From contig OZ252287.1 in NCBI GenBank assembly GCA_965250085.1, forward strand, positions 128,001-192,000: DNA of 64,000 nt, given 5' to 3'. The position numbers and the translations under genes were made by a program. How positions within the stretch are numbered: the first letter of the stretch is position 1; each line of letters begins with the position of its first letter. The notes under the pieces were generated by a model, which worked only from the letters and a program-made list of their open reading frames with translations, had not been told where the DNA came from and searched no databases. Below are positions 1 to 64,000 of the stretch, piece by piece. Source of the stretch: Candidatus Altimarinota bacterium. GTDB taxonomy: Bacteria; Patescibacteriota; Gracilibacteria; CAIRYL01.

Positions 1-1796
1 AAATATATGTTCCTCTTGCCAAAAAACTCAATCTAGAAAAACTCAGACAACAATTGATCACCGAATGCTATAAAACTCTTTTTCCCGATATTCATTCACA
101 ACTGATCACTACACAAAAACAAAATGCTCGAAAAGCCAAGAATGCAAAAGGAAGAATAGAAAAGCTCCTTCAAAAACCAGAAGGAGATTTTGGCGATATA
201 GAAGTTCGTATTTTCCCCAAGATATATTTTTTTTCATCTGAAGAAACAGAAGAACATGTAGCTGCTTTGGAAATAGCCAAGACACATATTATCCAAATTG
301 TTCCCTCTCAAATAGATCAGTGTTACCAAACTCTATTTCTCCTTCATAAAAAATATACAGTTCAACCACATGCATTCAAGGATTACATTAGCAACCCAAA
401 AGAAAATGGATATCAAGCCCTTCATACCAGACTCGTTGACACCAAAGGGAATGTACTGAGTATTCAAATTTTGACGAAAGAAATGGCCTCTCTTGCCTGG
501 AAAGGGATTGCTGTCTACTGGAATGGAAAAAAAGATGCTCTCAGATACAAAAACATAAGAAAATTTCCTCTGCGCATTCGCTGGCTGGAAGAACTCACTA
601 AGTTTTCTGAAGAACAAAAAGAGCATGATCTGGACGAAATGGAAGAATATCTTCATGCAGACTTTCTTAAAAAACCAATTTTTGTAATTGATACATATGG
701 CAAAGCAATTGACCTCCCAGAAGGATCTACTGTACTTGATTTTCTCTATCGCCATTCTCCCGATCAAGCCGGGCGAACAAAAGAGGTATTTCTTAATAAA
801 TTGCCAGTTGATCTGAGTCACACTCTCAAGGACGGAGACCGAATAGAATTTAAATATGATGATTTACTCAGGGCTGATGTCTCTTGGCTTAACTTTGTAC
901 AGACCTATTCTGCACGAAAAAGTATTCAAGCAGATCTCGCCAAAACACCAAAACAAAAGAAGATCTCTATAGGAAAGACTCTCCTGCAAAATGAATTTGA
1001 TGCTGAGCATAAGGGAATGATCAGCACCTATCCACATAAAATGTGGAAGAGAGTATATGCATTTTTTCAAGTTGCTGATGGAGATGAACTTCTGGCACAT
1101 ATTGGATCTGGAAAAATACAAGCAAACAGGGTGTATGCGGAATTTTTTGAAAACAATGAAAAATCTACACACAGACATCAGAGATGTCGATATGTGATCG
1201 CCTTTGAATCATCAAAAAAGCTCACATCGTTTCTTTTCGAGAAAATACAAAAATATAAACTTACTTTGCACGAAATGCTTTTTCGCCATAGTAAAAATGG
1301 ATCACAGGCAATACTAGAAATAGAAGAGCCTTCTTCTGGAAAGATACAAAAATTTCTGCGAGAAATAAGGACACATGAAGCAGTAAAAAATATTCAAATG
1401 GTGACACCAGCATATAAAAAAATGTTTTTGAGTGTACTGTGGGCATCAGTAGCACTGCTTCTCGGAGTGTTTTTTCTCTTCATCAAAGAATTCGAAATTA
1501 TTCAATCGTCCACTACAGGATTTATGAAAAATATCATCACCTATGCTCCTTTTGTCATCTTGCTCATTGCCAATATGCTTAGTATTCGCACAATGCGTAA
1601 TTACTTAAGCTGGATGCGAAAAGACAGGACGTATGTGATCTTGGGGGTAGCTATAGATGTCGTGAGTATGACGGCTTTGATTCTTTTATTTCGATATCAC
1701 AACATCGAGTTCAGCATTCTTACGTTTTTGGGTTTGTTTTTGATTGGAATTTTTATAAATACCTATCAGTTCACAAGAGAAGAAAAATTTTCATAG
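1..1796 (+). CDS. RelA/SpoT homolog (5'-truncated by window): synthetase-like, TGS and ACT-like regions plus ~4 C-terminal TM helices
   Basis: Frame open from base 3 (IYVPLAKKLNL ~ EIYAPLAHRLG); KDYISNPKENGYQALHT; TGS motif LPEGSTVLDF; WLNFVQTYSARKSI; hydrophobic C-terminal ~125 aa. Confidence 0.85.
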   Translation, partial: IYVPLAKKLNLEKLRQQLITECYKTLFPDIHSQLITTQKQNARKAKNAKGRIEKLLQKPEGDFGDIEVRIFPKIYFFSSEETEEHVAALEIAKTHIIQIVPSQIDQCYQTLFLLHKKYTVQPHAFKDYISNPKENGYQALHTRLVDTKGNVLSIQILTKEMASLAWKGIAVYWNGKKDALRYKNIRKFPLRIRWLEELTKFSEEQKEHDLDEMEEYLHADFLKKPIFVIDTYGKAIDLPEGSTVLDFLYRHSPDQAGRTKEVFLNKLPVDLSHTLKDGDRIEFKYDDLLRADVSWLNFVQTYSARKSIQADLAKTPKQKKISIGKTLLQNEFDAEHKGMISTYPHKMWKRVYAFFQVADGDELLAHIGSGKIQANRVYAEFFENNEKSTHRHQRCRYVIAFESSKKLTSFLFEKIQKYKLTLHEMLFRHSKNGSQAILEIEEPSSGKIQKFLREIRTHEAVKNIQMVTPAYKKMFLSVLWASVALLLGVFFLFIKEFEIIQSSTTGFMKNIITYAPFVILLIANMLSIRTMRNYLSWMRKDRTYVILGVAIDVVSMTALILLFRYHNIEFSILTFLGLFLIGIFINTYQFTREEKFS

Positions 1797-1856
1797 AGAA
1801 AATATATTTGTCCTCTCCCTCTTTTTTGCTAGCATACTCTGCGAAAAGACACATGG

Positions 1857-1931
1857 TGCCCGGTCGCCAAGTGGTAAGGCAGAGGGCTTTGAACCCTCTA
1901 TTCGCAGGTTCGATCCCTGCCCGGGCAGCCA
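1857..1931 (+). tRNA. tRNA-Gln(TTG)
   Basis: Acceptor TGCCCGG/CCGGGCA, D arm with TGGTA, anticodon arm GAGGG-CTTTGAA-CCCTC, GGTTCGATCCC T loop, encoded CCA. Confidence 0.95.
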
Positions 1932-1994
1932 AATATATAATTTATATTTGTCAAATAAACAACCTAAAAAGAACTACAAGATATAAAAAGTAAC

Positions 1995-2023
1995 TTGACA
2001 AGGAATATACGAAAAGATACCAT
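1995..2023 (+). promoter_or_regulatory. sigma70-type promoter with no downstream + strand ORF
   Basis: TTGACA (1995-2000), 17-nt spacer, TACCAT (2018-2023). Confidence 0.6.
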
Positions 2024-2042
2024 TGGGAATAGATTCACCACA

Positions 2043-2083
2043 AAGAGCGTCCTTTAAGGTCCCGTCCTTACTGGGCTCTTTTT
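2043..2083 (+). terminator. Hairpin plus T run overlapping the NYN stop codon
   Basis: AAGAGC/GCTCTT outer stem, TAAGG/CCTTA inner stem, ends in TTTTT. Confidence 0.5.
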
Positions 2084-2568
2084 ATGTAATCTAATTTTTT
2101 CCTCGAACCTTCAATGGCTGTGATCTTCCCCTCCGCGGCCTTTGGAATCAAGGACGAATACTTTTTCAATCCTGGAACAAGAACCATTTCTAATTTATCT
2201 TTTTTATTCAAATATCTTATAAGGCATGCGAAATCACCATCTCCACTCACGATTACTGCTTTGTCGTATTCATTAAAATCTATCATAGCCTGCAAAACCA
2301 TTTCTGCATCCGTGTTGCCCTTTCTTTTCCCGTTTTCATACTTCAGTGTTTCCTTATGTACTAGAACGAATTCAGCCTTTTGTAAAGATTGATACAAGGA
2401 TTGATATCCTTCCACAAAGCCCATGAAAATATAAGCTACCTGAACTCCATATTTCTCTCTCAAATATACTCGGAATTTTTTATAATCCAATTTCCATCCT
2501 TGGTTTTTAATCGAGTAATATAAATTACTCTGATCTATAAATGCATAATTTGTAAGTGGCTTTTGCAT
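2068..2568 (-). CDS. NYN domain protein (LabA/DUF88, PIN-like RNase fold)
   Basis: AFIDQSNLY, KGNTDAEM, IVSGDGDF acidic PIN motifs. Confidence 0.9.
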   Translation of the reverse strand: MQKPLTNYAFIDQSNLYYSIKNQGWKLDYKKFRVYLREKYGVQVAYIFMGFVEGYQSLYQSLQKAEFVLVHKETLKYENGKRKGNTDAEMVLQAMIDFNEYDKAVIVSGDGDFACLIRYLNKKDKLEMVLVPGLKKYSSLIPKAAEGKITAIEGSRKKLDYIKRAQ

Positions 2569-2867
2569 TGTTTATTTTTACACATGCTCATTCTGATCTT
2601 TATCTTGAGAGAATAAAAGATTAAAAAGAGGTGCATAGTTTTCTTCTGGCATTTCTTCATCCGTCATATAAATGACGCAGTGGTCTGTTTCCACTAAGAT
2701 GTCCTTTTTTGAGGTTTCCATAAAATGGCAAGGTTACCACTATTTTATTTTTTCTACGAAATCGATTCATAAACATTCAGCATCTGAATCCACTCGATTT
2801 GAAACAAATACAGTTGGGGAAACCAACGAAAAACTAATAACATCTCTCTTTGGTTTCTAGTTTATTC

Positions 2868-2899
2868 AATAGGCTGGAGTAATATTACTCCAGCCTATT
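2868..2899. repeat. Perfect 32-bp palindrome
   Basis: AATAGGCTGGAGTAAT|ATTACTCCAGCCTATT, just after the stop of the IS-split gene. Confidence 0.9.
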
Positions 2900-3142
2900 C
2901 CTGTTACTTTTTATTAGCAGCTGCATCTTCTACTTCTCCATCGTCTGCCTTTCGGATCACAAATACTGTCCCCTTCATGAAAACCATAAGTCAACAATTC
3001 TCTTGGATCTTCATGAAAAATTTCTGGCAAAAATGAACGCATCCAATCGTCGAACATTTGTAACAATCGATCAGCGACATTTCCTATGTCGTAACGAGAA
3101 TGTTTATCCACAATGCTGTTATAATCGCTCTTAGAAAAGAGC

Positions 3143-4184
3143 CCCGCATTCTGTGGTGAAGTGCACCACTTGGGATAAAAAGATATTAGAGATTGTTATA
3201 GAAGTCAAAGACATGGGTGGGAGTTCTAAAGCCGAGAACTTTCATGGGAGTGTTGTTAAGAGTATCAACAAAGGATTGTAACTGGTTTTGAGAGAAATTC
3301 TTGAGGTCAGCTTTCTTAGGGACAAATTTTCTAAGTTTTCCAATGGCGTTTTCTACAGAGCCTTTTTGCCAAGAAGAGTAGGGGTCACAAAAATAAATAG
3401 GGATTCTTAAGTCTTTATATCTTGTGTTTTCTACACCGTTGTCCAAGGTAAGTGAGTATGCAGGGAGTTGGTGCAGAATGTCTCCAAATCCCTGCATGGA
3501 TTCTCTGAGCCGAGACACCTTCTTCACGAATATTTTACGAGAGAGTCGTTCTCTAACGATGACAAGAGTTTGTGGGGAAGCTTTCTTGGGTCTGCCCATG
3601 GTATCTCCTTCGTAGTGTCCAAATCTTTTCTTCTGGTTGATATGCTGAGGTCTTTGGGCAATAAACACTCTATCTTTGATGATTTCATGCTTTGATTTCT
3701 TCTTTCTCCGTTTACGCTTCCTATATCTCTTGCGATAAAGAAGAGGACATAGGTCTTGTCCGTGTGCACTGTAGAGATATGTATAGATGGCATCTTTCCC
3801 AATACGAACTCTCTTCTCCAAGTACAGTACTCCTGCAATCTTCTCTGGTGACCATTTTAACAACATCTTTTCTCGCATATACTTCTCTATCTCATCATCC
3901 TCACGTACCTTCATTCCTTGGTATTTACTAAATCTTCTTTTGTTCTGTGCTTTTTGATGAGCCTTACACGCATCGTATCCTCCTCTCTTCATCTTCCGCT
4001 TGAGCTCTCTGATGATTGTAGAGTGACTCCTGTTCATCGCTTTGGCTATCGATCTCATCGAATACCCTTTGGAGTGGAGTATTAAGAGTTCTTGTCTCTC
4101 GCTCTTACTGAAGTGTTCATAGTTGTTCATGCACCTAGAGTATTAAATTCTTCCGAGGTGGTGCACTTCAAACTCGAATTGAGG
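3143..4184 (-). mobile_element. IS30-family insertion sequence
   Basis: Imperfect terminal IRs sharing ATTC..TGAAGTGCACCAC; 3-bp flanking duplication AGC (3140-3142, 4185-4187). Confidence 0.9.
3186..4130 (-). CDS. IS30 family transposase
   Basis: N-terminal HTH, WSPEKIAG, FGHYEGDT, TLDNGVE, DPYSSWQKGSVEN. Confidence 0.95.
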   Translation of the reverse strand: MNNYEHFSKSERQELLILHSKGYSMRSIAKAMNRSHSTIIRELKRKMKRGGYDACKAHQKAQNKRRFSKYQGMKVREDDEIEKYMREKMLLKWSPEKIAGVLYLEKRVRIGKDAIYTYLYSAHGQDLCPLLYRKRYRKRKRRKKKSKHEIIKDRVFIAQRPQHINQKKRFGHYEGDTMGRPKKASPQTLVIVRERLSRKIFVKKVSRLRESMQGFGDILHQLPAYSLTLDNGVENTRYKDLRIPIYFCDPYSSWQKGSVENAIGKLRKFVPKKADLKNFSQNQLQSFVDTLNNTPMKVLGFRTPTHVFDFYNNL

Positions 4185-4690
4185 AGCGAAGCTTTTTCTA
4201 TCACCTCTTCTAATGCTGCTTCAGGAATTATAAACCGTTGACTTGCTAATGCGTGCATTGCTTTCACCTCTGTTAGACTATTTAGAAATCCGTCTTTTAT
4301 AAGATATATAAACTTTTTCTCCAGCAGTGCCTTTAGGGCAATCAAATCATTTGAAGATGGTGTCACCACTTCCTCAATAAATAGATTTGCCTGCCTTCTA
4401 AAATCTACATATATCATCTCAAGGGCTTCTGCGGTGATCCAAGGGAATTCTTTTTCCCAATTTTTTATTTCCCCTTGTATCTCATCGGGAAATGAAGAAG
4501 TCGCGACGCTGTGCTGAATTTGATTTACATCATTCATGATTATAAAAATAAAAGAATAAAAATATAAAACTTACTTTTTGGCCATTATCGTAATGACCTC
4601 TTGAGTAAAATATTTTTATCAACACAGATACATACTGGTGACCTGCTGGAGGAGAATAAAAAAAGGCAACATAAGTAAAAAATGATATAC

Positions 4691-4870
4691 AAAAAAACCC
4701 CACGGGCGATGAGAGGTTTTACAAAGATACGATTTATAAAGATTATAGCGTAGTGACTTCCCCTCGTCGCACGGTAGGCGAAGAACAACGATCTGTCATC
4801 ACGTCAGATGTTTTTACGTAGTCGGCAGAGGGAAGGTCTAAGAGCATCTAAGTAAATTTAAACTTTACGA
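4691..4870. ncRNA. Candidate structured ncRNA or leader (rod-like hairpin)
   Basis: Nested stems in 4755-4838; minus-strand TTGACT-17-TCTAAT (4904-4876) and minus-strand terminator-like hairpin (4720-4691). Confidence 0.4.
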
Positions 4871-4966
4871 GAGTCATTAGATATTATTTTTATAATAAAG
4901 TCAAGGAAATACTGCATCCAACTCTTCCTTTTTTTTCTCATGAGTTTTTGAGAAAATACACTACGA

Positions 4967-6718
4967 ATGAAGAATAACTCATATATGTATCACTCCGGCA
5001 GCGCTTCACATGTCTCTCCCCTGTGGAAGAGAATGCTCCATTTGGTTTTTCGATTTGTATTTTCTAGGAAGGGAATCATTACCATTGTCGCTCTCTTGAT
5101 CTTCCTACCACTTATTTGGATGTACCTTATTTTGGGAGCATTTCGAACGCTATACTGGGATATGGCAAAATTGGGAGGGGTATTTCAGGAAAAGATATAT
5201 CTTCTCCTCTTGCAAAACGAAAATGAACTTCGTCCCACAGGAGGATTTCTCACAAGCTTTGCAGTCATAAAAGTCAAAAGAGGCATTCCTGATATTGCAT
5301 TTTACAACACAGAGCAAGTTGCTATTCCACAACCAGAGATCCAAGCTCCAAGTGCAATAGAAACTGCATTCTCCAAAGATCCCAAATATGCAGGATGGGT
5401 CTTTCGTGATTCTAACTTTTCACTTGATTTTGAAGAAAATGCGAAGAAGGCAGTAGAATTTCTGCAAATCGACCCCCTCTTTAAAGAAGAGCAATTTCAC
5501 GGTGTGATAGCAGTAGATATAAATTTTCTGGAGGATATTGTGAACCTTTTGGGGCCTTTTGAGTTTGAAGGGGAGAATCTGGCGGGGAGAGATCTCTTTG
5601 AAAATATTGAGTTTGTAGCAAAAAACTTTGATCACCATGATTTTAACCAGTGGCAGTCACGAAAGGAGAGCATTCTCCCTTTAGCGAAAGAAATAATACA
5701 ATCCCTCAAGTCTTCTCCAAAAAAATGGGAATCGTTTTTTTCAATTTCAAAAGAAAATGCAAATCAAAAACATCTTCTCTTTTTCTTTCCCGACACTGGG
5801 CTCCAGAAAAAAATGCAAGAAAAGGGATGGACTGGCAATATTCCTTCATCATTTTGGAGCGTTAATTTTGCAAATCTGGGGGGGAGAAAAGGAGACAGAT
5901 TTCTTCGAAAAAGGTTTGAAAGCTCCGTGCATATAGAAGCAGATGGAGACACAGAAGAACGTTTTTCAATATATCTTTCTCATGAAGGAACATATCATTT
6001 ACAGTCAGATTTGTATCAAGCATTTGTGCGTATCGTACGGCCTCAAGGATATGAACTTAAAAATGTAGAAGGAGATTTTGATATTCTGCCAGATCATAAT
6101 GAACAGAAATACGGGGAAGAATACTCTTTTTTTCTAAAGATCCTCCCAGGAGAGAAAAAGGTATTTACGTTTTTCTTCACACCTTCTGAAGAAAACCAAT
6201 TTTCATCTTCAGAGACTGTTTCTATCATGCTAGTCAAACAACCGGGCACACTTTCTCCTCATTGGGATTTTACATTGCGAGGAGAAAATGACCCTCGATT
6301 CTCAGCAGAAGGATGTACTACAGCATCTTCACGAGAAAATATATTCTTTTGTGATGTGACACTTAATACGGATACAAGGCTTCTTTTTAAGAAGCACCCA
6401 GATACAACACCTCCCCTCCTACAATTTGCAGAATTTGTTTCTGCGGATCGAATAGAAGCAAGATTTTCAGAAGATATTTTTTCAGACATTCCTTTTGAAA
6501 ACTTTGTACTGATTCGTGCTGATGGATCAGAGGAAAAGATTCCTATTACAGAGGTGCATATTGAAGGAGAAAGTGTTCTTCTCGATCTTGCGGACAATCC
6601 GCCCAGAAGTGAAGGAGAACGCTTTTTTCTGGAAATAAAGAATATCAGGGATATTTCAGAAAATATGTTTCAGGGGAAAGAGCCGGGAACTTTTTTCACG
6701 ACTCTTGTTCAACAATAG
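4967..6718 (+). CDS. DUF4012-like membrane-anchored protein
   Basis: N-terminal TM; YLLLLQNENELRPTGGF, FRDSNFSLDF, GVIAVD, NLGGRKGD; Ig-like C-terminus. Confidence 0.85.
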   Translation: MKNNSYMYHSGSASHVSPLWKRMLHLVFRFVFSRKGIITIVALLIFLPLIWMYLILGAFRTLYWDMAKLGGVFQEKIYLLLLQNENELRPTGGFLTSFAVIKVKRGIPDIAFYNTEQVAIPQPEIQAPSAIETAFSKDPKYAGWVFRDSNFSLDFEENAKKAVEFLQIDPLFKEEQFHGVIAVDINFLEDIVNLLGPFEFEGENLAGRDLFENIEFVAKNFDHHDFNQWQSRKESILPLAKEIIQSLKSSPKKWESFFSISKENANQKHLLFFFPDTGLQKKMQEKGWTGNIPSSFWSVNFANLGGRKGDRFLRKRFESSVHIEADGDTEERFSIYLSHEGTYHLQSDLYQAFVRIVRPQGYELKNVEGDFDILPDHNEQKYGEEYSFFLKILPGEKKVFTFFFTPSEENQFSSSETVSIMLVKQPGTLSPHWDFTLRGENDPRFSAEGCTTASSRENIFFCDVTLNTDTRLLFKKHPDTTPPLLQFAEFVSADRIEARFSEDIFSDIPFENFVLIRADGSEEKIPITEVHIEGESVLLDLADNPPRSEGERFFLEIKNIRDISENMFQGKEPGTFFTTLVQQ

Positions 6719-6844
6719 AAGTTTGTATCACAAATGAAAAAATTAGTTAGGATTTGCAAAAATTTGCACATTATATGAATTATGGAAGAAATATTGGCTC
6801 CCACATCTCATGATTCTTGATTCTTGATTCATTATTCACCCCAG

Positions 6845-8056
6845 ATGTCGCACAAAAACATCTTCCACATGAAAGTACCATCCTCTCATCGCAAACTTCT
6901 TATCACTCGATTCCCCCTTGAATCTGCTTGGGGAGGTGAAGAGGGGATTCACTTGAGAATGGCAGAAGTATTTCGAAAACACGATATTGAAACGGAACTT
7001 TTGAGCTCTTGCAAATATCTGACAGAAGCTTTTAATGAACAAAAATTTTATACAAAAAAAGAATTTCAAAAAGACATTACTTCAAAAGTGCAGCTTCTTT
7101 TGAGCATCATCATCGTCCCTTTCTTTTTTTTAAGAGGAATGATATGGCTTGGATATTTTCGATTATTTCGAAAAACCAAAACTGTTTTATTTCTTACCTT
7201 TATAGAAAAAATCACATGGACGCCGATTGCACAGTTTTTGGGAATGAAAGTTTTTTGGGGACATCATGCTCCCTTAGGATCCTGGTTCTTTTGTAACCCG
7301 TATTTGTTTTTTTGGAAGCTGTATAGTCGATTTGCGACCATTATTGTCACATCTGAAAGCATGAAAAGCAGCCTCACTCCCTATGTACAAAGAAAAAATA
7401 GTATTCAAGTAATTCCTAATATTTCTTTATTGAATAAAAAATTTGATCAAAAAAAGGAATCAAGAGATGATTTTTATACTCTTTTGTCTCAAAAAACAAA
7501 GAGAGATTTTTCAAAGAAAAACACCTTTTTTGTCGCCACTACCAGTAGACTTTCTCCAGAGAAGGGGATAGAAGACCTCGTTTTTGCAGCAGAGACGCTT
7601 CTTCAGAAAAATTCAGGCCTTGTTTTTCTTTCTGCAGGGACAGGATCTGAAGAAAAATCACTTCATCATCTGGTGCATCAAAAAAATCTCCAGAATTATT
7701 TTTTCTTTCTTGGCTTCTTGCAGCCAAAAGAACTTCCACTTTTTTTGCAGCACATAGGTCTTCTTGTGTGTCCATCTCACCAAGAACCATTCGGAATCAG
7801 TATTCTAGAGGCAATGAGTGCAAAAAAAGCAATTGTAGCATCTGAAGAAGGAGGAATCCCCGAGCTTCTGGGAGAAAAGAATATTGGTCTTTTTGAAACA
7901 AAAAATAGAGAAAGTCTAGTGCAAAAAATAAAATATTTTATTCAAAATTCTGAACAGCGAAAAACATGGGGTCGCAAAAATTATAAAAGATGGGAAAAGC
8001 ACTTTTCTTCTGAGAAATTCGAAGGTCTTCTATTGAGCACATTTTTTGATCAATAG
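6845..8056 (+). CDS. Glycosyltransferase family 4 (GT-B)
   Basis: WGGEE, SRLSPEKG, PSHQEPFGISILEAM, GGIPE. Confidence 0.9.
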   Translation: MSHKNIFHMKVPSSHRKLLITRFPLESAWGGEEGIHLRMAEVFRKHDIETELLSSCKYLTEAFNEQKFYTKKEFQKDITSKVQLLLSIIIVPFFFLRGMIWLGYFRLFRKTKTVLFLTFIEKITWTPIAQFLGMKVFWGHHAPLGSWFFCNPYLFFWKLYSRFATIIVTSESMKSSLTPYVQRKNSIQVIPNISLLNKKFDQKKESRDDFYTLLSQKTKRDFSKKNTFFVATTSRLSPEKGIEDLVFAAETLLQKNSGLVFLSAGTGSEEKSLHHLVHQKNLQNYFFFLGFLQPKELPLFLQHIGLLVCPSHQEPFGISILEAMSAKKAIVASEEGGIPELLGEKNIGLFETKNRESLVQKIKYFIQNSEQRKTWGRKNYKRWEKHFSSEKFEGLLLSTFFDQ

Positions 8057-8112
8057 TTGTATACAAAAGTAATACAAAAAAAGGACTTTTGTTTTCTTGC
8101 AAGGCTATCTCT

Positions 8113-8141
8113 TTGACGAAACGAGAGAGAAAGAGGATATT
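8113..8141 (+). promoter_or_regulatory. Putative sigma70 promoter for the 6S-like RNA
   Basis: TTGACG-17 nt-GATATT. Confidence 0.4.
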
Positions 8142-8160
8142 TTGTCACAGTTCTTTTTAC

Positions 8161-8327
8161 AAATTTCTGCGAGGTTTGATACCTCCTCCCTTCACCACTC
8201 TCTTCATTATTCAAGGGGGAAGCGCGTATTTTGGTTTTTCTGGAATCTTCCGGACCATGGACGCTCCCCACGTAGTTTCTCAGGGGGTATTGGTGATGAG
8301 GGAATGCTCGGCTTTCTTGCGGAATTT
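8161..8327 (+). ncRNA. 6S RNA-like rod
   Basis: Closing stems AAATTTCTGCGAG/CTTGCGGAATTT and TCCCTTCACCA/TGGTGATGAGGGA, central unpaired bubble, apical stem GGGGAAGCG../..CGCTCCCC; followed by a T run. Confidence 0.6.
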
Positions 8328-8422
8328 TTTCAAAAAATACAGGAGTTCTTCCTTACAGATTCTTGTATTTTTTGATTGCCTATGAGAAACTTCCTCCTGC
8401 TCTTTTTTGTATATGCGCAGAC

Positions 8423-9085
8423 ATGGCACATCGATCAAAGTATTGGTATCTCCAGCAATTTAACCTTTTTGAAGGCATTACAGATGAGGATCTTATGCAG
8501 ATTCATGATGTTTCGATGGAACACTTTTATCGAAAAAAAGATCTTTTATTTGAGCCGGGGACCAAACTGGATACCGTGTATATTTTGAAAGAAGGGGAAG
8601 TCACTCTGTATCAAATGCACAAAGACAAAAGAGTTATTTTGGACATATTGAAACCAGGATCATTTTTTGGAAATATTTCTCTGAATCCAAATGAAGAAAC
8701 GACATACTACGCTGAAGCGACAGATAAAGTCCTTATTTGCGCATTTTCTACAGATTCTTTTTTGGCTATTATTCGTAGTTATCCAGAGATAGTGCTTCGG
8801 CTCTTACAGATGTTTACTGAAAAAATACGTGAATATGAAGATCGCATCACATCAGGAGCACTGTACAATGCAAAACTCAAGGTACTAGAAGCCATAAAAA
8901 CAATTCACAAAAAAGATAAGGGTAATTTTCTCCCACGTATTTTGCAGAAAAAAACAAAAATAACTCACGAGAAACTGGCTGCTATTACAGGACTGGCACG
9001 AGAAACAGTGACAAAAGCAATTGCGGAGCTTTCGGAAGAGGAAAAAATACTTGTTGAAGGGCGTAAAATCTCTATCACCTCTTAG
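8423..9085 (+). CDS. Crp/Fnr family transcriptional regulator
   Basis: cNMP-binding fold (YILKEGEV, PGSFFG) and HTH ITHEKLAAITGLARETVT. Confidence 0.92.
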   Translation: MAHRSKYWYLQQFNLFEGITDEDLMQIHDVSMEHFYRKKDLLFEPGTKLDTVYILKEGEVTLYQMHKDKRVILDILKPGSFFGNISLNPNEETTYYAEATDKVLICAFSTDSFLAIIRSYPEIVLRLLQMFTEKIREYEDRITSGALYNAKLKVLEAIKTIHKKDKGNFLPRILQKKTKITHEKLAAITGLARETVTKAIAELSEEEKILVEGRKISITS

Positions 9086-9088
9086 GTT

Positions 9089-9715
9089 ATGATACTTTGT
9101 ATCAATACTGTATTGGGAGCGGGAAGTGTCACTGTTTTTGAGGAAAAATATGGCAAAGCACGCCAAAAAAAAATGATTCAAAAAAGAGATTTGGTTTCAG
9201 AAATTCATGAAATCCTTGTAAAAAATTCCCTCTCTCCACGCGAAATCACAAAGATTTATGCCCTGCAAGGACCAGGTCCATTTACTGCTGTTCGAAATCT
9301 TGCCACCATTATGAACGCTTGGAAACTCAGCTTTCCACAGATAGAACTCTTTCCTCTTCCTACCGGAGTATTTTTGCAGTGTCAGTTTCCTGACGCTGAG
9401 CATATATTTCTTTCTGCTGGGAAATCAGCATTTTTTCTTTTTAATGCTCAAAATCCAACACAATTTCAAAAGCTTCCCATTGCACAACTTTCCGGGTTTT
9501 CAGGAATATATGGGGGATATCTCCGTCCAGATGCGAAAATACCAGATCATTTGCAAAAAGCTTCACCCCTTTCAGACGAAGAAGTATTTGGACACATTTT
9601 AAAATCAGGAAAGCATGACGCAGAAGACTTTCTTTTCCCCATATATGGCGCAGAAGCACATATCAGCGCTCCTGTTTCAACTTCAGCTGTGGAAGCTTCT
9701 TTTCCACTGAAATAG
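9089..9715 (+). CDS. tsaB: TsaB-like tRNA t6A biosynthesis protein
   Basis: MILCINT start and GPGPFTAVR motif (~GPGSFTGLR). Confidence 0.7.
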   Translation: MILCINTVLGAGSVTVFEEKYGKARQKKMIQKRDLVSEIHEILVKNSLSPREITKIYALQGPGPFTAVRNLATIMNAWKLSFPQIELFPLPTGVFLQCQFPDAEHIFLSAGKSAFFLFNAQNPTQFQKLPIAQLSGFSGIYGGYLRPDAKIPDHLQKASPLSDEEVFGHILKSGKHDAEDFLFPIYGAEAHISAPVSTSAVEASFPLK

Positions 9716-9960
9716 AGAATACTGGCAATTGGTCCACATATTCACTGCTTTCTATTTTGTGAACCTCTTGACGTTTTTTAAAAATATGAAAATTACGTTT
9801 TGACTTTCTCAGTGATGAATCCTTCTTTTTTTCCAAAAACAGCTTTAATGAAACATTAAGATTTTATTAAAAAATCAAAGAAAATAATTGACGATTTTCT
9901 TCTTTTCAAAGAAGTATTATGCCTCAATAAGAATTATTTTGAGTAAATAGAATAAAATAA

Positions 9961-10670
9961 GGCTCTTGAGTAGAATAATTACTTCAATTATTCTCTTAAC
10001 ATGCTTAAACACAGTAAAATATCGAATTATAAGATCAAAAAAATATTGAAGTGTTTTTGTGAAGATCTCAATGCATCAAAAACAGCAAATATTCTAGATC
10101 TCAATCGGAGAACGGTTGATCGATATTTTAATATTTTTAGAGAAAAGATTGCAAAGTTCTCTTTAGCACAGTCAAAGAGTTTTGGAGAATTTGAACTTGA
10201 TGAAAGTTACTTTGGAGCAAAGAGAATGAGAGGAAAGAGAGGAAGAGGAGCCGCAGGAAAGACTCCTGTCTTTGGAATCCTTCAAAGAGAAGGAAGGGTA
10301 TTTGTTTCTATTGTAAAAGATTGCTCCAGAAAAGAGCTCCTACCTATTATTCAAGGAAAAATACTAGAAGGATCAACTATTCATACTGATGGATGGAGAG
10401 CTTATGATGGACTCATTCTCAATGGATATGATCACTATCGTATTCATCACTCAGAAAATGAATTTGCACGAGGAAAATGTCATGTAAATGGTATTGAATC
10501 CTTTTGGTCTTTTGCGAAAAGAAGACTCTCTAAGTTTAACGGAATTGCTTCTCACAAGTTTAACTTTCACCTCAAAGAATGTGAGTGGCGATGGAACTAT
10601 AAAGATCAAGATATTTTTGTTATAATGTCCAAAATTATCAGAGATTTTTAAAATCTCCTACTCTAGAGCC
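9961..10670 (+). mobile_element. IS1595-family insertion sequence
   Basis: IRs GGCTCTTGAGTAG / CTACTCTAGAGCC; 8-bp target duplication TAAAATAA (9953-9960, 10671-10678). Confidence 0.92.
10001..10651 (+). CDS. IS1595 family transposase
   Basis: ELDESYFG, GRGAAGKTPV, HTDGWRAY, HVNGIESFW. Confidence 0.95.
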   Translation: MLKHSKISNYKIKKILKCFCEDLNASKTANILDLNRRTVDRYFNIFREKIAKFSLAQSKSFGEFELDESYFGAKRMRGKRGRGAAGKTPVFGILQREGRVFVSIVKDCSRKELLPIIQGKILEGSTIHTDGWRAYDGLILNGYDHYRIHHSENEFARGKCHVNGIESFWSFAKRRLSKFNGIASHKFNFHLKECEWRWNYKDQDIFVIMSKIIRDF

Positions 10671-10724
10671 TAAAATAATATGTGAAATATACTTTTTTAT
10701 TTCTTTTTTCACTTTTTTATAAAT

Positions 10725-12446
10725 ATGACATCGTCTATAAAGATATTCTTTGGAACAGGAATTTTTCTTTTGGGTTTTTCTCTTGTATTTGCTGCTGTAC
10801 AGATCTCGGGGCAATCGCAAATAGAAATTTTTTCAGGGGAATACCTCTCTGAAACATATAGCATCGATCCTGGAGCAGGAAATGCCGTGGATACCATTAG
10901 TTGGACGGGGTTGGAGCCAGGGCTTTTTGCGATAGAAAGTCAGGATAAAACAGAGATGTCTCTGCTGGGCTCACCAAAGATTGTTGGAAATCCATCTGTG
11001 TTGACTCTGGCGGCTACAAATAGCTTAGGAGAAAATCAGACTTTGGAAATTGCAATGCAAGAAAGAGCACTGCCTCCTATGTCTTGTGCCGATGTTTTAG
11101 CAGGTGATCCCGGGGCAACTGATGGACTCTATACCATACATGCCGATGATGAGGTGACTTCTTTTGAGGTCTATTGTGACATGACCTCTCCGGGAGGACC
11201 GTATACCCATATGGTAGAACACGTTGCTGCCGGATTTGGGCACACCTGTGCTCTCTTGGCAGACACCACGGTCAAATGCTGGGGATACAATAGATATGGG
11301 CAACTGGGTGATGGAACGACAACTGACCGCAGTACGCCTGTTGCGGTTTCTGGTCTTAATGATGTGGTCTCTCTTTCTGCTGGATGGATGCACACATGTG
11401 CACTCCTGAGTGATGGCAGTGTGCAGTGCTGGGGATATAATTATTACTATAATCTTGGAGATGGAACCCTCACGAACCGTACGACCCCTGTAGCAGTACA
11501 GAATGTTTCTAATGCTGTGCAAATTTCTAGTGATGGGCATCACTCCTGTACTCTTTTGACAGGTGGAACTATGAAATGCTGGGGAAGGAATAGTTATGGA
11601 CAAATAGGAAACAATACTATTGGCACCAGAAGACATGTTACTGTTGTTCTGGGTATAAGTACTGCCACTTCTATTGGTGTTGGTGTCTACCACAGCTGTG
11701 CTGTCCTCAGTGATGGCACCGCTCTGTGCTGGGGGAGGAATAATATCGGACAGATCGGAATAGGAAGCACCAATAATTATATAAAAACTCCAAGAGCTGT
11801 TCTGAATCTTACAAATATCGTCGCGATTGATGGAGGAGAATATCATACCTGCGCTCTGCTCGATGACGGTACGGCTCAGTGTTGGGGAAATGGTTATAAT
11901 GGTCAGTTAGGCGATGGAGCAACTACTTATAGAACTTCTCCGGTAGCGGTTCAAAATTTAAATACTATCGATACATTCAGTTTGGGAGCACGCCATTCTT
12001 GTGTTGTGCTCGATGATGATACAGCTCAGTGCTGGGGACAGAATATATATGGACAGCTCGGTGATGGTACGACGACAAACAGCAGTGTGCCTGTCTCTGT
12101 ACAAGGTATTTCCAATGCACAAAGTATTGTTGGTGGTTCGTATCATACCTGCTCCGCACTCTCAAACAAAACTGCCAAATGCTGGGGAAGGGATACCTAT
12201 GGTCAACTGGGAGGAGGGATTATTACCGGTTTTGAATCCCTGAGTTCTCCCAGCACACTTTCTCAGGAAACTACTTCTGTTTCCGTTCCGGATGACTTTT
12301 CTTTTGACCCCATTGAATACTGCGCCGATATATTGGACAAAGAAAAGAAGCTGGAGAAATGTATGGAAAAATGGGAGCAGGAGGTGGACAAATATTCTGG
12401 AATCGGTCCTAAAAGCCTGACTCCGCAGAGAGTGGAAGGGTTATAG
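10725..12446 (+). CDS. Secreted RCC1-repeat beta-propeller protein with fibrinogen-like YCDM module
   Basis: Signal peptide; [21 protein letters not shown]; seven HTC..CWG..GQLGDG-type repeats. Confidence 0.9.
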
Positions 12447-12472
12447 TTCTTTGATTTTTTCTTTTTTATATT

Positions 12473-15400
12473 ATGCGAAAATTATTTTCTGTTCTCTGTT
12501 GTTTAATATTTCTTTCCGGACAAATCACTTTCCTTCCTCAAGTATCTGCTGAGGAAGTACTCGAATCATCGACTTCAATTTTTGCGGAAACAACAGACGA
12601 TCCCAATACAAAAGGAAAACCTGCTGGAAGTTCTGAAGAGCGTGATGTGATCCTTGATCCGGCACTATTAGGATCTCTGGAAAGCAAGGGGCAGGTCACA
12701 AAAGAAAAGGGTGAATCAGTGCTGATAGCTCCTTTGGAAGACGCTTTTCAAGAGAATACCGACACCTCTTCGCTTTCATCCGAATCCTTGTCGGCAAGTT
12801 CTTCCTCTTCTTCATCAGATCCGATGGATGCTGTTTCCAATGCTCCTTTGCCCGATGTAAATACTGATCCGCTCAAAAACATTGCAGGTGTGCAGGGAGA
12901 ATATAGCGTCAGTGAATTTACGGGAGATGTGCAATATTCGTACCCCCTCTTTATGCCTCCTGGCAGGAATGGTAGCTCTCCTTCTGTTACGCTCAGTTAC
13001 TCTGCTAGTAATAAAGAGGGCAATTCTGAACTGGGAACGGGATGGAATTTAGATCTTCCCAAAATCGAACGGTATTCTCGCACAGGAGTGGAAAATCTGT
13101 ATGCCAATAATAATTTTCTTTCTCCCTTTGCCGGTGGTAATGGTGAGCTTTCCATTGACTCTATTGATGCCAATGGACACGGGACGTATATCCCCAAAAT
13201 ACAAACAGGAGCGGTCTATCATGAATTCAAAGCAGACAACACTTGGGAGATTACTGATGCCGCAGGGGTGGTGTATCGATTTGGAACGGTATCAGATGCA
13301 CGAGAACAAAGTGATGATGGCGGTAGAATGTACACCTGGTATCTGACCGAAATAGAAGACACTAATGGCAACAAGATGATATATGAATATACCAAGAGCC
13401 AGGGGTCTGTATATCTGAAGCGTATACTCTATGGAAATGAAGCCCAGCCCTATGAAGTACGATTTGAACCCTATTTTTCCGGCACTCTTGAGCAGTTTGA
13501 TGTACTTCCGTCTTATTCTCGTCTTTTCCCAGTGGTGGAGCAAAAAGACTTATTGGACTCTGTAGAGGTTTTTGATCCGTTTTCAGGAGACAAGATCGTG
13601 TATGAACTTACTTATGATACTCAAGGAACCTTTGGCTCTTCCGAAAGCCTTTCGGGCACTACTGACTATCTTATCAGCATCCAGCAAAAAGGAGTGGCGG
13701 CTTCTGGTGTGGAAACCAGTTTGCCGCCGACCGAATTTGAATACGAGAGCTATGATGGGTCCCGATCATTTGACATTGTCTATCCGGATTTGAGTGATGA
13801 AAATGGCTATGACAACACGTATTTCGATGGAACGGAGGACAGCCCCGTTCCCATGTGGATTTTTGCTGATGAAACCGGAGATGGATGGGAAGACCTGGTC
13901 AGCAATGTAGTGCGATATAAGAAAATTAATGGCAGTTATCATCATTTGCCGTATGAACGCTTATTTGTTTCACAGGGAAATGGCGAATGGGTGGAAGATC
14001 CTGATTTTATGGCTTCGGAATCATACTGGGCATGGGAGTATAGGCCCCATGATATCCGGGATTATTTTCCACCCGGATACAGAGACAATAACGGAGATGT
14101 GACCGATCATCTCTGTATTCGGAAATATCATGGAAATCTGGGTCAAAAAGATGGTTTGAGTTGCTATAACGGCGAGCATGGGAATGAGATGAAAGTGTAC
14201 CCAAGAGATGAAGACTTCCAGTTTTTGGAACTCAACGCAGATGGGCATCCGGATGGATTTAAGTATGACCATAAACAAAATTATCACAACAACACCGATA
14301 ATTCCCTGTATAGAAATACCGGAACGGCGTTTGAACCGGAAACAAGTGCTCAGTGGAATATTCCGGATGATATCTTTTATGATGAAGGCAGTACACTGTT
14401 TGGAGATATCAATGGAGACGGACTGGATGATATGGTGCACTGGTTTCAGAAAGTGGATGAATCTTCCGTTCTGGTGGAAGAAACCAAGAGAGCCTACCTC
14501 AACACCGGAGAAGGTTGGCAAGATATCACTGCAGATATTTCACTGCCTGTTCCTATTCGCCATCGCAAATGTCAGAACGGAGTCAGTACCTGTGAAGTGA
14601 TTTCTGTGAAAAAAACCTTTACCTTTCTCGATGCCAACAGAGATGGACTGGTGGATCTCTTTCATCAAGGGAAAGTGCACCTGAATAATGGATACGGCTG
14701 GGAAAGCACTGTTTCGGAGCTGTACAACAGTTCATATGACTTTGATCCCAGTTTTCCCACGCTGAGCAGCTTTACAGATCTCAACAAAGACGGTGCTTTT
14801 GAACGCAAAAAGCCGGTTGGAAAAACATTTGCCAACAATAATGAGATCGTAGATCTTCCCGTGCTCACAAATGTTACAAGCCCTCAAGGAGGATTTGCCG
14901 AATTTGAATACACTCCTGCCTCGAGTTACACCAATGCCGATGGCAGTGCGGCGAATATTGAGCTCCCTATACCTCGTCTGACGTTATCTAAGCTTACAAC
15001 CGATGACGGAATGGGAAATACAAGTGAAACCAATTATGAATATGCCGGTGGAAAGATGTATCGCAATCATGTTTCTGAGCAAGAGCTTTTGGGATTTCAT
15101 ATGGTCACCAAAGCATTGCCGGATAATTCAAAAATTATTACAGAATATGAGCAAGGGAGTGCCTCACAAAACTTTGCTGGGAAAGGGTCTCTTACAAATC
15201 AGAAAATATACACTTCTTCTGGAGATCTTTTGCAGGAAACACAGAATTTTTATGACATTGAACCCCGCGGAACCAATAGTTACGAATCCCTCCTGGAAAC
15301 AAGTATCAATCTGACATATTCAGAACACAATCCTTCAAATTATAAAGCCACAGCCTCAGAATACACCTATGACCAGTATGGAAATATCATTCAGGCCATT

Positions 15401-18400
15401 GACTATGGAGAGGTGAATGTAGTGGACACAGCAGGCAACTTCACCGATATTGGCTCCGATACTCTCACCAGCAATATTGAATATGCAGAGAATGCGGCAG
15501 ATCATATTCTCTCTCTTCCTCAGAGACAGGAACTCCTGGATAATTCCGGAACGGTTATTGGTGAAAGCAAAATCTATTATGACAATCTGCCACTGGGTCA
15601 AGTGAGCATCGGCAATCGCACCAAGACGGAAACACTCGCTTGTACTGGTCAGGCATGCCTGACCCCTACGGTGACAACTCTTACAGAGTACAACTCCTAC
15701 GGTCTGCCGACAAAGGTGACCAATCCTCGAGGGTATGACACCAATATCACGTATGATTCTCAGAATCTCTTCCCAGAGACAATTACGAATGCCAAATTAC
15801 AAATTACAAATTACGAATACGATTATCTGTTTGGAATACCCGTGGAAGTGACCGATCCAAATGGAGCGAAGTCAATTACCGTGCTGGATTCTCTCGGACG
15901 AGTCACAGAAATCAAAGTCACTGATCCGAATAATACTGATACAGAAATCATCGCGAGCACCATTAACTACGACACTACATCAGTACCGAATAGTGTCACG
16001 ACGACGACATACACCCACACTCCTCCCCTCTTTCGCAAAGAGGGGCTGGGGGAGATTTCTGTAGAGGGAGTTATGTATCTCGATGGATTTGGAAGACTTA
16101 TTCAATCGCGGACTGAAGCAGAAGGGAGTGCACAGTATACAGTGCACAGTATACAGTATGATGATCGGGGGAATATGGACAAACAAACTCTTCCTGTCTT
16201 CCAGAGTGGAATCTCATATACAGCTTCATCAGGATCTGAAGTAGGGAGTACGTATACGTATGATGCTCTGAGCAGAGTGCTGAGTGAAATAACTCCAGTG
16301 GGAACGACTTCTACTGCGTATGATCAGTGGTCACAAACGGTGACTGATGCCAATGGACATCCAAAGGACTTTACTTCTGACGCTCGAGGAAATCTGACTG
16401 AGGTGACCGAACACTTGGACGGAACTCCATATGACACGAACTATGCCTATGATCAGCTGAACAATCTCATCACAATCACAGATGCCAAGGGAAACATCAG
16501 AAACTTCACATATGACCTCCTGGGAAGACGTATCAGCATGGAAGATTTGCATACAGCAAACGATGCAACTTTCGGACTGTGGACTTTTGACTATGATGAC
16601 AACAGCAATCTCATCACTCAAACCGATCCAAAGGATCAGGAAATTTCTTACACCTATGATGAACTCGATAGAGTCCTCACCGAATCAGCAAAAATTCCTC
16701 CGTCTTCCGTCTTCGAACTGCACACTTCATACGCCTATGACACCGGAACGTATGGCATTGGACGCCTTTCATCAATAGTGAGTCCCGCTGTGACCAAGAA
16801 CTACACGTATGACATCCTCGGTAGAGTTATAAATGAACAAAAAAAGATTCTCGTACGGATTGATGGCAATCAATCCCTACAAACTTTCGACTCGTACTTC
16901 ACGTACGATCTCGCCGGCAATCAGCTCAGTATCACCTATCCTGGTTCGACAGGCTCACCACAAGCGAACATGCTCGTGGAATACACCTACAACAACGCTG
17001 GCCTTCTGGAAGCTGTACAAAAGGATGGAGCAGACATCGTCACTAATCTCGACTACATCCCTGTGGGGCTGGTCGAGAAAATTGATTACGCCAATGGCGT
17101 CAGCACCACCAATACGTATGACATTGGCCAAATCTATCGATTGACCAATAAATCCACCCTCCTTCACCAAGGTTCCGGCGGGCAGGCCGTACATCAGGAT
17201 ATCAGCTACACTTTTGATCCTGTGGGAAACATCACCCAGATCACAGACACCTCAGAGACCAACGCTGCCAAGACTTCTACATTTACCTATGATGATCTGG
17301 ACAGGCTTCTTTCTGCAACCGTGAGCAATGCGGCCAATGGCGATAATTATGCGCGCAACTATACCTATGATATCATTGGCAACATGCTGAGCCATTCAGA
17401 AGCCGGCAGTTATGAATACGCTGGAGGCGACTCTGGGACCAGCTCAGGAGCAAACTCCAATCCTCATGCCGTGACCGATGTGGCAGGAGTGGCGTATAGC
17501 TATGATGATAATGGTAATCTCATATCAAATAACACTTGGACCCATGGTTGGGATTATAAAGATCGCTTGCTGAGCTCTACAGATGGAACAGCTACGGTGA
17601 ACTATACCTATGATGAAGGGGGAGCGAGGGTGAAGAAGGTGAATGCGACCAGTGGCAAAGAGACGGTGTATGTGAATGAATTTGTGGATATCGAGGATTC
17701 TGCTGTGAAGAATCATATCTACGCCGGAGGGATGAAAGTGGCCACCTATTCTGCTGGAATTGCCAGTGGCAGTGGGAGTACGTGTACGGTAGATCTGAGT
17801 ACATGTACAGGGGAAGGAGCAAGATCGCCGTTATGGGAGAATGAGACTTCTCTCAATGGAGCTATAACTGAAGCGCATTATTTAGAAACATATGGACAGA
17901 TGTGTGTGGTGATCTTGTCTGGTGGAGAACAGGTGGCATGGCCTGTAGCTCAGGAAGCAAGCTGGTGGTGTGGTGAAGTGAGTATCCCTGTCTATGAGAG
18001 TGATATAGTCTATCACCATGAAGATCACTTAACGGGATCAAATGTAGACACCGATGACACAGGAAACCTCATTCAGCTATTAGACTACTACCCCTATGGA
18101 GATACTAGACTCGATGAACAGTCATCATCGTACGCAAATGACTATAAGTTTACAGGGAAGGAGAAGGATGAGGATACAGGACTCTATTATTATGAGGCGA
18201 GGTATTATGATAGTGGGATTGGGAGGTTTATATCACTCGATCCCTGGTTTGGAGATATTTATGACCCGCAGAGTTTGAATAAGTATGCGTATGTGAGGAA
18301 TAATCCATTGAAGTATGTGGATGAGACGGGGGAGGTCTATCAAAAAATAGTAGACTGGGCTCTAAAGTGGGCTGCAAAAAAAACACTTCGAAAGGAAATT

Positions 18401-18826
18401 GAAGAAATGATCTTTCCTGAGCAAACGGCAGGAGAACCTGATCCTCGTATTCCTGAATCATCTTATTCTCAGGTTCAAACTATATTTAACTCAAATGGAT
18501 TACAGGCAAACTCCGTTCGAAGATTTTATGATGATGTTATTATCTCAGGGATCAGTGAAAACAATCAAAATTTCACAGTAAATGTTGGTCCAGAATCTAT
18601 AAGCTTATATATATCCTTCGAAGACTCTACAATTAGCTCTGCGGTAACCATTGACCTTACGAGCTCATTCCCTACAAGTGTAATGGAGAAAATTGATGAT
18701 GAGGGATCAGTTGCTAGACTGGAATTAGTTGTTCGTAGTAAACTTGAGAATCATTATAAAAGTATTAAGCCAAAAGAAGATGGAAAAGATGAAGAAAGTG
18801 AAACTGACAATGATTCAGGGGATTAA
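12473..18826 (+). CDS. Large RHS/YD-repeat polymorphic toxin (SpvB-like N-terminus, FG-GAP repeats, RHS core, variable CT)
   Basis: Signal peptide; PPGRNG..P.VTLSY, LGTGWNLDLP; DINGDGLDD; YD repeats; FTGKEKDEDTGLYYYEARYYD; NNPLKYVDETG. Confidence 0.93.
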   Translation: MRKLFSVLCCLIFLSGQITFLPQVSAEEVLESSTSIFAETTDDPNTKGKPAGSSEERDVILDPALLGSLESKGQVTKEKGESVLIAPLEDAFQENTDTSSLSSESLSASSSSSSSDPMDAVSNAPLPDVNTDPLKNIAGVQGEYSVSEFTGDVQYSYPLFMPPGRNGSSPSVTLSYSASNKEGNSELGTGWNLDLPKIERYSRTGVENLYANNNFLSPFAGGNGELSIDSIDANGHGTYIPKIQTGAVYHEFKADNTWEITDAAGVVYRFGTVSDAREQSDDGGRMYTWYLTEIEDTNGNKMIYEYTKSQGSVYLKRILYGNEAQPYEVRFEPYFSGTLEQFDVLPSYSRLFPVVEQKDLLDSVEVFDPFSGDKIVYELTYDTQGTFGSSESLSGTTDYLISIQQKGVAASGVETSLPPTEFEYESYDGSRSFDIVYPDLSDENGYDNTYFDGTEDSPVPMWIFADETGDGWEDLVSNVVRYKKINGSYHHLPYERLFVSQGNGEWVEDPDFMASESYWAWEYRPHDIRDYFPPGYRDNNGDVTDHLCIRKYHGNLGQKDGLSCYNGEHGNEMKVYPRDEDFQFLELNADGHPDGFKYDHKQNYHNNTDNSLYRNTGTAFEPETSAQWNIPDDIFYDEGSTLFGDINGDGLDDMVHWFQKVDESSVLVEETKRAYLNTGEGWQDITADISLPVPIRHRKCQNGVSTCEVISVKKTFTFLDANRDGLVDLFHQGKVHLNNGYGWESTVSELYNSSYDFDPSFPTLSSFTDLNKDGAFERKKPVGKTFANNNEIVDLPVLTNVTSPQGGFAEFEYTPASSYTNADGSAANIELPIPRLTLSKLTTDDGMGNTSETNYEYAGGKMYRNHVSEQELLGFHMVTKALPDNSKIITEYEQGSASQNFAGKGSLTNQKIYTSSGDLLQETQNFYDIEPRGTNSYESLLETSINLTYSEHNPSNYKATASEYTYDQYGNIIQAIDYGEVNVVDTAGNFTDIGSDTLTSNIEYAENAADHILSLPQRQELLDNSGTVIGESKIYYDNLPLGQVSIGNRTKTETLACTGQACLTPTVTTLTEYNSYGLPTKVTNPRGYDTNITYDSQNLFPETITNAKLQITNYEYDYLFGIPVEVTDPNGAKSITVLDSLGRVTEIKVTDPNNTDTEIIASTINYDTTSVPNSVTTTTYTHTPPLFRKEGLGEISVEGVMYLDGFGRLIQSRTEAEGSAQYTVHSIQYDDRGNMDKQTLPVFQSGISYTASSGSEVGSTYTYDALSRVLSEITPVGTTSTAYDQWSQTVTDANGHPKDFTSDARGNLTEVTEHLDGTPYDTNYAYDQLNNLITITDAKGNIRNFTYDLLGRRISMEDLHTANDATFGLWTFDYDDNSNLITQTDPKDQEISYTYDELDRVLTESAKIPPSSVFELHTSYAYDTGTYGIGRLSSIVSPAVTKNYTYDILGRVINEQKKILVRIDGNQSLQTFDSYFTYDLAGNQLSITYPGSTGSPQANMLVEYTYNNAGLLEAVQKDGADIVTNLDYIPVGLVEKIDYANGVSTTNTYDIGQIYRLTNKSTLLHQGSGGQAVHQDISYTFDPVGNITQITDTSETNAAKTSTFTYDDLDRLLSATVSNAANGDNYARNYTYDIIGNMLSHSEAGSYEYAGGDSGTSSGANSNPHAVTDVAGVAYSYDDNGNLISNNTWTHGWDYKDRLLSSTDGTATVNYTYDEGGARVKKVNATSGKETVYVNEFVDIEDSAVKNHIYAGGMKVATYSAGIASGSGSTCTVDLSTCTGEGARSPLWENETSLNGAITEAHYLETYGQMCVVILSGGEQVAWPVAQEASWWCGEVSIPVYESDIVYHHEDHLTGSNVDTDDTGNLIQLLDYYPYGDTRLDEQSSSYANDYKFTGKEKDEDTGLYYYEARYYDSGIGRFISLDPWFGDIYDPQSLNKYAYVRNNPLKYVDETGEVYQKIVDWALKWAAKKTLRKEIEEMIFPEQTAGEPDPRIPESSYSQVQTIFNSNGLQANSVRRFYDDVIISGISENNQNFTVNVGPESISLYISFEDSTISSAVTIDLTSSFPTSVMEKIDDEGSVARLELVVRSKLENHYKSIKPKEDGKDEESETDNDSGD
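15642..15669 (-). repeat. GTAG-type REP-like palindrome in frame within the RHS gene
   Basis: Perfect 18-bp GGTCAGGCATGCCTGACC preceded by GTAG on the minus strand. Confidence 0.75.
16021..16058 (+). repeat. GC-rich hairpin mini-element in frame within the RHS gene
   Basis: CCCCTCTTT-CGC-AAAGAGGGG plus GGGGGAGATTT tail; similar element at 26946-26982. Confidence 0.7.
16942..16964 (+). repeat. TTCGACAGGCTCA-core mini-element in frame (related copies at 19978-19994 and 21791-21810)
   Basis: Shared core TTCGRCMRGCTCA at three non-homologous positions. Confidence 0.75.
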
Positions 18827-18844
18827 TTTACTACCCTTTTTTTT

Positions 18845-19492
18845 ATGGTGAAAAAAATATTTTCAAAACTTCCAATTCCAATAATATGGACCATTAATAT
18901 TTTGCTGTTCCCTTTTTATTATTTGGTTGTCGCTTTCATTTTTGGAATTATTGACGGATATTTTTTTAATGGCAGTATTTTTACGGAAGAAAGAGAATCA
19001 GTTTGGGATTTATTAACATATATACTTTTTGGAATAGTTGGACTATTAAGTTATTTGTTTCATAGGTCTCTTTATTTTAAAATAAATTCTGAACAACGAA
19101 AAATATTTCAAGGGTTTCTAGTAGTGATAGGATACGTGCTTCTAATAGATTTTATATCCGTTTTTGGCTATACGATTTATGAACTTATTTTTATAGACTC
19201 TTTTTTAGTAGTATTAATTGACTTAACGCTTTCTGTTTTTTTATTCTCTGTCCTTTATCTCTTTTTTAAGAGGAAAAAAAATTACCGAATTATTCTTGTT
19301 ATCTACTTGTGCATAGGTATTTTTGCGCCTTTCTTGCATGATTCCCTTTATGATTATTTAGAAATTGAAAAACCTTTCAGGTTTTTTGAAATAAGTGTTG
19401 AGTCTTTTTTATGGATTATTTACAGAATTGTGGCAATTATTTATCTCAAAAAAACTCCCTCCCCGATAGAGCCTGTTTGTCGTAGACCATGA
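18845..19492 (+). CDS. Multi-pass membrane protein, putative immunity protein of the RHS CT
   Basis: ~6 hydrophobic segments, very AT-rich, 18 bp after the toxin stop. Confidence 0.6.
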   Translation: MVKKIFSKLPIPIIWTINILLFPFYYLVVAFIFGIIDGYFFNGSIFTEERESVWDLLTYILFGIVGLLSYLFHRSLYFKINSEQRKIFQGFLVVIGYVLLIDFISVFGYTIYELIFIDSFLVVLIDLTLSVFLFSVLYLFFKRKKNYRIILVIYLCIGIFAPFLHDSLYDYLEIEKPFRFFEISVESFLWIIYRIVAIIYLKKTPSPIEPVCRRP

Positions 19493-19858
19493 GTATCAAA
19501 TAGTAGTGATGCGTGCAATAATGTTTCCCCTGCCCCCCCCGCTTCCGCGGGAGCAAGTGTCTCGCAGAGCACCTGGTCCAAAGCAATTCATAAGCTACCA
19601 ATTGGACTGACATACTTCAAAAACATCTCTTTCTCATCTTTCTGGTGCCGTCATCGTTGGCTGAAGTCTTCCACCACGGCGGACAGGTTTGGACTCGAAC
19701 GCTAACAAATAATTTAACAATGCTGCCAAAGCAAAAGCAATAAAAAGAGTGAGTAAGTACAAAGTATGGCAAGATGGAAATAGACCAAAGGGATAAAAGG
19801 GGTCGGCCACCTTTAATCGGAGGAAAGATATATCACCATCATAAATCAGGTTTATATA

Positions 19859-20929
19859 GTGCCCATGCCAAAAAACAATATATCCAAAACCTCATCAACT
19901 TTTATTGCTCATTCTCAACGTGGTAACACATTGATACACGATGTACTGGAGTATCACCATGAGGATCACCTCACAGATTCGGCAAGCTCACTGCGGGCGG
20001 ATTTTAATGTAGATACGGATGATATGGGCAATGTTCTTGTGGTACTGGACTACTATCCCTATGGGGACGTGAGGTTGGATGAACAGAGTAGTTCATATGA
20101 GAATGACTATAAGTTTACGGGGAAAGAGAAGGATGAGGATACGGGTTTGTATTATTATGAAGCGAGGTATTATGATTCTGGGATTGGGAGGTTTACTGCT
20201 ATTGACCCGATGGCAAAACTTTCTCCAGAAACTTTCCTGAAGGATCCTCAGCAATTAAATTCGTACACTTATGTCCGTAATAATCCCTTGGGTGCAATTG
20301 ATCCTGATGGGCTTCTCACTATCTTTATTCATGGAACTGTTTTGCCAGGAAAAAATACAAATCCATTTTCTGAGGGTTATATGAAACAAGTTGCTACGGA
20401 TCTTGGAGATAATAGCTATACAAATTTCTCTTGGTCAGGAACGAGTAGTGAAAAGGCAAGAACAGAGGCCGCAAGAAACCTGGAGTCTTTGGTTAGAAAC
20501 TACGAATTTTCTGAGGGGGAACAGTTAAATATCGTGGGGCATAGCCACGGTGGGAATGTTTCCATTGAAGCCATAAACACGAATAGAATGCTTCGCAATG
20601 TAGACAACCTTGTTCTTCTGGGTGCCCCAAATAGAGATGATTATACTTTAGATAATGATAATGTTGGGGCTGTGTACAATGTCTATTCATTGGAAGACAA
20701 TATACAAAATAACTGGGGCGGAGAATTTACTACTAATCCCGCAGAGTCTACCTATGCTAATCATCCGTGGAGAGCTGGCGAAAACGTGAAGAATCTTCGC
20801 TTTAGAGACATGAATAAGGGTCCAATTGAAACTCACTCATGGCTAAGAACACAGGAAGCTTGGAGTTATATTCGTAAATTTATAGAAGACAAAGATGAGG
20901 AAAGTTCGGATGACAAAGATGCAAGTTAA
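19859..20929 (+). CDS. Orphan RHS core fragment plus alpha/beta-hydrolase (lipase-like) CT
   Basis: RHS core homology from ~19945 (YHHEDHLT), NNPLGAIDPDG, then IFIHG, GHSHGG nucleophile elbow, late His (ETHS). Confidence 0.85.
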   Translation: MPMPKNNISKTSSTFIAHSQRGNTLIHDVLEYHHEDHLTDSASSLRADFNVDTDDMGNVLVVLDYYPYGDVRLDEQSSSYENDYKFTGKEKDEDTGLYYYEARYYDSGIGRFTAIDPMAKLSPETFLKDPQQLNSYTYVRNNPLGAIDPDGLLTIFIHGTVLPGKNTNPFSEGYMKQVATDLGDNSYTNFSWSGTSSEKARTEAARNLESLVRNYEFSEGEQLNIVGHSHGGNVSIEAINTNRMLRNVDNLVLLGAPNRDDYTLDNDNVGAVYNVYSLEDNIQNNWGGEFTTNPAESTYANHPWRAGENVKNLRFRDMNKGPIETHSWLRTQEAWSYIRKFIEDKDEESSDDKDAS

Positions 20930-20943
20930 TCTAATTTTTTACT

Positions 20944-21279
20944 ATGTCATTATTTTTTACACTGCCTTACTGTTTCGCGATTGTATCGCTCCATATAATT
21001 TCATTTTTTTTTGATTTATATGATACGGCCTGGGCATTTATTCCATTTTTTGTAATTTTCTTTTCCACATTATTTTTTATCTTGAGCTCATTTCTTGTTG
21101 TTAAACTGGTTTGTAATAAAAAAACAGAAAATAATTGGTACATCAAGTATTTAAAAGATCATAAACTACAATTCACCATTATTACGATTGTTCTCACAAT
21201 TCCTGTTTATTGTATCTTCAATGTAATAGCTTATTATTTGCTTTCTTTTTGGGGGGTCGATAGCAATTTTTGGTTTTGA
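20944..21279 (+). CDS. Small membrane protein, putative immunity protein of the lipase CT
   Basis: ~3 TM segments, AT-rich, 14 bp after the CT. Confidence 0.55.
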   Translation: MSLFFTLPYCFAIVSLHIISFFFDLYDTAWAFIPFFVIFFSTLFFILSSFLVVKLVCNKKTENNWYIKYLKDHKLQFTIITIVLTIPVYCIFNVIAYYLLSFWGVDSNFWF

Positions 21280-21379
21280 TTTAAGTCCTATGATATTATA
21301 AGTCCACGCGGGAGCAGGTGTTCTGAGAGAAGCGAATGACACCTGCTCCTATAAATCCCTTCTTTTAGCTCATAAAAAC

Positions 21380-21455
21380 ATGAAAGTAGTCACCTCTTCA
21401 GCCGGCATCGCTAGTGGCAGTGGCAGTACGTGCACAGTTGATTTGAGTGGATGTA
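21380..21455 (+). pseudogene. Short RHS remnant
   Basis: Matches ~17732-17806 (ATGAAAGT..GC.AGTGGCAGTGG.AGTACGTG). Confidence 0.7.
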
Positions 21456-21524
21456 GCAGTCAGGACATGTCCCCGCTAGCGCGCGTTTGTAACGCGTGCA
21501 ATAAATAAACACTTTCAAGAATCC

Positions 21525-22490
21525 ATGTCAAAAAACTATACCTCTAACCCCCATGCAGTAACAGAAATAGCTGGTGTACCCTACTCCTACGATCCCAACG
21601 GCAATCTCACCTCCAATGATACCTGGAATCACTCTTGGGATTATAAAGACCGACTGCTGAGCAGTGCAGATGGAAGTACAACGGTGAACTATGAATATGA
21701 TGAGGGAGGCAATAGAGTGAAGAAGGTGAATACCTCAAGTGGGAAAGAAACCGTGTATGTGAATGAATACGTAGATATTGAGGATTCTGACCCTTCGACC
21801 GGCTCAGGACCTGCGGCAGTGAAAAATCATATCTATGCTGGAGGAATGAAGATAGCAACGTATTCTGAGGGTATTGCCAGTGGCACAGGGAGCACCTGTA
21901 CAGTTGACCTCAGTGGATGTGCTGGAGAAGGAGACACATCTCCACTCTGGGAGAATGAAACTTCACTCTCTGGAGTTTTGCAGGAAGAAGCTCATTATCT
22001 AGAAATCTCTGGAGATATGTGTGTGGTGTCTCTGGAGGGAGGAGAACAGGTTGCATGGCCAACAGAATCTGAACCCTCTTGGTGGTGTGGAGAAGTGAGT
22101 ATTCCTGTCTTTGATAGTGATATTGTGTATCACCATGAAGATCACTTAACGGGATCAAATGTAGACACCGATGACACAGGAAACCTCATTCAGCTCTTAG
22201 ACTATTATCCCTATGGAGATGTGAGGCTGGATGAACAGTCTTCTTCTTATGAAAATGACTATAAGTTTACGGGCAAGGAAAAGGATGAGGATACGGGGCT
22301 GTACTACTATGAAGCACGGTATTATGATAGTAGTATTGGGAGGTTTGTGAGTTTGGATCCTTTGGTAAAAGTGTCTCCAGAGGTTTTCTTAGTTGATCCA
22401 CAGCAACTTAACGGTTACTCATATGTTTCAAACAATCCCTTAAATGCTATCGATCCTGATGGACTTCTTACTATTTTTATTCATGGGTGA
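21525..22490 (+). pseudogene. Second orphan RHS cassette, CT truncated after IFIHG
   Basis: High similarity to the main RHS 17455-18330; DPDGLLTIFIHG shared with orphan 1, then stop. Confidence 0.85.
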
Positions 22491-22770
22491 TGACACTGAA
22501 ATACCTGACGGAGCACAAATCCTCTCAGAGCGAGGACTTCTTGATCTGGACACTGAGTATAAATATGTCAACAAAGGTCAATTTGAAAGATCTGAAAAAG
22601 ATACATGGGTTGAAAGTGGAAAAAATCCTGATTTTGCTGGTTCAGCTCAATGGTTTAGAGATTGCGTTATATCTGATACGTTCTTCTTGAATGATAGATT
22701 TCCTAACACTCAGTATCCAAATCGGGGTTCGCGTCGCGTGCTCAGGGTCAACTTGAACTTTGAATCTTAA
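22488..22770 (+). pseudogene. 3' remnant of an unrelated gene joined out of frame to the orphan RHS
   Basis: Open ~93 codons with no own start, ending NRGSRRVLRVNLNFES. Confidence 0.45.
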
Positions 22771-22800
22771 ATTTTTCTTACACTTTAGCTTTATCCTTCT

Positions 22801-22825
22801 AGACCGCCTCATGGCGGTCTTTTTG
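22801..22825 (+). terminator. Rho-independent terminator-like hairpin
   Basis: AGACCGCC-TCAT-GGCGGTCT followed by a T run. Confidence 0.7.
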
Positions 22826-22933
22826 TATGGCAAGCAAAATTTCTTCAGTACAAAAGCGAATGCCCCTGCATTACCTGCTTTATTTCAAGAGTGTTTTTTG
22901 GTATAATGATCGGAACACTGAACACAAAAAGAC

Positions 22934-25387
22934 ATGACGCTCAAAGCAGAGTTTTTCTTAAATCGGATTCTCAATGTTTCTCATAACGAATGGGGGAGAA
23001 TAACAGCGTCCTGGATTCTTCGATTTCTTTTGCAGACTTCTACGGTATTAGGATTTATCCTCATGACCGCTTTTTTTGTAGAACAGCAGGGGATAGAGCG
23101 CCTTCCTCTTCTCTTTGTGCTTGAATCTCTTTTTGCAATCGGAGGCTCTTTTGCTCTTGGAAATTTTTTAAAAACAGTGTCTCTCAAAAAACTTTTTGTT
23201 TTTGGGACATGTTTTAGTGCTTTTTTTATTTTTCTAGCAGCTCTTTCTCCTCACACTTCTCCTCTTTTTTGGGGACTGCTTCTCTTTACCTATTCGGTCT
23301 GTATTGTCCAGCTCAACATCATCATGGTTCTCTTTATTGAAGAACTTTTTACCCCCCTGGAAAGCGATCATACCTTTCCTGTCGTTGAGTCGGCAGAACC
23401 ATTTGGCACACTTCTTGCTGGGGCTGCAGCAGCTGGAGGAGTACTGCTTTTTAATATGCACGCCTATAGTTTTCTCTGGATGTGGATGGGAGTTATGCTT
23501 CTGATGCTGCCGGCAATGGGACTGCTCAAGGTGCAATTAGAACCAGTTCCAATGCCAAAATCCCGTGAAAGTGTTGCACAAAGAACTTCTCCTTGGGAGC
23601 AGATGCGCAATATGATAGAGCATATGACAACGATTCCTTTCTTAAAGGGACTTTTTTTGATCGTATTGTTTCATTATATCGCATTTCACCTTGTTGAATT
23701 TGAATTTACCAAGGCAATAGATATCGATTTTGCTTCGCGTAAGACGCACATGAGTGAAGCAGACGCGCTTACTCACGGGCTTGGGAAGTTTCATATTTTT
23801 ATTTCTCTGATATTTCTCTTCTTCCAACTTATATTTGCAAGCCGAATTATAAAAACTATTGGAATCGTACGCACTATGGTTGTACACCCAATTCTTTCTT
23901 TTCTCGGATCTTTTTTCCTTTTTCTCAAATTTTCACTGGTGAGCTCCGTGGGGACAAAAACCATATTCGAGGTTTTTGGAGGAATTCAGAGAGATGCATA
24001 TCATGCGTCCTTCTACGCACTTCGGCCAAAGATTCGCAATCAAGCAAAAGAATTTTTAGAGGGGATTGCTCGACCACTCGGAATGCTTCTGGGAACGATC
24101 TTACTTATTTTCCTCCAAAATGTATTTTCAGAAAGCTTTCAAAATGCTGCATTTTCCGCAGCACTTATGCTGATTTTTTCGTATATGGCATTTGAAAGCA
24201 TACGGCTGATTCAAAAATACACATTTCTTGCTAAGAAAAACCTAGAAACAAAGGGGAATGCTCCTGAAAAAATAGATGCTATTGAGATTCTCGCTCAAAT
24301 GGGTCACAAAAATGCTGCTCAGCATTTGATCAAGTCACTAGAATTTCGAAAGGATCAACCGGAGGTTCGAGCAAAAATCCTTCAGACGTTGGGAGCTCTT
24401 GCAGATCCATTGGCGCTTCCAGAGATTTTAAAATTTCTTCAAGATAAACACAGAGAAGTGCAATTTGCTGCAGTACAAGCCCTGTCTGGATACAAAAACC
24501 TTGGAAAATCTCATCTGACAAAATCTTTTTCACAGCATCGAGTAGTAGAGGTTTTGAAAGAACTTTTTGTACAGACAAAATCAAAGGAAACAAAAAGAAC
24601 AATTATTGAGGTTTTTCGGAATCTTAATCAGAGAGACACTGTTCCTTTTCTCTTGGAAGCACTTGAAACCCAAGACATAGAACTCAAGGCAGATGTCATC
24701 TCGATTTGTGGACTTTTTCATGATGTTTCTACTGTGTATTATCTCGGAAAATTCTTAGACGACGAGCATCCTCGAGTGCGCTCTAATGCAATTATTGCAC
24801 TCTGGAAATTCATGCCATACAGGCTCAAGCTTCTCATGAAGCTCAATACTATGTTTGAATCAACAGATATGGACAGTATTCTTTCGGCCATTTATGCAGC
24901 TGGAGAATTGAGGCTGATCCAAGAAGTCCCACGTCTTCAAAGATTCCTTTCTCATGAGCACCTGGATGCTCAGAAGCATGCGTCTATTGCTCTTCTTAAA
25001 ATGGGACATCATATCGTAATAGAAAAAGTAGTATTCTTCCTTTTGCATCAAGATCAAGAACTTGCCGAAAGCACCAAAAAACTCCTTACGAAAGTACCGC
25101 AAAAGATGCAAGAAGCATTGCAAAGATCTCTGCGCCAAAAGATGTCAAAAAGAATATCTGCTATTCTTAAAAAATCTGATACGGAGATTCTGGAAGAGAT
25201 GGAAAAGTCGGTATTGCGAGACCTGTTGGAAGCATATCAAATCCTTCAGGCTGAAAGGGAAATCCTTCAAATAGAGCAAATCTTAGAAGAAAAAGAAACA
25301 AAAACTTCAAAGGAAAAAACAACTTCGAAAGACGTACTTCATCACCAAGGAAGCGTTACGCTGGAAGATCTTTTGACTCCGATGTAA
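22934..25387 (+). CDS. Npt/TLC-like (MFS fold) transporter fused to HEAT repeats
   Basis: LNVSHNEWGR start, ~12 TM segments, RNQAKEFLEG..RPLG motif, HEAT repeats (EVRAKILQTLG, PRVRSNAIIAL). Confidence 0.7.
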   Translation: MTLKAEFFLNRILNVSHNEWGRITASWILRFLLQTSTVLGFILMTAFFVEQQGIERLPLLFVLESLFAIGGSFALGNFLKTVSLKKLFVFGTCFSAFFIFLAALSPHTSPLFWGLLLFTYSVCIVQLNIIMVLFIEELFTPLESDHTFPVVESAEPFGTLLAGAAAAGGVLLFNMHAYSFLWMWMGVMLLMLPAMGLLKVQLEPVPMPKSRESVAQRTSPWEQMRNMIEHMTTIPFLKGLFLIVLFHYIAFHLVEFEFTKAIDIDFASRKTHMSEADALTHGLGKFHIFISLIFLFFQLIFASRIIKTIGIVRTMVVHPILSFLGSFFLFLKFSLVSSVGTKTIFEVFGGIQRDAYHASFYALRPKIRNQAKEFLEGIARPLGMLLGTILLIFLQNVFSESFQNAAFSAALMLIFSYMAFESIRLIQKYTFLAKKNLETKGNAPEKIDAIEILAQMGHKNAAQHLIKSLEFRKDQPEVRAKILQTLGALADPLALPEILKFLQDKHREVQFAAVQALSGYKNLGKSHLTKSFSQHRVVEVLKELFVQTKSKETKRTIIEVFRNLNQRDTVPFLLEALETQDIELKADVISICGLFHDVSTVYYLGKFLDDEHPRVRSNAIIALWKFMPYRLKLLMKLNTMFESTDMDSILSAIYAAGELRLIQEVPRLQRFLSHEHLDAQKHASIALLKMGHHIVIEKVVFFLLHQDQELAESTKKLLTKVPQKMQEALQRSLRQKMSKRISAILKKSDTEILEEMEKSVLRDLLEAYQILQAEREILQIEQILEEKETKTSKEKTTSKDVLHHQGSVTLEDLLTPM

Positions 25388-25451
25388 AAGATTTTTCTTT
25401 ACAGAGAGAAAAAAAATCTGATATCGTAACTCCCCATTTTCTCTAATTGTA

Positions 25452-26897
25452 ATGTCATCTACATTGAAAGCAAGCTGGGAGTCTATATTACAACAGCTTT
25501 CAAAAGATATTTCTCGGGCAAATCTGATTACCTGGTTTCAAAAAACCGCTCTTTTGGAGTTTGAAAATGGTATTCTTACAGTGGGAATTCCTCGTCAGTT
25601 TTTTTTAGCGTGGCATACTGCAAATTCGAAAGACAAAATTCAGGAAGTGGCAAAAGAGGTACTTGGAAATGTGCGATCTGTAGAATTTTCTGTTGATGGA
25701 AATTTAGATAATCCGGAGAACGAGAGTGCTATTGATGTTCTCAAGCTTTTTCCAAAAGGAGAAGTAAAAATGAGAAAACTTCCCAAGCGTGCAGAAGTGA
25801 AGATAGATGGGGAGATCATCAGCAAGATGATTTCACCCAAATATTCACTGCAAAATTTTGTGGTTGGATCAGAAAACAGACTTGCATATGCTTCGTGTAA
25901 AGCAGTAGGAGAACATCCTGGAGGCATGCAGGAAGATGGAGTATTTCCATATAATCCACTCTTTATTTACGGCGGAGTGGGGCTCGGAAAGACGCATCTT
26001 TTGCAGGCAACCGGAAATGAAATTCTGAGAAAAAATAATACGCTCGTAGTGCTCTACCTTACAGCAGAAAGTTTCGTATCTGAGATTGTCGAAGGTATAC
26101 AGAAAAGAAAAATGGAAAAAGTGCGTGAAAAATATCGTAAGGTAGATGTCCTTATTCTTGATGATATTCAGTTTTTTGCTGGAAAAGATCGAAGTCAGGA
26201 AGTTTTTTTCCATATCTTTAATGATCTGTATGACGCTGGGAAACAAATCATTTTATCATCAGACAAACCTCCAGCAGAGCTAGAACTCACAGCAGATCGA
26301 CTGAGGAGTAGATTTTCTATGGGGCTTGCTATTGATGTGCAGTTTCCTGATTACGAAACGAGACTTGCTATTGTGCGTATGAAAGCACAAGAAATCGGAC
26401 TGGTGTTAGAAAATGAAATTTTAAATTTTATTGCCTTTAATGTTCACCATTCAATTCGAGAAATAGAGGGTGTTCTTCGTGAAATCCGTGCTCAGGAAGA
26501 ATTTGAAGGTGTAAATCCTACTATAAAAGGCGCAGCACTTATTCTGAGAAAGCTCTATAAAGATCAAGATATTGTCGGATATGATGAAGAACGAAATGTC
26601 CCTGGTCCAGTGAGAAGTATGGATGACATTGTGGAACAGGTCGCTGACTTTTATTCAGTCACCAAGACTGACGTGCTGGGAAAGGCGCGTAATCGGGAGT
26701 TTGTTATTCCTCGGCAAGTCGCTATGTTTTTCTGTAAAAAATATCTCCGATTCTCACTGCAACGCATTGGCACTTTTTTTAGTGGACGTGATCATACTTC
26801 GGTGATTCATTCTCTCGATATGGTAAAAAAGAGAAAAAAAACGGATCCTCAGTTTTGGAGAGATACAAATACCCTTCGAAAAGAACTCGGATTTTAA
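25452..26897 (+). CDS. dnaA: Chromosomal replication initiator DnaA
   Basis: FVVGSENR, YNPLFIYGGVGLGKTHLL, LILDDIQF, GRDHTSVIHS. Confidence 0.98.
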   Translation: MSSTLKASWESILQQLSKDISRANLITWFQKTALLEFENGILTVGIPRQFFLAWHTANSKDKIQEVAKEVLGNVRSVEFSVDGNLDNPENESAIDVLKLFPKGEVKMRKLPKRAEVKIDGEIISKMISPKYSLQNFVVGSENRLAYASCKAVGEHPGGMQEDGVFPYNPLFIYGGVGLGKTHLLQATGNEILRKNNTLVVLYLTAESFVSEIVEGIQKRKMEKVREKYRKVDVLILDDIQFFAGKDRSQEVFFHIFNDLYDAGKQIILSSDKPPAELELTADRLRSRFSMGLAIDVQFPDYETRLAIVRMKAQEIGLVLENEILNFIAFNVHHSIREIEGVLREIRAQEEFEGVNPTIKGAALILRKLYKDQDIVGYDEERNVPGPVRSMDDIVEQVADFYSVTKTDVLGKARNREFVIPRQVAMFFCKKYLRFSLQRIGTFFSGRDHTSVIHSLDMVKKRKKTDPQFWRDTNTLRKELGF

Positions 26898-26945
26898 GAA
26901 ACTTCCTTTTATCAAGAGAGGTGAGACGAATCTAAGAACAAAGTC

Positions 26946-26982
26946 ATCCCCCTCCAACTCCCCCTAAAAGGGGGAGGGGAAT
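26946..26982. repeat. GC-rich hairpin mini-element or bidirectional terminator
   Basis: CTCCCCC-TAAAA-GGGGGAG between convergent dnaA and ribH. Confidence 0.6.
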
Positions 26983-26984
26983 CA

Positions 26985-27452
26985 TTAAGAATTTTTCCCT
27001 AATTCTTCATTCATATTCATCATCTGTGTCAGGCTACTGGAAAAGTCATAGCCTTTTTCCAGACGCTCAATTGCTTGTTCGGGATTATTTACGGCGAGAA
27101 TACCATTGATAATGGGAATGGTTCCTTCTAAATTTAATTCCATGACGCCTCTGGCAGATTCATTTGTCACAATTTCAAAATGACGAGTTTCTCCTTGGAT
27201 AACGACTCCGAGAGCAATAATTCCATCAAAATCTCCAGTGTCCATTATTCTTTTGACCGAAAACGGAATTTCCAGAGCTCCTGGAACGGTGAATACCTCC
27301 ATTGCTTCTGCAGAGACAGAGCACTTCTTGAGTCCTTTGATGGTCACGTCAGCAAGTTTGTCGACCAATTCTTCATTAAATTCGGTGCGCACAATTGCTA
27401 CGGAAAATGGCTGTAGGGCCTTTGGGAAATTAGAAAAAGAGAAGAGAGACAT
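26985..27452 (-). CDS. ribH: 6,7-dimethyl-8-ribityllumazine synthase
   Basis: VPGALEIP, ALGVVIQGETRHF. Confidence 0.95.
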   Translation of the reverse strand: MSLFSFSNFPKALQPFSVAIVRTEFNEELVDKLADVTIKGLKKCSVSAEAMEVFTVPGALEIPFSVKRIMDTGDFDGIIALGVVIQGETRHFEIVTNESARGVMELNLEGTIPIINGILAVNNPEQAIERLEKGYDFSSSLTQMMNMNEELGKNS

Positions 27453-27497
27453 ATGTTCAAATCAAAAGCTGCAGGCTATAAATTCAAAAGAATCCGA

Positions 27498-28760
27498 CTA
27501 AAAGGTCAAGATTTCAGGAGCAAACATAAGGAGTAGTCCGAGCGCGAGCATCAACAACCCTCCGATGACATTAGAAGCCTTTGCATATTTATAAGTGAGA
27601 CCTATCTTTTCAATGGAATATAAAGCAATACCAAAAACAATCAGGTCATCAATCATGTAGGCAAAAATATAAAGAACTATGTACCAGATTTTTTCCAAGA
27701 GGCTAAAGTTAGAGAGGTGCAAGATTTGTGTAAAAGTTTGAGGGATTCCAAAGCTACAGGCAAATTCAATAATATTGACCGAAAATGCGAGAAGAAGGAT
27801 CGCAAAGAGTGTTGCGAGAGTAAGAGGAGAGTGTGATATGTCATGAATTTTTTGTGTTATACGTTTTTTTTGTTCCACATTGGTGACCTTGCAGGTGCCG
27901 TCTGAAAAAAGACCTTCGTGCAGAAAAAAGAATCCTGACCCCATTGCAACAAGCCCTACTATAGGCGTCACCCATTGCTCAAGCCCCACAAAGTTCCAGG
28001 TGGTGAACCAGAGCGTCAAAATAAGCCCATACATGATCGCTTCTGCGAATAAAAAGATCCCCACTGTGACAAACATGCGAAACCGATCACCTATTTGAAT
28101 AAGGGCCAGAATAAAGACAATGAGTACCCACATGGCGCAGGGATTGAATCCATCAATAAATCCAAGAAGAAAAGAAAGCAGAGTGGGACTTTGGAAAGCA
28201 GAAATATCTACTTCTCCCCAAAATGGCACCGTTACCATGACAGGAGCAATAGCGCAGTCTGTTTCACCCTCATCGCAAGTAGAAGCTTCAAAAGAAAATG
28301 GTTCTAAGTCTTCTCGTTGTTCCCAGATTTTTGAAAAAGAAGGATGCGGGACATTCTCTTCATAATATTTTTGAAATCTGCTGCCCATGTTTTCTGGAGA
28401 ATCAAACCCCACAAAGACTTCTTTTCCAATGATTGTTATGGGTGTGCTTTTGGCAAGAGAGAGTTCATCGGACAGAGTTTTGAACATCTCGGCAGCGGTG
28501 TTATCTTTTTCAATATCAAGGATTTGATATTCAAGACTTTGATCTTGTTCTTTCCACGCAGAGAGAAAAGATTTTTCATCTTGGCAGTGAGAGCATTTTT
28601 CTCTGGCAAATACAGTCAAAACAGCAGCGTCATTATATTCAGACTCAGAAACAGAAGATTCTTTTTGCACAAAAAAACTCAGAGCAGAAAACACAATGGT
28701 GGCAACTGCTACAAAAAAGAACAGACGAGATTTTTTATTTTGGAAAGAAAGAAAGGACAT
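27498..28760 (-). CDS. Glutaredoxin-like CxxC domain plus multi-TM (cytochrome c biogenesis-type) protein
   Basis: CSHC; GFIDGFNPCAMWVL; EFACS; YMIDD. Confidence 0.8.
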   Translation of the reverse strand: MSFLSFQNKKSRLFFFVAVATIVFSALSFFVQKESSVSESEYNDAAVLTVFAREKCSHCQDEKSFLSAWKEQDQSLEYQILDIEKDNTAAEMFKTLSDELSLAKSTPITIIGKEVFVGFDSPENMGSRFQKYYEENVPHPSFSKIWEQREDLEPFSFEASTCDEGETDCAIAPVMVTVPFWGEVDISAFQSPTLLSFLLGFIDGFNPCAMWVLIVFILALIQIGDRFRMFVTVGIFLFAEAIMYGLILTLWFTTWNFVGLEQWVTPIVGLVAMGSGFFFLHEGLFSDGTCKVTNVEQKKRITQKIHDISHSPLTLATLFAILLLAFSVNIIEFACSFGIPQTFTQILHLSNFSLLEKIWYIVLYIFAYMIDDLIVFGIALYSIEKIGLTYKYAKASNVIGGLLMLALGLLLMFAPEILTF

Positions 28761-28833
28761 TGAATAGACGATAAGTTATAGATTTCAAGTTATAAATTTT
28801 CTATACTCCCAGAGAACATATATCGTACTAAAA

Positions 28834-29478
28834 ATGCCAGATTTTGATCTTACTGTCACGCGAAAAAAAGTAAAAAATATGCGATTAAAGATCTCTGCCA
28901 GAAATACTGTAGAACTCATACTTCCATATTTTCTCCCTAGGAAATTTGGACTTCGCTTTGTGGAACAAAAAAAAAACTGGATTCAGAAGCATTTACAGAA
29001 AAAAAAGATTCATATTCGAGAGAAATTTCAATATGGAGGAATATCTTATATTCCTGAGCTTTTTCGTAGCACTGCGCCAGGAGATATTATCTTCAGGGAA
29101 AAAAAAGTATGGATTGGTGCCAAGAACAAAAATGAAGCACAGAAGTGCTTTCAAAATTTTATAAAAAATAAGGCAAAAGAAATTTTGCCTCTAGAACTTA
29201 AATACTTGAGTAAGACAACTCGTGTTCAGTTTGCAAAAGTAACAGTGCGATCTCAAAAATCCCGATGGGGGAGTTGCAATCCTAAAGGGAATATTTCACT
29301 CAATAGCACTCTTCTTCAACTCGATCCAGAGGTGAGAGAATACGTGATGATTCATGAACTCTGTCATATCAAGGAAATGAATCATTCTGCTGCATTTTGG
29401 GAATTGGTGGAAAAATACTGTCCAGATTTCAGAATCCATCGAAAGAAACTCAGGACATATGCACTCACAGTTTTTTGA
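28834..29478 (+). CDS. YgjP/DUF45-type zinc-binding hydrolase (M48-like)
   Basis: QKSRWGSC, YVMIHELCH..MNHS..FW. Confidence 0.9.
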   Translation: MPDFDLTVTRKKVKNMRLKISARNTVELILPYFLPRKFGLRFVEQKKNWIQKHLQKKKIHIREKFQYGGISYIPELFRSTAPGDIIFREKKVWIGAKNKNEAQKCFQNFIKNKAKEILPLELKYLSKTTRVQFAKVTVRSQKSRWGSCNPKGNISLNSTLLQLDPEVREYVMIHELCHIKEMNHSAAFWELVEKYCPDFRIHRKKLRTYALTVF

Positions 29479-29517
29479 TTCCACTTCTCATGCGTTTGTA
29501 TCTACTTCATATGAAGT

Positions 29518-29997
29518 TTATCCATCAAGAGTAGCTACCGGCACCACATCCCCTCCAGAGTGAAGAACGTAGTGAGTGCGTACCGATATCGAATGTCGTA
29601 TAACTTTTTGAGCAAAATCCAGAAGGTCCTCTCCATTTTTTGGAAGTGAGAATTTGATTTTAATACCTGTGTCATCTCCAGAAACAAAAATGCCATCTTT
29701 TTCAGGAATCATATCTTTGTTTTTTGGGAAGTAGAGTTTTGACCGATCTGATTCTGGAATGCTAAAAGTAAAACTGGAAATGTCTCTCTCATCCCAAATG
29801 GTAGCAGCATCAATAGGAAGAAGTTCACGTAACTCACCTCTTGTTGCCCCTGCAACAATGAGTATTTGAGGAAAATTACACACAACAATTTCATCTTGAT
29901 CCAAATGAAAATCTGAGTTGTAACAGCCTTGAATAAAACATATTTTTTCGAAACTCATTGGATCCCAGAAAAAGCTCATAGAGCCTATTTTTACCAA
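29518..29997 (-). CDS. Hypothetical protein
   Basis: 159-aa ORF filling the gap; no recognisable motif; start uncertain. Confidence 0.5.
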   Translation of the reverse strand: MVKIGSMSFFWDPMSFEKICFIQGCYNSDFHLDQDEIVVCNFPQILIVAGATRGELRELLPIDAATIWDERDISSFTFSIPESDRSKLYFPKNKDMIPEKDGIFVSGDDTGIKIKFSLPKNGEDLLDFAQKVIRHSISVRTHYVLHSGGDVVPVATLDG

Positions 29998-30120
29998 TAA
30001 TTAGTATATTTGTCAAATATCTGCTGATAAAAGTACTCCTTAGTATGTTTTTTAAATTGATTTTTTCGCTTATTTATGAGAGAATAATGGGAAATGTTTG
30101 TTTTTCAAAACACATATCAA

Positions 30121-32178
30121 ATGCCAGACCAAGTACCTGTCCAACCAATGCCTGAAAATATGCCGCAAAATCCTGCTTCTCAGGGTGCTACAGAGCCTGT
30201 AATAGCATCAGAGGTTCCTCCAGCCCAAGCACCCTCAAACCAAACTCCGACAGCAATACCTCAGGGAGAGCCACTGATTTTGGAAGAAATACCAGAAAAA
30301 CGAGGATTTTTTGCACGACTTTTAGGAAAGAAGACTCGTGCAGAAAAAGTGGCACAACAAGAAGCCAAAACTATTGAATCTGCTGGAAAAAAGCACTCCA
30401 AAGGACTTACAAAAGAAGAAGAGCGTCGTATTAAAGAAGCAGAAAAAATGTATCGAGAAGGCATGACGACGATCAAAGATCTCATTGCTCCAAGTGCAAT
30501 GGAGGTAAATTTTGATCATGTCAAAATTGGAAATGTATATGCACGGAGTTTTTTTGTATATTCGTATCCACGATATATAGATGCGAACTGGCTTTCTCCC
30601 GTTATTAATTTGGACACAACACTTGATGTTTCTCTGTTTGTCTATCCAAGTAATTCGGCAGAAATCATGAAAACGCTTCGGAATAAAGTGGCACAAATGC
30701 AGTCGACCATGCATTTGAATCAGGAAAGGGGCATGGTGCGTGATCCGGCACTTGAAGCTTCACTGCAGGATGCAGAAGAACTCCGTGACAAACTCCAGCG
30801 CGGTCAGGAAAAATTCTTTCACTTTGCGTTGTATTTTACGATCTATTCTTCTGATTTAGAAAAACTCAAAAAAACACAAACACAGCTGGAATCCATTTTG
30901 GGAGGAAAACTTATTCTCACAAAAAGTGCAAACCTTCAGCAAGAACACGGATTCAACTCATGCCTTCCGACCTGTACTGATGAAGTGGAAGTGCTGCGTA
31001 ATATGAATACCTCACCTCTTTCCACGAGTTTTCCATTTACCAGTTCAGAACTCACTTCGAACGAAGGGATTCTCTATGGACTCAATCGCCATAATGATTC
31101 TCTGGTTATTTTTGATCGTTTCTCACTCGAAAATGCCAACTCAGTTATTTTTGCCAAATCTGGTGCGGGTAAATCATATGCAGTAAAACTTGAAATCCTT
31201 CGTTCACTTATGATGGGAACAGACGTGATTGTAATTGATCCGGAAAATGAATATGAAACACTCTGTGAAACAGTGGGAGGAAAAATTCTTAAGGTATCGC
31301 TCAATTCTGAACGACGTATCAACCCATTTGATCTTCCTATTCCTATTGAAGACCACGTCACCAAGCCGGGTGATCTGCTCCGTGCCAATATCATTACTCT
31401 TCATGGGTTGTTTAATCTCATGCTCGGGAAGCTGACGCCGACAGAGGAGGGGATTATGGACAAAGCGATGATCGACACCTACGCTCTCAAGGGAATTACT
31501 CTGGAAACTGAAGATCCGGGAGATATGGAGCCGCCCACCATGCAGGATTTGGCAGAAGTACTCGGCACTATGAAGGGAGCAGAAAGCCTGAAAGAACGTC
31601 TCCAGAAATTTACCACAGGAACATTTTCGGGTATTTTTAATCAGTCCACTAACATTGATCTTTCCGGAGGACTTGTTGTCTTTCAAATTCGTGACTTAGA
31701 AGAAGCACTGAGACCTATTGCAACATACATTATTCTCAATTTTATTTGGAATAGAGTACGCTCATCTCTCAAAAAGAGACTTTTGGTCGTAGATGAGGCA
31801 TGGATCCTGATGCAATATGAAGATTCTGCGAGATTTCTCTACGGACTGGTGAAACGAGCACGAAAGTACTATCTCGGTGTTACGACCATCACGCAGGATG
31901 TGGAGGATTTCCTCAATAGTGATTTTGGGAAACCAATTATTACGAACTCCTCAATGCAACTCCTCCTTAAGCAGTCACCAACCGCTGCTGAAGCACTCAC
32001 CAAGGTGTTTAACCTCACCGAAGGTGAAAAATATTTGCTCCTGAACTCTGGAATAGGACAGGGGATTTTCTTTGCTGGACTCAAACATGTGGCTCTTCAG
32101 GTGATTGCGAGTTATACGGAGGATAAAATTATCACTACTGATCCGGAAGAACTGTTGAAGCAAAAAGAAGAAGCTTAA
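30121..32178 (+). CDS. VirB4-like/DUF87 ATPase
   Basis: AKSGAGKS Walker A, VIDPENEY, INPFDL, VVDEAW, ITQDVEDF. Confidence 0.9.
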   Translation: MPDQVPVQPMPENMPQNPASQGATEPVIASEVPPAQAPSNQTPTAIPQGEPLILEEIPEKRGFFARLLGKKTRAEKVAQQEAKTIESAGKKHSKGLTKEEERRIKEAEKMYREGMTTIKDLIAPSAMEVNFDHVKIGNVYARSFFVYSYPRYIDANWLSPVINLDTTLDVSLFVYPSNSAEIMKTLRNKVAQMQSTMHLNQERGMVRDPALEASLQDAEELRDKLQRGQEKFFHFALYFTIYSSDLEKLKKTQTQLESILGGKLILTKSANLQQEHGFNSCLPTCTDEVEVLRNMNTSPLSTSFPFTSSELTSNEGILYGLNRHNDSLVIFDRFSLENANSVIFAKSGAGKSYAVKLEILRSLMMGTDVIVIDPENEYETLCETVGGKILKVSLNSERRINPFDLPIPIEDHVTKPGDLLRANIITLHGLFNLMLGKLTPTEEGIMDKAMIDTYALKGITLETEDPGDMEPPTMQDLAEVLGTMKGAESLKERLQKFTTGTFSGIFNQSTNIDLSGGLVVFQIRDLEEALRPIATYIILNFIWNRVRSSLKKRLLVVDEAWILMQYEDSARFLYGLVKRARKYYLGVTTITQDVEDFLNSDFGKPIITNSSMQLLLKQSPTAAEALTKVFNLTEGEKYLLLNSGIGQGIFFAGLKHVALQVIASYTEDKIITTDPEELLKQKEEA

Positions 32179-32233
32179 GCCTTCATTTAGTGGAAAATGA
32201 GTCAAAAACTTTTTTATAATTTATAAGTCACAA

Positions 32234-32569
32234 GTGCCTAACACTATACGAGATCGCCTTCGGCATCATTGGGGCAATGTGTATGTACCGATAAAGAACG
32301 CATTGGAACAAGAGAATTCTGATAAAGTTCAAACTCTTAAAAAAGAAGCGATTGAGCGCCTTAAAGGGGTTCTTAAAGAAACAGATCTTGAAGAAACTCA
32401 AGATGTTACCCGAGAAGGATTTCAAGAATTTCTAGAGTGTTTAAAGCAAACAGAGTTATCCGATATTGACGCTCTTGAAGTCGTACATGACTCATACAAT
32501 AGTCTCGTTGGTGACTATGAAAAAAAACTTACTCTCTTGAGAGATCAAATATTTGACAGGAAGGATTGA
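32234..32569 (+). CDS. Hypothetical helical protein
   Basis: 111-aa ORF with GTG start and TATAAT upstream. Confidence 0.55.
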   Translation: MPNTIRDRLRHHWGNVYVPIKNALEQENSDKVQTLKKEAIERLKGVLKETDLEETQDVTREGFQEFLECLKQTELSDIDALEVVHDSYNSLVGDYEKKLTLLRDQIFDRKD

Positions 32570-32639
32570 AGTACTTTTTCTTGAATCTTTAAAGGACTTC
32601 TGCCACAATTTGGCAGATTTTTTTTTGTGTTCCCAGACT

Positions 32640-34814
32640 ATGAAGTTTTTTGATTACAGATCTCCGAAAGTGATTATTCTTTTCCTAGCAGTAGTCTTTA
32701 TGGGGATTTTTATTATGCCCCAGAGTTGGAAACAGAATCTTCCATTTGAAGGGATGAGAGAAAATCTTTTGGCCAAAAAAGTAAGTTTTGGACTGGACCT
32801 TGTGGGCGGACGACAAATTGATTATCAAGTGGATCTTTCAGAAGTAGAAAAGCGAAATGCAGATGATGATCCAGAGAATGATCGTGATCCGGATAAAGTA
32901 GTGGAATCTATTGGACAAGTCCTCAGAGGGCGCATTGATCCTCAGGGAACCAGAGAGCTCAATATCTATCCGGCAGAGTTTAATGAAGAAAAACATGTGA
33001 TTGTAGAAATTACTGATGATTTGGACAACGAAGAGACACTCCGGAGATTGCAGCAAATCATTGATTTAAAATTCAAGACACAAAATGCAGAAGTTTCTGA
33101 AGAAGAAGTAGCCGTACTCAAGGGTCAGGCAGAGGTGTTGCTTTCAGAGCTGAGTGTTGAAAATTTTGAAGAAAAGGCCAATGAAGAGCAGAACGGGAAT
33201 GATATTCGGTTTAATGAGGATCGGGAATTTTGGAGAGACAGCCTTGATGCAGCATTTGATGAACCCATTGCCCGCGAGATATGGAATACAAAAGAAGGCA
33301 CATTGATACCTCGCCTGATTGAAAGAACCAGTAATACCATTGCTCCTGGCGCTTCAGGACAATATGAAATTGTGCAGGTGCAGGAGTTCGTTTTTGTAAA
33401 AGTGGGAATAAAAGAGCTCAAAGAACGAGAAAATACGGAACCCGGAGAAGAATTTAGCACGGTGCAATCAGATGTTTCTGAAAAAAATGAAGAGGCAGAA
33501 AAGCTTTTGGATATTCCCGAAGAGTTTCAAGACCTCCTGTTAGCGCTGGATGAAGGAGAGAGATCTGAAGTACTGGAATCAGAGACGGAGTATGCATTTT
33601 TTGAAATTCTCCCAAAAGCAGAAGGAGAGGTCGCGACTTCTGTTTCTGGAGTGTACGTCGCCAAGGATACTCCAAATGCGAAAGAAGCAATCGATGCGGC
33701 GAGAGCTCGCCTTGAACCGGTTATCACCACGACTGAAGAGCAGAATATGAGTCTCTCAGAAATTGTGTATAGCATCGCTCCAGGAGGGTGGGCTGATACA
33801 GATTTGGGAGGAGCACAATTCAAAAGAGCACGAGTGAGCCAAGATCCTAATACAGGAGCACCACTTGTAGAGATTCTTTTTAACAACGAAGGAGCAAAAA
33901 TGTTTGAAGAACTCACGGAAGCAAGTATTGGGAAGCCGATTGCTATTTTTGTGGGAGGAGTTCTTGTTTCTGCGCCTACTGTACAACAAAAGATTAGTGG
34001 AGGGTCTGCAGTAATCACCTTGGGATCTCAAAACTATCAACAAGCTCAGGAACAGGCTGTTGTATTGGCACGGGAGCTCAATGGAGGATCGACACCGGCA
34101 CCATTTCAAGAAAAAGGACAATTTCGTATTGGAGCGGCTCTCGGGAAAGATTCACTCCAAAAATCGCTTCTGGCAGGCTTGATGGGGCTTGGTATCCTTT
34201 CTCTCTGGATGATATTTTTTTATAGATTCCTGGGATTCATAGCAGTTTTGGCTCTTACATTTTATGCTATTGCTATTGTATTCCTCTTACAAGCAGATCT
34301 TTCTTTTGGATTCGCCTCTCTTTTGGGAATACTGGTCTTTGCGATGAGCATGAAATCATTTTCTTCACTCGAAAGAAATGATCTTATTTCACTAATAATT
34401 GCTATGATTCTTGGCATGACTATTACGTTTGTGTCATTTAGCCCTATTGTACTTACTCTTGCAGGAGTCGCGGGAATAGTACTTTCTATTGGAATGGCAG
34501 TGGATGCCAATATTCTTATTTTCGAACGAGTGAAAGAAGAACTGCGAAAAGGAAAGAATTTTTCAGCGGCCTCTCAAACAGGATTTGAGCGTGCCTGGAG
34601 TTCCATTCGTGATTCAAATGTATCTTCTCTCATTACGTGTCTTATCCTCTGGATTTTTGGATCAGCAGTCATCAAAGGATTTGCCGTAGCACTTGCCATG
34701 GGAATCGTGATTTCTATGCTCACAGCTATTACAGTTACCAGAAGCCTTGTAGGAATCCTCGTACGAGGGAAGGTAGAAGAAAAAAAGAAGATGCTGATAT
34801 ATGGAGTAGAATAA
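32640..34814 (+). CDS. secD: Protein translocase subunit SecD with a large P1 insertion
   Basis: FGLDLVGG, AGIVLSIGMAVDANILIFER, IRDSN, IKGFA. Confidence 0.95.
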   Translation: MKFFDYRSPKVIILFLAVVFMGIFIMPQSWKQNLPFEGMRENLLAKKVSFGLDLVGGRQIDYQVDLSEVEKRNADDDPENDRDPDKVVESIGQVLRGRIDPQGTRELNIYPAEFNEEKHVIVEITDDLDNEETLRRLQQIIDLKFKTQNAEVSEEEVAVLKGQAEVLLSELSVENFEEKANEEQNGNDIRFNEDREFWRDSLDAAFDEPIAREIWNTKEGTLIPRLIERTSNTIAPGASGQYEIVQVQEFVFVKVGIKELKERENTEPGEEFSTVQSDVSEKNEEAEKLLDIPEEFQDLLLALDEGERSEVLESETEYAFFEILPKAEGEVATSVSGVYVAKDTPNAKEAIDAARARLEPVITTTEEQNMSLSEIVYSIAPGGWADTDLGGAQFKRARVSQDPNTGAPLVEILFNNEGAKMFEELTEASIGKPIAIFVGGVLVSAPTVQQKISGGSAVITLGSQNYQQAQEQAVVLARELNGGSTPAPFQEKGQFRIGAALGKDSLQKSLLAGLMGLGILSLWMIFFYRFLGFIAVLALTFYAIAIVFLLQADLSFGFASLLGILVFAMSMKSFSSLERNDLISLIIAMILGMTITFVSFSPIVLTLAGVAGIVLSIGMAVDANILIFERVKEELRKGKNFSAASQTGFERAWSSIRDSNVSSLITCLILWIFGSAVIKGFAVALAMGIVISMLTAITVTRSLVGILVRGKVEEKKKMLIYGVE

Positions 34815-34820
34815 AAAAGT

Positions 34821-35222
34821 ATGAACCTTAGGGTATTTACTGACGGCGCTTCTCGAGGAAATCCTGGAGAAGCAGGTGCAGGGTTTCTCATTCAAGATGC
34901 TGATGGAGGAGATCTTTTCCATGGGAAAAAATATCTGGGCACCATGACCAACAATGTGTCCGAATGGAATGCATTGCTCCTTGGTCTTCAAAAAGCGAAA
35001 GAATTTGAAGCAAAAAATGTAGACTGTTTTCTCGATTCAGAACTCGTGGTGAAACAAATGAAAGGGGAGTATAAAGTCAAAAATCAAGATCTGAGACCTC
35101 TTTATGAAAGAGCAAAGATTCTTGTTTTAGAATTCAAGCATGTTACGTTTACTCACATTCCCCGAGAACAGAACACAGTTGCCGATCGACTTTCGAATGA
35201 AGCGATTGATCAGAAGGCATGA
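34821..35222 (+). CDS. rnhA: Ribonuclease HI family protein
   Basis: TDGASRGNPG, TNNVSEW, DSELVV, PREQNTVADRL. Confidence 0.92.
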   Translation: MNLRVFTDGASRGNPGEAGAGFLIQDADGGDLFHGKKYLGTMTNNVSEWNALLLGLQKAKEFEAKNVDCFLDSELVVKQMKGEYKVKNQDLRPLYERAKILVLEFKHVTFTHIPREQNTVADRLSNEAIDQKA

Positions 35223-35280
35223 CAACATAAAGATCCTCTTTCACTAAGAGACAGGAAAAGAATGTGAATCTATTCTTGCT

Positions 35281-35598
35281 TCATAGATTCGCTTCAATTT
35301 TTTCCTTCAGTTTATCAGCACCCATGGCACCCACCATGTCTTCCACTACTTCGCCATTCTTAAAAATTTTCAACGCAGGAATGCTCATGATCTGGTATTT
35401 CTCTGCTGTTTGAGGATTTTCTTCTACGTCCAATTTTCCGATTTTCATCTTCCCTTCATATTCTTTTGCCAATTCTTCTACAATGGGACTCATCATTTGG
35501 CATGGTCCACACCACGTTGCCCAAAAATCCACCAATACGGGAATTTCAGACTCTAATACTTCGCTTTGAAAAGTGTCATCGGTAAATGCAGTTGCCAT
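35281..35598 (-). CDS. trxA: Thioredoxin
   Basis: DFWATWCGPC. Confidence 0.97.
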   Translation of the reverse strand: MATAFTDDTFQSEVLESEIPVLVDFWATWCGPCQMMSPIVEELAKEYEGKMKIGKLDVEENPQTAEKYQIMSIPALKIFKNGEVVEDMVGAMGADKLKEKIEANL

Positions 35599-35749
35599 AA
35601 AAGAAATGAAAGAATTGAAAAGCCCCGAAGGGAATCACTTTGTGATGTACAAAGTTTTGAGAATAAACTCGAAAAATATTGTAGAGATTTTTTATTTGAA
35701 TACCAATTCAATTTTTTTTTGTTTTGAAACAAAGATTACAAATCAATGA

Positions 35750-38395
35750 TCATCGAGCCTGTCCCGCTTTTGCAAGATTCTTTTTTGACTTTGAAACAGG
35801 ATGTGTGCGATCTCCTACGATTTCGAGTTTTTCGCTTTTTTTCCCTCTCACGATCTTAATCGTATCACCTTCCGAAATATTTCCAGAAAGAAGGTTTTGA
35901 GTAATAAGATCTTCAATTTCCTCTCGAATGATTTTGTGCACTTTACGAGCACCACTTTTTTGGTCAAATGATTTTTTTGCGAGATAGTCGATAACTGAAG
36001 GAGAAATATTCAGCTTGAGCTCTCGTCCTTTTAACCTTTCTTCAAATTCTTCAATTTGAAGTTTCACAATACGTTTGATGTGCTTTTGAGAGAGAGGATT
36101 AAACACTAAAACTCTGTCCAATCTTCCCAAAAATTCAGGTCTAAAATGTTTTTTGACCTGATCCATAACGATCTCACTTTTTTCAGCAAAATCATGTTCT
36201 GCTTTTTTGAGATCATCTCCATGAGTAGAAAATCCGATTTTAACGGCTTCATTGGTGAGCACATCACCACCAATATTAGAAGTCATCACAAGTACTGTAT
36301 TTCTGAAATCTACTTTTTTCCCTTTTCCATCAGTGAGACATCCTTCTTCCATAATTTGGAGAAGAATATTTTGAAACTCTGGATGAGCTTTTTCTATCTC
36401 ATCAAAAAGGATTACGCTATATGGTTTTCTGCGAACCGACTCAGTAAGCTGCCCTCCTTCTTCATATCCCACATATCCAGGAGCGGATCCTGTAAGACGA
36501 GAAACACTGTGTCGTTCCATAAACTCAGACATATCTATCTTGATCAGAGCATCTTTTTTGGCAAAGAATTCTTCGGCCAAAACTCGAACAAGCTCTGTCT
36601 TTCCAACTCCTGTGGGACCTAAGAAAAGAAATGATCCAATAGGGCGATTCACCTCTCCTATTCCAACGCGAGATCTGCGAATAGATTTACTGATTTCGTT
36701 AAGAGCTGACTTTTGACCAATTATTTTTTTACCAAGAAGTTTTTCGAGGTCTAGAAGTTTACGAGCTTCGTCCTTGAGGAGCTTGGCAGTAGGAACTCCA
36801 GTGATTTGAGAAATAATATCTGCAATATCGTTTTCTGTAATGACAATGCGAATCGCTTTATTTGCTTTTTGCAATGCGTCTTGTTTTTTCTTTTCAATAT
36901 CACTTTCAAGCTTTTCTTGCTCGTGCTTGAGATCTAAAGCTTTTTCAAAATTTTGATTTTTTACATGTTCTTCCTTCTTTTTCATAATACGTTGGACTCG
37001 CTCCATGAGTTTTCCAATTTCTTTCGTTTTCTGCTGACTTTTTCCGCCTCTTTTTGCGGCGGCTTCATCCATGAGATCAATAGCTTTGTCTGGGAGAAAA
37101 CGATCTGTCAAAAACCGTTTTGAAAGTTTGACAGATTCTTCAATCGCCTCATCAGAAATTTTGAGATGATGATATTTTTCAAAATAAGGACGGATACCCT
37201 TGAGAATTTGCACGGCTTCTTCTTCGGATGGTTCCTCTACGTACACAGGTTGAAATCGACGTTCAAGAGCTTTATCTTTCTCTATTTGTTTACGATATTC
37301 ATCATAGGTAGTAGCGCCAATGAGTTGTATTTTCCCCCGGGCAAGAGCTGGTTTCAAAATATTTGCCGCATCCAAGGACCCTTCCGCACTACCGGCTCCG
37401 ACGACTGTATGCAGTTCGTCTATAAACATAATGACTTGTCCCTCACTTCCAATAGCTTCATCTACTACTTCTTTGATACGTTCCTCAAATTCACCCCTGT
37501 ATTTGGTTCCCGCAATCAAGGCGCTCATATCTAAAATAAGAACTCGTTTTTGCAGGAGAGAGTCGGGAACATTCCCTTTGACAATTGCTTTTGCGAGTCC
37601 TTCTATAATGGCTGTCTTTCCGACACCCGGTTCTCCAATGAGAACGGGATTGTTCTTGGTTTTTCTGTTGAGAATATGTATGACACGCTCTATTTCCTGA
37701 TTCCGTCCGATGATAGAATCTATTTTTCCGTTACGAGCTTCTTCGTTGAGATCGATAGAAAAATAATCAAGAGCAGGTGTAGTACTTTCTTCTTCCTCTG
37801 ATCCAGGCTGAGAAGAAGATATCCCTTTGGGCTTCTTATGTTTAAATGCATCTCGGAAGTCAGTGTTTTTTTGCAAATTGACAAGTGCTCCGGTCAATCC
37901 CTGAAGAAAGTCTTCCAAAGAATGAGCGGGCATTCTCCCTTTTGGAGAATGGGACATTTGTACAAACAAATCTCGAATTTGTTTCTGAATTTCAGAAAAA
38001 GAAACATTCATTTTTTTCAAAATTCTTGCGGCAGCATTTTTTTTGTGTTTGAGGAGGGCAAAAAGCAAATGCTCAGTTCCCACAAAGTTGTGTTTCTGAG
38101 AAAAGGCAATTTTAAAAGATTCTTCAATGACTTCTTTGAGAATATGAGAAAGCGCGTTTTTAAGATTAGGGTCATGCGGTTCTGGAGGGCAGGAAGGGAG
38201 GATAATGCGAACATTTTCTTCGGTAATCCCCATATTTTGCAAGAGAGCACTTGCCAAGCTTTGAGGAGTGCTCAAAATCCCGAGGAGCAAGTGTTCTGTT
38301 CCAATATATGATGAGTTCATCTGCAGGGATTCCTGCTCTGCTTTTTCGAGTGCATTTTTTGCATCTGGTGTCATTTTTTCAAAGGGACCTGGCAT
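35750..38395 (-). CDS. clpC: ATP-dependent Clp ATPase ClpC
   Basis: Two Clp-N repeats, GEPGVGKT, UVR-like coiled coil, GPTGVGKT, GYVGYEEGG, IGF loop. Confidence 0.95.
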   Translation of the reverse strand: MPGPFEKMTPDAKNALEKAEQESLQMNSSYIGTEHLLLGILSTPQSLASALLQNMGITEENVRIILPSCPPEPHDPNLKNALSHILKEVIEESFKIAFSQKHNFVGTEHLLFALLKHKKNAAARILKKMNVSFSEIQKQIRDLFVQMSHSPKGRMPAHSLEDFLQGLTGALVNLQKNTDFRDAFKHKKPKGISSSQPGSEEEESTTPALDYFSIDLNEEARNGKIDSIIGRNQEIERVIHILNRKTKNNPVLIGEPGVGKTAIIEGLAKAIVKGNVPDSLLQKRVLILDMSALIAGTKYRGEFEERIKEVVDEAIGSEGQVIMFIDELHTVVGAGSAEGSLDAANILKPALARGKIQLIGATTYDEYRKQIEKDKALERRFQPVYVEEPSEEEAVQILKGIRPYFEKYHHLKISDEAIEESVKLSKRFLTDRFLPDKAIDLMDEAAAKRGGKSQQKTKEIGKLMERVQRIMKKKEEHVKNQNFEKALDLKHEQEKLESDIEKKKQDALQKANKAIRIVITENDIADIISQITGVPTAKLLKDEARKLLDLEKLLGKKIIGQKSALNEISKSIRRSRVGIGEVNRPIGSFLFLGPTGVGKTELVRVLAEEFFAKKDALIKIDMSEFMERHSVSRLTGSAPGYVGYEEGGQLTESVRRKPYSVILFDEIEKAHPEFQNILLQIMEEGCLTDGKGKKVDFRNTVLVMTSNIGGDVLTNEAVKIGFSTHGDDLKKAEHDFAEKSEIVMDQVKKHFRPEFLGRLDRVLVFNPLSQKHIKRIVKLQIEEFEERLKGRELKLNISPSVIDYLAKKSFDQKSGARKVHKIIREEIEDLITQNLLSGNISEGDTIKIVRGKKSEKLEIVGDRTHPVSKSKKNLAKAGQAR

Positions 38396-38559
38396 GAGAG
38401 AAGATTATAGATTATAAATTTCAAGATTGTATTATAATGAACAAAATGTTCTTTTTATTTTATCAGATTTTGGAAGCAAACAGAAGGAAGAAACTAGCTT
38501 GATACACATATCCTCTTGCACTTTTTTGTTTGTATTGAGGAATATAAATAAGGATTATA

Positions 38560-38586
38560 TTAGCACTCATAATTGTAGAGTGCTAA
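38560..38586. promoter_or_regulatory. CIRCE element (HrcA operator)
   Basis: Exact TTAGCACTC-N9-GAGTGCTAA. Confidence 0.95.
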
Positions 38587-38600
38587 TATATGCGAGTCAA
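38572..38600 (-). promoter_or_regulatory. sigma70 promoter facing clpC, overlapping the CIRCE
   Basis: Minus strand TTGACT-17-TACAAT. Confidence 0.8.
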
Positions 38601-38664
38601 GTATTATCGTTTTTTCAAAAATTTTTCTTGCTCATTATAGGATTCTTTCTCTACAATCTTCCCG

Positions 38665-39762
38665 ATGCAATCAAAACAGGAAGCTCGGCTCATTTTACAA
38701 GACGGAACTGAATTTCAGGGAGAAATGTTTGGAGCAAAGCGTTCTGCCGATGGAGAAGTGGTTTTTAGCACCGGAATGATGGGATATGAACAGTCGCTTA
38801 CAGATCCCAGTTTTCGTGGTCAAATTTTGACCTTTACCTATCCGATGATTGGCAATTATGGAATTCCAGATGAAAGAACCCAAGACAATCATGTTTCCCG
38901 AAACTTTGAAGGAGATGTTCATGTGAGAGGAGTTTTGGTCTCAGAAGATTCACTCAGCTTCTCACATTGGAAAGGAAAAAAATCACTTTCCGACTGGCTG
39001 GAAGAAAAAGGGATCCCTGGCGTTTCTGGCATAGATACAAGAGCGCTCACTGAGCACCTGAGAGAAAAAGGATCTCAGCTGGGACAAATCATTCCTGCAG
39101 GAGAAAAGCGGAAGCCATTTGCTCATATTACCGATCCCAATACCCAGAACTTGGTGGCGGAGGTTAGTTGCTCGCAGAAGAAGATATACACACCAGAACG
39201 TTCAAAAGGAAAAACAGTAGTGGTCTATGATATGGGGATTAAAAACAACACCCTTCGATGTTTCCTGAGAAGGGGAGTGAGAGTGATACGCCTCCCATGG
39301 GACTATGATATCCAAAACCTCAAAGAATCATACGATGGTGTGTTTTATTCCAACGGACCCGGAGATCCAGATGTAATCTCCAAAGTGAGCAATGCTAACA
39401 TCCAGTATATTCTCGATCAGAAAATTCCATTTTTTGGAATCTGTTTTGGCAATCAACTCCTGGCACATGCCATTGGAGCCAAAACTAAAAAAATGAAATA
39501 TGGGCATCGAGGGGTCAACCAACCTTGCAGAGAAGTCAAAACTGGCAGATGTGTAGTCACGAGTCAAAACCATGGATATGTAGTAGACAGCAAGAATCTT
39601 CCAAAAGATTGGAAGGTTTCCTGGGAAAATCTGAATGATGGCACTTGCGAAGGCATCAAGCACAAATCACTTCCGGCATTCTCCGTGCAGTTTCACCCAG
39701 AAGCCTGTCCAGGCCCGGAAGATAGTGAATATTTGTTTGATGAGTTTGTAAAGATGCTCTAA
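38665..39762 (+). CDS. carA: Carbamoyl-phosphate synthase small subunit
   Basis: GEVVFSTGMMGY, DTRALT, SNGPGDP, GICFG, QFHPEACPGP. Confidence 0.96.
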   Translation: MQSKQEARLILQDGTEFQGEMFGAKRSADGEVVFSTGMMGYEQSLTDPSFRGQILTFTYPMIGNYGIPDERTQDNHVSRNFEGDVHVRGVLVSEDSLSFSHWKGKKSLSDWLEEKGIPGVSGIDTRALTEHLREKGSQLGQIIPAGEKRKPFAHITDPNTQNLVAEVSCSQKKIYTPERSKGKTVVVYDMGIKNNTLRCFLRRGVRVIRLPWDYDIQNLKESYDGVFYSNGPGDPDVISKVSNANIQYILDQKIPFFGICFGNQLLAHAIGAKTKKMKYGHRGVNQPCREVKTGRCVVTSQNHGYVVDSKNLPKDWKVSWENLNDGTCEGIKHKSLPAFSVQFHPEACPGPEDSEYLFDEFVKML

Positions 39763-39782
39763 TGGTTTAATTCTTTGTAAAG

Positions 39783-40352
39783 ATGAAAGAAATAAAAAAC
39801 ATGATCCATATCTCAACACGAGAAGAATGGAGGCAGTGGCTCGAAAAAAACCATAAAAAGGAAGCAAAAGTTTTTTTAGTGAGTTATAAAAAACACACGG
39901 GCAAACCATCAATTACACATCGAGAATCTCTTGAAGAGGCAATTTGTTTCGGATGGATTGATACCACTATCAAGAGGTTGGATGATGAGCGATATGGGAG
40001 ATATTTTGTCAGAAGAACAGATAGCAGTCGATGGAGTGAAAATACTTTGAAGTATGCCAAAGAGCTTATACGAGAAAAGAGAATGGCACCTGAGGGACTG
40101 AGGAGATATAAAGAAGGACTCAAAAAACCAACACATGATCACGGTATTCCCAAAAACCCATCTCCTCCTCCAGAATTAGAGAGAGCTCTCGCAGAAAATA
40201 AAAAAGCAGAAGAAAACTTTAAAAATCTGGCGCCTTCATACAAGAAGACGTATTTACGCTGGCTACTGGGTGCCAAAAGAGCAGAGACACGTGAAAAACG
40301 AATAACCAGAATCGTGACTCTGATGGAACAAAATAAGAAGCTTGAATTTTAG
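39783..40352 (+). CDS. YdeI/OmpD-associated family protein
   Basis: EWRQWLEKNH, EAICFGWID, AKRAETREKRI. Confidence 0.9.
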   Translation: MKEIKNMIHISTREEWRQWLEKNHKKEAKVFLVSYKKHTGKPSITHRESLEEAICFGWIDTTIKRLDDERYGRYFVRRTDSSRWSENTLKYAKELIREKRMAPEGLRRYKEGLKKPTHDHGIPKNPSPPPELERALAENKKAEENFKNLAPSYKKTYLRWLLGAKRAETREKRITRIVTLMEQNKKLEF

Positions 40353-40362
40353 AGAATGATAC

Positions 40363-41463
40363 TCAAAAGAGTGCTTTTGCAATTTGCTTTTTTAGTGTAT
40401 CCAGGTTCACTTTTTTCTCTGCGGAAATAAAGACTGGATTGCGATCTTTGTATTTTTTGGCGAGTTTGATCTTGCCAAATCTTTTACCGGCAACATCAGT
40501 TTTATTAAACACCAATATTTGCTTTTTATTACCAATTCCCAGATTTCCCAAAATATAGTCCACCACTGCAATTTTCTTTTTCCTTTCTGGATCCGAAACA
40601 TCTATTACATGAAGCAAGAGATCAGAATGGATGGTTTCTGAAAGGGTAGAGGTAAAAGCGGCAATAAGGCGTGGCGGGAGATCGGCAATAAAGCCAATAG
40701 TATCAGAAACCAACACATTTTTTTGTGCGTCAGGGAGATAGAGTTTTCCGACTTTTGTATCCAAGGTGACAAAGAGAGCATTATGAACTTTTACATTTGC
40801 TTTTTTCGTCAAAATTTTCATAAGACTTGATTTCCCAGCGTTCGTATATCCTACCAGAGACACAGTCTTAAAATTTTGCCGTTGCCGCCTTGTTCGTTGG
40901 AGATCTTTTGTTTTTTCCACTTTTTTTAATTTTTCGACAATTTTTCTCTCTTGGCGCCTGAGATGCCTTTTCATGATTTCAATATTCGTTTCTCCAATTC
41001 CACTCGTACCGATACCTCCTCCTTGCCTCGAAAGCTCCATGCCCATTCCAAATATGCGAGGACCCATATGTCGAATTTTTGCGAGATCAATCTGGAGCTT
41101 TGCTTCTGCACTTCCCGCGTGGTCAGAAAAGATTTGCAGAATAAGGTCCATGCGATCCCAGACAACAACCCCTTGCTCTTCAAAAATTTCAGTAAGTCGG
41201 AATATTTGCTGAGGTTTCAGAATATTATTCAAAATAATGAGATCTATTTTTTGTTTTTCTGCTGATTGAATCAACCCGTCAATTGTACTTGTACCAAGAT
41301 ACGTACCATAGTTGATTCGTGGAGGAAGTTGAAGTATTTGAGATCTGTGGATGCCTCCCAATGTGCGAATTAAGTGCATGAATTCTTCAAGGCGGATCTT
41401 TTTGAGAGAAGAAGTCACTTCATCTGGAAGTACATCTATGAGTATGGCATTTTTTTTGCGCAT
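40363..41463 (-). CDS. hflX: Ribosome-splitting GTPase HflX
   Basis: LSRQGGGIG..GET, GYTNAGKS, DTIGFI, NKTD, SA. Confidence 0.95.
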   Translation of the reverse strand: MRKKNAILIDVLPDEVTSSLKKIRLEEFMHLIRTLGGIHRSQILQLPPRINYGTYLGTSTIDGLIQSAEKQKIDLIILNNILKPQQIFRLTEIFEEQGVVVWDRMDLILQIFSDHAGSAEAKLQIDLAKIRHMGPRIFGMGMELSRQGGGIGTSGIGETNIEIMKRHLRRQERKIVEKLKKVEKTKDLQRTRRQRQNFKTVSLVGYTNAGKSSLMKILTKKANVKVHNALFVTLDTKVGKLYLPDAQKNVLVSDTIGFIADLPPRLIAAFTSTLSETIHSDLLLHVIDVSDPERKKKIAVVDYILGNLGIGNKKQILVFNKTDVAGKRFGKIKLAKKYKDRNPVFISAEKKVNLDTLKKQIAKALF

Positions 41464-41552
41464 TGAATTCAAAACAGCGAAGAAAAAAATACACAAAAAA
41501 GGTCCTCTTGAACAGAAGAGAACCCTTTTATATTTCTTAAGAGATAGAAGTC

Positions 41553-41834
41553 TTATGTGTTGCGAACAGCATCTTTAAGACCCTTTCCTGCCTTGAATGT
41601 AGGAAGTTTCATAGCAGGGATACTAATTTTCTGACTTGGGTTTCGTGGGTTGACACCTTGTCGGGCGGCACGATGTGAAACTTTAAAAGTTCCAAAACCA
41701 GTAAGAGTAACATTGGTGCCTCTTTTGAGGGAACCGGTAATACCATCGAGGAGTGCGCCAAGTGCATCGCCAGCAGCACGCTTTGTGATACCAGACTTGC
41801 TGGCCATGTGAGCAATAAGATCTTGCTTCGTCAT
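41553..41834 (-). CDS. hup: DNA-binding protein HU
   Basis: MTKQDLI, GFGTF, RQGVNPR, PTFKAGKGLK. Confidence 0.96.
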   Translation of the reverse strand: MTKQDLIAHMASKSGITKRAAGDALGALLDGITGSLKRGTNVTLTGFGTFKVSHRAARQGVNPRNPSQKISIPAMKLPTFKAGKGLKDAVRNT

Positions 41835-42129
41835 AAAAAAAGGGATAAAAGAGTAAAACTGCGGGAATTCTAGAGCGAAAAATGCAAAAAATCAAGTATG
41901 TCAGACGCGTTCGTAATGAGTCTTATTAAAGCCATTTTTCAGACCTGTTGTATACAAGTTTTTTCCAACGAATTTCGAGAAAAACCAGTTTTTTCATATA
42001 AAAACCAACAATTGAACTCTCTATAGGTTTCAAACCCATAAGTACAATAGATATTCCTCTTGCCTAGACACTGAGAAAGAAAATCGTCAAAATGCGCGAG
42101 ATTGTGTTTTGAACATTAACTGTATCCAC

Positions 42130-43497
42130 ATGAATACTCCTCAGAAATTTTTTGGATTTATTTTGCTCCCAGTCCTCACGTTTATTTTGGGATTTTCTTT
42201 TGCATCTGAATATCAAAAAGCTTCAAAAGGGCCTTCTCTTTCTTCTCGTCCGGATAAGAGCATCCATAATACGGCAGAAGAGATAGATCTCAAAAGTTTC
42301 CAAATGGCTTTAGAGAGTTGGGAAGAACATGCAGAGCGATCTGAAGATGAAAATATAGAAAAATTTAAAGCTTCCCTCAAAAAAACAGAACGATTAGTAC
42401 AAAGTCTTAAGAAATTGGATTTAGACATCCTGTGGGAAACGATAGGGGTACTCGAAGAAAAATATGTAGAACCAGAGAAAATAGATTTTCTCAAAATGGC
42501 AGAGGGAGCTATCAAAGGTGTTGTCTTTAGCGTTGGAGATCCTTACTCTACATACCTTACGGCGGAAGAAAGTAAAGACTTTAATGATGATCTTGCAGGG
42601 GAGCTAGAGGGAGTAGGGGCAGAACTCACCATGAAAAATGGATTTGTAACAGTTGTTTCACCTCTTAAAAACTCACCAGCTAGTAAAGGAGGGATCTTGC
42701 CAGAAGATGTGATTATTCAGGTAAATGATGAAGATATCACCAACAAAAGCTTGGGAGAGGTGGTTAAAAAAATAAGAGGACCCCGAGGGACCTCTGTTTC
42801 ACTCACGCTCCTCAGGCGTAATGTCCCAGATCCCATAGTGGTAGAAATTGTCCGTCAGAAGATCATTGTAGAAAGTGTGAGCCTTGAAATGAATGATGAC
42901 ATTGCTGTGCTAGAGGTAAATCAATTTGGAGACCGTACTGAAAAAGAGTTTGAAAAACATGTTCGTGATCTCATCACCAAAAATCCAAAAGGAGTAGTCC
43001 TCGATCTCAGATTTAACCCAGGTGGATATTTGGAAACAGCCATTGCGCTGGTTTCTATATTTGTCAAAGAAGGAAAAGTTGTAGTGCAAAAAGAAAGGGC
43101 TCCAAGTGTCGTAAACAAATATGTATATGACGGCAAAGCTCTTACGGATCTTCCTTTGGTAGTGCTCATTAATAAGGGGAGTGCAAGCGCTGCAGAGATT
43201 GTCGCTGGAGCCTTACAGGATCATGAGAGAGCTCTTGTAGTGGGGGAGCAGAGTTTTGGGAAAGGCACAGTGCAGGAAATTATTCCACTCTCAGATGGTT
43301 CAAATGTCAGACTTACTGTTGCCAAATGGCTCACTCCTGAAGGAAGAGATATTTCTGAAGTTGGTATTACTCCAGATATTGTTATAGAACGAACTCCAGA
43401 AGACTTTGAAAATGATCTTGATCCACAAATGGAGACCGCCCTCAAAATTCTCAGGGAAGCGCAAACGTTAGAAGATTTGAAGGGAAATGAAAATTAG
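42130..43497 (+). CDS. S41 C-terminal processing protease (CtpA-like)
   Basis: GDPYSTY, PDZ, LDLRFNPGG, SASAAEI, FGKGTVQ. Confidence 0.93.
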   Translation: MNTPQKFFGFILLPVLTFILGFSFASEYQKASKGPSLSSRPDKSIHNTAEEIDLKSFQMALESWEEHAERSEDENIEKFKASLKKTERLVQSLKKLDLDILWETIGVLEEKYVEPEKIDFLKMAEGAIKGVVFSVGDPYSTYLTAEESKDFNDDLAGELEGVGAELTMKNGFVTVVSPLKNSPASKGGILPEDVIIQVNDEDITNKSLGEVVKKIRGPRGTSVSLTLLRRNVPDPIVVEIVRQKIIVESVSLEMNDDIAVLEVNQFGDRTEKEFEKHVRDLITKNPKGVVLDLRFNPGGYLETAIALVSIFVKEGKVVVQKERAPSVVNKYVYDGKALTDLPLVVLINKGSASAAEIVAGALQDHERALVVGEQSFGKGTVQEIIPLSDGSNVRLTVAKWLTPEGRDISEVGITPDIVIERTPEDFENDLDPQMETALKILREAQTLEDLKGNEN

Positions 43498-44069
43498 TAT
43501 TTTTTCTTACTCATTTCGTACACACCTTCCAGCCACTTCTCAAGATATTCTGGAGTTCGTTTGCGTTTAAAAGAAAGAAGCCTAAATGATATGAGCTTGA
43601 GGCCACAAAATCCTAATCGTCCCAAATTCCAACTCGTTTTAAATGGCTTGCAAACACTATAAAACCAACTGGGGCCATCAGCAGTGATAAAAATACGGGC
43701 AATTTTTCCCTTGAGGAGTTGGCGGGGGAGAAATTTACTGTCTTTTGTGTATCGATATGCAAATCCAGAGGTAAAGTTCATATCTACCCAGTTTTTGAGA
43801 ATTGCAGGAGCATCAAACCACCACAGAGGATGCACAATCACAATTTCATCAGCCCAAGTGATTTTCTCCTGCATTTTGGTACGAACCGGATCATCTGGCC
43901 AATTTCTCACATCTTCAAATTCCAGAAAATCTTGCCGATTTTCAGGTGCATAGAGATCTATAACTTCCACATTCTTCCCCGATTCTTCAGCGCCTTTTCT
44001 ATATATATTTGCAATGCGATGAGTAAAGCCTTTGGAGCTTGGATGAGCGGTAACAATGAGTATATTCAT
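43494..44069 (-). CDS. Flavodoxin-fold NAD(P)H oxidoreductase
   Basis: NILIVTAHP, PLWWFDAPAILKNWVD. Confidence 0.9.
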   Translation of the reverse strand: MNILIVTAHPSSKGFTHRIANIYRKGAEESGKNVEVIDLYAPENRQDFLEFEDVRNWPDDPVRTKMQEKITWADEIVIVHPLWWFDAPAILKNWVDMNFTSGFAYRYTKDSKFLPRQLLKGKIARIFITADGPSWFYSVCKPFKTSWNLGRLGFCGLKLISFRLLSFKRKRTPEYLEKWLEGVYEMSKKKY

Positions 44070-44088
44070 AAGGAAGAAAAAAGAGAGT

Positions 44089-44613
44089 TTATACACCCGA
44101 TTGTAGAAGAAAGAAGAATATTGTTCCAATAAGAAAGGCAAGAAAAATAACAAAAAAGAGAAATTTTCTTACCTGTAAAGAGTGAACTTTGCTTTGTAAA
44201 TGTTGTATCTCATCTTCTTGCTCTCCAAGAATTGACTGCAAATCCTTTTGAGCATTACGAGATTCAAGAAGAGGAACTGAATGCCTGAGCTCTGACTCTA
44301 AAAATCCTAACTTTTGATGAAGTTGCATAAGGAGCACATCCTTCTTCTCGAGTTCTTTTTTTGTTTCTTTCAAAAGAATTTTATATTTTTGAGGAGACTC
44401 ATAGATTTCTTCATCTGATGTTGCAGGCAGTACATGAAGATTATGAGCGTTACGCGATTTCTGAAAAGCTTGAACATCCCCCATGCGAAAAAATATGCGC
44501 CCTTTTTTTCGTACAGAGTTCAGTTTTTTCCCCTTTACATACCGATCAAGGGTGCGAGTCGATACTTCAAGGATTTCGGCCGCCTCATGTCTTCCGATCA
44601 AATTTTGGATCAT
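44089..44613 (-). CDS. MerR/excisionase-like HTH protein with coiled coil and C-terminal TM
   Basis: EAAEILEVSTRTLDRYVKGKKL; hydrophobic tail. Confidence 0.75.
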   Translation of the reverse strand: MIQNLIGRHEAAEILEVSTRTLDRYVKGKKLNSVRKKGRIFFRMGDVQAFQKSRNAHNLHVLPATSDEEIYESPQKYKILLKETKKELEKKDVLLMQLHQKLGFLESELRHSVPLLESRNAQKDLQSILGEQEDEIQHLQSKVHSLQVRKFLFFVIFLAFLIGTIFFFLLQSGV

Positions 44614-44771
44614 ATGCTGTACAGAGGAAACAAAGAAGATCTTTCTCTATTGTTGCCAAAACTCTATCAAAAAGACAAGAAAATCGTGCAAAAACCACAA
44701 GTTTTTTAGAAAATACTTGAAGAAAAGGTATAAAAACCGTCACAATGTAAACGGTAAAACTTCAAAAAAAT

Positions 44772-46196
44772 ATGCTGAGACGATTTTTGTTTTCTATCAC
44801 GGCTCTTTTTTCCCTCTTTTTTTTCCTTGGAGCGAGCGATTCTTTTGCTGCTGTGCCAAGTGAATGGAAAATTAACATCACCCTCAAGCATGAATATTAT
44901 CACTTTGTCCTACCCCTCAGATCCGCTCCTTCGGATCACTTTTTTCAACAGAAAAAAGTGATTTCTCCTCAGACAATTTCTCTCTCAGGAGAGAATCCAT
45001 TTTTTTGCTCTGATGATGAATCAGAGCAAAGTGAAATAAATGAGTCAGAAATATTCGATGAATGGGAGGTAAATGGAGAAGAAATCTCCAATTTTCTTCA
45101 AAAAAAAGTCAGTCCAAAGATTGGAAGAGCTGCCAGCAATGTTACCATCTCTCGAGACGAACATGGAAACATCGCTTTTGATGGATATGCAGACTTTGGA
45201 GAAGAACTCGATATAGAAGCCTCTACCAAACTTATTGCTGAAGCTATTTATAATGGGGTTCCGCAAGTACACTTGGCCGTGATAAAAACAGATCCAGTAG
45301 TGACAGTATTGGACGAAGAACTCAGAGAGAAAGGGATTACAAGCCTCCTTTCCGTAGGAAGAAGTGATTTTACTGGGTCCCCTCGAAACAGGGTGCACAA
45401 CATTGGAGTAGGGGCAAACAGATTTAACGGACTTCTCATTGAGCAAGGACAGGAGTTTTCATTTAATCAGCATCTCGGAAGAGTAGATGGATCTACTGGA
45501 TATCTCAAAGAATTGGTAATCGTGGGTCCAAAAACTATTCCAGAATATGGTGGAGGGCTCTGCCAAGTGTCTTCTACCACATATAGAGGGGCAATGCTTG
45601 CCGGTTTTCCTATTGTAGAAAGAAAAAATCATTCATACTCAGTCGTGTATTATCATCCTGTCGGAAGCGATGCCACTATTTACCCAGGATCTGCAGATTT
45701 TAAATTCATGAATGACACGCCAGGAGCAATTCTTATTCAAACTCAGGCGAAAGGAGAGGAATTGTATTTTCACTATTATGGCACCAAAGATGAGAGACAA
45801 GTGAGCCTCATGGGGCCATATACATGGGGATATGTGAGTGCACCGGCACCAAAACACACCACTTCTAATGACATTCCTGTAGGAACGAGTCAGCAGTTGT
45901 CTGGATACCATCCAGGACTCAGCAGCTCTTGGTATCGAAAAGTTCAATATCAAGAAGAAGAGCAAATATCTTCTGATCAGGAAAAATCTGTAGAAATTGT
46001 GTTCTTAGAAGAAGAAACTCCTTCGGATGAGCCTGAACAGGAAGTGCCAAATGAGGGACTTGCTCCTAAAGACAACTGGGAAGCATATCACTCCAAGTAT
46101 CAGGCGAGAGGCGTATGGGTCGTCACTGGCGTATCTGCAGAAGAATCTTCTGAAGAAAATAATTCTTCTTCTGATGGAAGTTGGATAGCTGAATAA
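44772..46196 (+). CDS. VanW family protein
   Basis: RVHNI, FSFN, GGGLCQVSST, ERKNHS, DATIY. Confidence 0.9.
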   Translation: MLRRFLFSITALFSLFFFLGASDSFAAVPSEWKINITLKHEYYHFVLPLRSAPSDHFFQQKKVISPQTISLSGENPFFCSDDESEQSEINESEIFDEWEVNGEEISNFLQKKVSPKIGRAASNVTISRDEHGNIAFDGYADFGEELDIEASTKLIAEAIYNGVPQVHLAVIKTDPVVTVLDEELREKGITSLLSVGRSDFTGSPRNRVHNIGVGANRFNGLLIEQGQEFSFNQHLGRVDGSTGYLKELVIVGPKTIPEYGGGLCQVSSTTYRGAMLAGFPIVERKNHSYSVVYYHPVGSDATIYPGSADFKFMNDTPGAILIQTQAKGEELYFHYYGTKDERQVSLMGPYTWGYVSAPAPKHTTSNDIPVGTSQQLSGYHPGLSSSWYRKVQYQEEEQISSDQEKSVEIVFLEEETPSDEPEQEVPNEGLAPKDNWEAYHSKYQARGVWVVTGVSAEESSEENNSSSDGSWIAE

Positions 46197-46205
46197 TGTT
46201 TTTGA

Positions 46206-47888
46206 ATGAACAAAACCTGCGTCCACTGCTCGGCCGAGTTTAAAATCACAGATAAAGATTTAAAGTTTTATGACAGCGTTTCACCTATTTTTTCTGGGAA
46301 AAAATATCAAATTCCTGAGCCAACACATTGTCCCAAATGTAGGCAGCTGAGAAGAATGGCATTTCGAAATGAAAGAAATTTGTACAGAAGAAAACAGTCC
46401 CGAGAGGACAAAGAAATGATTTCTATTTATTCTCCCGACAAAAAGTATAATATTTTGCATCCAAATGCTTGGTGGAGCGATCAGTGGAATGCACTTGATT
46501 ATGGTCAAGAATTTGATTTTTCATGTGGTTTTTTTGAACAATTTTCAAATCTTTTAAGAAAAACTCCTCTTTTGGGATTATGCGCGCTCGGATGTGAAAA
46601 TGCAGAGTATGTAAATTATTGTGGATATTCAAGAAATGCTTATCTTTCCTATAATTCTGATTATTCAGAAAATCTTCTCTATAGTTCTGATTGCATCCAA
46701 TGCAAAGATGTTATTGATTGCCTCAAATGCTCTCATTCAGAACTCTGCTATGAATGCGTAGACGTACATAATTCTTATAACACTTCATATTCTCAGTTAT
46801 GTGAGAATTGTTCAAATTCTAAATTTTTATTTGACTGCCATAGTTGCCATGACTGTTTTGGATCAGCGGGCTTGAGAAATAAAAAACATATTTTCCTGAA
46901 TACGCAATACTCGAAAGAAGAATATAATCATAAAATTCAAGAACTGGAACAATTTTCGCGAGAAAAAATAAAAAAAGATGTACAAAAATCGTGGAATGAA
47001 ATTCCAAGAATTTGTGCTCAAATACGAAATTCTAAAAACGTAAGTGGAGATTATGTCTCTCATTCAAAAGGAATTGAACGTAGTTTTGACATACAGCAGT
47101 GTGAAGATATTAAATATTGCGGAACACTTAACACAGCAAAAAATTGCTATGATTGGGATTATACTGGATACAACTCTGAACTCTGCTATGAGCTCTCCAG
47201 TTGCGGAGATAGAATCTACAACTCTTCATTTTCGTGCAATATATGGTCAGGTGGGAAAGATACTTTTTATTGTTTTCTGGGTTCAGCAATGAAAAACTGC
47301 TTTGGCTGCGTTGGACTGAGACACAAGAAATACTGCATCTTGAACAAACAGTACAGCAAGGAAGAATATGAAGAACTGGTTCCAAAGATCATAGAACATA
47401 TGAGAGAAACAGGAGAATGGGGAGAGTTTTTTCCAGTAGAGCTGTCACCCTTTGCCTATAACGAAACCGTAGCGCAAGAATACTATCCACTCACCAAAGA
47501 AGAAGTCCTTAAGAAAGGATGGAAATGGAAAGAAGAAGAGGAACCAGATTTTTCTGATGTGAGTAAAAAGATCCCAGCTGCCCAACTTCCAGAGAAGATA
47601 AAAGACATTCCTGACGATATTCTTTCTTGGGCACTAGAGTGTCAGGAAACCAAGAAGCTGTACAAGATCCAGAAAGCAGAGCTTGAATTCTATCGCAAGC
47701 AACATCTTCCGATTCCTCATTTACATCCAGACGTAAGACACCAGAAGCGGATGTCACTGAGGAATCCCAGAAAGCTCTACTCAAGGACTTGTGACAAGTG
47801 CAGCAAATCAATACAAACCACTTATTCACCAGAGAGACCGGAGACGGTATACTGCGAAGAGTGTTATTTGAAAGAGATTTATGAATAA
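46206..47888 (+). CDS. Cys-rich repeat protein with terminal zinc ribbons (C-terminal CxxC-x17-CxxC)
   Basis: CVHC..CPKC, FRNERNLYRR, CFGCVGLR, WGEFFP..SPFAYNET, CDKC..CEEC. Confidence 0.8.
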   Translation: MNKTCVHCSAEFKITDKDLKFYDSVSPIFSGKKYQIPEPTHCPKCRQLRRMAFRNERNLYRRKQSREDKEMISIYSPDKKYNILHPNAWWSDQWNALDYGQEFDFSCGFFEQFSNLLRKTPLLGLCALGCENAEYVNYCGYSRNAYLSYNSDYSENLLYSSDCIQCKDVIDCLKCSHSELCYECVDVHNSYNTSYSQLCENCSNSKFLFDCHSCHDCFGSAGLRNKKHIFLNTQYSKEEYNHKIQELEQFSREKIKKDVQKSWNEIPRICAQIRNSKNVSGDYVSHSKGIERSFDIQQCEDIKYCGTLNTAKNCYDWDYTGYNSELCYELSSCGDRIYNSSFSCNIWSGGKDTFYCFLGSAMKNCFGCVGLRHKKYCILNKQYSKEEYEELVPKIIEHMRETGEWGEFFPVELSPFAYNETVAQEYYPLTKEEVLKKGWKWKEEEEPDFSDVSKKIPAAQLPEKIKDIPDDILSWALECQETKKLYKIQKAELEFYRKQHLPIPHLHPDVRHQKRMSLRNPRKLYSRTCDKCSKSIQTTYSPERPETVYCEECYLKEIYE

Positions 47889-47897
47889 TGTGAATTT

Positions 47898-48555
47898 ATG
47901 AAAAACGGAATCGATAAAGAGATACGATTACAGGCGTCACAAACATGTGTCATCGTTATTGATCCTCAGAAAGGTTTTACTTCTGAGGGATCATTTGGAA
48001 AAGCATTTTCCAAAAAAGATATAAAACCCATAGAAGAATCTTTTGAAAAATTAGAAAATTTTATAAATGCTCTTCCTCCAGAGGTTTATCGTATTTTTGT
48101 GAAATCTCAATACAGAAAAGGACAGTTCACAAGTGGTCAGCTCCATGAGCCACTCTCTTCACTTTGTGTTCCAGAAGCTCATAATAACGATATGGAATTT
48201 GCTATTACCAAGCCATCTGAAGAGACTCTTGTTTATAAATCTCAAAATAATTCCCTCGCTTCTCCAGAATTTCTTCAATAATATCCTCAGTGTAAGGAAA
48301 GAAGGGGTTGTAAGTTTTGTCCTCGGAGGATGTACTCTTACCACCTGTGTTTATGAGACGACTACGTCTCTCAGGAGGTTCCTGACTTCCTTGGATTCAG
48401 ATACAGTGCGATCTGAAGTTATACTTCCTTTAAGTATCGCGGGAGCACGAAAAAGTCATTACGAGAGTGAAAAAGTAAATACGGTCATTGCGGAGCTTCG
48501 AGAAGTAGGAATTGAAGTGTTAGACCTCGCAAAGAAAATAGTGTTCACGGAGTAA
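47898..48555 (+). pseudogene. Isochorismatase/cysteine hydrolase split by a frameshift
   Basis: IVIDPQKGF in ORF 47898; VLGGCTLTTCVYET in the +1 frame ORF; junction ~48270-48281. Confidence 0.75.
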
Positions 48556-48617
48556 AAATTTGACATAAAAATAAAAATATAGTACATATGTAACATGTTG
48601 CAAGTAATCATTCTTAT

Positions 48618-48851
48618 ATGCTGAGTTCAGAAAAAACGAAAGGTATGATAGCCGCTACTCAAAAAGGCAGGCATGATTTTCATGAATCACTTGTCATTGG
48701 GGCCGAAGGAACATCTCATATGACTTTCACAAGACGAGAGGGAGAAACGAACGATACTTTTCAGAAGAGGATAGATAAAGCAAGTAGTGCATATAGGGGA
48801 CAAATAAATGCAAGAGTGGTGAGGATTCCTCGTGGTCTGGACGCTAAGTAA
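48618..48851 (+). CDS. Small hypothetical protein
   Basis: 77-aa ORF preceded by TTGACA-17-TACATA-like promoter (~48560-48588). Confidence 0.5.
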   Translation: MLSSEKTKGMIAATQKGRHDFHESLVIGAEGTSHMTFTRREGETNDTFQKRIDKASSAYRGQINARVVRIPRGLDAK

Positions 48852-48960
48852 TTTCCTAAAATCTTTATGGTAAGGGAATTTTCTCCATTTTCTCTTTTCA
48901 GATTTACCCCATTCCCGTACAATCTGCGGGAATTTTTTTGTTGTATCACACTTTTTTTTT

Positions 48961-50976
48961 ATGGATATCACACTCGTTGTTTCTTTTGCAGTAGCGGTTG
49001 CTAGTCTTTTGTATGCCGGCTATAACACCTACCGAGTATTGCAGCACGAAGCTGGAAATGAAAAAATGCAAGACATTGCCGCCTCTATCCAGGAAGGAGC
49101 AATGGCATACATGAATCGTCAGTTCAAAACCGTAGCAGTGTTTGCACTGCTTATATTTGCCTTTATGTACTGGAGACTCGATCCCTATATTGCGTGGACA
49201 TTTCTGGTGGGAGCGGTGTTTTCGGCCATTGCCGGATATGTGGGGATGCATGTGTCAGTACGGGCCAATGTGAGGACTGCAGCTGCGGCAAAAAAAGGCT
49301 TGAAAGAGGCACTTTCTGTCGCTTTTCGAGGAGGATCGGTAACCGGTCTTGCGGTCGTGGGCCTTGCCCTTCTTGGAATATCCGGACTCTATCTCCTCTA
49401 TCTAGAACTCAATATTCCCGCAGAAGAGATTCCTCATCTGTTGATCGGATTTGGATTTGGAGCTTCTCTTATTTCACTCTTTGCTCGTCTCGGAGGAGGT
49501 ATCTTTACCAAAGCGGCCGATGTGGGAGCGGATTTGGTAGGAAAAATAGAAGCGGGAATCCCAGAAGATGACCCCAGAAATCCGGCCACTATCGCGGATA
49601 ATGTGGGAGATAACGTAGGAGATTGTGCGGGTATGGGAGCGGATCTTTTTGAAACCTATGCAGTAACTTTGATTGCTGCCATGATTTTAGCAGTGTCAGG
49701 AGGGGAGAGTATTGAATATCCACTGGCTCTGGGAGCAGTGGCCGTCGTGGCAACTATGATAAGTATCAATTTTGTAAAAACAAACAGTAAAAAGGGGATC
49801 ATGAAGGCACTGTACAAAGGAATGGGAGTGGCGCAGGTACTCTCTCTTATTGGATTTTATTTTGTGACCGATTATCTTCTCGGACATGGTGCCATGTCAC
49901 TCTTTTACACAACAGTCGTCGGAGCCGTGATCACAGTGCTTACTATTGTGATTACTGAATACTACACTTCCACGGAGTACAAACCGGTGAAAGAAGTAGC
50001 CAAGGCATCTGAAACAGGAGCGGGAACTAATCTGATCATTGGTCTTTCTGCCGGAATGGAGAGCACGATATTGATTGTTCTTCTCATTGTCGGTGGTATC
50101 ATCGCGTCTTACAGTTTTGCGGGGCTGTATGGAATAGCTATTGCCGCTGTCTCCATGCTGAGCACCACAGGAATGGTGATCGCTATGGATACGTATGGAC
50201 CTATTACTGATAATGCTGGAGGGATCGCAGAAATGGCAGAACTTCCTTCTGGAGTACGTGATGTGACCGATGCACTCGATGCAGTGGGAAATACCACAAA
50301 AGCCGTGACCAAAGGATATGCTATTGGTTCCGCAGCACTGGCGGCACTGGTGCTCTTCCAAGATTACAACCAAGCGCTCACAGATGCGACAGGAGTCCAC
50401 ACGACTTTTGATCTGACGGATTATCGAGTTATTGTTGGACTTTTCCTGGGAGGACTTGTTCCCTATGCATTCTCTTCTGTGGCAATGAAAGCCGTAGGAA
50501 AAGCAGCTCATTCAGTAGTAGAAGAAGTGCGTAGACAGTTTCGAGATATCAAAGGTATCATGGAAGGAACAGCGCGCCCAGACTACAAGCGATGTGTTGA
50601 TATTGTGACCAAAGCTGCACTCAAAGAAATGATCATTCCCGCACTTATTGCGGTACTTTCACCAATTCTTGTTGGATTTGTTCTCGGTGCAGAAGCACTT
50701 GGAGGGCTTTTGATTGGAGTGATCGTCTCCGGACTTTTGATGGCCATATCTATGGCAAATGGGGGAGCAACGTGGGATAACGCTAAGAAGTATATCGAAG
50801 ATGGTCATCATGGTGGAAAAGGATCTGAAGCACACAAAGCTGCCGTTGTGGGGGACACCGTGGGAGATCCATATAAAGACACCGCAGGACCAGCTCTCAA
50901 TGCTCTGATTAAAGTGATCAATACGATTGCGCTTCTTATTGCTGCAGGCGTTGTGAGCTTTGGAGGACTCTTGTAA
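48961..50976 (+). CDS. hppA: Membrane-bound pyrophosphatase, K+-independent H+-pumping type
   Basis: [35 protein letters not shown] (Lys variant), [11 protein letters not shown]. Confidence 0.95.
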
Positions 50977-51023
50977 GTTTTTAAAGTTCGTAAAGTTTGT
51001 AAAGTAGAAAGATTCTTATAATT

Positions 51024-51065
51024 ACTGACAACTGACAACTGACAACTGACTACTGACTACTTACT
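51024..51065 (+). repeat. Heptamer tandem repeat
   Basis: ACTGACA x3, ACTGACT x2, ACTTACT. Confidence 0.9.
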
Positions 51066-51098
51066 CACCGACTTACTGATCCACTTATTCACTTGCCG

Positions 51099-51806
51099 AT
51101 GAACGAACTTCTTTTTCTCGGATTTACTCTATTTTTACTGGGAGTCAATCTCGCTGCATTTCGAGATGGAAAAACCTATGTATTTGTACTCATCGGACTG
51201 TATGCGGTGATAATGAATATCTTTGTCACGAAACAATTTGATCTGTTTGGATATGCTATCACTGGAGGAAATGCACTCTATGGAGCCAGTTTCCTCCTTA
51301 CAGATCTCCTTTCTGAGCATTATGGAAAAAAAGAGGCATATAAAGCCGTATGGGTCGGATTTCTCTCTATGACAGTATTTGTGATAACAACGCAGGTATT
51401 GCTTGCATTTCAGGTGAATGAAATGGATTTTGTGCAAGGATCTCTCCAGACACTCTTTAGCGTGACGCCACGCATCCTTTTTGGGTCTTTCCTCGCATAT
51501 GCCATTGCTCAAAGCTTTGACGTATGGATGTTTGCCAAAATTAAACAGTGGACAAGGGGAAAATGGCTCTTTCTGCGTAATAATGGATCTACTCTGATTT
51601 CGCAGTTTATCGATAGCGTGATCTTTACAGCCGTAGGACTTACGACTTTCGCCTTTGTCCCATGGGAGGGGATTATCAGCACGGATATCTTCTGGGAAGT
51701 CACCCTCGCTACCTATGTGATCAAGGTCATTGTAGCGCTCATTGATACGCCGTTTTTGTACTTGAGTTATAAGTTTTTACCAAAAGAAAAACTAGAAAAT
51801 AGTTAA
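51099..51806 (+). CDS. yhhQ: Queuosine precursor transporter (YhhQ/DUF165)
   Basis: TDLLSEHYG, LRNNGSTLISQFIDSVIF, DTPFLY. Confidence 0.9.
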   Translation: MNELLFLGFTLFLLGVNLAAFRDGKTYVFVLIGLYAVIMNIFVTKQFDLFGYAITGGNALYGASFLLTDLLSEHYGKKEAYKAVWVGFLSMTVFVITTQVLLAFQVNEMDFVQGSLQTLFSVTPRILFGSFLAYAIAQSFDVWMFAKIKQWTRGKWLFLRNNGSTLISQFIDSVIFTAVGLTTFAFVPWEGIISTDIFWEVTLATYVIKVIVALIDTPFLYLSYKFLPKEKLENS

Positions 51807-51838
51807 ATGAATAAATAATTTATACTTGAACAAATATT

Positions 51839-52930
51839 TTATTCATCAGTAGTTACCGCATTAAGAATTACTCGAGATGTTATATCAGGAAGTGAAATTT
51901 CAATTACTTTTTTTGGATTAATATAGTCTCCATATTCTTCTCGTTCTTCATTCCAATCCCAGTGACCGCCTAATTCATAGCGAACAATAGATGTATTTTT
52001 ATTATACTCACAATAAGAGTTGAATAATTCATCTTCACTACTTAGTTTTGTTGCAATATTAAAAATAATTTCAAAGTCCGGTACGCTATATATTAGTCCA
52101 TAGAATTCTCCAGCGAATTCATTGCTGGCGCAAGTAATGAGAAATTTTTCATCAGGAGAAAAATCCATAAGATCTGGAAAATGGTTTTGCAAAACAACAG
52201 CATTACTTTTAATATTATAAATTCTTCCCCCACTGTATTCCCACCCCCATGCTGTGTAAACCAAATAATTCCCTTTTGGTGAAAATTGAGGATCAGAAAA
52301 TCGTAATCCTCCTGTTACTATATTATCGTCCGCTTGTTCAATAATGACCTCTTGATCATTCTCCACGAGCATAACTAAGCTGAGGTCATTTTCAAGTTTT
52401 GCATATGCCTTACGATTTTCTAGATATGCAATTTCACCAAATATTCTTTCTGAAACAATAGGTTGTAAGAATTTATTATGCACAACCTCCGTAATAACTC
52501 TATAGTGAGACTCTCCTGAGTTTTCTTGTATACTGACAACAAACTCATACGTATTTAGATCCACTTGAGAAAAATTATATGGATGAGCTGCAGTAGTATC
52601 TTTATACCATTCACTGTAAACCTCAAAAGATGGGGATTTCGTCTGGTACATATCGTACGCTTCTAACAATTTTTGCTCTGAAAGGAGAGAATAATATTTT
52701 TGTATAGTGGTAATGTTTGGATCTTCTCCGGAGATTAATTCAAGTGGCTCAATTTGCTCCGATGGTAACTCAGGGGTCTCTGATTCAAATCCCTCAATTA
52801 TCTCTGGCTCTATCTCTATAATTGATTCGGATTCTGGCATAAGTGCAGACTCTATTGGGCTTTGAGTTTCCAAATGTTGGCAACCGATCAAGAAAAACAG
52901 AAAACAAAGGAAGAAAAAGAGATGTTTCAT
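51839..52930 (-). CDS. Putative lipoprotein with partial beta-propeller
   Basis: Lipobox-like LIGC; FSPKG and FSPDE repeats. Confidence 0.65.
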   Translation of the reverse strand: MKHLFFFLCFLFFLIGCQHLETQSPIESALMPESESIIEIEPEIIEGFESETPELPSEQIEPLELISGEDPNITTIQKYYSLLSEQKLLEAYDMYQTKSPSFEVYSEWYKDTTAAHPYNFSQVDLNTYEFVVSIQENSGESHYRVITEVVHNKFLQPIVSERIFGEIAYLENRKAYAKLENDLSLVMLVENDQEVIIEQADDNIVTGGLRFSDPQFSPKGNYLVYTAWGWEYSGGRIYNIKSNAVVLQNHFPDLMDFSPDEKFLITCASNEFAGEFYGLIYSVPDFEIIFNIATKLSSEDELFNSYCEYNKNTSIVRYELGGHWDWNEEREEYGDYINPKKVIEISLPDITSRVILNAVTTDE

Positions 52931-53093
52931 ATTCTTTGGATGAAATTTAGTCGTAGCAACGTAGCAGTACTACGCTATTACAGTACGGAATAATATGAAA
53001 TTATTCAAATTGAATGCCTTTTGAGCTTACCGATATTTATCCTTTGTACAATATATATGATGTAATGCTATGCCGGAAGATACCGAATAAAAA

Positions 53094-53498
53094 TTAATTG
53101 GGATAATTATGATCATGCATATTTCCAGGAAGTGTGATTAAAATTAAATCTATTAAAAAGCTTATATGTTGTATTTCAAGCCAATTAATACTTTGAGCAA
53201 ATTCTAAAATATGCTTGAGATCAGAAATGTTTTCAATTCCTTCAATAAATTTTTGCCTATAACTTAGGATTTCATCTTTAATATTTCTCATATTTTTTAC
53301 TTCTTCTACACGAGGAGGATGAGCAGAAGGATCAATTTTTAAGTAGAACTGATAAGGAGGATTTACTAAATTATTAAGCGTAACTCCTAAATCTTGAATA
53401 AGACATAAAAGAACTTCATCAGAAGACAGCCCTGATGATGTTTTTCTTTCATTCTCAGATCCAAAATCCAACGGGACTTCTAATTCATGTATTTGCAT
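53094..53498 (-). CDS. Hypothetical protein (AT-rich)
   Basis: Open ORF from ATG 53498. Confidence 0.5.
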   Translation of the reverse strand: MQIHELEVPLDFGSENERKTSSGLSSDEVLLCLIQDLGVTLNNLVNPPYQFYLKIDPSAHPPRVEEVKNMRNIKDEILSYRQKFIEGIENISDLKHILEFAQSINWLEIQHISFLIDLILITLPGNMHDHNYPN

Positions 53499-53748
53499 AA
53501 GAGTAATTATATTACAAAAATATATTAATATTTTTATAAAAAACCAATTGAAAATATTTCTCATAGATTTAGAATTCTGAGAAGGCCTTGAATCGAACGT
53601 AAATTTGCTCTGGCTGTAAAATGTCTATATGAATCATCGTATTGCTACAATTGATGAACACCTCCTAAATATTTTGCACAAGATACATTGTGCAAAGTTA
53701 TATAAATAGTGAAGTGACTCCTCCCCTCTCTAAAACCTATTGAAAATA

Positions 53749-54222
53749 TTATTTTTCTCCCACGGCAACTTTTGCAGGTCTCAAAATTTTTCCATGTAAG
53801 AGATATCCTTTTTGTAAAATTTTGGTCACAGTCCCCTTTTTCCCTTCTGCATCCATCACAACCGCCTCATGGCGCGCAGGGTCGAGTTCTCCGCCGGTTT
53901 CATTGATTTCCTGCAATCCTTCTTTTTTGAGCTCGGTAAAAAGCTGTTTTTCAAGAACAAGGACACCTTGCACCCATTCATTACTTTCCAGTTCTTCCGG
54001 GAGATTCTGAAGAGCCAGATCAAAATTATCAAATGTGGGAAGGAGAGGCTTCAGAATTGATCTTCCTGCCTCAAAAACAAGTCGAGAGCGATCTTCATCA
54101 CCCCTACGGCGCATATTTTGCAAATCAGCATTGAGACGCAATATATTTGCTTTCGCTTCACTGAGTTTTTGTTCCAGCTCTTTTGTTTTTTGAGAAGTAT
54201 CTTTATTGGCTTTCTTGGGCAT
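53749..54222 (-). CDS. grpE: Nucleotide exchange factor GrpE
   Basis: ADLQNMRRR, DPARHEAV, QKGYLLHGKILRPAKVAV. Confidence 0.95.
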   Translation of the reverse strand: MPKKANKDTSQKTKELEQKLSEAKANILRLNADLQNMRRRGDEDRSRLVFEAGRSILKPLLPTFDNFDLALQNLPEELESNEWVQGVLVLEKQLFTELKKEGLQEINETGGELDPARHEAVVMDAEGKKGTVTKILQKGYLLHGKILRPAKVAVGEK

Positions 54223-55717
54223 TATTTTGGGAAAAAAAGTCAGCAAAATTATTGAGGATATCCTCGAGAGGTCGAGGTTCTTCTTTTTTTGGTGGTTCTA
54301 AATGAGCGAGTATATTTTGCGTAAAAAGGTCCTTAAAATCAATATTTTGCCATTCTTCACCAGAGATAGCAGTAAGGGCACTTTGAGAAAAAATTCCATT
54401 TTCAACTCCTAGCAAAAGTGGTGTCTCTCCAGTTCTGAGAAGGTGTTCTTTGGATTTTTGAGGAGAAAACGTCAGTATCTCTACGAGAGACCATGCAAAT
54501 TCTGGGTGCTGTGTATCTTCAGATATTCCTAATCCCCAGATGGTTCCGTATGTTTGGGCGTTTTGTGTATTAAATTGTGGCAGAAGGTGCAGCTCAAAAT
54601 CTCTTTCTTTGAGATCATTTGTTTTAGGATTTGTGTTATTTCTGAGTTTTTCTTTTACACGAGCAGCAGTGCGTTCATTCCCAAAGAGAACTCCTATCTT
54701 CCCCTCTAAAAAAGCAGTTTCCTCCCCTCTTTTTTGAATACTGGAGGGAATATCTTTTGCAAAACTCAAAAGAAATGAAAGTGCATCAAGCGCTGATTTT
54801 TGATGAAAATTCTGAGTACGTGATTGATGGAGAAGAGATAAAAAAACCTCAAATGTAAATGAAGAAAATTCTGCATCCCCCAAACTAATAGGCAAAATCT
54901 TTTTTGGATCTGAGAACTGTTTATATTTTTGAAAGTTTTGAAACAGTTCTGCCCATGTGTTTCCTGGCTTGTTGGCGACAAATATACGATCATCAGTGAG
55001 AAGTGCCGAATTAGACAGCATAACAACAAAATTTCCAAATAATGGAGCGGCAAAAACACTCTCCTCTTCAGTAAATCTGAGAGATACAGGATAAAAATCT
55101 TTTTTGATTTTTTTTACGGAAAAAATGTGATTTGGTGCAGGGAGTAAGTTTTTATTCTTCTTGAATTTTAGAAAATATTCTTCATTTACCAAAAAAATAT
55201 CAGGCGAGGAGTTTCTCTGAAATGCCTTTTGAAGTTCATCAAAATAGACATCTTCAGATGCAAAAGTGGTCAAATGTAATGAAAGTTGAGGATATTTACC
55301 CTCAAGTCGCTGAAAATATTGCGTATATATTTCTGCAGTTTCTCCTAAAATCCAGATGCTAAGCTCCGTTTCCGTTTCAGGAAGGAGAAGCTCTATTTTT
55401 CTTTCTGAAACCCGGCCAAGCTCATATAATAGACGCTTGTACATATTGTCTGATGTTTTTATGAATGTAGTAAGATGGAAAAAATAAGAAGCAGGAAATG
55501 GAGCATGCGAAAAAATAAAACTCTGTAATGTGCTTTTGTACACAGCAGAGGGAAGTGAAGATTGAGGTGCTTGAGCGCTTATAGAAGATGTCCCCAGAAA
55601 GCAGAACGCAAAAAAAAGAAAGATACCTCTCTGGAAGACTGAAAAAGAATTTTTTATGATACAAGGCATTTCTGCTACAAAATAAGAAAAAAGATTAATT
55701 TTCCAGAAATTTCTCAT
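54203..55717 (-). CDS. Extracellular solute-binding-protein-like (divergent)
   Basis: Hydrophobic N-terminal segment; SPDIFLV, AFLEGKIG, WGLGIS..HPEFAWSLV; start uncertain. Confidence 0.65.
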   Translation of the reverse strand: MRNFWKINLFSYFVAEMPCIIKNSFSVFQRGIFLFFAFCFLGTSSISAQAPQSSLPSAVYKSTLQSFIFSHAPFPASYFFHLTTFIKTSDNMYKRLLYELGRVSERKIELLLPETETELSIWILGETAEIYTQYFQRLEGKYPQLSLHLTTFASEDVYFDELQKAFQRNSSPDIFLVNEEYFLKFKKNKNLLPAPNHIFSVKKIKKDFYPVSLRFTEEESVFAAPLFGNFVVMLSNSALLTDDRIFVANKPGNTWAELFQNFQKYKQFSDPKKILPISLGDAEFSSFTFEVFLSLLHQSRTQNFHQKSALDALSFLLSFAKDIPSSIQKRGEETAFLEGKIGVLFGNERTAARVKEKLRNNTNPKTNDLKERDFELHLLPQFNTQNAQTYGTIWGLGISEDTQHPEFAWSLVEILTFSPQKSKEHLLRTGETPLLLGVENGIFSQSALTAISGEEWQNIDFKDLFTQNILAHLEPPKKEEPRPLEDILNNFADFFSQNNAQESQ

Positions 55718-56423
55718 TCAAAAATGTTCGAGTTGCTTCGAGTGCAATGATATTTCTTTTATAGGGCATTCTCATTGGTCCTAAAATCCCGATACTCCCC
55801 TTCTTTCCTAAAATATCAAACTCCGAAACCAGGAGAGAGCACGTTTCAAAGTCTTCCAAAAAATTCTCTGACCCGATAAATAAATTAATTTCTTCCCCTA
55901 CTTCCATTTTCTCCAGAGCATCTGCAAAATCTTCTTCGAGTACTTTTACTATCTGGCTCGCCAAATCTGTATTTTTTTGAAACTCTGGCTCTCTCAAAAT
56001 GTTAGAGATTCCCAAAAAAAATGTTTGATGCGCACTGGGAACAGTAGCAAAAGCAATATTGGGGGTAATTTTTGTCAAAATAGAAATCGCATCAAACACT
56101 CTTTGATCCGCAAGCTTTTCATTATAGTGTTCATCTCGTGCCAAAGAAAACTCTGTTTGCACCTTTTTTTTCTCAGCAGCACTTATTCCCAATTCATCTA
56201 CATAAAATCGATATCCTCGAGCTGTAGGGACTCTTCCAGCAGAAGTATGAGGGTGTTCCAAAAATCCTTCTTTTTCCAGGAGTGCCATCTCATTACGAAT
56301 CGTTGCTGGTGAAATATGAAAATGTTCTTTTTCCTGAATCACCTTACTTCCCACAGGACTGGCTGTAGTAATAAAGTTGCGAATAATCGCCTTTAAGATG
56401 CTTTGTCTCCTCTGTTTCATCAT
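55695..56423 (-). CDS. hrcA: Heat-inducible transcription repressor HrcA (short form)
   Basis: PVGSK, SPATIRNEM, HTSAGRVPT..GYRFYVD, GILGPMRM.Y. Confidence 0.95.
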   Translation of the reverse strand: MMKQRRQSILKAIIRNFITTASPVGSKVIQEKEHFHISPATIRNEMALLEKEGFLEHPHTSAGRVPTARGYRFYVDELGISAAEKKKVQTEFSLARDEHYNEKLADQRVFDAISILTKITPNIAFATVPSAHQTFFLGISNILREPEFQKNTDLASQIVKVLEEDFADALEKMEVGEEINLFIGSENFLEDFETCSLLVSEFDILGKKGSIGILGPMRMPYKRNIIALEATRTFLNEKFLEN

Positions 56424-56430
56424 CTTTATT

Positions 56431-56457
56431 TTAGCAGAAACAAGGCAAGACTGCCAG
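56431..56457. promoter_or_regulatory. Degenerate CIRCE upstream of hrcA
   Basis: TTAGCAGAA-N9-GACTGCCAG, 7 bp from the hrcA start. Confidence 0.55.
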
Positions 56458-56679
56458 TATAGTCATGTACCAAATGCGGCAAGTAGGAAGCAGTAAGGAA
56501 TAAGAATTAAGGAGCAGGTAGCAAAGGTTTAAAATGAATTTTTGCTGATTCATGTTTCAAAGGAACTCTTTCAGGGTTCTATAATTCATGTTCCATGATT
56601 CTTCATTCGTAATTGATTACATTTGTATATGGAGTTTAATTTTAATAATTGTTAAAATAATATTAGTTTATAACTATTT

Positions 56680-57165
56680 ATGACCTCAAATCTATCTGCC
56701 GTCTATCAAAAACGTATTCTTCTGGTAGAGGATGAAGCTCCTTTGAGAAGAATATTTTCCCAAAGGCTCCAAAAAAGAGGCTTTCAAGTATTGGAAGCTT
56801 CGGGTGGACTGGAAGGACTCGAGATAGCTCTTAAAAAGATTCCGGACCTTATTTTGCTGGATATCATCATGCCAGGTATGAACGGTTTAACGATGCTGAG
56901 GAAATTAAGAAAAGTCCATCAGGGAAAAAATATCCCCGTTATTATTCTCTCCAATGTTGAAAATCTAGAAATGGCTATCAGTCTTTTTGATCATGGATAT
57001 TCTTATGCACAAAACATTTCTCCTGCAGAGAGTACGTCTGAACATATCAAAAAGTATTTAGACATTCATCTTGATGGTGGTATTGTGGACTACTTCGTCA
57101 AAATAGATACTGATTTTCAAAAACTCACTTCACGCATACGGGAAGTTTTATTTACTCCTTCCTAA
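56680..57165 (+). CDS. Single-domain response regulator
   Basis: ILLVEDE, PDLILLDIIMPGMNG, YFVK. Confidence 0.9.
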   Translation: MTSNLSAVYQKRILLVEDEAPLRRIFSQRLQKRGFQVLEASGGLEGLEIALKKIPDLILLDIIMPGMNGLTMLRKLRKVHQGKNIPVIILSNVENLEMAISLFDHGYSYAQNISPAESTSEHIKKYLDIHLDGGIVDYFVKIDTDFQKLTSRIREVLFTPS

Positions 57166-57410
57166 AGTACTTAGAAGTGAAAAATGCAAAGAAAACCGAA
57201 AAACAATTTTAAATTTAAAAGGTAAAAAGAATTTTCAATTTCTAATCTTTAAACAATTCTCAATATTTTCAATTTTTTAAAGATTAGGACTTAGAATTTA
57301 TTTTTACACTTGCTCGTTATCGTCCAGTGTTGTGGGACGGAGGTTGATTTAAAATTTTATATTTTGCACTATAAATCCAAGTTCTCTTTTGTTAGAAAAC
57401 ATTCTCATAT

Positions 57411-58115
57411 TTAAGATGCTTCAGCACCTTTCTCTTTCTCAAAATCTTTATCTACTTCCCCTGCAAGGGCTCCTTGTTCGTGTACTTGAGACTCAAGATT
57501 CTGGAGAATTTTTTCAAAAAATCCATTTGTGAATCCACGGAGATTATCAATTGGGGGGACATCCATTTTTTTGAATACAAAAAATTGCTGAAGCACAGCG
57601 GCTGCAAGCTCTGGCAAATGAGTATCCATTTCCCAACTCTGATGATTTACCAATGTTTCTAGGGCTTTATGTGGCTCTGCAGTCATTACTGCGGCAATAT
57701 TTTGTGTCCACCGAGATATATGAGCTTTGATTTCAGGAGGAAATGAAGATGTTTGCCCCTTGGTAAAGTCTTCCTTGGGAAGAGTTAGTTTTTTTTCTTC
57801 AATAGCCTTGGCAGACTCTTGATGAATTAAAGAGAGAACTGCCAAAATAATATCTGAGGGTACATTTTTTGCGACTATTCGTGAGATCAGAAGAAAAAAT
57901 TGAGTAAATCGCTCATCGCTTAAAAACTGAACGATAATATGAGCCAGAGCGTTGTCTTGCTTCTTCTTTTTTCCCTCTTCTTTTTTTATTTTTTTAATGG
58001 CAGCTTGCGTTTTTTTGTACTGATCACGAAACCGCTCATATGCTTCCTGCGTCACTTCTTGCCCACTAGGAGCAGAGGCGTCACCACTTTCAAAAAGATC
58101 AAAATCTTCTGCCAT
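57411..58115 (-). CDS. Hypothetical protein
   Basis: 234-aa ORF, typical composition. Confidence 0.75.
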   Translation of the reverse strand: MAEDFDLFESGDASAPSGQEVTQEAYERFRDQYKKTQAAIKKIKKEEGKKKKQDNALAHIIVQFLSDERFTQFFLLISRIVAKNVPSDIILAVLSLIHQESAKAIEEKKLTLPKEDFTKGQTSSFPPEIKAHISRWTQNIAAVMTAEPHKALETLVNHQSWEMDTHLPELAAAVLQQFFVFKKMDVPPIDNLRGFTNGFFEKILQNLESQVHEQGALAGEVDKDFEKEKGAEAS

Positions 58116-58238
58116 AGTTTTTCTTATTCAAAAAAATCAATGCCATTGTATCGAAAATAAAAATCAATGCCACTGATAAATTTTGCTTTTCTTCCTCTTT
58201 TTTTGTTTTAATACGTCCATACACTCTCTCTCGTTTGC

Positions 58239-58982
58239 ATGATCGATATTGGTACAAAGGCAGATGCTCTAATACAAGGACTGAAGAAGTACTTTGAAAA
58301 GCATAATTTCCAAAAGGGAGTTGTGGGTATTTCTGGCGGTGTGGATTCGGCAGTTACTGCAGCAATTGCTTCAAAAGCTTTGGGGAATGAAAATGTGCAA
58401 GGACTTATCCTTCCTCACTCCAAGTTTTCAAGTGTAAAAAATATGCGCGATGCCCATGAAGTGGCTGATTTTTTGAGTATTGAAAAAAAAGAAATTCAGA
58501 TAGATGATTTCGCAAAAAACTTTCTCAATCTTCCCTGGACAGAGGAGGCTCTTACCAAAGCTAATATTTATGCACGTGTGCGTATGGTGATATTGTACTC
58601 ATGGGCCAATGAGCACAATGCGTTGGTTTTTGGGACATGTAATAAAAGTGAGACACTGCTCGGATATGAAACCAAATTTGGAGACGGTGCATGCGATGTT
58701 TCGATCCTCGGAAGCCTTTGGAAAACAGAAGTATGGGAAATGGCTAACTATTTTGGATTTCCCGAAAAATTTATTACCAAGGCTCCTTCCGCAGAGCTCA
58801 TGAAAGACCATAGTGACGAAGACGAACTCGGGTATACCTATGAGTACGCTGATACAATTTTACAAAAATGGGAAAAAGATGAGAGGCTTGATGAAAATGA
58901 TCCCAAAGTTCGAGATATTCTCCATCGTATCAAAGTCAATGAGCATAAGAGGATGCATCCTCCTATACTATCTACTGATTAG
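58239..58982 (+). CDS. nadE: NH3-dependent NAD+ synthetase
   Basis: GISGGVDS, NIYARVRM, GYETKFGDG, APSAEL. Confidence 0.95.
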   Translation: MIDIGTKADALIQGLKKYFEKHNFQKGVVGISGGVDSAVTAAIASKALGNENVQGLILPHSKFSSVKNMRDAHEVADFLSIEKKEIQIDDFAKNFLNLPWTEEALTKANIYARVRMVILYSWANEHNALVFGTCNKSETLLGYETKFGDGACDVSILGSLWKTEVWEMANYFGFPEKFITKAPSAELMKDHSDEDELGYTYEYADTILQKWEKDERLDENDPKVRDILHRIKVNEHKRMHPPILSTD

Positions 58983-59063
58983 ACAGTATTAAATCTTACT
59001 CGAACTGTACAATTCTTACGGTCATTTTTGAGGACGAAGAAGGACTCTTTCCTATGGAAAATT

Positions 59064-59582
59064 TTATGCTGCGAGGGATGTCTGCCGTATTTTATTAATC
59101 TCTTTATTGTCCCCTCTTTGAAAAAGTCGAACGAGATTGTTTCTCGTAGTTCCTGCACGAGAGGCTATGGTGGATACCTTTGAAACTTCTGCAGCATAGG
59201 CACGGGTATTGCCCGTGGTTTCCGCAGTGGCAAGTTCGGTAAGTCCTTCATTAAATCCATTATCAGCAACAGCTACTCCATCTGAACGCTGCTGATTCGC
59301 CTTGTGCCATGCTTCGTGCACAGCCACATGAGCAAAAACATTTGGATCTCTATCGAGCAAAAGATCTTCTTCAAGCTCTATTTGTGTACTTCCCCTGTGA
59401 AAAAGCCCAGCAGTATAACCTGGCAATGCTTTGAGTGTAGCATTTCCCACATCAATACTGGTTGCTCTGCGGGCAGTGGTAATAGCTTCATGTATACGGT
59501 CAGATGCTTCCGGCGCATTTGGAACTTCAAGAGACTGATCCTGATCTTCAAGCCGCCGTGCTGCTTCCAAAAGTGTTGTCAT
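59064..59582 (-). CDS. Small zincin-like metallopeptidase
   Basis: VHEAWH plus downstream FNEGLTE. Confidence 0.7.
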   Translation of the reverse strand: MTTLLEAARRLEDQDQSLEVPNAPEASDRIHEAITTARRATSIDVGNATLKALPGYTAGLFHRGSTQIELEEDLLLDRDPNVFAHVAVHEAWHKANQQRSDGVAVADNGFNEGLTELATAETTGNTRAYAAEVSKVSTIASRAGTTRNNLVRLFQRGDNKEINKIRQTSLAA

Positions 59583-59599
59583 ACCTGAGGGATTATACA

Positions 59600-61042
59600 C
59601 TACGCAAACATTCGATCCCAAAGGATGTATTTGAGGCGCTTGAATCCCCTTTTCTTTCGTTCTGGAGAAAGTGCGACCGCGCATGCTCCCCAAAACAAGA
59701 GAGACACTACAGAGCTTTCCCATGAATGGAGCTTGAGACACATAATAGAAATTCCAATCAAGCTACAAAAGAGTGCCTGAGCTCTCCAAGTTTGCTTTCT
59801 GAGCAACTCCTTTCCCAGGAAGAATACAATTCCAAAAAATAAAAATAATCCTGGCCAACCAGTATCAATACCTACTTGTAGATACCAGCTTTCCGGAATA
59901 AAACCAATGCGATTTTCATAAAATCGTGTAGAAGCAGGTCCAGAATCACCCAAGCCGGTTCCCAATGGATGCATTATAATATGTCTCAGGCCGTCACGAC
60001 TGCGTTCAAAATGCCCTTGAGAAGATGAGGCCCGATATACTACTTGGCAAAAAGCACGAGTGAGAAGACCGTGCTCTTGTTGCTCATCGATTTGCTCAAA
60101 ATTAGAAAAGACTCCACAGGTTTCGCTATATGGTCTGGGGACAGCAATAAACAGTGCTGCTATCATCAAAAAACCAAGAGCTCCTCCGCTCCATAAAAGA
60201 TATCGAAACCACTTCTGATGTCTAAACAGGAACAGAAAGGCAAGCGCTAAAGCGACCAGCATGCCTCCCCATGCAGCTCGAGAGTATGCAAATATAAGAC
60301 AAAAAATACCCAAACAAAAGAGGGTCATTCCAAAGGCTCTGAAAGATGCGTTTTTTCTGATTTCCTTTTTCCTTTTATATTGATGAAATGTGAGAAAAAA
60401 AGTGAGAGGTAATATCAAGAGGAGATATGCTCCAAATTGATTAGGACCACTCAAAAACGACTGCAATCGGCATGTGTCAGTAAAAGAGATCTTCTGGCAA
60501 TAGGAAACCGGTGAACCAGGATCAAAAACACTAAATTCAGGGGTATATCCAAAATGCGTCAAAAAATCTTGTGGAAGAAATTTTTGAAATACTCCAAAAA
60601 GTACTACTCCCGCCCCTGTAAAAACCACGAGCCGGAAAATGCCAGATTTCTCACTTTTTGAAAAAGGAACATGCCGAAGAACTAGAAAAAAGACAAGGAA
60701 TGATAGTGAATAGCGTGCTCCCCAAAGAATGCGCACAATGTCGTCTTGCCAACGGACAAGCCCTGTTATGAGTGACCAGCTCACATAAAGAATGATAAAC
60801 AGGTCAAGAATATCTAACTTTGGAAAGGGAATCTTTTTTTGTAAAAATTGCATCCCAATAAAAACTATCAAAATACCTGCTAAAATCTCTTTCCATGCAG
60901 AGAGCAAAAGTGGCGGACTTGTAGCAATGTCAAAAAATATTGCATTTACGGTTGTTACCAAAAATGCATGGAAAGGGAGGAATGCAAAGATAATTGCCAA
61001 GAGAAGAAAAGGGATGTTTTTCGTATTCATACTTCGCACCAC
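59600..61042 (-). CDS. O-antigen ligase (WaaL/Wzy_C-like) membrane protein
   Basis: Multi-TM; RLQSFLSGPNQFG, YSRAAW, HPLGTGLG, ESWYLQ. Confidence 0.85.
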   Translation of the reverse strand: MVRSMNTKNIPFLLLAIIFAFLPFHAFLVTTVNAIFFDIATSPPLLLSAWKEILAGILIVFIGMQFLQKKIPFPKLDILDLFIILYVSWSLITGLVRWQDDIVRILWGARYSLSFLVFFLVLRHVPFSKSEKSGIFRLVVFTGAGVVLFGVFQKFLPQDFLTHFGYTPEFSVFDPGSPVSYCQKISFTDTCRLQSFLSGPNQFGAYLLLILPLTFFLTFHQYKRKKEIRKNASFRAFGMTLFCLGIFCLIFAYSRAAWGGMLVALALAFLFLFRHQKWFRYLLWSGGALGFLMIAALFIAVPRPYSETCGVFSNFEQIDEQQEHGLLTRAFCQVVYRASSSQGHFERSRDGLRHIIMHPLGTGLGDSGPASTRFYENRIGFIPESWYLQVGIDTGWPGLFLFFGIVFFLGKELLRKQTWRAQALFCSLIGISIMCLKLHSWESSVVSLLFWGACAVALSPERKKRGFKRLKYILWDRMFA

Positions 61043-61193
61043 ATTGTTTCAAAAAATATTTCAAGAGAAAAGAAAGAAAGCAGTTTTTGTTTTACATATT
61101 TCTATTTTCTTGTCGAGGGTGTTTGATTGCGAAAAAGTCATTTTTTCTGGTATAATGACGGGATACTTCAAAAAAATAAAAACACATACCACT

Positions 61194-62351
61194 ATGAAGA
61201 AAACATTCTTTCTTTTTCTCCTCAGCATCATCGCGACCTGGAGCATGTCTCCTTCCACTCTTGGAGCGGAAGCCACTGATATAGCGTTTTCAGTAGATTG
61301 TACTGAAGAAAACATGTCCGAATGTAATCTGCTCACAGGAAATGAAACCAGAGTAGAGCTTCCCATGCCACTCAGCCAGGGAGATCGGTTTACACTCCAG
61401 TTATTTGTCCTGAATCCTGAACAGAAAGACATTGTTACTGTGAGATCATGGATTTCATATGATTCTGCTTTGATAAAGGCCATTGAGCTTTCTGACACTG
61501 GGTCCGATTTTCCACTTGCAGCTCCTGATGGAAATGAAATTGATGAAGAATTCGGACAGGTAAAAATTGGAAGAGGAGTTGCTGGAGGAGGAGTGAATCA
61601 AGAGAAGCTCTTTATCGCTCATGTGACATTTGAAATTGCTTCTGCACAAGCTCGAGATGCCAAGATATCATTTGTAAATTTCCAAAAAGAAGAACTCGGA
61701 GAAACAGGAGTGTTTATCCTTGATAAAGCCACATTTCAGCCAGAAAACATTCTTATAGAAGAACCGCGATATGTGAGACTGATTCTCAACGGAGGAGTGC
61801 AGAAACCAACAAATACTCCTAAACCTCCTCAAGAAAATAATGTTTCCGAGCAAAAACCACAAGATCAAGAGTCTAATATATTACTCCCAAAATTAGATCG
61901 CCCTGAGAACCTGAGAGTACAAGCAAAATCTGGGAGTACTCATCTCATTTGGCAACTTTCATCTGATCCAAATACAAAGGGATACTACGTATATTATTCT
62001 GAGAACTCTGGTTTTTACATTAGAAGAAGTGATGTAGGTTTCACCAATCACAAAGAATTTACAGATTTGAATCGAAACAGGACATACTATTTTGCCGTTA
62101 CTGCATATGATTCAAATGGTCAGGAAAGTGACTATTCTGATGAAGTTTCTGCAATACACGGAGTTCCTGGAAGTGAAAGTCATCCTTTTACTCTTCAAGG
62201 AGGTGAAGTCAATCATGTTTTAACAGACACATCGCAAGCTCTCGACGAAAGCGGACCTGCTGAAGCGATGCAGATCGCCTTTGGAGTCCTTGGTATATCT
62301 GTACTTTTTGGAATGTTTTTACGACGCAAACTCTTCTTTCCCTTCTCATAA
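61194..62351 (+). CDS. Surface protein: cohesin-like domain plus FN3, C-terminal SGP-TM-basic anchor
   Basis: Signal peptide; WISYDSALI; YYFAVTAYDSNGQESDYS; LDESGP plus TM plus RRK. Confidence 0.8.
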   Translation: MKKTFFLFLLSIIATWSMSPSTLGAEATDIAFSVDCTEENMSECNLLTGNETRVELPMPLSQGDRFTLQLFVLNPEQKDIVTVRSWISYDSALIKAIELSDTGSDFPLAAPDGNEIDEEFGQVKIGRGVAGGGVNQEKLFIAHVTFEIASAQARDAKISFVNFQKEELGETGVFILDKATFQPENILIEEPRYVRLILNGGVQKPTNTPKPPQENNVSEQKPQDQESNILLPKLDRPENLRVQAKSGSTHLIWQLSSDPNTKGYYVYYSENSGFYIRRSDVGFTNHKEFTDLNRNRTYYFAVTAYDSNGQESDYSDEVSAIHGVPGSESHPFTLQGGEVNHVLTDTSQALDESGPAEAMQIAFGVLGISVLFGMFLRRKLFFPFS

Positions 62352-62360
62352 TATTTTTAT

Positions 62361-63026
62361 ATGACCAACAGTAAATGGACTACTCTCGTAGAAGAGCGCA
62401 CAGAAAAAGCAAATGAAGCGATTTCTGAAATTCTCGATGAAGCCGAGGATGGTATTAAAGCTCGAAATAATAAAGCGATTGCTATGGGAATGGCAGCTAT
62501 AGGAGTTACCCTTATTGCCTTTGGGATTTCTCCACTTTTAGGCCTCAAGGCAAACATTAGTGAAGACAATATTTTCACGGAGCCAGAAGAAGTAGTAATA
62601 GTAGAACCTTCTGAAGACATAGAAGCATCAGAAGATTTGGATTCTATTTTTTCTCAACTAAAAGTAGATGAAAATATCCTTCCGGTAGACGAGAGTTTGA
62701 ACGAAGAAGGGAACGTAAATGTAGAAAATATTTTTGCTCAAGAAGCTCAGCCACTTAAAATGAACACACCAGAAGAGTTTGTCTTTTTACAAGATCTTGA
62801 TCCTGAACAAGATACTTCTCTCTTCCCACAAAACACTCATATTGGAGGGGTAGATAAAAATGTTATGGTGTTTGGAGAAAATGGAAAAACGACTATGATT
62901 CAAAATGAAAAATTGCACGCAGCAGCAGGACAAGACATGGCTGATGCTGGTCCGGAAATGTGGTTCGCCGGGATATTTGCAGTATTTGCAGCGTTTGCTT
63001 TGAGAAAAAGAAGGATCTTTGGATGA
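62361..63026 (+). CDS. Acidic membrane protein with AGP-TM-basic tail
   Basis: Internal TM near N-terminus; MADAGPE plus TM plus RKRR. Confidence 0.7.
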   Translation: MTNSKWTTLVEERTEKANEAISEILDEAEDGIKARNNKAIAMGMAAIGVTLIAFGISPLLGLKANISEDNIFTEPEEVVIVEPSEDIEASEDLDSIFSQLKVDENILPVDESLNEEGNVNVENIFAQEAQPLKMNTPEEFVFLQDLDPEQDTSLFPQNTHIGGVDKNVMVFGENGKTTMIQNEKLHAAAGQDMADAGPEMWFAGIFAVFAAFALRKRRIFG

Positions 63027-63068
63027 AGGTCATTTCCTCTTCAATTTTCTTTAAGAAAAAAGAAAGGT

Positions 63069-63644
63069 CTAGAGAGATAAAAAATTCTCTATGATTTTTT
63101 TTCCTTCAGGAGTTCCAATAGATTCTGGATGGAACTGCACTCCAAAAAATGGAAGGTTTGTATGAGATACAGCCATTATTTCCCCGTCTGATGTTTGAGC
63201 GCTCAATCGAAAGCACTTTGGCAAAGTAGCTTTTTCAGTGAGAAGAGAATGATATCTCATTGCCTTAAATGGATTTGACATATGGGCAAATATTTCTTGT
63301 CCATCATGAGATATATTGCATGTTTTTCCATGGAGTATGTTCTCGGCAGGTATAATATTGCCTCCAAATTCTAATATAATTCCCTGCATTCCAAGACAAA
63401 CTCCCAAAAGTGGAATATCGTGAATATTTTTGATGATATCTCTGCAAACTCCAAAATACTTTTTATTGGCCGGATGCCCCGGACCAGGGGAAAGAATAAT
63501 ATGTGATGGTTTTAGTCGTTGCACTTCTAAAAGCGAAATCTCATTATTTCGAAAAACCTGAGGATTTCCGCCAAGCTCCCCTACGTATTGAACGAGATTG
63601 AAAGTAAAGGAGTCAAAATTGTCGATAAGAAGAGTTTTTTTCAT
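63069..63644 (-). CDS. Anthranilate/aminodeoxychorismate synthase component II (TrpG/PabA)
   Basis: IDNFDSFTFN, SPGPG, GVCLG, RYHSL, QFHPES. Confidence 0.93.
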   Translation of the reverse strand: MKKTLLIDNFDSFTFNLVQYVGELGGNPQVFRNNEISLLEVQRLKPSHIILSPGPGHPANKKYFGVCRDIIKNIHDIPLLGVCLGMQGIILEFGGNIIPAENILHGKTCNISHDGQEIFAHMSNPFKAMRYHSLLTEKATLPKCFRLSAQTSDGEIMAVSHTNLPFFGVQFHPESIGTPEGKKIIENFLSL

Positions 63645-63979
63645 TATGTTTTAAATATTTTTTGAACTTCCTCTTTGAGTTTTTCAAAATCTGCATCAAG
63701 AGCTTCTTTTTTTCCAAAAATCATGATGAGAACTTTTGGGAGATTCGTATCTTCCTTCAGGAGAATACGTACAGCTTCTGATATTCTTCTTTTTATTTGA
63801 TTTCTGTGTACAGCTTTTGGTTCTCTTTTTAAAGTAACAGCAACAGAAGCAAGAGTCTTCTCTTCTTTGCTGGGAAGCACAAAAGCAAGAAAAAATGGAG
63901 AATGGACTTTTTTTCCTTTTTTTTTGATCATTTCAATCAGTCTTTTATTTTTCAGCCGCTGATTCTGAGGAAGAGCCAT
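63644..63979 (-). CDS. rnpA: Ribonuclease P protein component
   Basis: LPQNQRLK, KAVHRNQIKRRI (RNR-like motif). Confidence 0.88.
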   Translation of the reverse strand: MALPQNQRLKNKRLIEMIKKKGKKVHSPFFLAFVLPSKEEKTLASVAVTLKREPKAVHRNQIKRRISEAVRILLKEDTNLPKVLIMIFGKKEALDADFEKLKEEVQKIFKT

Positions 63980-64000
63980 AAACGAGTCAAAAGTAAAAAG

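Follow-up and report, generated by a model that had tools for sequence, protein, structure and literature searches.

The window analysed here, a stretch of 64,000 nucleotides from a Candidatus Altimarinota bacterium (contig OZ252287.1, positions 128,001 to 192,000), opens inside a gene encoding a RelA/SpoT homolog (RSH). Within the window the open reading frame lacks its 5' end (positions 3-1796, + strand, 597 aa). The whole gene, here called P0001 (G000:C1:127502-129796), encodes 764 amino acids, and its first 167 residues, including the HD hydrolase domain, are encoded just ahead of the window (G000:C1:127502-128002). The 764-codon frame is without interruption and ends at a clean domain boundary. 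Contigs from four sequence runs match window positions 1-2535 or 1-2897 with 0 differences and extend through the C-terminal membrane tail, past the stop codon and over the tRNA-Gln gene that follows; all four runs stem from a single sample, perhaps the one from which the assembly was made. No RNA run among the listed sequence runs contains the gene. The genome measures 1.37 Mb and belongs to a group of organisms with small genomes. An IS element with 9 near-identical copies in the genome lies 1.3 kb downstream of P0001. When gene neighbourhoods were compared across 14 loci, synteny was found within one genus only, and thus no conserved partner gene emerged. The features of the locus are listed below.

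Features of the P0001 locus (window positions; residue numbers refer to the 764-residue protein)
Feature	Position	Strand	Remarks
RSH gene, 3' part	1..1796	+	residues 168-764 and stop codon at 1794-1796
Pseudo-synthetase domain (predicted)	87..536	+	residues ~196-345; Pfam RelA_SpoT, AlphaFold2
Degenerate ATP-binding motif VRIFPKIYFFSSEE	204..245	+	residues 235-248; counterpart of GRPKHIYSIYRKM in B. subtilis Rel
Degenerate Mg/catalytic Asp motif EIAKTHIIQIV	270..302	+	residues 257-267; aligned to EIYDLLAVRIL
Conserved FKDYISNPKENGYQALHT	375..428	+	residues 292-309; guanine-nucleotide side of the former synthetase site
Degenerate catalytic Glu motif SIQILT	459..476	+	residues 320-325; aligned to EVQIRT
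TGS domain	699..851	+	residues 400-450; Pfam, AlphaFold2
Helical (AH) domain	894..1184	+	residues 465-561; no zinc-finger domain after it
ACT/RRM-like domain	1179..1403	+	residues 560-634; predicted beta-alpha-beta-beta-alpha-beta
TM helix 1	1419..1481	+	residues ~640-660; hydropathy, AlphaFold2
TM helix 2	1530..1598	+	residues ~677-699; hydropathy, AlphaFold2
TM helix 3	1638..1700	+	residues ~713-733; hydropathy, AlphaFold2
TM helix 4	1719..1772	+	residues ~740-757; protein ends 7 residues on
tRNA-Gln(TTG)	1857..1931	+	60 nt past the P0001 stop codon

Pfam assigned HD_4 (PF13328) to residues 27-177 (141.6 bits, cut-off 27.2), RelA_SpoT (PF04607) to residues 262-344 (61.6 bits, cut-off 27; a partial match covering model positions 27-110 of 113) and TGS to residues 400-450 (30.4 bits, cut-off 22.2). 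A weak AH/RIS match to residues 465-561 scored 23.4 bits, slightly below the cut-off of 23.8. The TGS and helical regions were modelled with high confidence by AlphaFold2 (whole model pLDDT 88.4, pTM 0.78). The ACT-like fold of residues 560-634 is likewise an AlphaFold2 prediction, as Pfam gave no ACT match in P0001 itself; ACT_4 was found at the aligned place in two relatives (L014 and L019). The top Foldseek match of the model was full-length Acinetobacter baumannii SpoT (7qpr, E 1.5e-30), and the N-terminal half compared with Rel catalytic fragments gave target-normalised TM-scores of 0.79-0.86. Phmmer aligned residues 8-559 with long RSHs (B. subtilis Rel chain 6yxa, E 4.6e-82). P0001 scored below the cut-off of the NCBI curated model TIGR00691 spoT_relA (405.7 vs 499.2 bits, spanning model positions 1-554 of 687) and below that of the proteobacterial SpoT equivalog NF008303 (312.4 vs 947 bits). 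Searching for relatives with the whole protein returned 27 loci from many phyla whose matches are confined to the soluble part (query positions up to ~558). Judged by these matches, P0001 is a long RSH in which HD_4, the SYNTH fold and the TGS and helical domains are present and the zinc-finger domain (ZFD) is absent.

The HD domain, whose recovery had been suggested from the truncated frame, was recovered from the upstream sequence and all three hydrolase motifs are intact (H49-P50, H73-D74..E77-D78 and D142-R143..H145-N146). By these residues the hydrolase site is predicted to be retained. According to the accessible text of PMC9974481, the hydrolase state of long RSHs is governed by their C-terminal domains.

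The synthetase site tells the opposite story. The motifs named in the original prediction were all located (IFPK 237-240, THIIQIV 261-267, SIQILT 320-325 and KDYISNPKENGYQALHT 293-309), and for IFPK, THIIQIV and SIQILT the aligned segments in B. subtilis Rel (6yxa) read GRPKH, DLLAVR and EVQIRT. In B. subtilis numbering, the ATP motif has R241 replaced by F, H244 deleted and K251 replaced by E, with K243 kept. D264 and R269 of the Asp motif correspond to K260 and Q265 of P0001; E324 and R328 of the Glu motif correspond to S320 and L324, with Q326 kept. A proper alignment might have uncovered an intact catalytic Asp or Glu; both turned out to be replaced, as the claim of a degenerate synthetase would have it. 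The guanine-nucleotide side of the site (FKDYISNPKENGYQALHT) is kept across the whole tailed family described below. We conclude from the alignment and the model that the synthetase site is dead yet still folded, forming a putative pseudo-SYNTH domain. In A. baumannii SpoT, loss of SYNTH-critical residues was shown to accompany loss of synthesis (PMC9974481).

The C-terminal part departs from the common RSH layout in two ways. The Cys-rich ZFD segment is present in a soluble RSH paralog of the same genome; alignment to it leaves a gap in P0001, which bears out the predicted absence of the ZFD, and the segment is also gapped in 10/10 other tailed relatives aligned with P0001. At the end of the protein, four hydrophobic segments (Kyte-Doolittle 1.84-2.58 over 19 residues, residues 643-755) coincide with AlphaFold2 helices 637-670, 674-701, 709-732 and 739-763 (block pLDDT 75-89), in agreement with the roughly four hydrophobic helices originally noticed at ~1410-1796. 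This 4TM module has no Pfam match. Positive charges are placed as 4 K/R before TM1 and 5 K/R between TM2 and TM3, and the predicted outward loops of ~16 and ~6 residues hold 2 and 0 K/R. The tail is predicted to adopt an N-in/C-in topology, and the charge pattern fits a cytoplasmic N-terminus; the enzyme part would thus face the cytoplasm. The basic loop after TM2 (NYLSWMRKDR) is predicted to be cytoplasmic, and its R706 is nearly invariant in the tailed family. Past TM4 the nearest relatives run on into an EamA domain, whereas P0001 stops.

Homologs with the same tail do exist. A profile of the ACT-like region plus four TM helices, built from 10 sequences including P0001 (which scores 212.5 bits, E 4.3e-58), matched 59 cluster representatives among 1.84 billion proteins. 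In 40/40 full-length matches the tail closes the RSH part at its C-terminus; in these relatives it is fused and not a separate gene, the case in which the original prediction would have fallen. An EamA/DMT domain follows directly after the 4TM module in 21/40 of these proteins, and 18 full-length matches besides P0001 have the 4TM-only architecture. A second fusion type joins the RSH directly to EamA. Y, R, F and L residues are conserved in the tail. The short tail-only matches examined (n=10) come from contigs of 0.9-4.6 kb, except one of 16.7 kb, and two of them share 90% clusters with members of 484-793 aa; we read them as probable gene fragments. A word-indexed search with residues 540-764 recovered the query alone among 2717 candidates, hence no near relative of the tail, and a search of the ESM Atlas with the tail gave no usable match.

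We surveyed the catalytic motifs in 62 full-length relatives grouped by architecture. Among RSH-4TM-EamA proteins the synthetase set was kept in 0/25 and the HD motifs in 24/25. All three RSH-EamA proteins were HD-intact and synthetase-dead, so that 28/28 transporter-fused forms are synthetase-dead. All synthetase motifs were kept in 7/21 4TM forms, and both sites in 9/13 soluble forms. The wider tailed family also includes two forms in which the hydrolase site decayed instead of the synthetase site.

The nearest relatives of P0001 are P0008 (1097 aa; 47% identity over 564 tree columns) and P0005 (1102 aa), both ~330 residues longer and both with an EamA/DMT permease domain (PF00892) as C-terminal half, which Pfam did not find in P0001. 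In the tree, P0001 falls in a synthetase-dead sister clade with EamA fusions. The tRNA-Gln gene 60 nt past the stop codon leaves no space for a remnant of the EamA domain, and tblastn of three fused EamA domains against the genome returned nothing below E 0.2. Two free-standing EamA genes are present in the genome, neither adjacent to P0001. The P0001 lineage probably stems from an RSH-4TM-EamA permease fusion whose permease part was lost; since an AU test did not reject a tree pairing the two EamA-bearing relatives without P0001 (p = 0.164), the loss is not proven. P0001 is a singleton whose relatives are all too distant for selection to be measured. As a hint to a transported substrate, NCBIfam gave no more than a sub-threshold 2A78 match.

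We also asked which other RSH enzymes the genome encodes. HD_4 scored above cut-off on two genes only, P0001 and the soluble paralog, and the two RelA_SpoT matches above cut-off fall on the same two genes. The paralog reads LLKLAE at the place of HDxxED, indicating a dead HD site, and keeps RVKDPYSIY, DLFAFR, EIQIRT, the Cys-rich finger and ACT. P0001 is therewith, by its motifs, the only HD_4-class hydrolase candidate in the genome. Among soluble paralogs in genomes with forms of this kind, HDxxED is absent in 13/14 rows and ExQxR is kept in 11/14. As far as motifs can tell, P0001 and the soluble paralog show a RelA/SpoT-like division of labour.

This arrangement resembles several known systems. 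The RelA/SpoT pair of E. coli likewise splits the work between a ZFD-bearing paralog that is HD-dead and synthetase-intact and a second paralog that is the hydrolase. E. coli SpoT is a soluble protein that has kept weak synthetase activity, whereas P0001 is synthetase-dead and membrane-embedded by sequence. Bifunctional Rel (B. subtilis 6yxa, S. equisimilis 1vj7) has the same order of HD, SYNTH, TGS and helical domains; Rel enzymes are soluble, have an active synthetase and bind the ribosome via ZFD and RRM. The small alarmone hydrolases Mesh1 and RelH share the HD fold and motifs of P0001 but are single-domain and soluble, whereas P0001 keeps the whole long-RSH scaffold. Within the tailed family, P0011, P0014, P0018, P0041, P0044, P0045 and G025 share with P0001 the ACT-4TM tail, the lack of a ZFD and a common clade (SH-aLRT 98); in contrast to P0001, which falls in the synthetase-dead sister clade, these bifunctional-looking long RSHs keep all synthetase motifs. 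A functional parallel is SpoT[Hs] of Moraxellaceae (A. baumannii SpoT, 7qpr), which, according to the accessible text, combines a competent HD, a pseudo-SYNTH and a synthetase-only RelA partner (PMC9974481); this SpoTAb is soluble with ZFD and RRM, whereas P0001 has no ZFD and carries four TM helices at its C-terminus. The P0001 family branches from soluble Rel-type proteins of its own class, in a tree that holds no proteobacterial SpoT. This branching points to a parallel invention and not to a SpoT[Hs] ortholog.

Long RSHs are treated as soluble factors under ribosome or partner-protein control. The original prediction took solubility to be the rule for long RSHs, which holds for the described families and fails in the class of bacteria to which P0001 belongs. 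A full-text literature search found no description of membrane-anchored long RSHs, and none was found in the accessible text of the RSH censuses PMC3153485 and PMC7229694, whose supplementary datasets may already list such a subfamily. The only literature overlap between EamA and ppGpp was an orphan riboswitch subtype that precedes EamA genes.

Taken together, the evidence makes P0001 a probable hydrolase of (p)ppGpp, monofunctional and anchored in the membrane; as a functional analogue of SpoT[Hs] it would have arisen independently in a class of ultra-small bacteria. It would break down the alarmone made by the soluble RelA-like paralog of its genome and would no longer respond to the ribosome. 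Through its tail the hydrolase would be localised to the membrane and is probably also regulated. Counting against this reading are the dependence of the hydrolase state on the C-terminal domains, which in P0001 lack the ZFD and carry a membrane anchor, the score below the TIGR00691 cut-off and the singleton status of the gene. By this scheme an ancestral RSH-4TM-EamA fusion probably shed its permease and left P0001 with the 4TM tail.

We speculated that the tail might be a coupling module through which an EamA/DMT permease, fused in relatives or acting in trans here, gates the hydrolase. Alarmone breakdown would thereby be turned on or off by metabolite uptake, adding a regulatory layer to the hydrolase reading. 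The position of EamA directly after the 4TM module in about half of the full-length tail matches, the existence of a second RSH-EamA fusion type, the uniformly dead synthetase of transporter-fused forms and the two free-standing EamA genes all favour such coupling, and the conserved Y, R, F and L suggest that the tail does more than anchor the protein passively. We nevertheless regard it as doubtful, because P0001 itself has no EamA domain, the free-standing genes are neither adjacent nor close to the fused type by tblastn, and as to the substrate there is only the sub-threshold 2A78 match. In its broadest form, which we put forward tentatively and consider rather unlikely, the exit from the stringent response is wired to nutrient import: the hydrolase would be built into, or docked via the 4TM module onto, a DMT/EamA permease in a transceptor-like fashion, substrate flux would gate (p)ppGpp breakdown, and P0001 would be a version that has shed the permease, retains the coupling module and might act in trans with a separately encoded permease. 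On this view, the wider family would represent long RSHs moved from ribosome control, having no ZFD, to membrane control.

As P0001 lacks the EamA part of its nearest relatives, it could also be the decaying, functionless remnant of a permease-truncated RSH-4TM-EamA gene. The greater length of the relatives, the end of P0001 only 7 residues past TM4, the nearby IS element and the lack of an RNA run containing the gene fit this idea. It is improbable in view of an unbroken frame with every HD motif intact, the clean domain boundary at the gene end, the recurrence of the 4TM-only layout in other full-length matches and the position of P0001 as only HD_4-class hydrolase candidate opposite an intact synthetase-only paralog.

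The original prediction saw in P0001 a hydrolase-only or sensor RSH that possibly reads envelope or host-contact signals. Its observations stood and the hydrolase-only interpretation agrees with the sequence, whereas the signal reading is not supported. That the tail senses envelope or host contact and relays the signal to the enzyme would suit an organism of a small-genome group and a conserved tail, and sensing within the membrane is possible. We consider it quite improbable, as the predicted outward loops are short, no extracytoplasmic domain is present, the conserved motif sits in a loop predicted to be cytoplasmic, and relatives join the tail to EamA and not to an extracytoplasmic sensor.

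It is very improbable that the HD domain acts on another substrate, such as (p)ppApp or a different pyrophosphorylated nucleotide, or that P0001 is mainly an alarmone receptor. Superfamily HD hydrolases with other specificities have been solved, the phmmer list includes the (p)ppApp hydrolase 7smg and MESH1, and the guanine-nucleotide side of the pseudo-synthetase is conserved; however, long RSHs that hydrolyse ppGpp align with the HD motifs and the whole N-terminal half, and the synthetase-only paralog calls for a ppGpp hydrolase in the genome as its counterweight. A still bifunctional P0001 with a non-canonical synthetase site is extremely improbable: K243, the FKDYI..NGYQALHT block and Q326 are kept, but the two catalytic acids are substituted, as are three basic residues, and the ATP motif is one residue short; for lost synthesis upon loss of SYNTH-critical residues, A. 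baumannii SpoT offers the precedent (PMC9974481). A tail joined to the RSH frame by misassembly or frameshift was rejected as a negligible prospect, since the separately assembled contigs of the four runs (one sample) show no difference at the junction and the same RSH-tail junction recurs in 40 full-length database proteins.

If P0001 is the membrane-anchored hydrolase that we favour, its family would document an independent replay of the RelA/SpoT split, in which the fused forms lost synthesis and the soluble paralog lost hydrolysis. The whole clade appears to have lost the zinc finger that docks on the ribosome and to have acquired an integral membrane module, in most members with a permease fused to it. 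Such ultra-small organisms depend on imported metabolites. The family suggests a hypothesis, open to experiment, on how these cells bring a stringent response to an end and may serve as a natural system for C-terminal tuning of the HD site when it is fixed to the membrane.

The window begins inside the RSH gene, whose reading frame (nt 3-1796, + strand, 597 aa) is open at its 5' end. The genome is a single contig of 1.37 Mb, of which the window is G000:C1:128001-192000, and adding the upstream sequence gave a full-length protein of 764 aa (P0001), in which residue n corresponds to window nt 3n-501 to 3n-499. Reading upstream recovered the missing HD domain with its hydrolase motifs intact. P0001 stays below the TIGR00691 cut-off (405.7 vs 499.2 bits). 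Its genome reads well with table 11; in-frame TGA is present in RSH genes of some relatives of the class. The ORF directly 5' of the gene we take to resemble a histidine-phosphatase-type phosphoglycerate mutase.

Features of P0001, its surroundings and its genome
Feature	Location	Remarks
ORF, 231 aa	L001:236-931	upstream of window
HD_4	P0001 27-177	Pfam, 141.6 bits
FHPL	H49-P50	intact
LHDLLED	H73-D74, E77-D78	intact
DRLHN	D142, H145-N146	intact
GRPKHIYSIYRKM (B. subtilis Rel)		IFPK-IYFFSSEE in P0001; R241 = F, H244 deleted, K251 = E
DLLAVR		KTHIIQ in P0001; D264 = K260, R269 = Q265
EVQIRT		SIQILT in P0001; E324 = S320, R328 = L324
RelA_SpoT, partial	P0001 262-344	Pfam, 61.6 bits, model positions 27-110 of 113
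TGS	P0001 400-450	Pfam
AH/RIS	P0001 465-561	Pfam, weak match
ACT/RRM-like beta-alpha-beta-beta-alpha-beta unit	P0001 560-634	predicted, AlphaFold2
Tail helices	P0001 637-670, 674-701, 709-732, 739-763	predicted, AlphaFold2
tRNA-Gln(TTG)	window 1857-1931	60 nt 3' of RSH stop codon
ORF, 166 aa	window 2068-2568	- strand
1042-bp element	window 3143-4184	314-aa ORF, - strand
ORF, 2117 aa	window 12473-18826	+ strand
Weak HD_4 match	G000:C1:550641-550856	outside window; 23.7 bits, below cut-off, inside 837-aa frame
Soluble long RSH	G000:C1:706474-708648	outside window; 725 aa from TTG start

Among PDB sequences, the top phmmer match to P0001 was B. subtilis Rel (6yxa; E 4.6e-82, residues 8-559). Alignment to this enzyme bore out the degenerate synthetase motifs of the original prediction: the replaced residues include D264 and E324, which we take to be those whose mutation kills synthesis in Rel enzymes. 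The FKDYISNPKENGYQALHT block of the synthetase region is kept. From these motifs we infer that P0001 is a (p)ppGpp hydrolase without synthesis. In the accessible text of PMC9974481, loss of synthetase-critical residues accompanies a hydrolase-only enzyme, A. baumannii SpoT, and the retained guanine-nucleotide block of the P0001 pseudo-synthetase fits a regulatory role as described there for SpoTAb.

An AlphaFold2 model of P0001 (42-sequence alignment) reached a pLDDT of 88.4 and a pTM of 0.78. Its top Foldseek match was full-length A. baumannii SpoT (7qpr, E 1.5e-30), and Rel catalytic fragments superposed on it with TM-scores of 0.79-0.86 (normalised to target). The four hydrophobic helices expected at the C-terminus were recovered both in the model and as Kyte-Doolittle windows of 1.84-2.58. 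The zinc finger is likewise absent as predicted: where the soluble paralog of the same genome has a Cys-rich segment, a 12-sequence alignment shows a gap in P0001 and in each of the 10 other tailed relatives. Four K/R precede TM1 and five lie between TM2 and TM3; the remaining two loops are short (~16 and ~6 residues, with 2 and 0 K/R). These features fit a cytoplasmic enzyme on an N-in/C-in anchor with almost nothing exposed outside. The tethered hydrolase-only core of the original prediction finds support in the sequence evidence, whereas its proposal that the tail reads envelope or host-contact signals lacks support, because nothing of any size is predicted to face outward. In the 10-sequence tail alignment (A1), a Tyr at the beginning of TM2 never varies and an Arg in a loop predicted to be cytoplasmic hardly does; both argue that the tail may be more than a passive anchor.

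Could the tail be a misassembly, or a separate gene in relatives? Separately assembled contigs from four public runs match the window without differences over 1-2897 (three runs) or 1-2535 (one run), a stretch that takes in the tail, the stop codon and the tRNA-Gln; all four runs are of one sample, from which the assembly itself may derive. From A1 a profile was built that covers the ACT-like domain and the 4TM region; run over 1.84 billion cluster representatives, it matched 59 proteins with E <= 1e-3 (24 with <= 1e-10, 6 with <= 1e-30). Their lengths are 755-819 aa in 19, 1080-1145 aa in 21 and below 510 aa in 19. Each of the 40 long proteins carries the matching region at about residues 555-800, the C-terminal end of its RSH part. 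Of ten short proteins checked, all but one come from contigs of 0.9-4.6 kb, the exception being on a 16.7 kb contig; two fall into a 90% cluster together with members of 484-793 aa. We read the short proteins as fragments; with the tail fused to RSH in every long match, it is probably not a separate gene in relatives. Farther 3', the 1042-bp element occurs in nine near-identical copies in the genome (99.6-100% identity) at ~8-fold depth, and its ends coincide with breaks in independent assemblies. It resembles a recently active insertion sequence, possibly of the IS30 family, a guess from the look of its 314-aa protein.

RSH matches were found in 40 of 41 relatives' genomes, with TM segments in many of the frames. 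Forms of ~1100 aa are RSH-4TM-EamA by Pfam, and those of ~917-932 aa join RSH straight to EamA without the 4TM module (one of three above the EamA cut-off). Examples of the latter are L010:1459-4209, L020:1444-4212 and L026:1444-4239, with a 10-TM EamA-like domain; one family of the class has many RSH frames of 916-971 aa. Motif states were scored by strict regular expressions in 62 full-length sequences (40 database matches >= 700 aa and 22 frames from loci). None of the 28 transporter-fused forms keeps the synthetase set. Conversely, the HD motifs are lost and those of the synthetase largely kept (EFQIQS, EFQILT) in two tailed database proteins of 777 aa (P0046) and 755 aa (P0059), which may be RelA-like forms anchored in the membrane.

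Hydrolase (HD) and synthetase (SYN) motif states by architecture
Architecture	HD+ SYN+	HD+ SYN-	HD- SYN+	HD- SYN-	Total
RSH-4TM-EamA	0	24	0	1	25
RSH-EamA	0	3	0	0	3
RSH-4TM	7	10 (incl. P0001)	2	2	21
Soluble	9	3	1 (G000 paralog)	0	13

A quick IQ-TREE phylogeny (LG+G4 on the first 600 residues of 62 rows) took soluble Rel-type proteins as its root, although the seven outgroup rows chosen do not fall on one side of a branch. It places every TM-bearing form in a single clade (SH-aLRT 98), along with three forms that have no TM segments. This clade splits into a mostly bifunctional-looking 4TM group and a synthetase-dead group with every EamA fusion. P0001 is sister to P0008 (1097 aa; 47% identity over 564 columns, SH-aLRT 97), and the two then join P0005 (1102 aa; SH-aLRT 100). 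P0001 ends seven residues past TM4, where both of these fusions run on via a basic linker into EamA. This placement and end point suggest that the permease was secondarily lost in the P0001 lineage, a loss we can only infer because the alternative that groups the two fusions is not rejected by the AU test (p = 0.164). The G000 genome holds no remnant of a fused-type EamA domain; two free-standing EamA genes lie elsewhere.

In the phylum, 17 of 401 evenly sampled genomes gave a match to the tail profile at E <= 1e-3 and eight at E <= 1e-8, seven of the eight in the window's class. Across 301 class genomes, matches to P0008 reaching the EamA end, in frames of at least 1091 aa, occurred in at least 15. 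NCBI nr lists the 4TM member P0018, from Candidatus Gracilibacteria, under the name RelA/SpoT family protein. A long RSH anchored in the membrane or fused to EamA was described neither in the full-text literature searched nor in the accessible text, as distinct from the supplementary tables, of PMC3153485, PMC7229694, PMC12691689, PMC10118264, PMC9974481 and PMC7266159; PMC7229694, as far as accessible, names its 13 long-RSH subfamilies only in supplementary tables and a figure.

Exactly two RelA_SpoT and two HD_4 matches above cut-off occur in G000, on the same two genes. The second gene encodes a soluble long RSH scoring exactly at the TIGR00691 cut-off, with TGS, Cys-rich zinc finger and ACT. 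It has LLKLAE in place of HDxxED and ANRLYS in place of DRLHN, and retains RVKDPYSIY, DLFAFR and EIQIRT; judged by these motifs, it is the RelA-like partner of P0001. Across 14 genomes of the class (four further loci were left out of the count), soluble paralogs lack HDxxED in 13, the exception being G036, and keep ExQxR in 11. The analysis shows which domains P0001 has, the state of its motifs, that its tail is fused and conserved, how the paralogs differ and which partners the family is fused to. On this sequence evidence, P0001 reads as a membrane-anchored, ZFD-less, hydrolase-only long RSH of a family mostly fused to a DMT permease. Such an enzyme would hydrolyse the alarmone and not synthesise it, would be free of ribosome control and would descend from a permease fusion. 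A parallel split is seen in the RelA and SpoT[Hs] of Moraxellaceae in the accessible text of PMC9974481, although the G000 pair would have arisen separately. Most likely, this organism sets a hydrolase bound to the membrane against a soluble synthetase that is presumably under ribosome control.

What the first reader, a model, noticed from the sequence alone, without database searches (positions are those of the whole stretch)
15642..17186. At least four families of palindromic mini-elements inserted in frame in the RHS gene
Seen: a GTAG-REP-like palindrome (15642-15669, encoding CTGQACLTPT), a CCCCTCTTT/AAAGAGGGG hairpin (16021-16058, PPLFRKEGLGEI), a TTCGACAGGCTCA element (16942-16964, GSTGSPQ) and CCCTCCTTCACCAAGGTTCCGGCGGGCAGG (17157-17186, LLHQGSGGQA). 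All are GC-rich, keep the frame and fall between YD strands. Intergenic look-alikes occur at 26946-26982, 19677-19687 and 52953-52981. I did not notice them in the housekeeping ORFs. Known analogy: Rickettsia palindromic elements and REP/RAYT repeats. Inference: mobile ~25-40 bp DNA elements that add peptide loops to a surface toxin, a possible diversification route distinct from DGRs.
Basis: partly seen in the sequence, partly recalled or inferred. Interest (0 to 1): 0.8.

Follow-up and report, generated by a model that had tools for sequence, protein, structure and literature searches.

The report
Triplex-type DNA repeat inside RHS gene
Only one of the four flagged stretches is a real repeat: a small three-armed DNA motif of a known but poorly understood kind (a hairpin plus a mirror-image tail that could fold into a triple helix), which sits in frame in this toxin-shell gene and in about a dozen ordinary genes of the same tiny genome.

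Summary
One of the four "elements" is a dispersed repeat.

**The real repeat.** Window 16025-16057 is a complete class II intrastrand-triplex motif of the BoxC / PIT / TM kind (Holder et al. 2015, PMC4666352). It has a pyrimidine arm CCCCTCTTT, loop, purine arm AAAGAGGGG, loop, and a mirror arm GGGGAGATT.
- The genome (1.37 Mb) holds 94 such units, against 0 in each of three shuffles. Sixteen are exact copies of this type.
- Only this RHS gene and its same-genome paralogue (57.5% identical by tblastn) carry the encoded peptide LFRKEGLGE. The other 49 aligned homologues lack it.
- The 33-nt core is the longest exact DNA match between the two paralogues.

**The other three.** Sites 15642-69, 16942-64 and 17157-86 are unique in the genome. 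They lie in lineage-variable loops. Two of them do not fold better than shuffled sequence.

**Transposases.** Two RAYT transposase genes exist, but the one whose flanks I read is flanked by a different hairpin family and no motif unit lies near either.

**Earlier notes.** This scan already noted the same class in frame in genes of at least 12 other genomes. I found no paper describing in-frame copies. Triplex folding and the spreading mechanism are inferred, not shown.

The parts
12473..18826 (+). RHS / Tc-BC-like shell gene (2117 aa, P0001) that hosts the motif
   Evidence: ORF; translation; precomputed Pfam PF05593 (RHS repeat) and PF03534 (SpvB). The paralogue lies at genome 929797-937167 (-), 57.5% identical by tblastn.
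16025..16033 (+). E2 pyrimidine (Y) arm CCCCTCTTT
   Evidence: Sequence; 9-bp stem; class II unit.
16037..16045 (+). E2 purine (R) arm AAAGAGGGG. Loop 1 is CGC at 16034-16036.
   Evidence: Loop CGC occurs only in the two RHS copies among 16 type-B units.
16049..16057 (+). E2 mirror (reverse-Hoogsteen, H) arm GGGGAGATT. Loop 2 is CTG at 16046-16048. It mirrors the R arm, with T opposite A at the end.
   Evidence: All 9 positions fit the G.GC, A.AT and T.AT rules given in the introduction of PMC4666352.
26947..26976 (-).
15647..15664 (.). E1: unique perfect 18-bp palindrome GGTCAGGCATGCCTGACC in a variable loop. Not a repeat family.
   Evidence: In 31 genomes searched with up to 2 mismatches it matched only itself and one 2-mismatch site in one other genome. 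The loop is 3-5 residues longer than in most homologues.
16942..16964 (+). E3: lineage-specific 6-residue insertion (GSTGSPQ region). Single copy, no fold.
   Evidence: Absent from the paralogue and the 49 other homologues; unique; z +0.26; lowest pLDDT block of the model, 64.
17157..17186 (+). E4: variable beta-turn (LLHQGSGGQA). Single copy, no fold.
19677..19687 (+). I2: member of a separate small family, (T)CCRCC-nnn-GGCGGACAGG. Not a triplex motif.
   Evidence: The 10-mer GGCGGACAGG occurs 14 times in the genome; 19/19 match at genome 495875.

Best explanation
Window 16025-16057 is an in-frame copy of a short dispersed repeat of the class II 'intrastrand triplex motif' kind (BoxC / PIT / TM elements). 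It consists of a pyrimidine arm, a complementary purine arm, and a third arm that mirrors the purine arm. On one DNA strand this could form a hairpin, with the third arm folding back antiparallel onto the purine strand through G.GC, A.AT and T.AT triads.

The genome is seeded with such units, mostly between genes and often as head-to-head pairs of different arm types. Copies that fall in frame, without stops, into tolerant loops of proteins persist and are translated as a by-product. The peptide is PLFxKEGxGEI-like when the G strand is the sense strand and NPPxxPLxKGG-like when the C strand is.

The RHS copy arose once. That was either before the two RHS paralogues split or by later conversion between them. 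It has been kept unchanged at the DNA level.

E1, E3 and E4 are ordinary lineage-specific loop sequence, not mobile elements.

Shown: repeat membership, three-arm architecture, mirror covariation, insertion relative to homologues, in-frame copies in other genes, and DNA-level conservation. Inferred: triplex folding, translation of the peptide, and the (unknown) way the units spread.
For: Architecture and abundance:
- A scan for Y(8)-loop-R(8)-loop-H(8) with at most 1 mismatch per arm finds 94 units, against 0, 0, 0 in three 1-kb-block shuffles.
- The exact type-B pattern occurs 16 times in this genome. The reversed-pattern control gives 0.

Mirror covariation:
- Among perfect hairpins whose purine arm has one off-centre A in its G run, the downstream arm carries the interruption at the mirrored position in 32 strand views and at the direct-repeat position in 1.
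- 81 views show neither. Most of these are the opposite-strand view of the same hairpins.
- Five arm types show at least one mirrored case. Uninterrupted G runs were tallied only by length: G5 followed by G5 in 21 views, G6 by G6 in 2 (examples).
- A opposite A may be A or T, for example AAGGGAGG followed by GGTGGGTT.

Arms versus loops: the arms are invariant while loop 1 differs in nearly every copy, with 13 variants in 16 type-B units.

Insertion in RHS:
- In an alignment of 51 homologues, only P0001 and the paralogue carry LFRKEGLGE. The other 49 have loops 5-10 residues shorter there in the aligned block.
- blastn-short hits to intergenic copies reach 88-91% over 34-36 nt, E 8e-7 to 8e-4.

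Conservation:
- Codons 1186-1195 are identical at all 30 nt. Third-position identity between the paralogues is 0.46 overall, so ten identical third positions have a chance of about 5e-4 at a pre-specified site.
- The 33-nt tract is the longest exact match between the two genes. The next longest is 27 nt, in the YYYEARYYD core.
- Loops CGC and CTG are shared only by these two copies.

Other in-frame copies:
- Gnd has about 22 extra residues at the motif pair, aligned against PDB 2iz0.
- Lpd has 11 extra residues, aligned against PDB 3ic9.
- Pfam domains span or flank the motif in NMNAT, M24 peptidase, PriA, ValS, RsmF and a Ddl-Ddl fusion.

Location: by my crude ORF caller, 45 of 62 loci lie in the roughly 10% of the genome that is non-coding.

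Known kind: Holder et al. 2015. I read the outline, the introduction, sections 15, 16 and 18, and keyword passages.

Assemblies: Logan contigs of 4 runs from one sample break at 16026-16058. The 33-nt node has 2-3 times the flanking depth, as expected for a repeat.
Against: - Triplex formation is not tested. ViennaRNA sees only the hairpin, and E2's hairpin is only moderately better than shuffles (z -2.03; 8 of 200 shuffles fold as well).
- The copies are related by descent. The mirror covariation therefore rests on about 5-6 independent arm types, not on 32 events.
- A control that asked for a direct copy of the purine arm at the same 1-mismatch tolerance still found 47 loci, because near-symmetric G-rich arms pass both tests. 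Only arms with an off-centre interruption discriminate.
- The insertion boundaries in RHS cannot be fixed. The closest non-self homologue is only 55% identical, and the loop varies in length across the family.
- The perfect conservation between paralogues could reflect a short gene-conversion tract rather than selection.
- My gene calls are a crude longest-ORF caller. Four of the 17 'inside ORF' loci lie in doubtful ORFs or in ORFs that may be fused by read-through.
- Translation of the peptide is assumed.
Confidence: 0.85

Rival explanations
1. All four stretches are copies of four different mobile palindromic mini-elements that diversify the toxin.
For: All four are GC-rich, in frame, and in loops that are longer than in most homologues. 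E1 is a perfect 18-bp palindrome, and perfect palindromes of 18 bp or more are enriched genome-wide (47, against 3-9 in shuffles). E3 is a clean 6-residue insertion absent from all 50 other sequences.
Against: E1, E3 and E4 have no second copy in the genome by k-mers or by blastn-short. E1 is not repeated in 30 related genomes. E3 and E4 are not palindromic. The E2 site is the most conserved tract between the paralogues, not a diversifying one.
Confidence: 0.04
2. The triplex-type units are REP-like sequences mobilised by the genome's RAYT (REP-associated tyrosine transposase), which cuts and pastes single-stranded hairpins. The RHS copy is one such transposition.
For: Two RAYT genes score above the NCBIfam cut-off (95.6 and 82 bits, against 80). 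One lies about 1 kb downstream of the RHS paralogue, next to a truncated duplicate of itself. Hairpin-based ssDNA transposition would suit a structured ssDNA element.
Against: The RAYT at genome 1238737-1239237 has 3 of the 7 copies of a different hairpin family (GGTTCARRTT-loop-AAYYTGAACC) around it: two upstream and one abutting its 3' end, the classical REP-RAYT arrangement. No triplex unit lies within 8 kb of it. The nearest units to the other RAYT are about 5-7 kb away. I did not read the immediate flanks of that second RAYT. Holder et al. report no transposase near TM_ECO sites in E. coli (discussion passage). Loop 1 is nearly random among copies, unlike recent transposon copies.
Confidence: 0.07
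3. The similarity of E2 to the intergenic repeat is coincidental or convergent. PLFRKEGLGEI would then be native RHS sequence conserved for protein reasons.
For: AlphaFold2 models the segment confidently (pLDDT blocks 95-96, with a short helical turn). Both paralogues keep the peptide.
Against: A 34-nt, three-armed match to at least 10 intergenic copies, each with E <= 8e-4. All ten third codon positions are identical between paralogues whose third positions otherwise agree 46% of the time, which protein-level selection does not explain. The peptide is absent from the other 49 aligned homologues.
Confidence: 0.03
4. The units are RNA-level signals such as intrinsic terminators or mRNA stabilisers. 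The in-ORF copies are accidents of the same signal.
For: Intergenic loci are about twice as enriched between convergent genes (14 of 45, against 138 of 842 spacers; Fisher p = 0.023). Head-to-head pairs give each strand a hairpin followed by a G arm and Ts.
Against: The T run is 10-12 nt from the stem, not adjacent to it. At least 12 units sit inside translated genes in either orientation. According to the introduction of PMC4666352, PIT elements showed no promoter or terminator activity in E. coli, and purine-motif triplexes do not form in RNA. A terminator also has no need of a mirror arm.
Confidence: 0.08

Closest known systems
BoxC / PIT (potential intrastrand triplex) elements = TM_ECO, class II purine-motif intrastrand triplex motifs (Holder et al. 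2015, PMC4666352; Hoyne and Maher 2000 as cited there)
   Same: - Y arm, loop of 3-6, R arm, loop of 3, mirror G arm; 9-nt arms.
- The second loop is often TTA.
- Arms conserved, loops variable.
- Many copies per genome, with patchy presence among relatives.
- Frequent inverted pairs of two different types.
- No transposase next to them.
   Different: - The arm sequences differ: CCCCTCTTT/AAAGAGGGG/GGGGAGATT and sister types, not CCCTCNCCC/GGGNGAGGG.
- The host is a 1.37-Mb, 40% GC genome whose closest RHS homologues are labelled Peregrinibacteria or Gracilibacteria.
- About a fifth of the loci lie inside ORFs and in frame, whereas TM_ECO is reported as always intergenic in E. coli MG1655.
   Same: A dispersed palindromic repeat found in frame inside protein-coding genes, housekeeping genes included, adding peptide segments in tolerated positions.
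   Different: RPEs are recalled as about 100-150 bp and as simple palindromes. The units here are 30-35 nt (pairs about 70-100 nt) and carry a third, mirror arm. There is no sequence relation.
REP elements with RAYT transposases
   Same: Short GC-rich extragenic hairpins, single or in inverted pairs. RAYT genes are present in this genome.
   Different: Three copies of another hairpin family surround the RAYT whose flanks I read. REPs have no mirror arm.
Earlier notes of this scan: BoxC-like triplex-motif repeats in frame in rlmN, metG, miaA, alaS, rarA, argS, uvrABC and wzt of other CPR genomes
   Same: The same class of unit, the same in-frame tolerance in loops, and in one note the same observation that the repeat changed less than the surrounding gene.
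   Different: Here the host gene is an RHS toxin shell and its paralogue, which gives an internal paralogue test of DNA-level conservation. This genome also shows GA-type and GT-type third arms side by side.

Membership tests
Class II intrastrand triplex motif (ITxF definition, Holder et al. 2015) | Order 5'-pyrimidine arm, purine arm, reverse-Hoogsteen arm-3' on one strand | tested here: met
   E2: CCCCTCTTT / AAAGAGGGG / GGGGAGATT. Definition read.
Class II intrastrand triplex motif (ITxF definition, Holder et al. 2015) | Stem of 6-15 nt (at most 1 mismatch if longer than 7) and loops of 1-6 nt | tested here: met
   9/9/9 arms with no mismatch; loops of 3 and 3 nt. The paralogue copy has an 8-bp Watson-Crick stem. 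Criteria read.
Class II intrastrand triplex motif (ITxF definition, Holder et al. 2015) | Third arm obeys G.GC, A.AT and T.AT triads antiparallel to the purine arm (mirror symmetry) | tested here: met
   9 of 9 positions in E2. Genome-wide, 32 mirrored against 1 direct among arms with an off-centre interruption, across 5 arm types.
Class II intrastrand triplex motif (ITxF definition, Holder et al. 2015) | More copies than chance | tested here: met
   94 units against 0, 0, 0 in shuffles. 16 exact type-B copies against 0 for the reversed pattern.
Class II intrastrand triplex motif (ITxF definition, Holder et al. 2015) | Actually folds into a triplex (CD, NMR or footprinting, as done for TM_ECO) | not testable with these tools
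   Only the hairpin can be computed.
TM_ECO / BoxC proper | Consensus CCCTCNCCC-N3-6-GGGNGAGGG-N3-GGGNGAGGG | tested here: not met
   The arms differ. Same class, different sequence family.
TM_ECO / BoxC proper | Strictly intergenic location | tested here: not met
   E2 and at least 11 other loci lie in frame inside genes. The statement for E. coli was read.
REP / RAYT system | The repeat flanks its RAYT gene and shares a conserved 5' tetranucleotide plus hairpin | tested here: not met
   Three GGTTCARRTT hairpins surround the RAYT whose flanks I read. No triplex unit lies within 8 kb of it, and the nearest units to the other RAYT are about 5-7 kb away.
Rickettsia palindromic elements | A repeat of about 100-150 bp with sequence similarity to RPE families (recalled definition) | not tested
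   The size (30-35 nt) and the three-arm form differ on inspection. No RPE sequence was compared.

The most novel reading that the evidence does not exclude
The three arms are under selection as DNA even inside translated genes, so the triplex-type fold has a cellular role in these tiny genomes. It might be a programmed pause, nick or recombination site on single-stranded DNA. In the RHS pair it might mark a conserved exchange point between paralogues. On this reading the peptide loops in a dozen proteins are the price of keeping that signal, and insertion is not neutral junk.
Probability: 0.15. Interest if true: 0.75.

Novelty: new variant of a known kind. Interest (0 to 1): 0.45.

Why it matters
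[quoted passage not shown] In E. coli they are reported only between genes.

In this genome they sit in frame inside a toxin shell and inside enzymes such as 6-phosphogluconate dehydrogenase and valyl-tRNA synthetase. The RHS paralogue pair gives a natural test: the motif is the best-conserved DNA in 6 kb of otherwise diverged sequence. This points to constraint or homogenisation acting on the DNA itself.

For annotation, it explains odd GC-rich 'PLFxKEGxGEI' and 'NPPSPPLQKGG' peptide insertions in proteins of uncultivated bacteria. It also corrects the idea that RHS carries a special diversification mechanism here.

Tried and rejected
- **E1 in relatives.** The palindrome pattern, with up to 2 mismatches, matched only itself and one 2-mismatch site among 31 genomes.
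- **E4 as a member of the GGCGGACAGG family.** It matches only with one mismatch and lacks the upstream CCGCC arm. By my own arithmetic (no call), about 0.4 such matches are expected by chance in the gene. Rejected.
- **E3 against the same family.** 9 of 12 positions match, in a different reading frame. Rejected.
The G strand lies on the leading strand 42 times and on the lagging strand 42 times. The origin and terminus taken from cumulative GC skew are uncertain, and genes show almost no strand bias (615 against 587).
- **First swapped-downstream control**. It was weak because copies of one type match each other, so I replaced it with the interruption-position test.
- **Direct-repeat control at 1 mismatch.** It gave 47 loci and does not discriminate for near-symmetric arms.
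- **Sequencing runs.** No RNA holder was listed. The four holders are Logan contigs from one sample of one study and may be the window's own source. Contigs showed no form with the motif deleted, which proves nothing.
- **Inside or outside of the RHS shell.** The model output gives no coordinates, so I could not tell which face the insert lies on.
- **Literature.** I made three searches: mirror repeat / triplex / intergenic / bacterial genomes / hairpin; intrastrand triplex / BoxC / PIT element; Candidate Phyla Radiation / in-frame / palindromic / repeat / insertion / housekeeping. None of the listed titles or abstracts describes in-frame triplex-motif insertions. Subscription journals and the supplements of PMC4666352 were not seen.
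Full report
**Observation.**

The window's RHS ORF runs from 12473 to 18826 (+) and encodes 2117 aa. They are more GC-rich than the gene: 0.57-0.70 against 0.44.

Folded as single-stranded DNA, E1 is a perfect 18-bp palindrome (15647-15664; z -2.98). E2 has a 9-bp stem with a 3-nt loop (z -2.03). E3 and E4 fold no better than shuffles. So only two of the four are palindromic.

**Which are repeats.**

The window lies in a single 1,368,807-bp contig of 40% GC. k-mer counts and blastn-short find no second copy of E1, E3, E4 or the look-alike I3.

E2 has a 33/33 match at genome 933675-933707 and at least 10 further matches of 88-91% over 34-36 nt. Listing the copies showed a unit CCCCTCTTT-nnn-AAAGAGGGG-nnn-GGGGAGATT. 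Sister units share the plan but have other arms:
- TCCCCCTT..AAGGGGGA..AGGGGGTT
- CCTCCCTT..AAGGGAGG..GGTGGGTT
- CTCCCTTT..AAAGGGAG..GAGGGATT
- CTCCCCCT..AGGGGGAG..GAGGGGG

They often sit as head-to-head pairs of two different types.

**The third arm mirrors the purine arm.**

In every type the third arm is the purine arm read backwards, with A or T opposite A. These are the rules of an antiparallel purine-motif triplex.

A scan for Y8-loop-R8-loop-H8 with at most 1 mismatch per arm finds 94 units, against 0 in each of three shuffled genomes.

Among hairpins whose purine arm has one off-centre A, the downstream arm has the interruption at the mirrored place in 32 strand views, at the direct place in 1, and at neither in 81. 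Most of the 81 are the opposite-strand view of the same hairpins. Because copies share ancestry, this amounts to about five or six independent arm types.

**It is a known kind.**

A literature search led to Holder et al. 2015 (PMC4666352). I read the outline, the introduction, sections 15, 16 and 18, and keyword passages.

The paper defines class II intrastrand triplex motifs (Y, R, reverse-Hoogsteen). It describes BoxC / PIT / TM_ECO: 9-nt arms, a second loop of TTA or CCG, conserved arms with variable loops, inverted pairs of two types, patchy distribution, and no transposase nearby. In E. coli MG1655 the location is 'always intergenic'.

E2 meets the class definition but not the TM_ECO consensus.

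**Is E2 an insertion?**

I aligned residues 1000-1650 of P0001 with the paralogue and with 49 of the top 60 hits from a 5.8-billion-protein search. The other ten hits did not span the region and were dropped.
- Only P0001 and the same-genome paralogue (genome 929797-937167, minus strand, 2456 aa, 57.5% identical by tblastn) carry LFRKEGLGE.
- The other 49 have loops 5-10 residues shorter there in the aligned block.
- E3 is a clean 6-residue insertion unique to P0001.
- E1 and E4 sit in loops of variable length.

In an AlphaFold2 model of residues 1030-1600 (49-row alignment, pLDDT 92.9) all four sites fall between strands. E3 has the lowest confidence block (64) and E2 is confident (95-96).

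**DNA-level conservation.**

Between the paralogues, third-codon positions agree 46% of the time. Codons 1186-1195 are identical at all 30 nt, while the flanking codons differ at many third positions.

The 33-nt tract is the longest exact match between the two genes. Their loops, CGC and CTG, occur in no other type-B copy: 2 of 16. The two copies therefore share one origin and have not drifted. Either the DNA is constrained or a short conversion tract renewed it.

Logan contigs of four runs from one sample break exactly at this 33-nt node. Its depth is 2-3 times that of the flanks.

**Not special to RHS.**

I used a crude ORF caller (1202 ORFs, 90% coding). By its calls, 45 of 62 motif loci are intergenic and 17 lie inside ORFs.

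Translations and Pfam show real genes around many of them.
- Pfam domains span the motif in Lpd, Gnd, NMNAT and an M24 peptidase.
- The motif lies between domains in PriA, ValS, RsmF and a Ddl-Ddl fusion, and after the domain in MurI.

Alignment to solved structures shows about 22 extra residues at the motif pair in Gnd (2iz0) and 11 in Lpd (3ic9).

Four loci lie in doubtful ORFs or in ORFs that may be fused by read-through: genome 91286, 234191, 807975 and 1071341.

**Relatives.**

Among 30 related genomes plus this one:
- type B occurs in this genome (16 copies) and in one genome of another family (7 copies);
- the G5 type occurs in 8 of the 31;
- the GT type occurs only here.

These are samples of their groups, and several of the genomes are incomplete.

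**Transposases.**

Two RAYT genes pass the NCBIfam cut-off. One lies just downstream of the RHS paralogue.

The other, at genome 1238737-1239237, has three of the seven copies of a different hairpin family (GGTTCARRTT..AAYYTGAACC) around it: two upstream and one abutting its 3' end. No triplex unit lies within 8 kb of it. I did not read the immediate flanks of the first RAYT. The nearest units to it are about 5-7 kb away.

**Other tests.**

I saw no replication-strand bias (42 against 42), but the origin is uncertain. Intergenic loci are enriched about twofold between convergent genes (p = 0.023).

**Earlier notes of this scan.**

After reaching the BoxC reading, I found that the scan holds 14 notes from at least 12 other genomes. 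They describe the same class in frame in housekeeping genes of CPR bacteria. So this is a further instance of something the scan has already seen, here in a toxin shell with a paralogue control.

Three literature searches found no paper on in-frame copies.

**Verdict.**

One real repeat of a known kind sits in an unusual (coding) place, and the other three are ordinary variable loops.

Triplex folding, translation of the peptide and the spreading mechanism remain inferred.

Noticed in passing
L009 (genome 1073470-1076841, +), residues 487-647: The valyl-tRNA synthetase ORF carries a whole histidine-phosphatase domain (PF00300, E 4e-30) inserted within the catalytic domain. It also has a triplex-motif insertion at residues 829-840 and a second, degenerate one further on.
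   Followed up: no
L002 (genome 1237342-1240521); hairpins at genome 1238062, 1238657, 1239240: A RAYT gene has three copies of a 7-copy hairpin family around it (ttgGTTCARRTT-tgc-AAYYTGAACc): two upstream and one abutting its 3' end, a classical REP-RAYT arrangement. Two copies in the genome carry a nested CCTCC-nnn-GGCGGA hairpin in their loop.
   Followed up: partly
L001 (genome 927032-930253): A second RAYT gene, with a truncated duplicate of its own 5' end next to it, lies about 1 kb downstream of the RHS paralogue. A 189-aa multi-pass membrane ORF lies between them.
   Followed up: no
window 19677-19687 and 13 other genome sites: A small family (T)CCRCC-loop-GGCGGACAGG, with loops from 3 to about 40 nt, often next to AATTACGAAT repeats. 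Where it falls in ORFs (ValS, and the N-terminus of the Ddl-like ORF) it encodes GGQA.
   Followed up: partly
window 19946-20311 and 21380-22463: Orphan RHS C-terminal fragments downstream of the main gene (67-77% identical to residues 1662-1953 or 1845-1953). This is the usual array of spare toxin tips. Four more lie beside the paralogue.
   Followed up: no
window 16130-16157: A perfect tandem duplication of a 14-nt unit (GCACAGTATACAGT, twice) inside the RHS ORF. It causes no length change relative to the paralogue. Short-read contigs also break there, and small variant unitigs (2-3 differences) occur.
   Followed up: no
genome-wide, e.g. 64076, 327705, 420132, 464865, 1016870: At least 10 perfect 18-bp palindromes of the form GRYWSAAAATTTTSWRYC, both intergenic and in ORFs. 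Perfect palindromes of 18 bp or more number 47, against 3-9 in shuffles.
   Followed up: no
L008 (genome 1071341-1072117) and L013 (genome 1305319-1307784): Two ORFs read through a triplex motif that joins separate modules: DUF559 endonuclease plus riboflavin kinase, and two D-Ala-D-Ala ligase copies. These may be gene fusions made, or faked, by a stop-free repeat.
   Followed up: no
L014 (genome 1325682-1327436): A Cys-rich protein with treble-clef zinc fingers at both ends (PF13451, PF23477) carries a motif pair in frame at residues 405-428.
   Followed up: no

Follow-up and report, generated by a model that had tools for sequence, protein, structure and literature searches.

The question raised by this locus is where three short, GC-rich segments come from, each of which interrupts one RHS gene or gene fragment and is missing from its paralogs, and all of which contain the same core. 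The window, by which we mean the whole 64,000-nt stretch of DNA that was analysed, carries an RHS/YD polymorphic toxin locus, recognised by RHS/YD repeats and a Rhs-associated core in front of a variable C-terminal tip, and by partial copies downstream that have the core region in common and differ in their tips. The full-length gene, A_main (12473-18826, + strand), is an ORF of 2117 aa with an SpvB-like N-terminal region followed by RHS repeats and then by the Rhs-associated core; it matches the Pfam families RHS_repeat (PF05593, 1.2e-28) and SpvB (2.3e-15), and TIGR03696 is located at residues 1872-1953. Orphan 1 (19859-20929, + strand) is a C-terminal cassette composed of the Rhs-associated core and an alpha/beta-hydrolase-like tip (TIGR03696 at residues 65-152; Abhydrolase_8, 1e-4), and its homology to A_main begins at EYHHEDHL. 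Orphan 2 (21525-22490, + strand) is a longer C-terminal cassette with 80% protein identity to the corresponding part of A_main. Both TIGR01643 and TIGR03696 are matched in A_main and in the two orphans. A second RHS locus occurs in the same genome, and its full-length gene is referred to here as B_main.

The pattern TTCGRCMRGCTCA has exactly three matches in the window (16945, 19978 and 21794), all on the + strand, compared with an expected count of 0.00 in 100 dinucleotide shuffles. The preliminary description had proposed gains of 27 nt in orphan 2 and 24 nt in orphan 1, and both are borne out by a nucleotide alignment of the RHS copies. Insert 2 (21789-21815, + strand; core 21794-21806; 70% GC) is a clean gap of 27 nt with a 1-nt ambiguity (21789-21815 or 21790-21816); it encodes DPSTGSGPA, such that orphan 2 reads DIEDS-DPSTGSGPA-AVKN and the main gene DIEDSAVKN. 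The ends at this site are clean, and the alignment with the empty paralogs reveals no target duplication longer than 1 nt. Insert 1 (19976-20005, + strand; core 19978-19990; 67% GC in its first 24 nt) comprises 30 nt encoding DSASSLRADF at a position where the paralogs have 6 nt (GS), which is a net gain of 24 nt and changes HLTGSNVD into the HLT-DSASSLRADF-NVD of orphan 1. The third site, at which the same core had been noticed, is an indel as well. The 24-nt repeat unit of insert 3 (16943-16966, + strand; core 16945-16957), which encodes GSTGSPQA in A_main, sits in a stretch of 33 nt between TATCCT and GTGGAA where B_main has 15 nt, for a net gain of 18 nt. All three inserts are read in one phase (xTT-CGR..., giving S-(T/A)-x-S), and their GC content is 57-70%, compared with 42% in the RHS region and 40% in the genome.

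A segment found in one paralog could also represent a long ancestral state with deletions in the other copies, or an assembly error, and the bare paralog difference is the one observation that speaks for either. Polarity was assessed by comparison with the second RHS locus of the same genome and with RHS genes of six related genomes, at informative sites only. At site 1, the segment is absent from six of the seven paralogous copies in this genome and from all informative RHS genes of four relatives (G015, G032, G034 and G007). At site 2, it is absent from both full-length genes of this genome and from the informative rows of G015 (two genes), G032, G007 and G029. At site 3, B_main and the genes of G015 (two), G032, G034, G021 and G029 are shorter by 5-7 residues, with eight outgroup and paralog rows showing this difference. 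Because the second locus and the genes of the six relatives lack the segment, the short state is ancestral and the long state derived at each site, and the three segments therefore represent three independent insertions. The preliminary description had proposed insertion events and had left it to outgroup RHS genes to decide which state is ancestral; these genes are short at every informative site, and insertion is supported at all three. Moreover, Logan contigs from four runs cover all three inserts with no differences and no indels, these runs being from one sample of one study, possibly the source sample, and the contigs being of a kind that drops rare variants. The outgroups, the second locus and the contigs thus refute a long ancestral state and assembly error, to which we assign a negligible probability. 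No empty allele, which would point to recent mobility, occurs among the contigs of that one sample.

We consider it likely that the three extra segments were inserted independently, each adding, as a derived state, a single unit of a very small, GC-rich dispersed repeat, which is hairpin-like and has a conserved loop. Beyond what had been described previously, the inserts are units of a repeat family that is spread over many phyla. In this genome (G000), the family has approximately 14 copies, of which nine match the TTCGRCMRGCTCA pattern exactly and five are degenerate with matching flanks; the reversed control of a close variant, TTCGRCARGCTCA, has no matches in this genome. The three inserts lie within 4.9 kb, an interval for which a density of 14 copies per 1.37 Mb predicts approximately 0.05. 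Six of the 14 copies are inside long ORFs, namely the three in RHS genes, one in PriA, one in a Cys-rich paralog and one in a sortase-like ORF with an uncertain start. The copy in PriA is antisense and adds 8 residues in a comparison with 13 orthologs, and one Cys-rich paralog is longer by 48 nt at a position where 8 of 10 paralogs have nothing; both additions keep the reading frame. Further copies lie 12 nt downstream of tRNA-Leu, between tRNA-Glu and tRNA-Arg, and a short distance upstream of an mltG-like gene. Across the genomes examined, copies occur in intergenic DNA, in tRNA trailers, upstream of genes, within genes, within other copies and in tandem arrays. In G023, on our reading, a copy lies directly 3′ of a tRNA-like 3′ end.

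The unit of approximately 24 nt consists of 3 variable bases, the conserved 13-nt core TTCGACAAGCTCA, a second triplet that tends to be complementary to the first, and a CARGC tail. In 68 copies, the flanking pairs -1/+1, -2/+2 and -3/+3 are Watson-Crick in 60-63% of cases, compared with 40-42% (sd 0.04-0.05) in row-shuffled controls, a difference of approximately 4 sd. The unit resembles a small hairpin whose loop is conserved, and the hairpin is weak because its stem is only 3 bp. A period of 24 nt recurs in the tandem arrays of L173, L213 and L302. Units are also nested: in the Cys-rich paralog, an inner unit of 24 nt belonging to the CAG..CTG subfamily splits the core of an outer unit belonging to the CCA..GGG subfamily, and G023 (L121) and a viral contig (L287) likewise hold nested pairs whose two members have unlike flanks or core variants. 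The inner units of nested pairs are 23-25 nt long. Seemingly nested arrays in G045 and in a Colwellia MAG can also be read as partial tandem duplications with periods of 15 or 17 nt. Likenesses of the core to tRNA T-loop and D-arm boxes, to the tmRNA 5′ end and to HUH nick-site hairpins were weighed as well, as was rolling-circle replication as the source of the 24-nt arrays, and we put forward none of these.

At first glance, three insertions that all preserve the reading frame might suggest a mechanism that senses the frame. The preliminary description had also emphasised that the copies share orientation and phase, and this is true of the three inserts and of five of the five sense-strand copies inside ORFs in this genome; however, it fails as a rule for the family, since the PriA copy is antisense and other phases occur in relatives, where ORFs were called by length only. 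We believe that within genes the harmless insertions alone would survive, that is, those with a length divisible by three and no stop codon. The survivors would encode a small hydrophilic peptide, rich in S, T, G, P and A in the phase seen here, and would be located at a turn between beta-strands. The inserts would therefore look frame-preserving because of a survival filter and not because of a frame-sensing mechanism. In a structure model of modest quality (mean pLDDT 57.7; below 50 at site 1), the empty sites of inserts 1 and 2 and insert 3 itself all fall between beta-strands. In the main gene, the model shows the empty site of insert 2 as a turn that joins strand 299-302 to strand 305-312; insert 3 forms the loop that links strands 45-50 and 61-67, and pLDDT falls under 50 at 54-57.

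Within this small-genome phylum, the family is patchily distributed and low in copy number; in other phyla it can reach hundreds of copies. Among 41 related genomes, 17 are positive, with 67 matches compared with 7 control matches. In a set of 301 genomes of the phylum, an exact 16-mer is present in 54 and its control in none. At least 120 stretches of species-representative genomes, drawn from many phyla, contain one exact 21-mer; the matches listed include isolates, namely Sphingomonas natans, Chakrabartia godavariana and a Nostoc, and 27 viral contigs carry it as well. Five other genomes contain 26-797 core copies each, compared with 0-4 control matches, and the 26 copies are those of one Nostoc genome. 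We found no description of the family in the searchable literature, a scope outside which supplements and subscription journals fall. The papers that contain a core DNA string concern a Tet-On construct and DNA mechanics, and both are unrelated.

Selection offers another explanation for a sequence so widely conserved: it might serve in DNA uptake, bind a protein or fold into a hairpin for RNA processing, and accumulate because it is useful, in which case its gene-internal copies would be incidental. The conserved core and the covarying stem are consistent with this explanation, as are the copies near tRNA-Leu, in the tRNA-Glu/tRNA-Arg spacer, near the mltG-like gene and at the tRNA-like 3′ end in G023. 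However, the gene-internal copies arose through insertion and not through substitution, and the patchy spread (54 of 301 genomes of the phylum, 17 of 41 relatives) indicates no essential conserved function. Furthermore, no Rfam family matches the motif at its gathering score: a search of the window returns tRNA only, the Acido-Lenti-1 matches among 18 acidobacterial loci are located away from the motif, and six further loci searched at E<=1 give sub-threshold, hairpin-like matches only. We therefore regard a selected site as improbable.

The short, GC-rich and partly palindromic sequence also invites comparison with REPs, which lie outside genes, are specific to a species and go with a RAYT gene, and the family might be a REP/REPIN-type element moved by RAYT, a Y1 HUH transposase. 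Like REPs and REPINs, the family is dispersed, and in sphingomonads the core is present as inverted pairs that would form long hairpins. In addition, two weak Y1_Tnp-like ORFs occur in this genome, one of them within the second RHS locus. However, four of four high-copy genomes (G041, G042, G044 and G045, with 124-797 copies; genome completeness not given) have no PF01797 match, and neither do the relatives G037 (7 copies) and G009 (8 copies), whereas G040, G035, G018 and G031 have 6-29 Y1 matches and no copies. The family further differs from REPs in its core, which is shared between phyla, and in its gene-internal copies, 6 of the 14 in this genome being within ORFs. Because co-occurrence is lacking both in the four high-copy genomes and among the 41 relatives, we reject a Y1/RAYT transposase as the agent, and a REP/RAYT origin appears highly improbable.

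The insertion of dispersed repeat units, which we prefer, does not by itself specify how a unit moves. The analysis turned up neither a mobilising enzyme for the family nor a target-site duplication or fixed element ends, and the four empty sites yielded no target consensus. We infer that copies of the unit are inserted at new places by factors acting in trans, probably with a single-stranded RNA or DNA intermediate that would recognise the core. The sites differ in net gain (27, 24 and 18 nt), and a few ancestral bases at sites 1 and 3 seem to be replaced and not merely split; therefore, templated repair fits these sites as well as transposition does. According to one such explanation, there is no dedicated mobility, and existing copies are the source of the units that template switching or microhomology-mediated repair introduces at breaks or stalled forks, so that growth of the family is a by-product of the replication and repair of hairpin-forming DNA. 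The replaced bases, the variable lengths, the missing target duplication, the half-unit partial tandem duplications in G045 and the Colwellia MAG, and the fact that no transposase tracks the family are all consistent with this route. As the alignments read, unit ends also overlap the empty sites at each junction: site 1 shares ACAG with the unit, site 2 CTG(C), site 3 CCTG and the Cys-rich paralog CAGG, but overlaps of 3-4 nt could also arise by chance. Moreover, repair alone leaves unexplained an identical 21-nt sequence in many phyla and on viral contigs, and a constant core alongside a covarying stem. We therefore think it rather unlikely that the family has no mobility of its own.

A broader extension of the dispersed-repeat reading is that the family is a pan-bacterial, non-coding mobile element of approximately 24 nt, with the invariant 13-nt loop serving as recognition signal and preferred target. 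Its movement would depend on machinery that bacteria widely share, perhaps a housekeeping enzyme or a route templated by RNA; phages would carry it between phyla, and it would add loops where it lands in frame at beta-turns. We offer this extension tentatively, as a possibility that is less likely than not. If it is true, the element is among the smallest mobile elements known and creates new loops even in essential proteins, such as PriA.

Several known systems resemble the family in part. MITEs have terminal inverted repeats, a target-site duplication and a length of roughly 50-500 bp, whereas the unit here is 24-27 nt, with a duplication of at most 1 nt at the clean 27-nt insert. The uptake sequences DUS and USS of Neisseria and Pasteurellaceae are lineage-specific, are present in thousands of copies and accumulate by substitution without a change in length. 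The family shares with them short conserved motifs in genes and spacers, sometimes as inverted pairs, but its copies are insertions and are few in this genome. The closest likeness is to the small dispersed repeats (SDR1-8) that Elhai and colleagues reportedly described in 2008 from Nostoc punctiforme and its relatives, which are said to be 21-27 nt long and multi-copy. They are said to share a small hairpin with compensatory changes, to have copies nested in copies, and to insert precisely into short sites, with occasional embedding in tandem heptamers. It is these repeats, as described, that our family most resembles. The size agrees (inserts of 24-27 nt, a tandem period of 24 nt and approximately 14 copies), as does the small structure with compensatory changes, which is short here, with a stem of 3 bp. 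Nesting is likewise found in the Cys-rich paralog of this genome, L121 and L287, the cases in G045 and Colwellia being ambiguous. SDR5 is stated to insert between nucleotides 3 and 4 of HIP1 (PMC4390886) and to be 21 nt long, with a function unknown as of 2026 (PMC13756078). A third report has SDRs confined to heterocystous cyanobacteria (PMC5861425); in contrast, the family here spans many phyla and viral contigs and is found in frame within protein-coding genes. In this last respect it recalls the Rickettsia palindromic elements, which a review describes as palindromic repeats lying in frame in unrelated genes, with a peptide tolerated by the fold (PMC10969869). Both add a tolerated peptide segment in frame; however, the Rickettsia elements are approximately 150 bp long and found in Rickettsia only, whereas the present unit measures 24-27 nt and is shared between phyla.

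If our interpretation is correct, very small repeats of the SDR kind would be more than a cyanobacterial curiosity: they would form a class found across phyla, shaping spacers as well as protein sequences. The family would bear on how oligonucleotide-sized non-coding DNA can spread at all, on the origin of odd GC-rich peptides (STSSGQA, FDKLRAG, LRQAQ, PELVEG and others) in metagenomic hypothetical proteins, and on gene calling and alignment in small-genome bacteria. Each insert would be a clean derived marker with which the histories of paralogs and cassettes can be dated. The 13-nt core, the culturable high-copy hosts, and the empty and filled sites offer a handle for finding the responsible factor. 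As for the tandem heptamers said to accompany SDRs, they flank a minority of copies here, namely 3 of 88 in a strict test and, in a looser test, 4 of 88 and 2 of 68 copies, compared with 0.5-0.9% of random positions, all of which are small numbers.

The three inserts in the RHS genes of this Candidatus Altimarinota bacterium (G000; one contig of 1,368,807 bp, GC content 40%) represent, at one locus, a family of very small repeats that occurs far more widely. A full-length RHS/YD gene occupies 12473-18826 on the plus strand of the window; its N-terminus is SpvB-like, and it carries RHS repeats as well as TIGR03696 at residues 1872-1953. Downstream of it lie two orphan cassettes, also on the plus strand: orphan 1 at 19859-20929, with an alpha/beta-hydrolase-like tip, and orphan 2 at 21525-22490. 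A second RHS locus, with three orphans, is located at 929800-937170 on the minus strand, and RHS genes are present in 10 of the 41 genomes searched, G000 being counted among the 10.

Within the window, the sequence TTCGRCMRGCTCA matches three times (16945, 19978 and 21794), always on the plus strand, and no match is expected per window from 100 shuffles. In a nucleotide alignment of the three RHS copies, insert 2 is a clean extra block of 27 nt in orphan 2 (21789-21815, plus strand), and insert 1 is a block of 30 nt in orphan 1 (19976-20005, plus strand) where the other copies have 6 nt. At the third, non-homologous site, in the main gene, the length also differs (33 nt vs 15 nt), and the protein reads YP-GSTGSPQAN-MLVEY compared with YP-DGK-TAVEY at the second locus. 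The GC content of the inserts is 57-70%, compared with 42% in the RHS region. All three insert places are identical in independently built contigs (four runs of one sample, possibly the assembly's own source), and no empty allele was found at the RHS inserts in contigs of one sample. The short form occurs in six of the seven paralogous copies of G000 at site 1 and in both full-length G000 RHS genes at site 2. In the relatives, every covered site is short in all informative rows (G015 with two genes, G032, G034, G021, G029 and G007); the G026 row and one G034 row at site 2, too divergent or gapped, were left out. The short form in the paralogs and the informative relatives shows that the long state was derived three times, at non-homologous sites; the refuting condition set in the preliminary description, an ancestral longer state in outgroup RHS genes, is not borne out. 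The preliminary description had reported the two longer orphans and the third core, and had read them as frame-preserving insertion events; both the observation and this interpretation stand.

For residues 1440-1960, encoded by the main RHS gene, a structure model was built from an alignment of 11 rows (mean pLDDT 57.7). Residues 1-120 of the model fall into blocks at pLDDT 73-88, save the block containing insert 3, which is predicted to be a loop joining strands 45-50 and 61-67, with pLDDT <50 at residues 54-57. For insert 2, the empty site is modelled as a turn of two residues that joins strands 299-302 and 305-312; for insert 1, it falls between strands 406-411 and 418-421, where the confidence is low. 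These predicted positions fit the survival of insertions at turns.

Genome-wide, TTCGRCMRGCTCA has nine exact matches in G000, and five further copies have one or two changes with the flanks unchanged. The aligned copies have a common layout: three variable bases precede a 13-nt core, after which come three bases with a tendency to pair with those variable bases, and then C-A-R-G-C. The whole unit is present in all three RHS inserts. Among 68 distinct copies from G000 and its relatives, each of the three flank pairs is Watson-Crick in 60-63%, compared with 40-42% (sd 0.04-0.05) when partners were shuffled between copies. The stem variants include CCC..GGG, CAC..GTG, CAT..ATG, CAG..CTG and TGG..CCA, and the flanks are alike among copies of one genome and unlike between genomes. 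Because the flank pairs covary above the shuffled control and the core is shared, the unit resembles a small hairpin whose loop is conserved.

With two of its positions degenerate, the 13-mer matches 67 times in the 41 related genomes, compared with 7 times for the reversed control, and 17 of the 41 are positive (0-10 copies each). Across the phylum, 54 of 301 sampled genomes (about 0.4-2.1 Mb in the sample around G000) contain an exact 16-mer, with a maximum of 20 per genome and a control of 0 in all. An exact 21-mer occurs in at least 120 stretches of the collection scanned, for about 0.3 estimated chance matches. By record title, the matches listed include Acidobacteriota, Chloroflexota, several CPR groups, Alpha-, Beta-, Gamma- and Deltaproteobacteria, Verrucomicrobiota, Planctomycetota, Bacteroidota, Actinomycetota, Chlamydiota, Gemmatimonadota, Cyanobacteria and others; isolates among them are Sphingomonas natans, Chakrabartia godavariana and a Nostoc. 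The 21-mer is also found on 27 viral contigs. The spread is patchy yet cross-phylum, viral contigs included. Five genomes with the 21-mer contain 146, 124, 26, 797 and 376 core copies (control 0-4). The context of the core varies by lineage, from single units to tandem arrays of 24-nt period, inverted pairs in sphingomonads that would form long hairpins, and loops of longer hairpins in Acidobacteria. In an actinomycete MAG (G044:C1:269900-271450 and 40100-41250), arrays of about 12 tandem copies have a 108-nt composite unit; these units are 95% alike, and each carries the core once per strand. In three acidobacterial stretches (L161, L194 and L221), Acido-Lenti-1 (RF01687) matches lie from a few hundred bases to 6 kb from the motif, with no overlap.

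The nearest kind of repeat is the small dispersed repeats of Nostoc, which reportedly are 21-27 nt long, form a hairpin backed by compensatory changes, nest in themselves and sit in heptamer arrays, and for which RNA-mediated movement is said to have been proposed. The unit fails a defining feature of each of REP/RAYT, MITE and uptake sequences, and no Rfam 15 family matches it. Rickettsia palindromic elements are alike in their effect at the protein level but measure about 150 bp (PMC10969869). Neither the core DNA strings nor their peptide readings are described in the searchable literature (supplements and subscription journals being outside this scope), and as far as can be searched the family is undescribed.

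The family has made derived insertions at unrelated sites and has a defined small unit, a covarying stem and tandem arrays. Nested copies with differing inner and outer units occur in G000, in another genome (G023) and on a viral contig (L287). No mobilising enzyme, target duplication or fixed ends were found among the copies and sites examined. Mobilisation by Y1/RAYT transposases is unlikely because PF01797 has no match in four genomes that contain 124-797 copies, and because Y1 gene presence does not track copy number among relatives. In the main rival explanation, existing copies would serve as templates for repair or template switching. This would account for the junction overlaps of 3-4 nt, for the half-unit tandem duplications in one compared genome (G045) and a Colwellia MAG, and for the bases replaced at sites 1 and 3; however, it leaves the cross-phylum identity of the core unexplained. 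We propose that a hairpin-type unit would spread by copy-insertion through a putative trans-acting route, likely via a single-stranded intermediate, and that, within genes, selection would keep insertions only at turns and only if they are in frame, free of stops and hydrophilic.

Further copies in G000 lie in genes and spacers. In a Cys-rich family of ten paralogs without a Pfam match (G000:C1:1325724-1327433, outside the window; a member inside it at 46212-47882), one member has 48 extra nt where eight have nothing, and this block looks like a 24-nt unit from the CAG..CTG subfamily set within the core of a unit from the CCA..GGG subfamily. A ninth paralog has a different GC-rich in-frame block at exactly the same site, reading ISPTPSLQKRGTSPLEKGGLRG; the family has up to 25 matches in relatives. 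In PriA (G000:C1:390298-392583), an antisense copy lies in a poorly aligned stretch that exceeds its counterpart in 13 orthologs by 8 residues. Compared with the same orthologs, PriA has two further lineage-specific blocks, PPQSPLIKGG and one of 16-19 residues (NQSSGVGSRKKNQNSKFK), and the ortholog in G004 has a block of its own, FHSGRDKAMPCL. A sortase-like ORF has a copy in its N-terminal part, and its true start may be downstream of the copy. Non-coding copies occur in a tRNA-Glu/tRNA-Arg spacer, 12 nt past tRNA-Leu(CAA) and immediately upstream of an mltG-like gene. The trailers of tRNA-Glu and tRNA-Leu(CAA) are alike (G000:C1:1002159-1002265 and 1046744-1046756): CCA, ttcgactc, 2-3 variable bases and a degenerate core copy.

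All five sense-strand ORF-internal copies in G000 are in the phase S-T/A-x-S. In relatives, where ORFs were judged by length only, this phase is found in L099 and L132, and in shorter ORFs in L136 and L116; L115, L125, L129, L135 and L137 read LRQAQ, and L104 and L124 have an antisense reading, PELVEG or the like. The common orientation and phase claimed in the preliminary description hold for the three RHS inserts, but not as a rule of the family; given the LRQAQ and antisense phases, the shared phase is a local pattern and not a property of the element. Stretches such as L098, L127, L140 and L149, among others, are chance 13-mer matches in ordinary coding sequence and were set aside for their AT-rich, unpaired flanks.

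G000 also has 16 copies (e.g., 294160, 753873 and 921681) of a second small hairpin family, CCCCCTTGAAAAGGGGG and then a G-run. Six of these copies are within ORFs of at least 150 aa, and the family's 12-mers are among the commonest GC-rich words of the genome. At window positions of about 16022-16057, the main RHS gene and its paralog read PPLFRKEGLGEI and PSLFRKEGLGEI, which looks like a unit of this second family common to both RHS loci. In a relative's RHS cassette (L023, G007:C140, near 1368-1763), VIPAEAGIQTIFHHVDHL stands immediately before the conserved DHL motif and may be another mini-insert, again GC-rich, that belongs to a different family and occupies almost the position of insert 1. 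An orphan cassette of the second locus (G000:C1:924381-924995, minus strand) has a TAA inside. A 196-aa ORF (G000:C1:928328-928921; L298:1229-1822, minus strand) with a weak Y1_Tnp (IS200-like) match (E 2e-6) separates the second full-length RHS gene from its first orphan, and Y1-like ORFs likewise adjoin RHS loci in G015 and G029. In G040, a genome of the same class as G000, each IS200-like gene has 5-10 in-frame TGA codons, a feature that may point to the candidate phyla radiation and that suggests a sense reading of TGA in that lineage.
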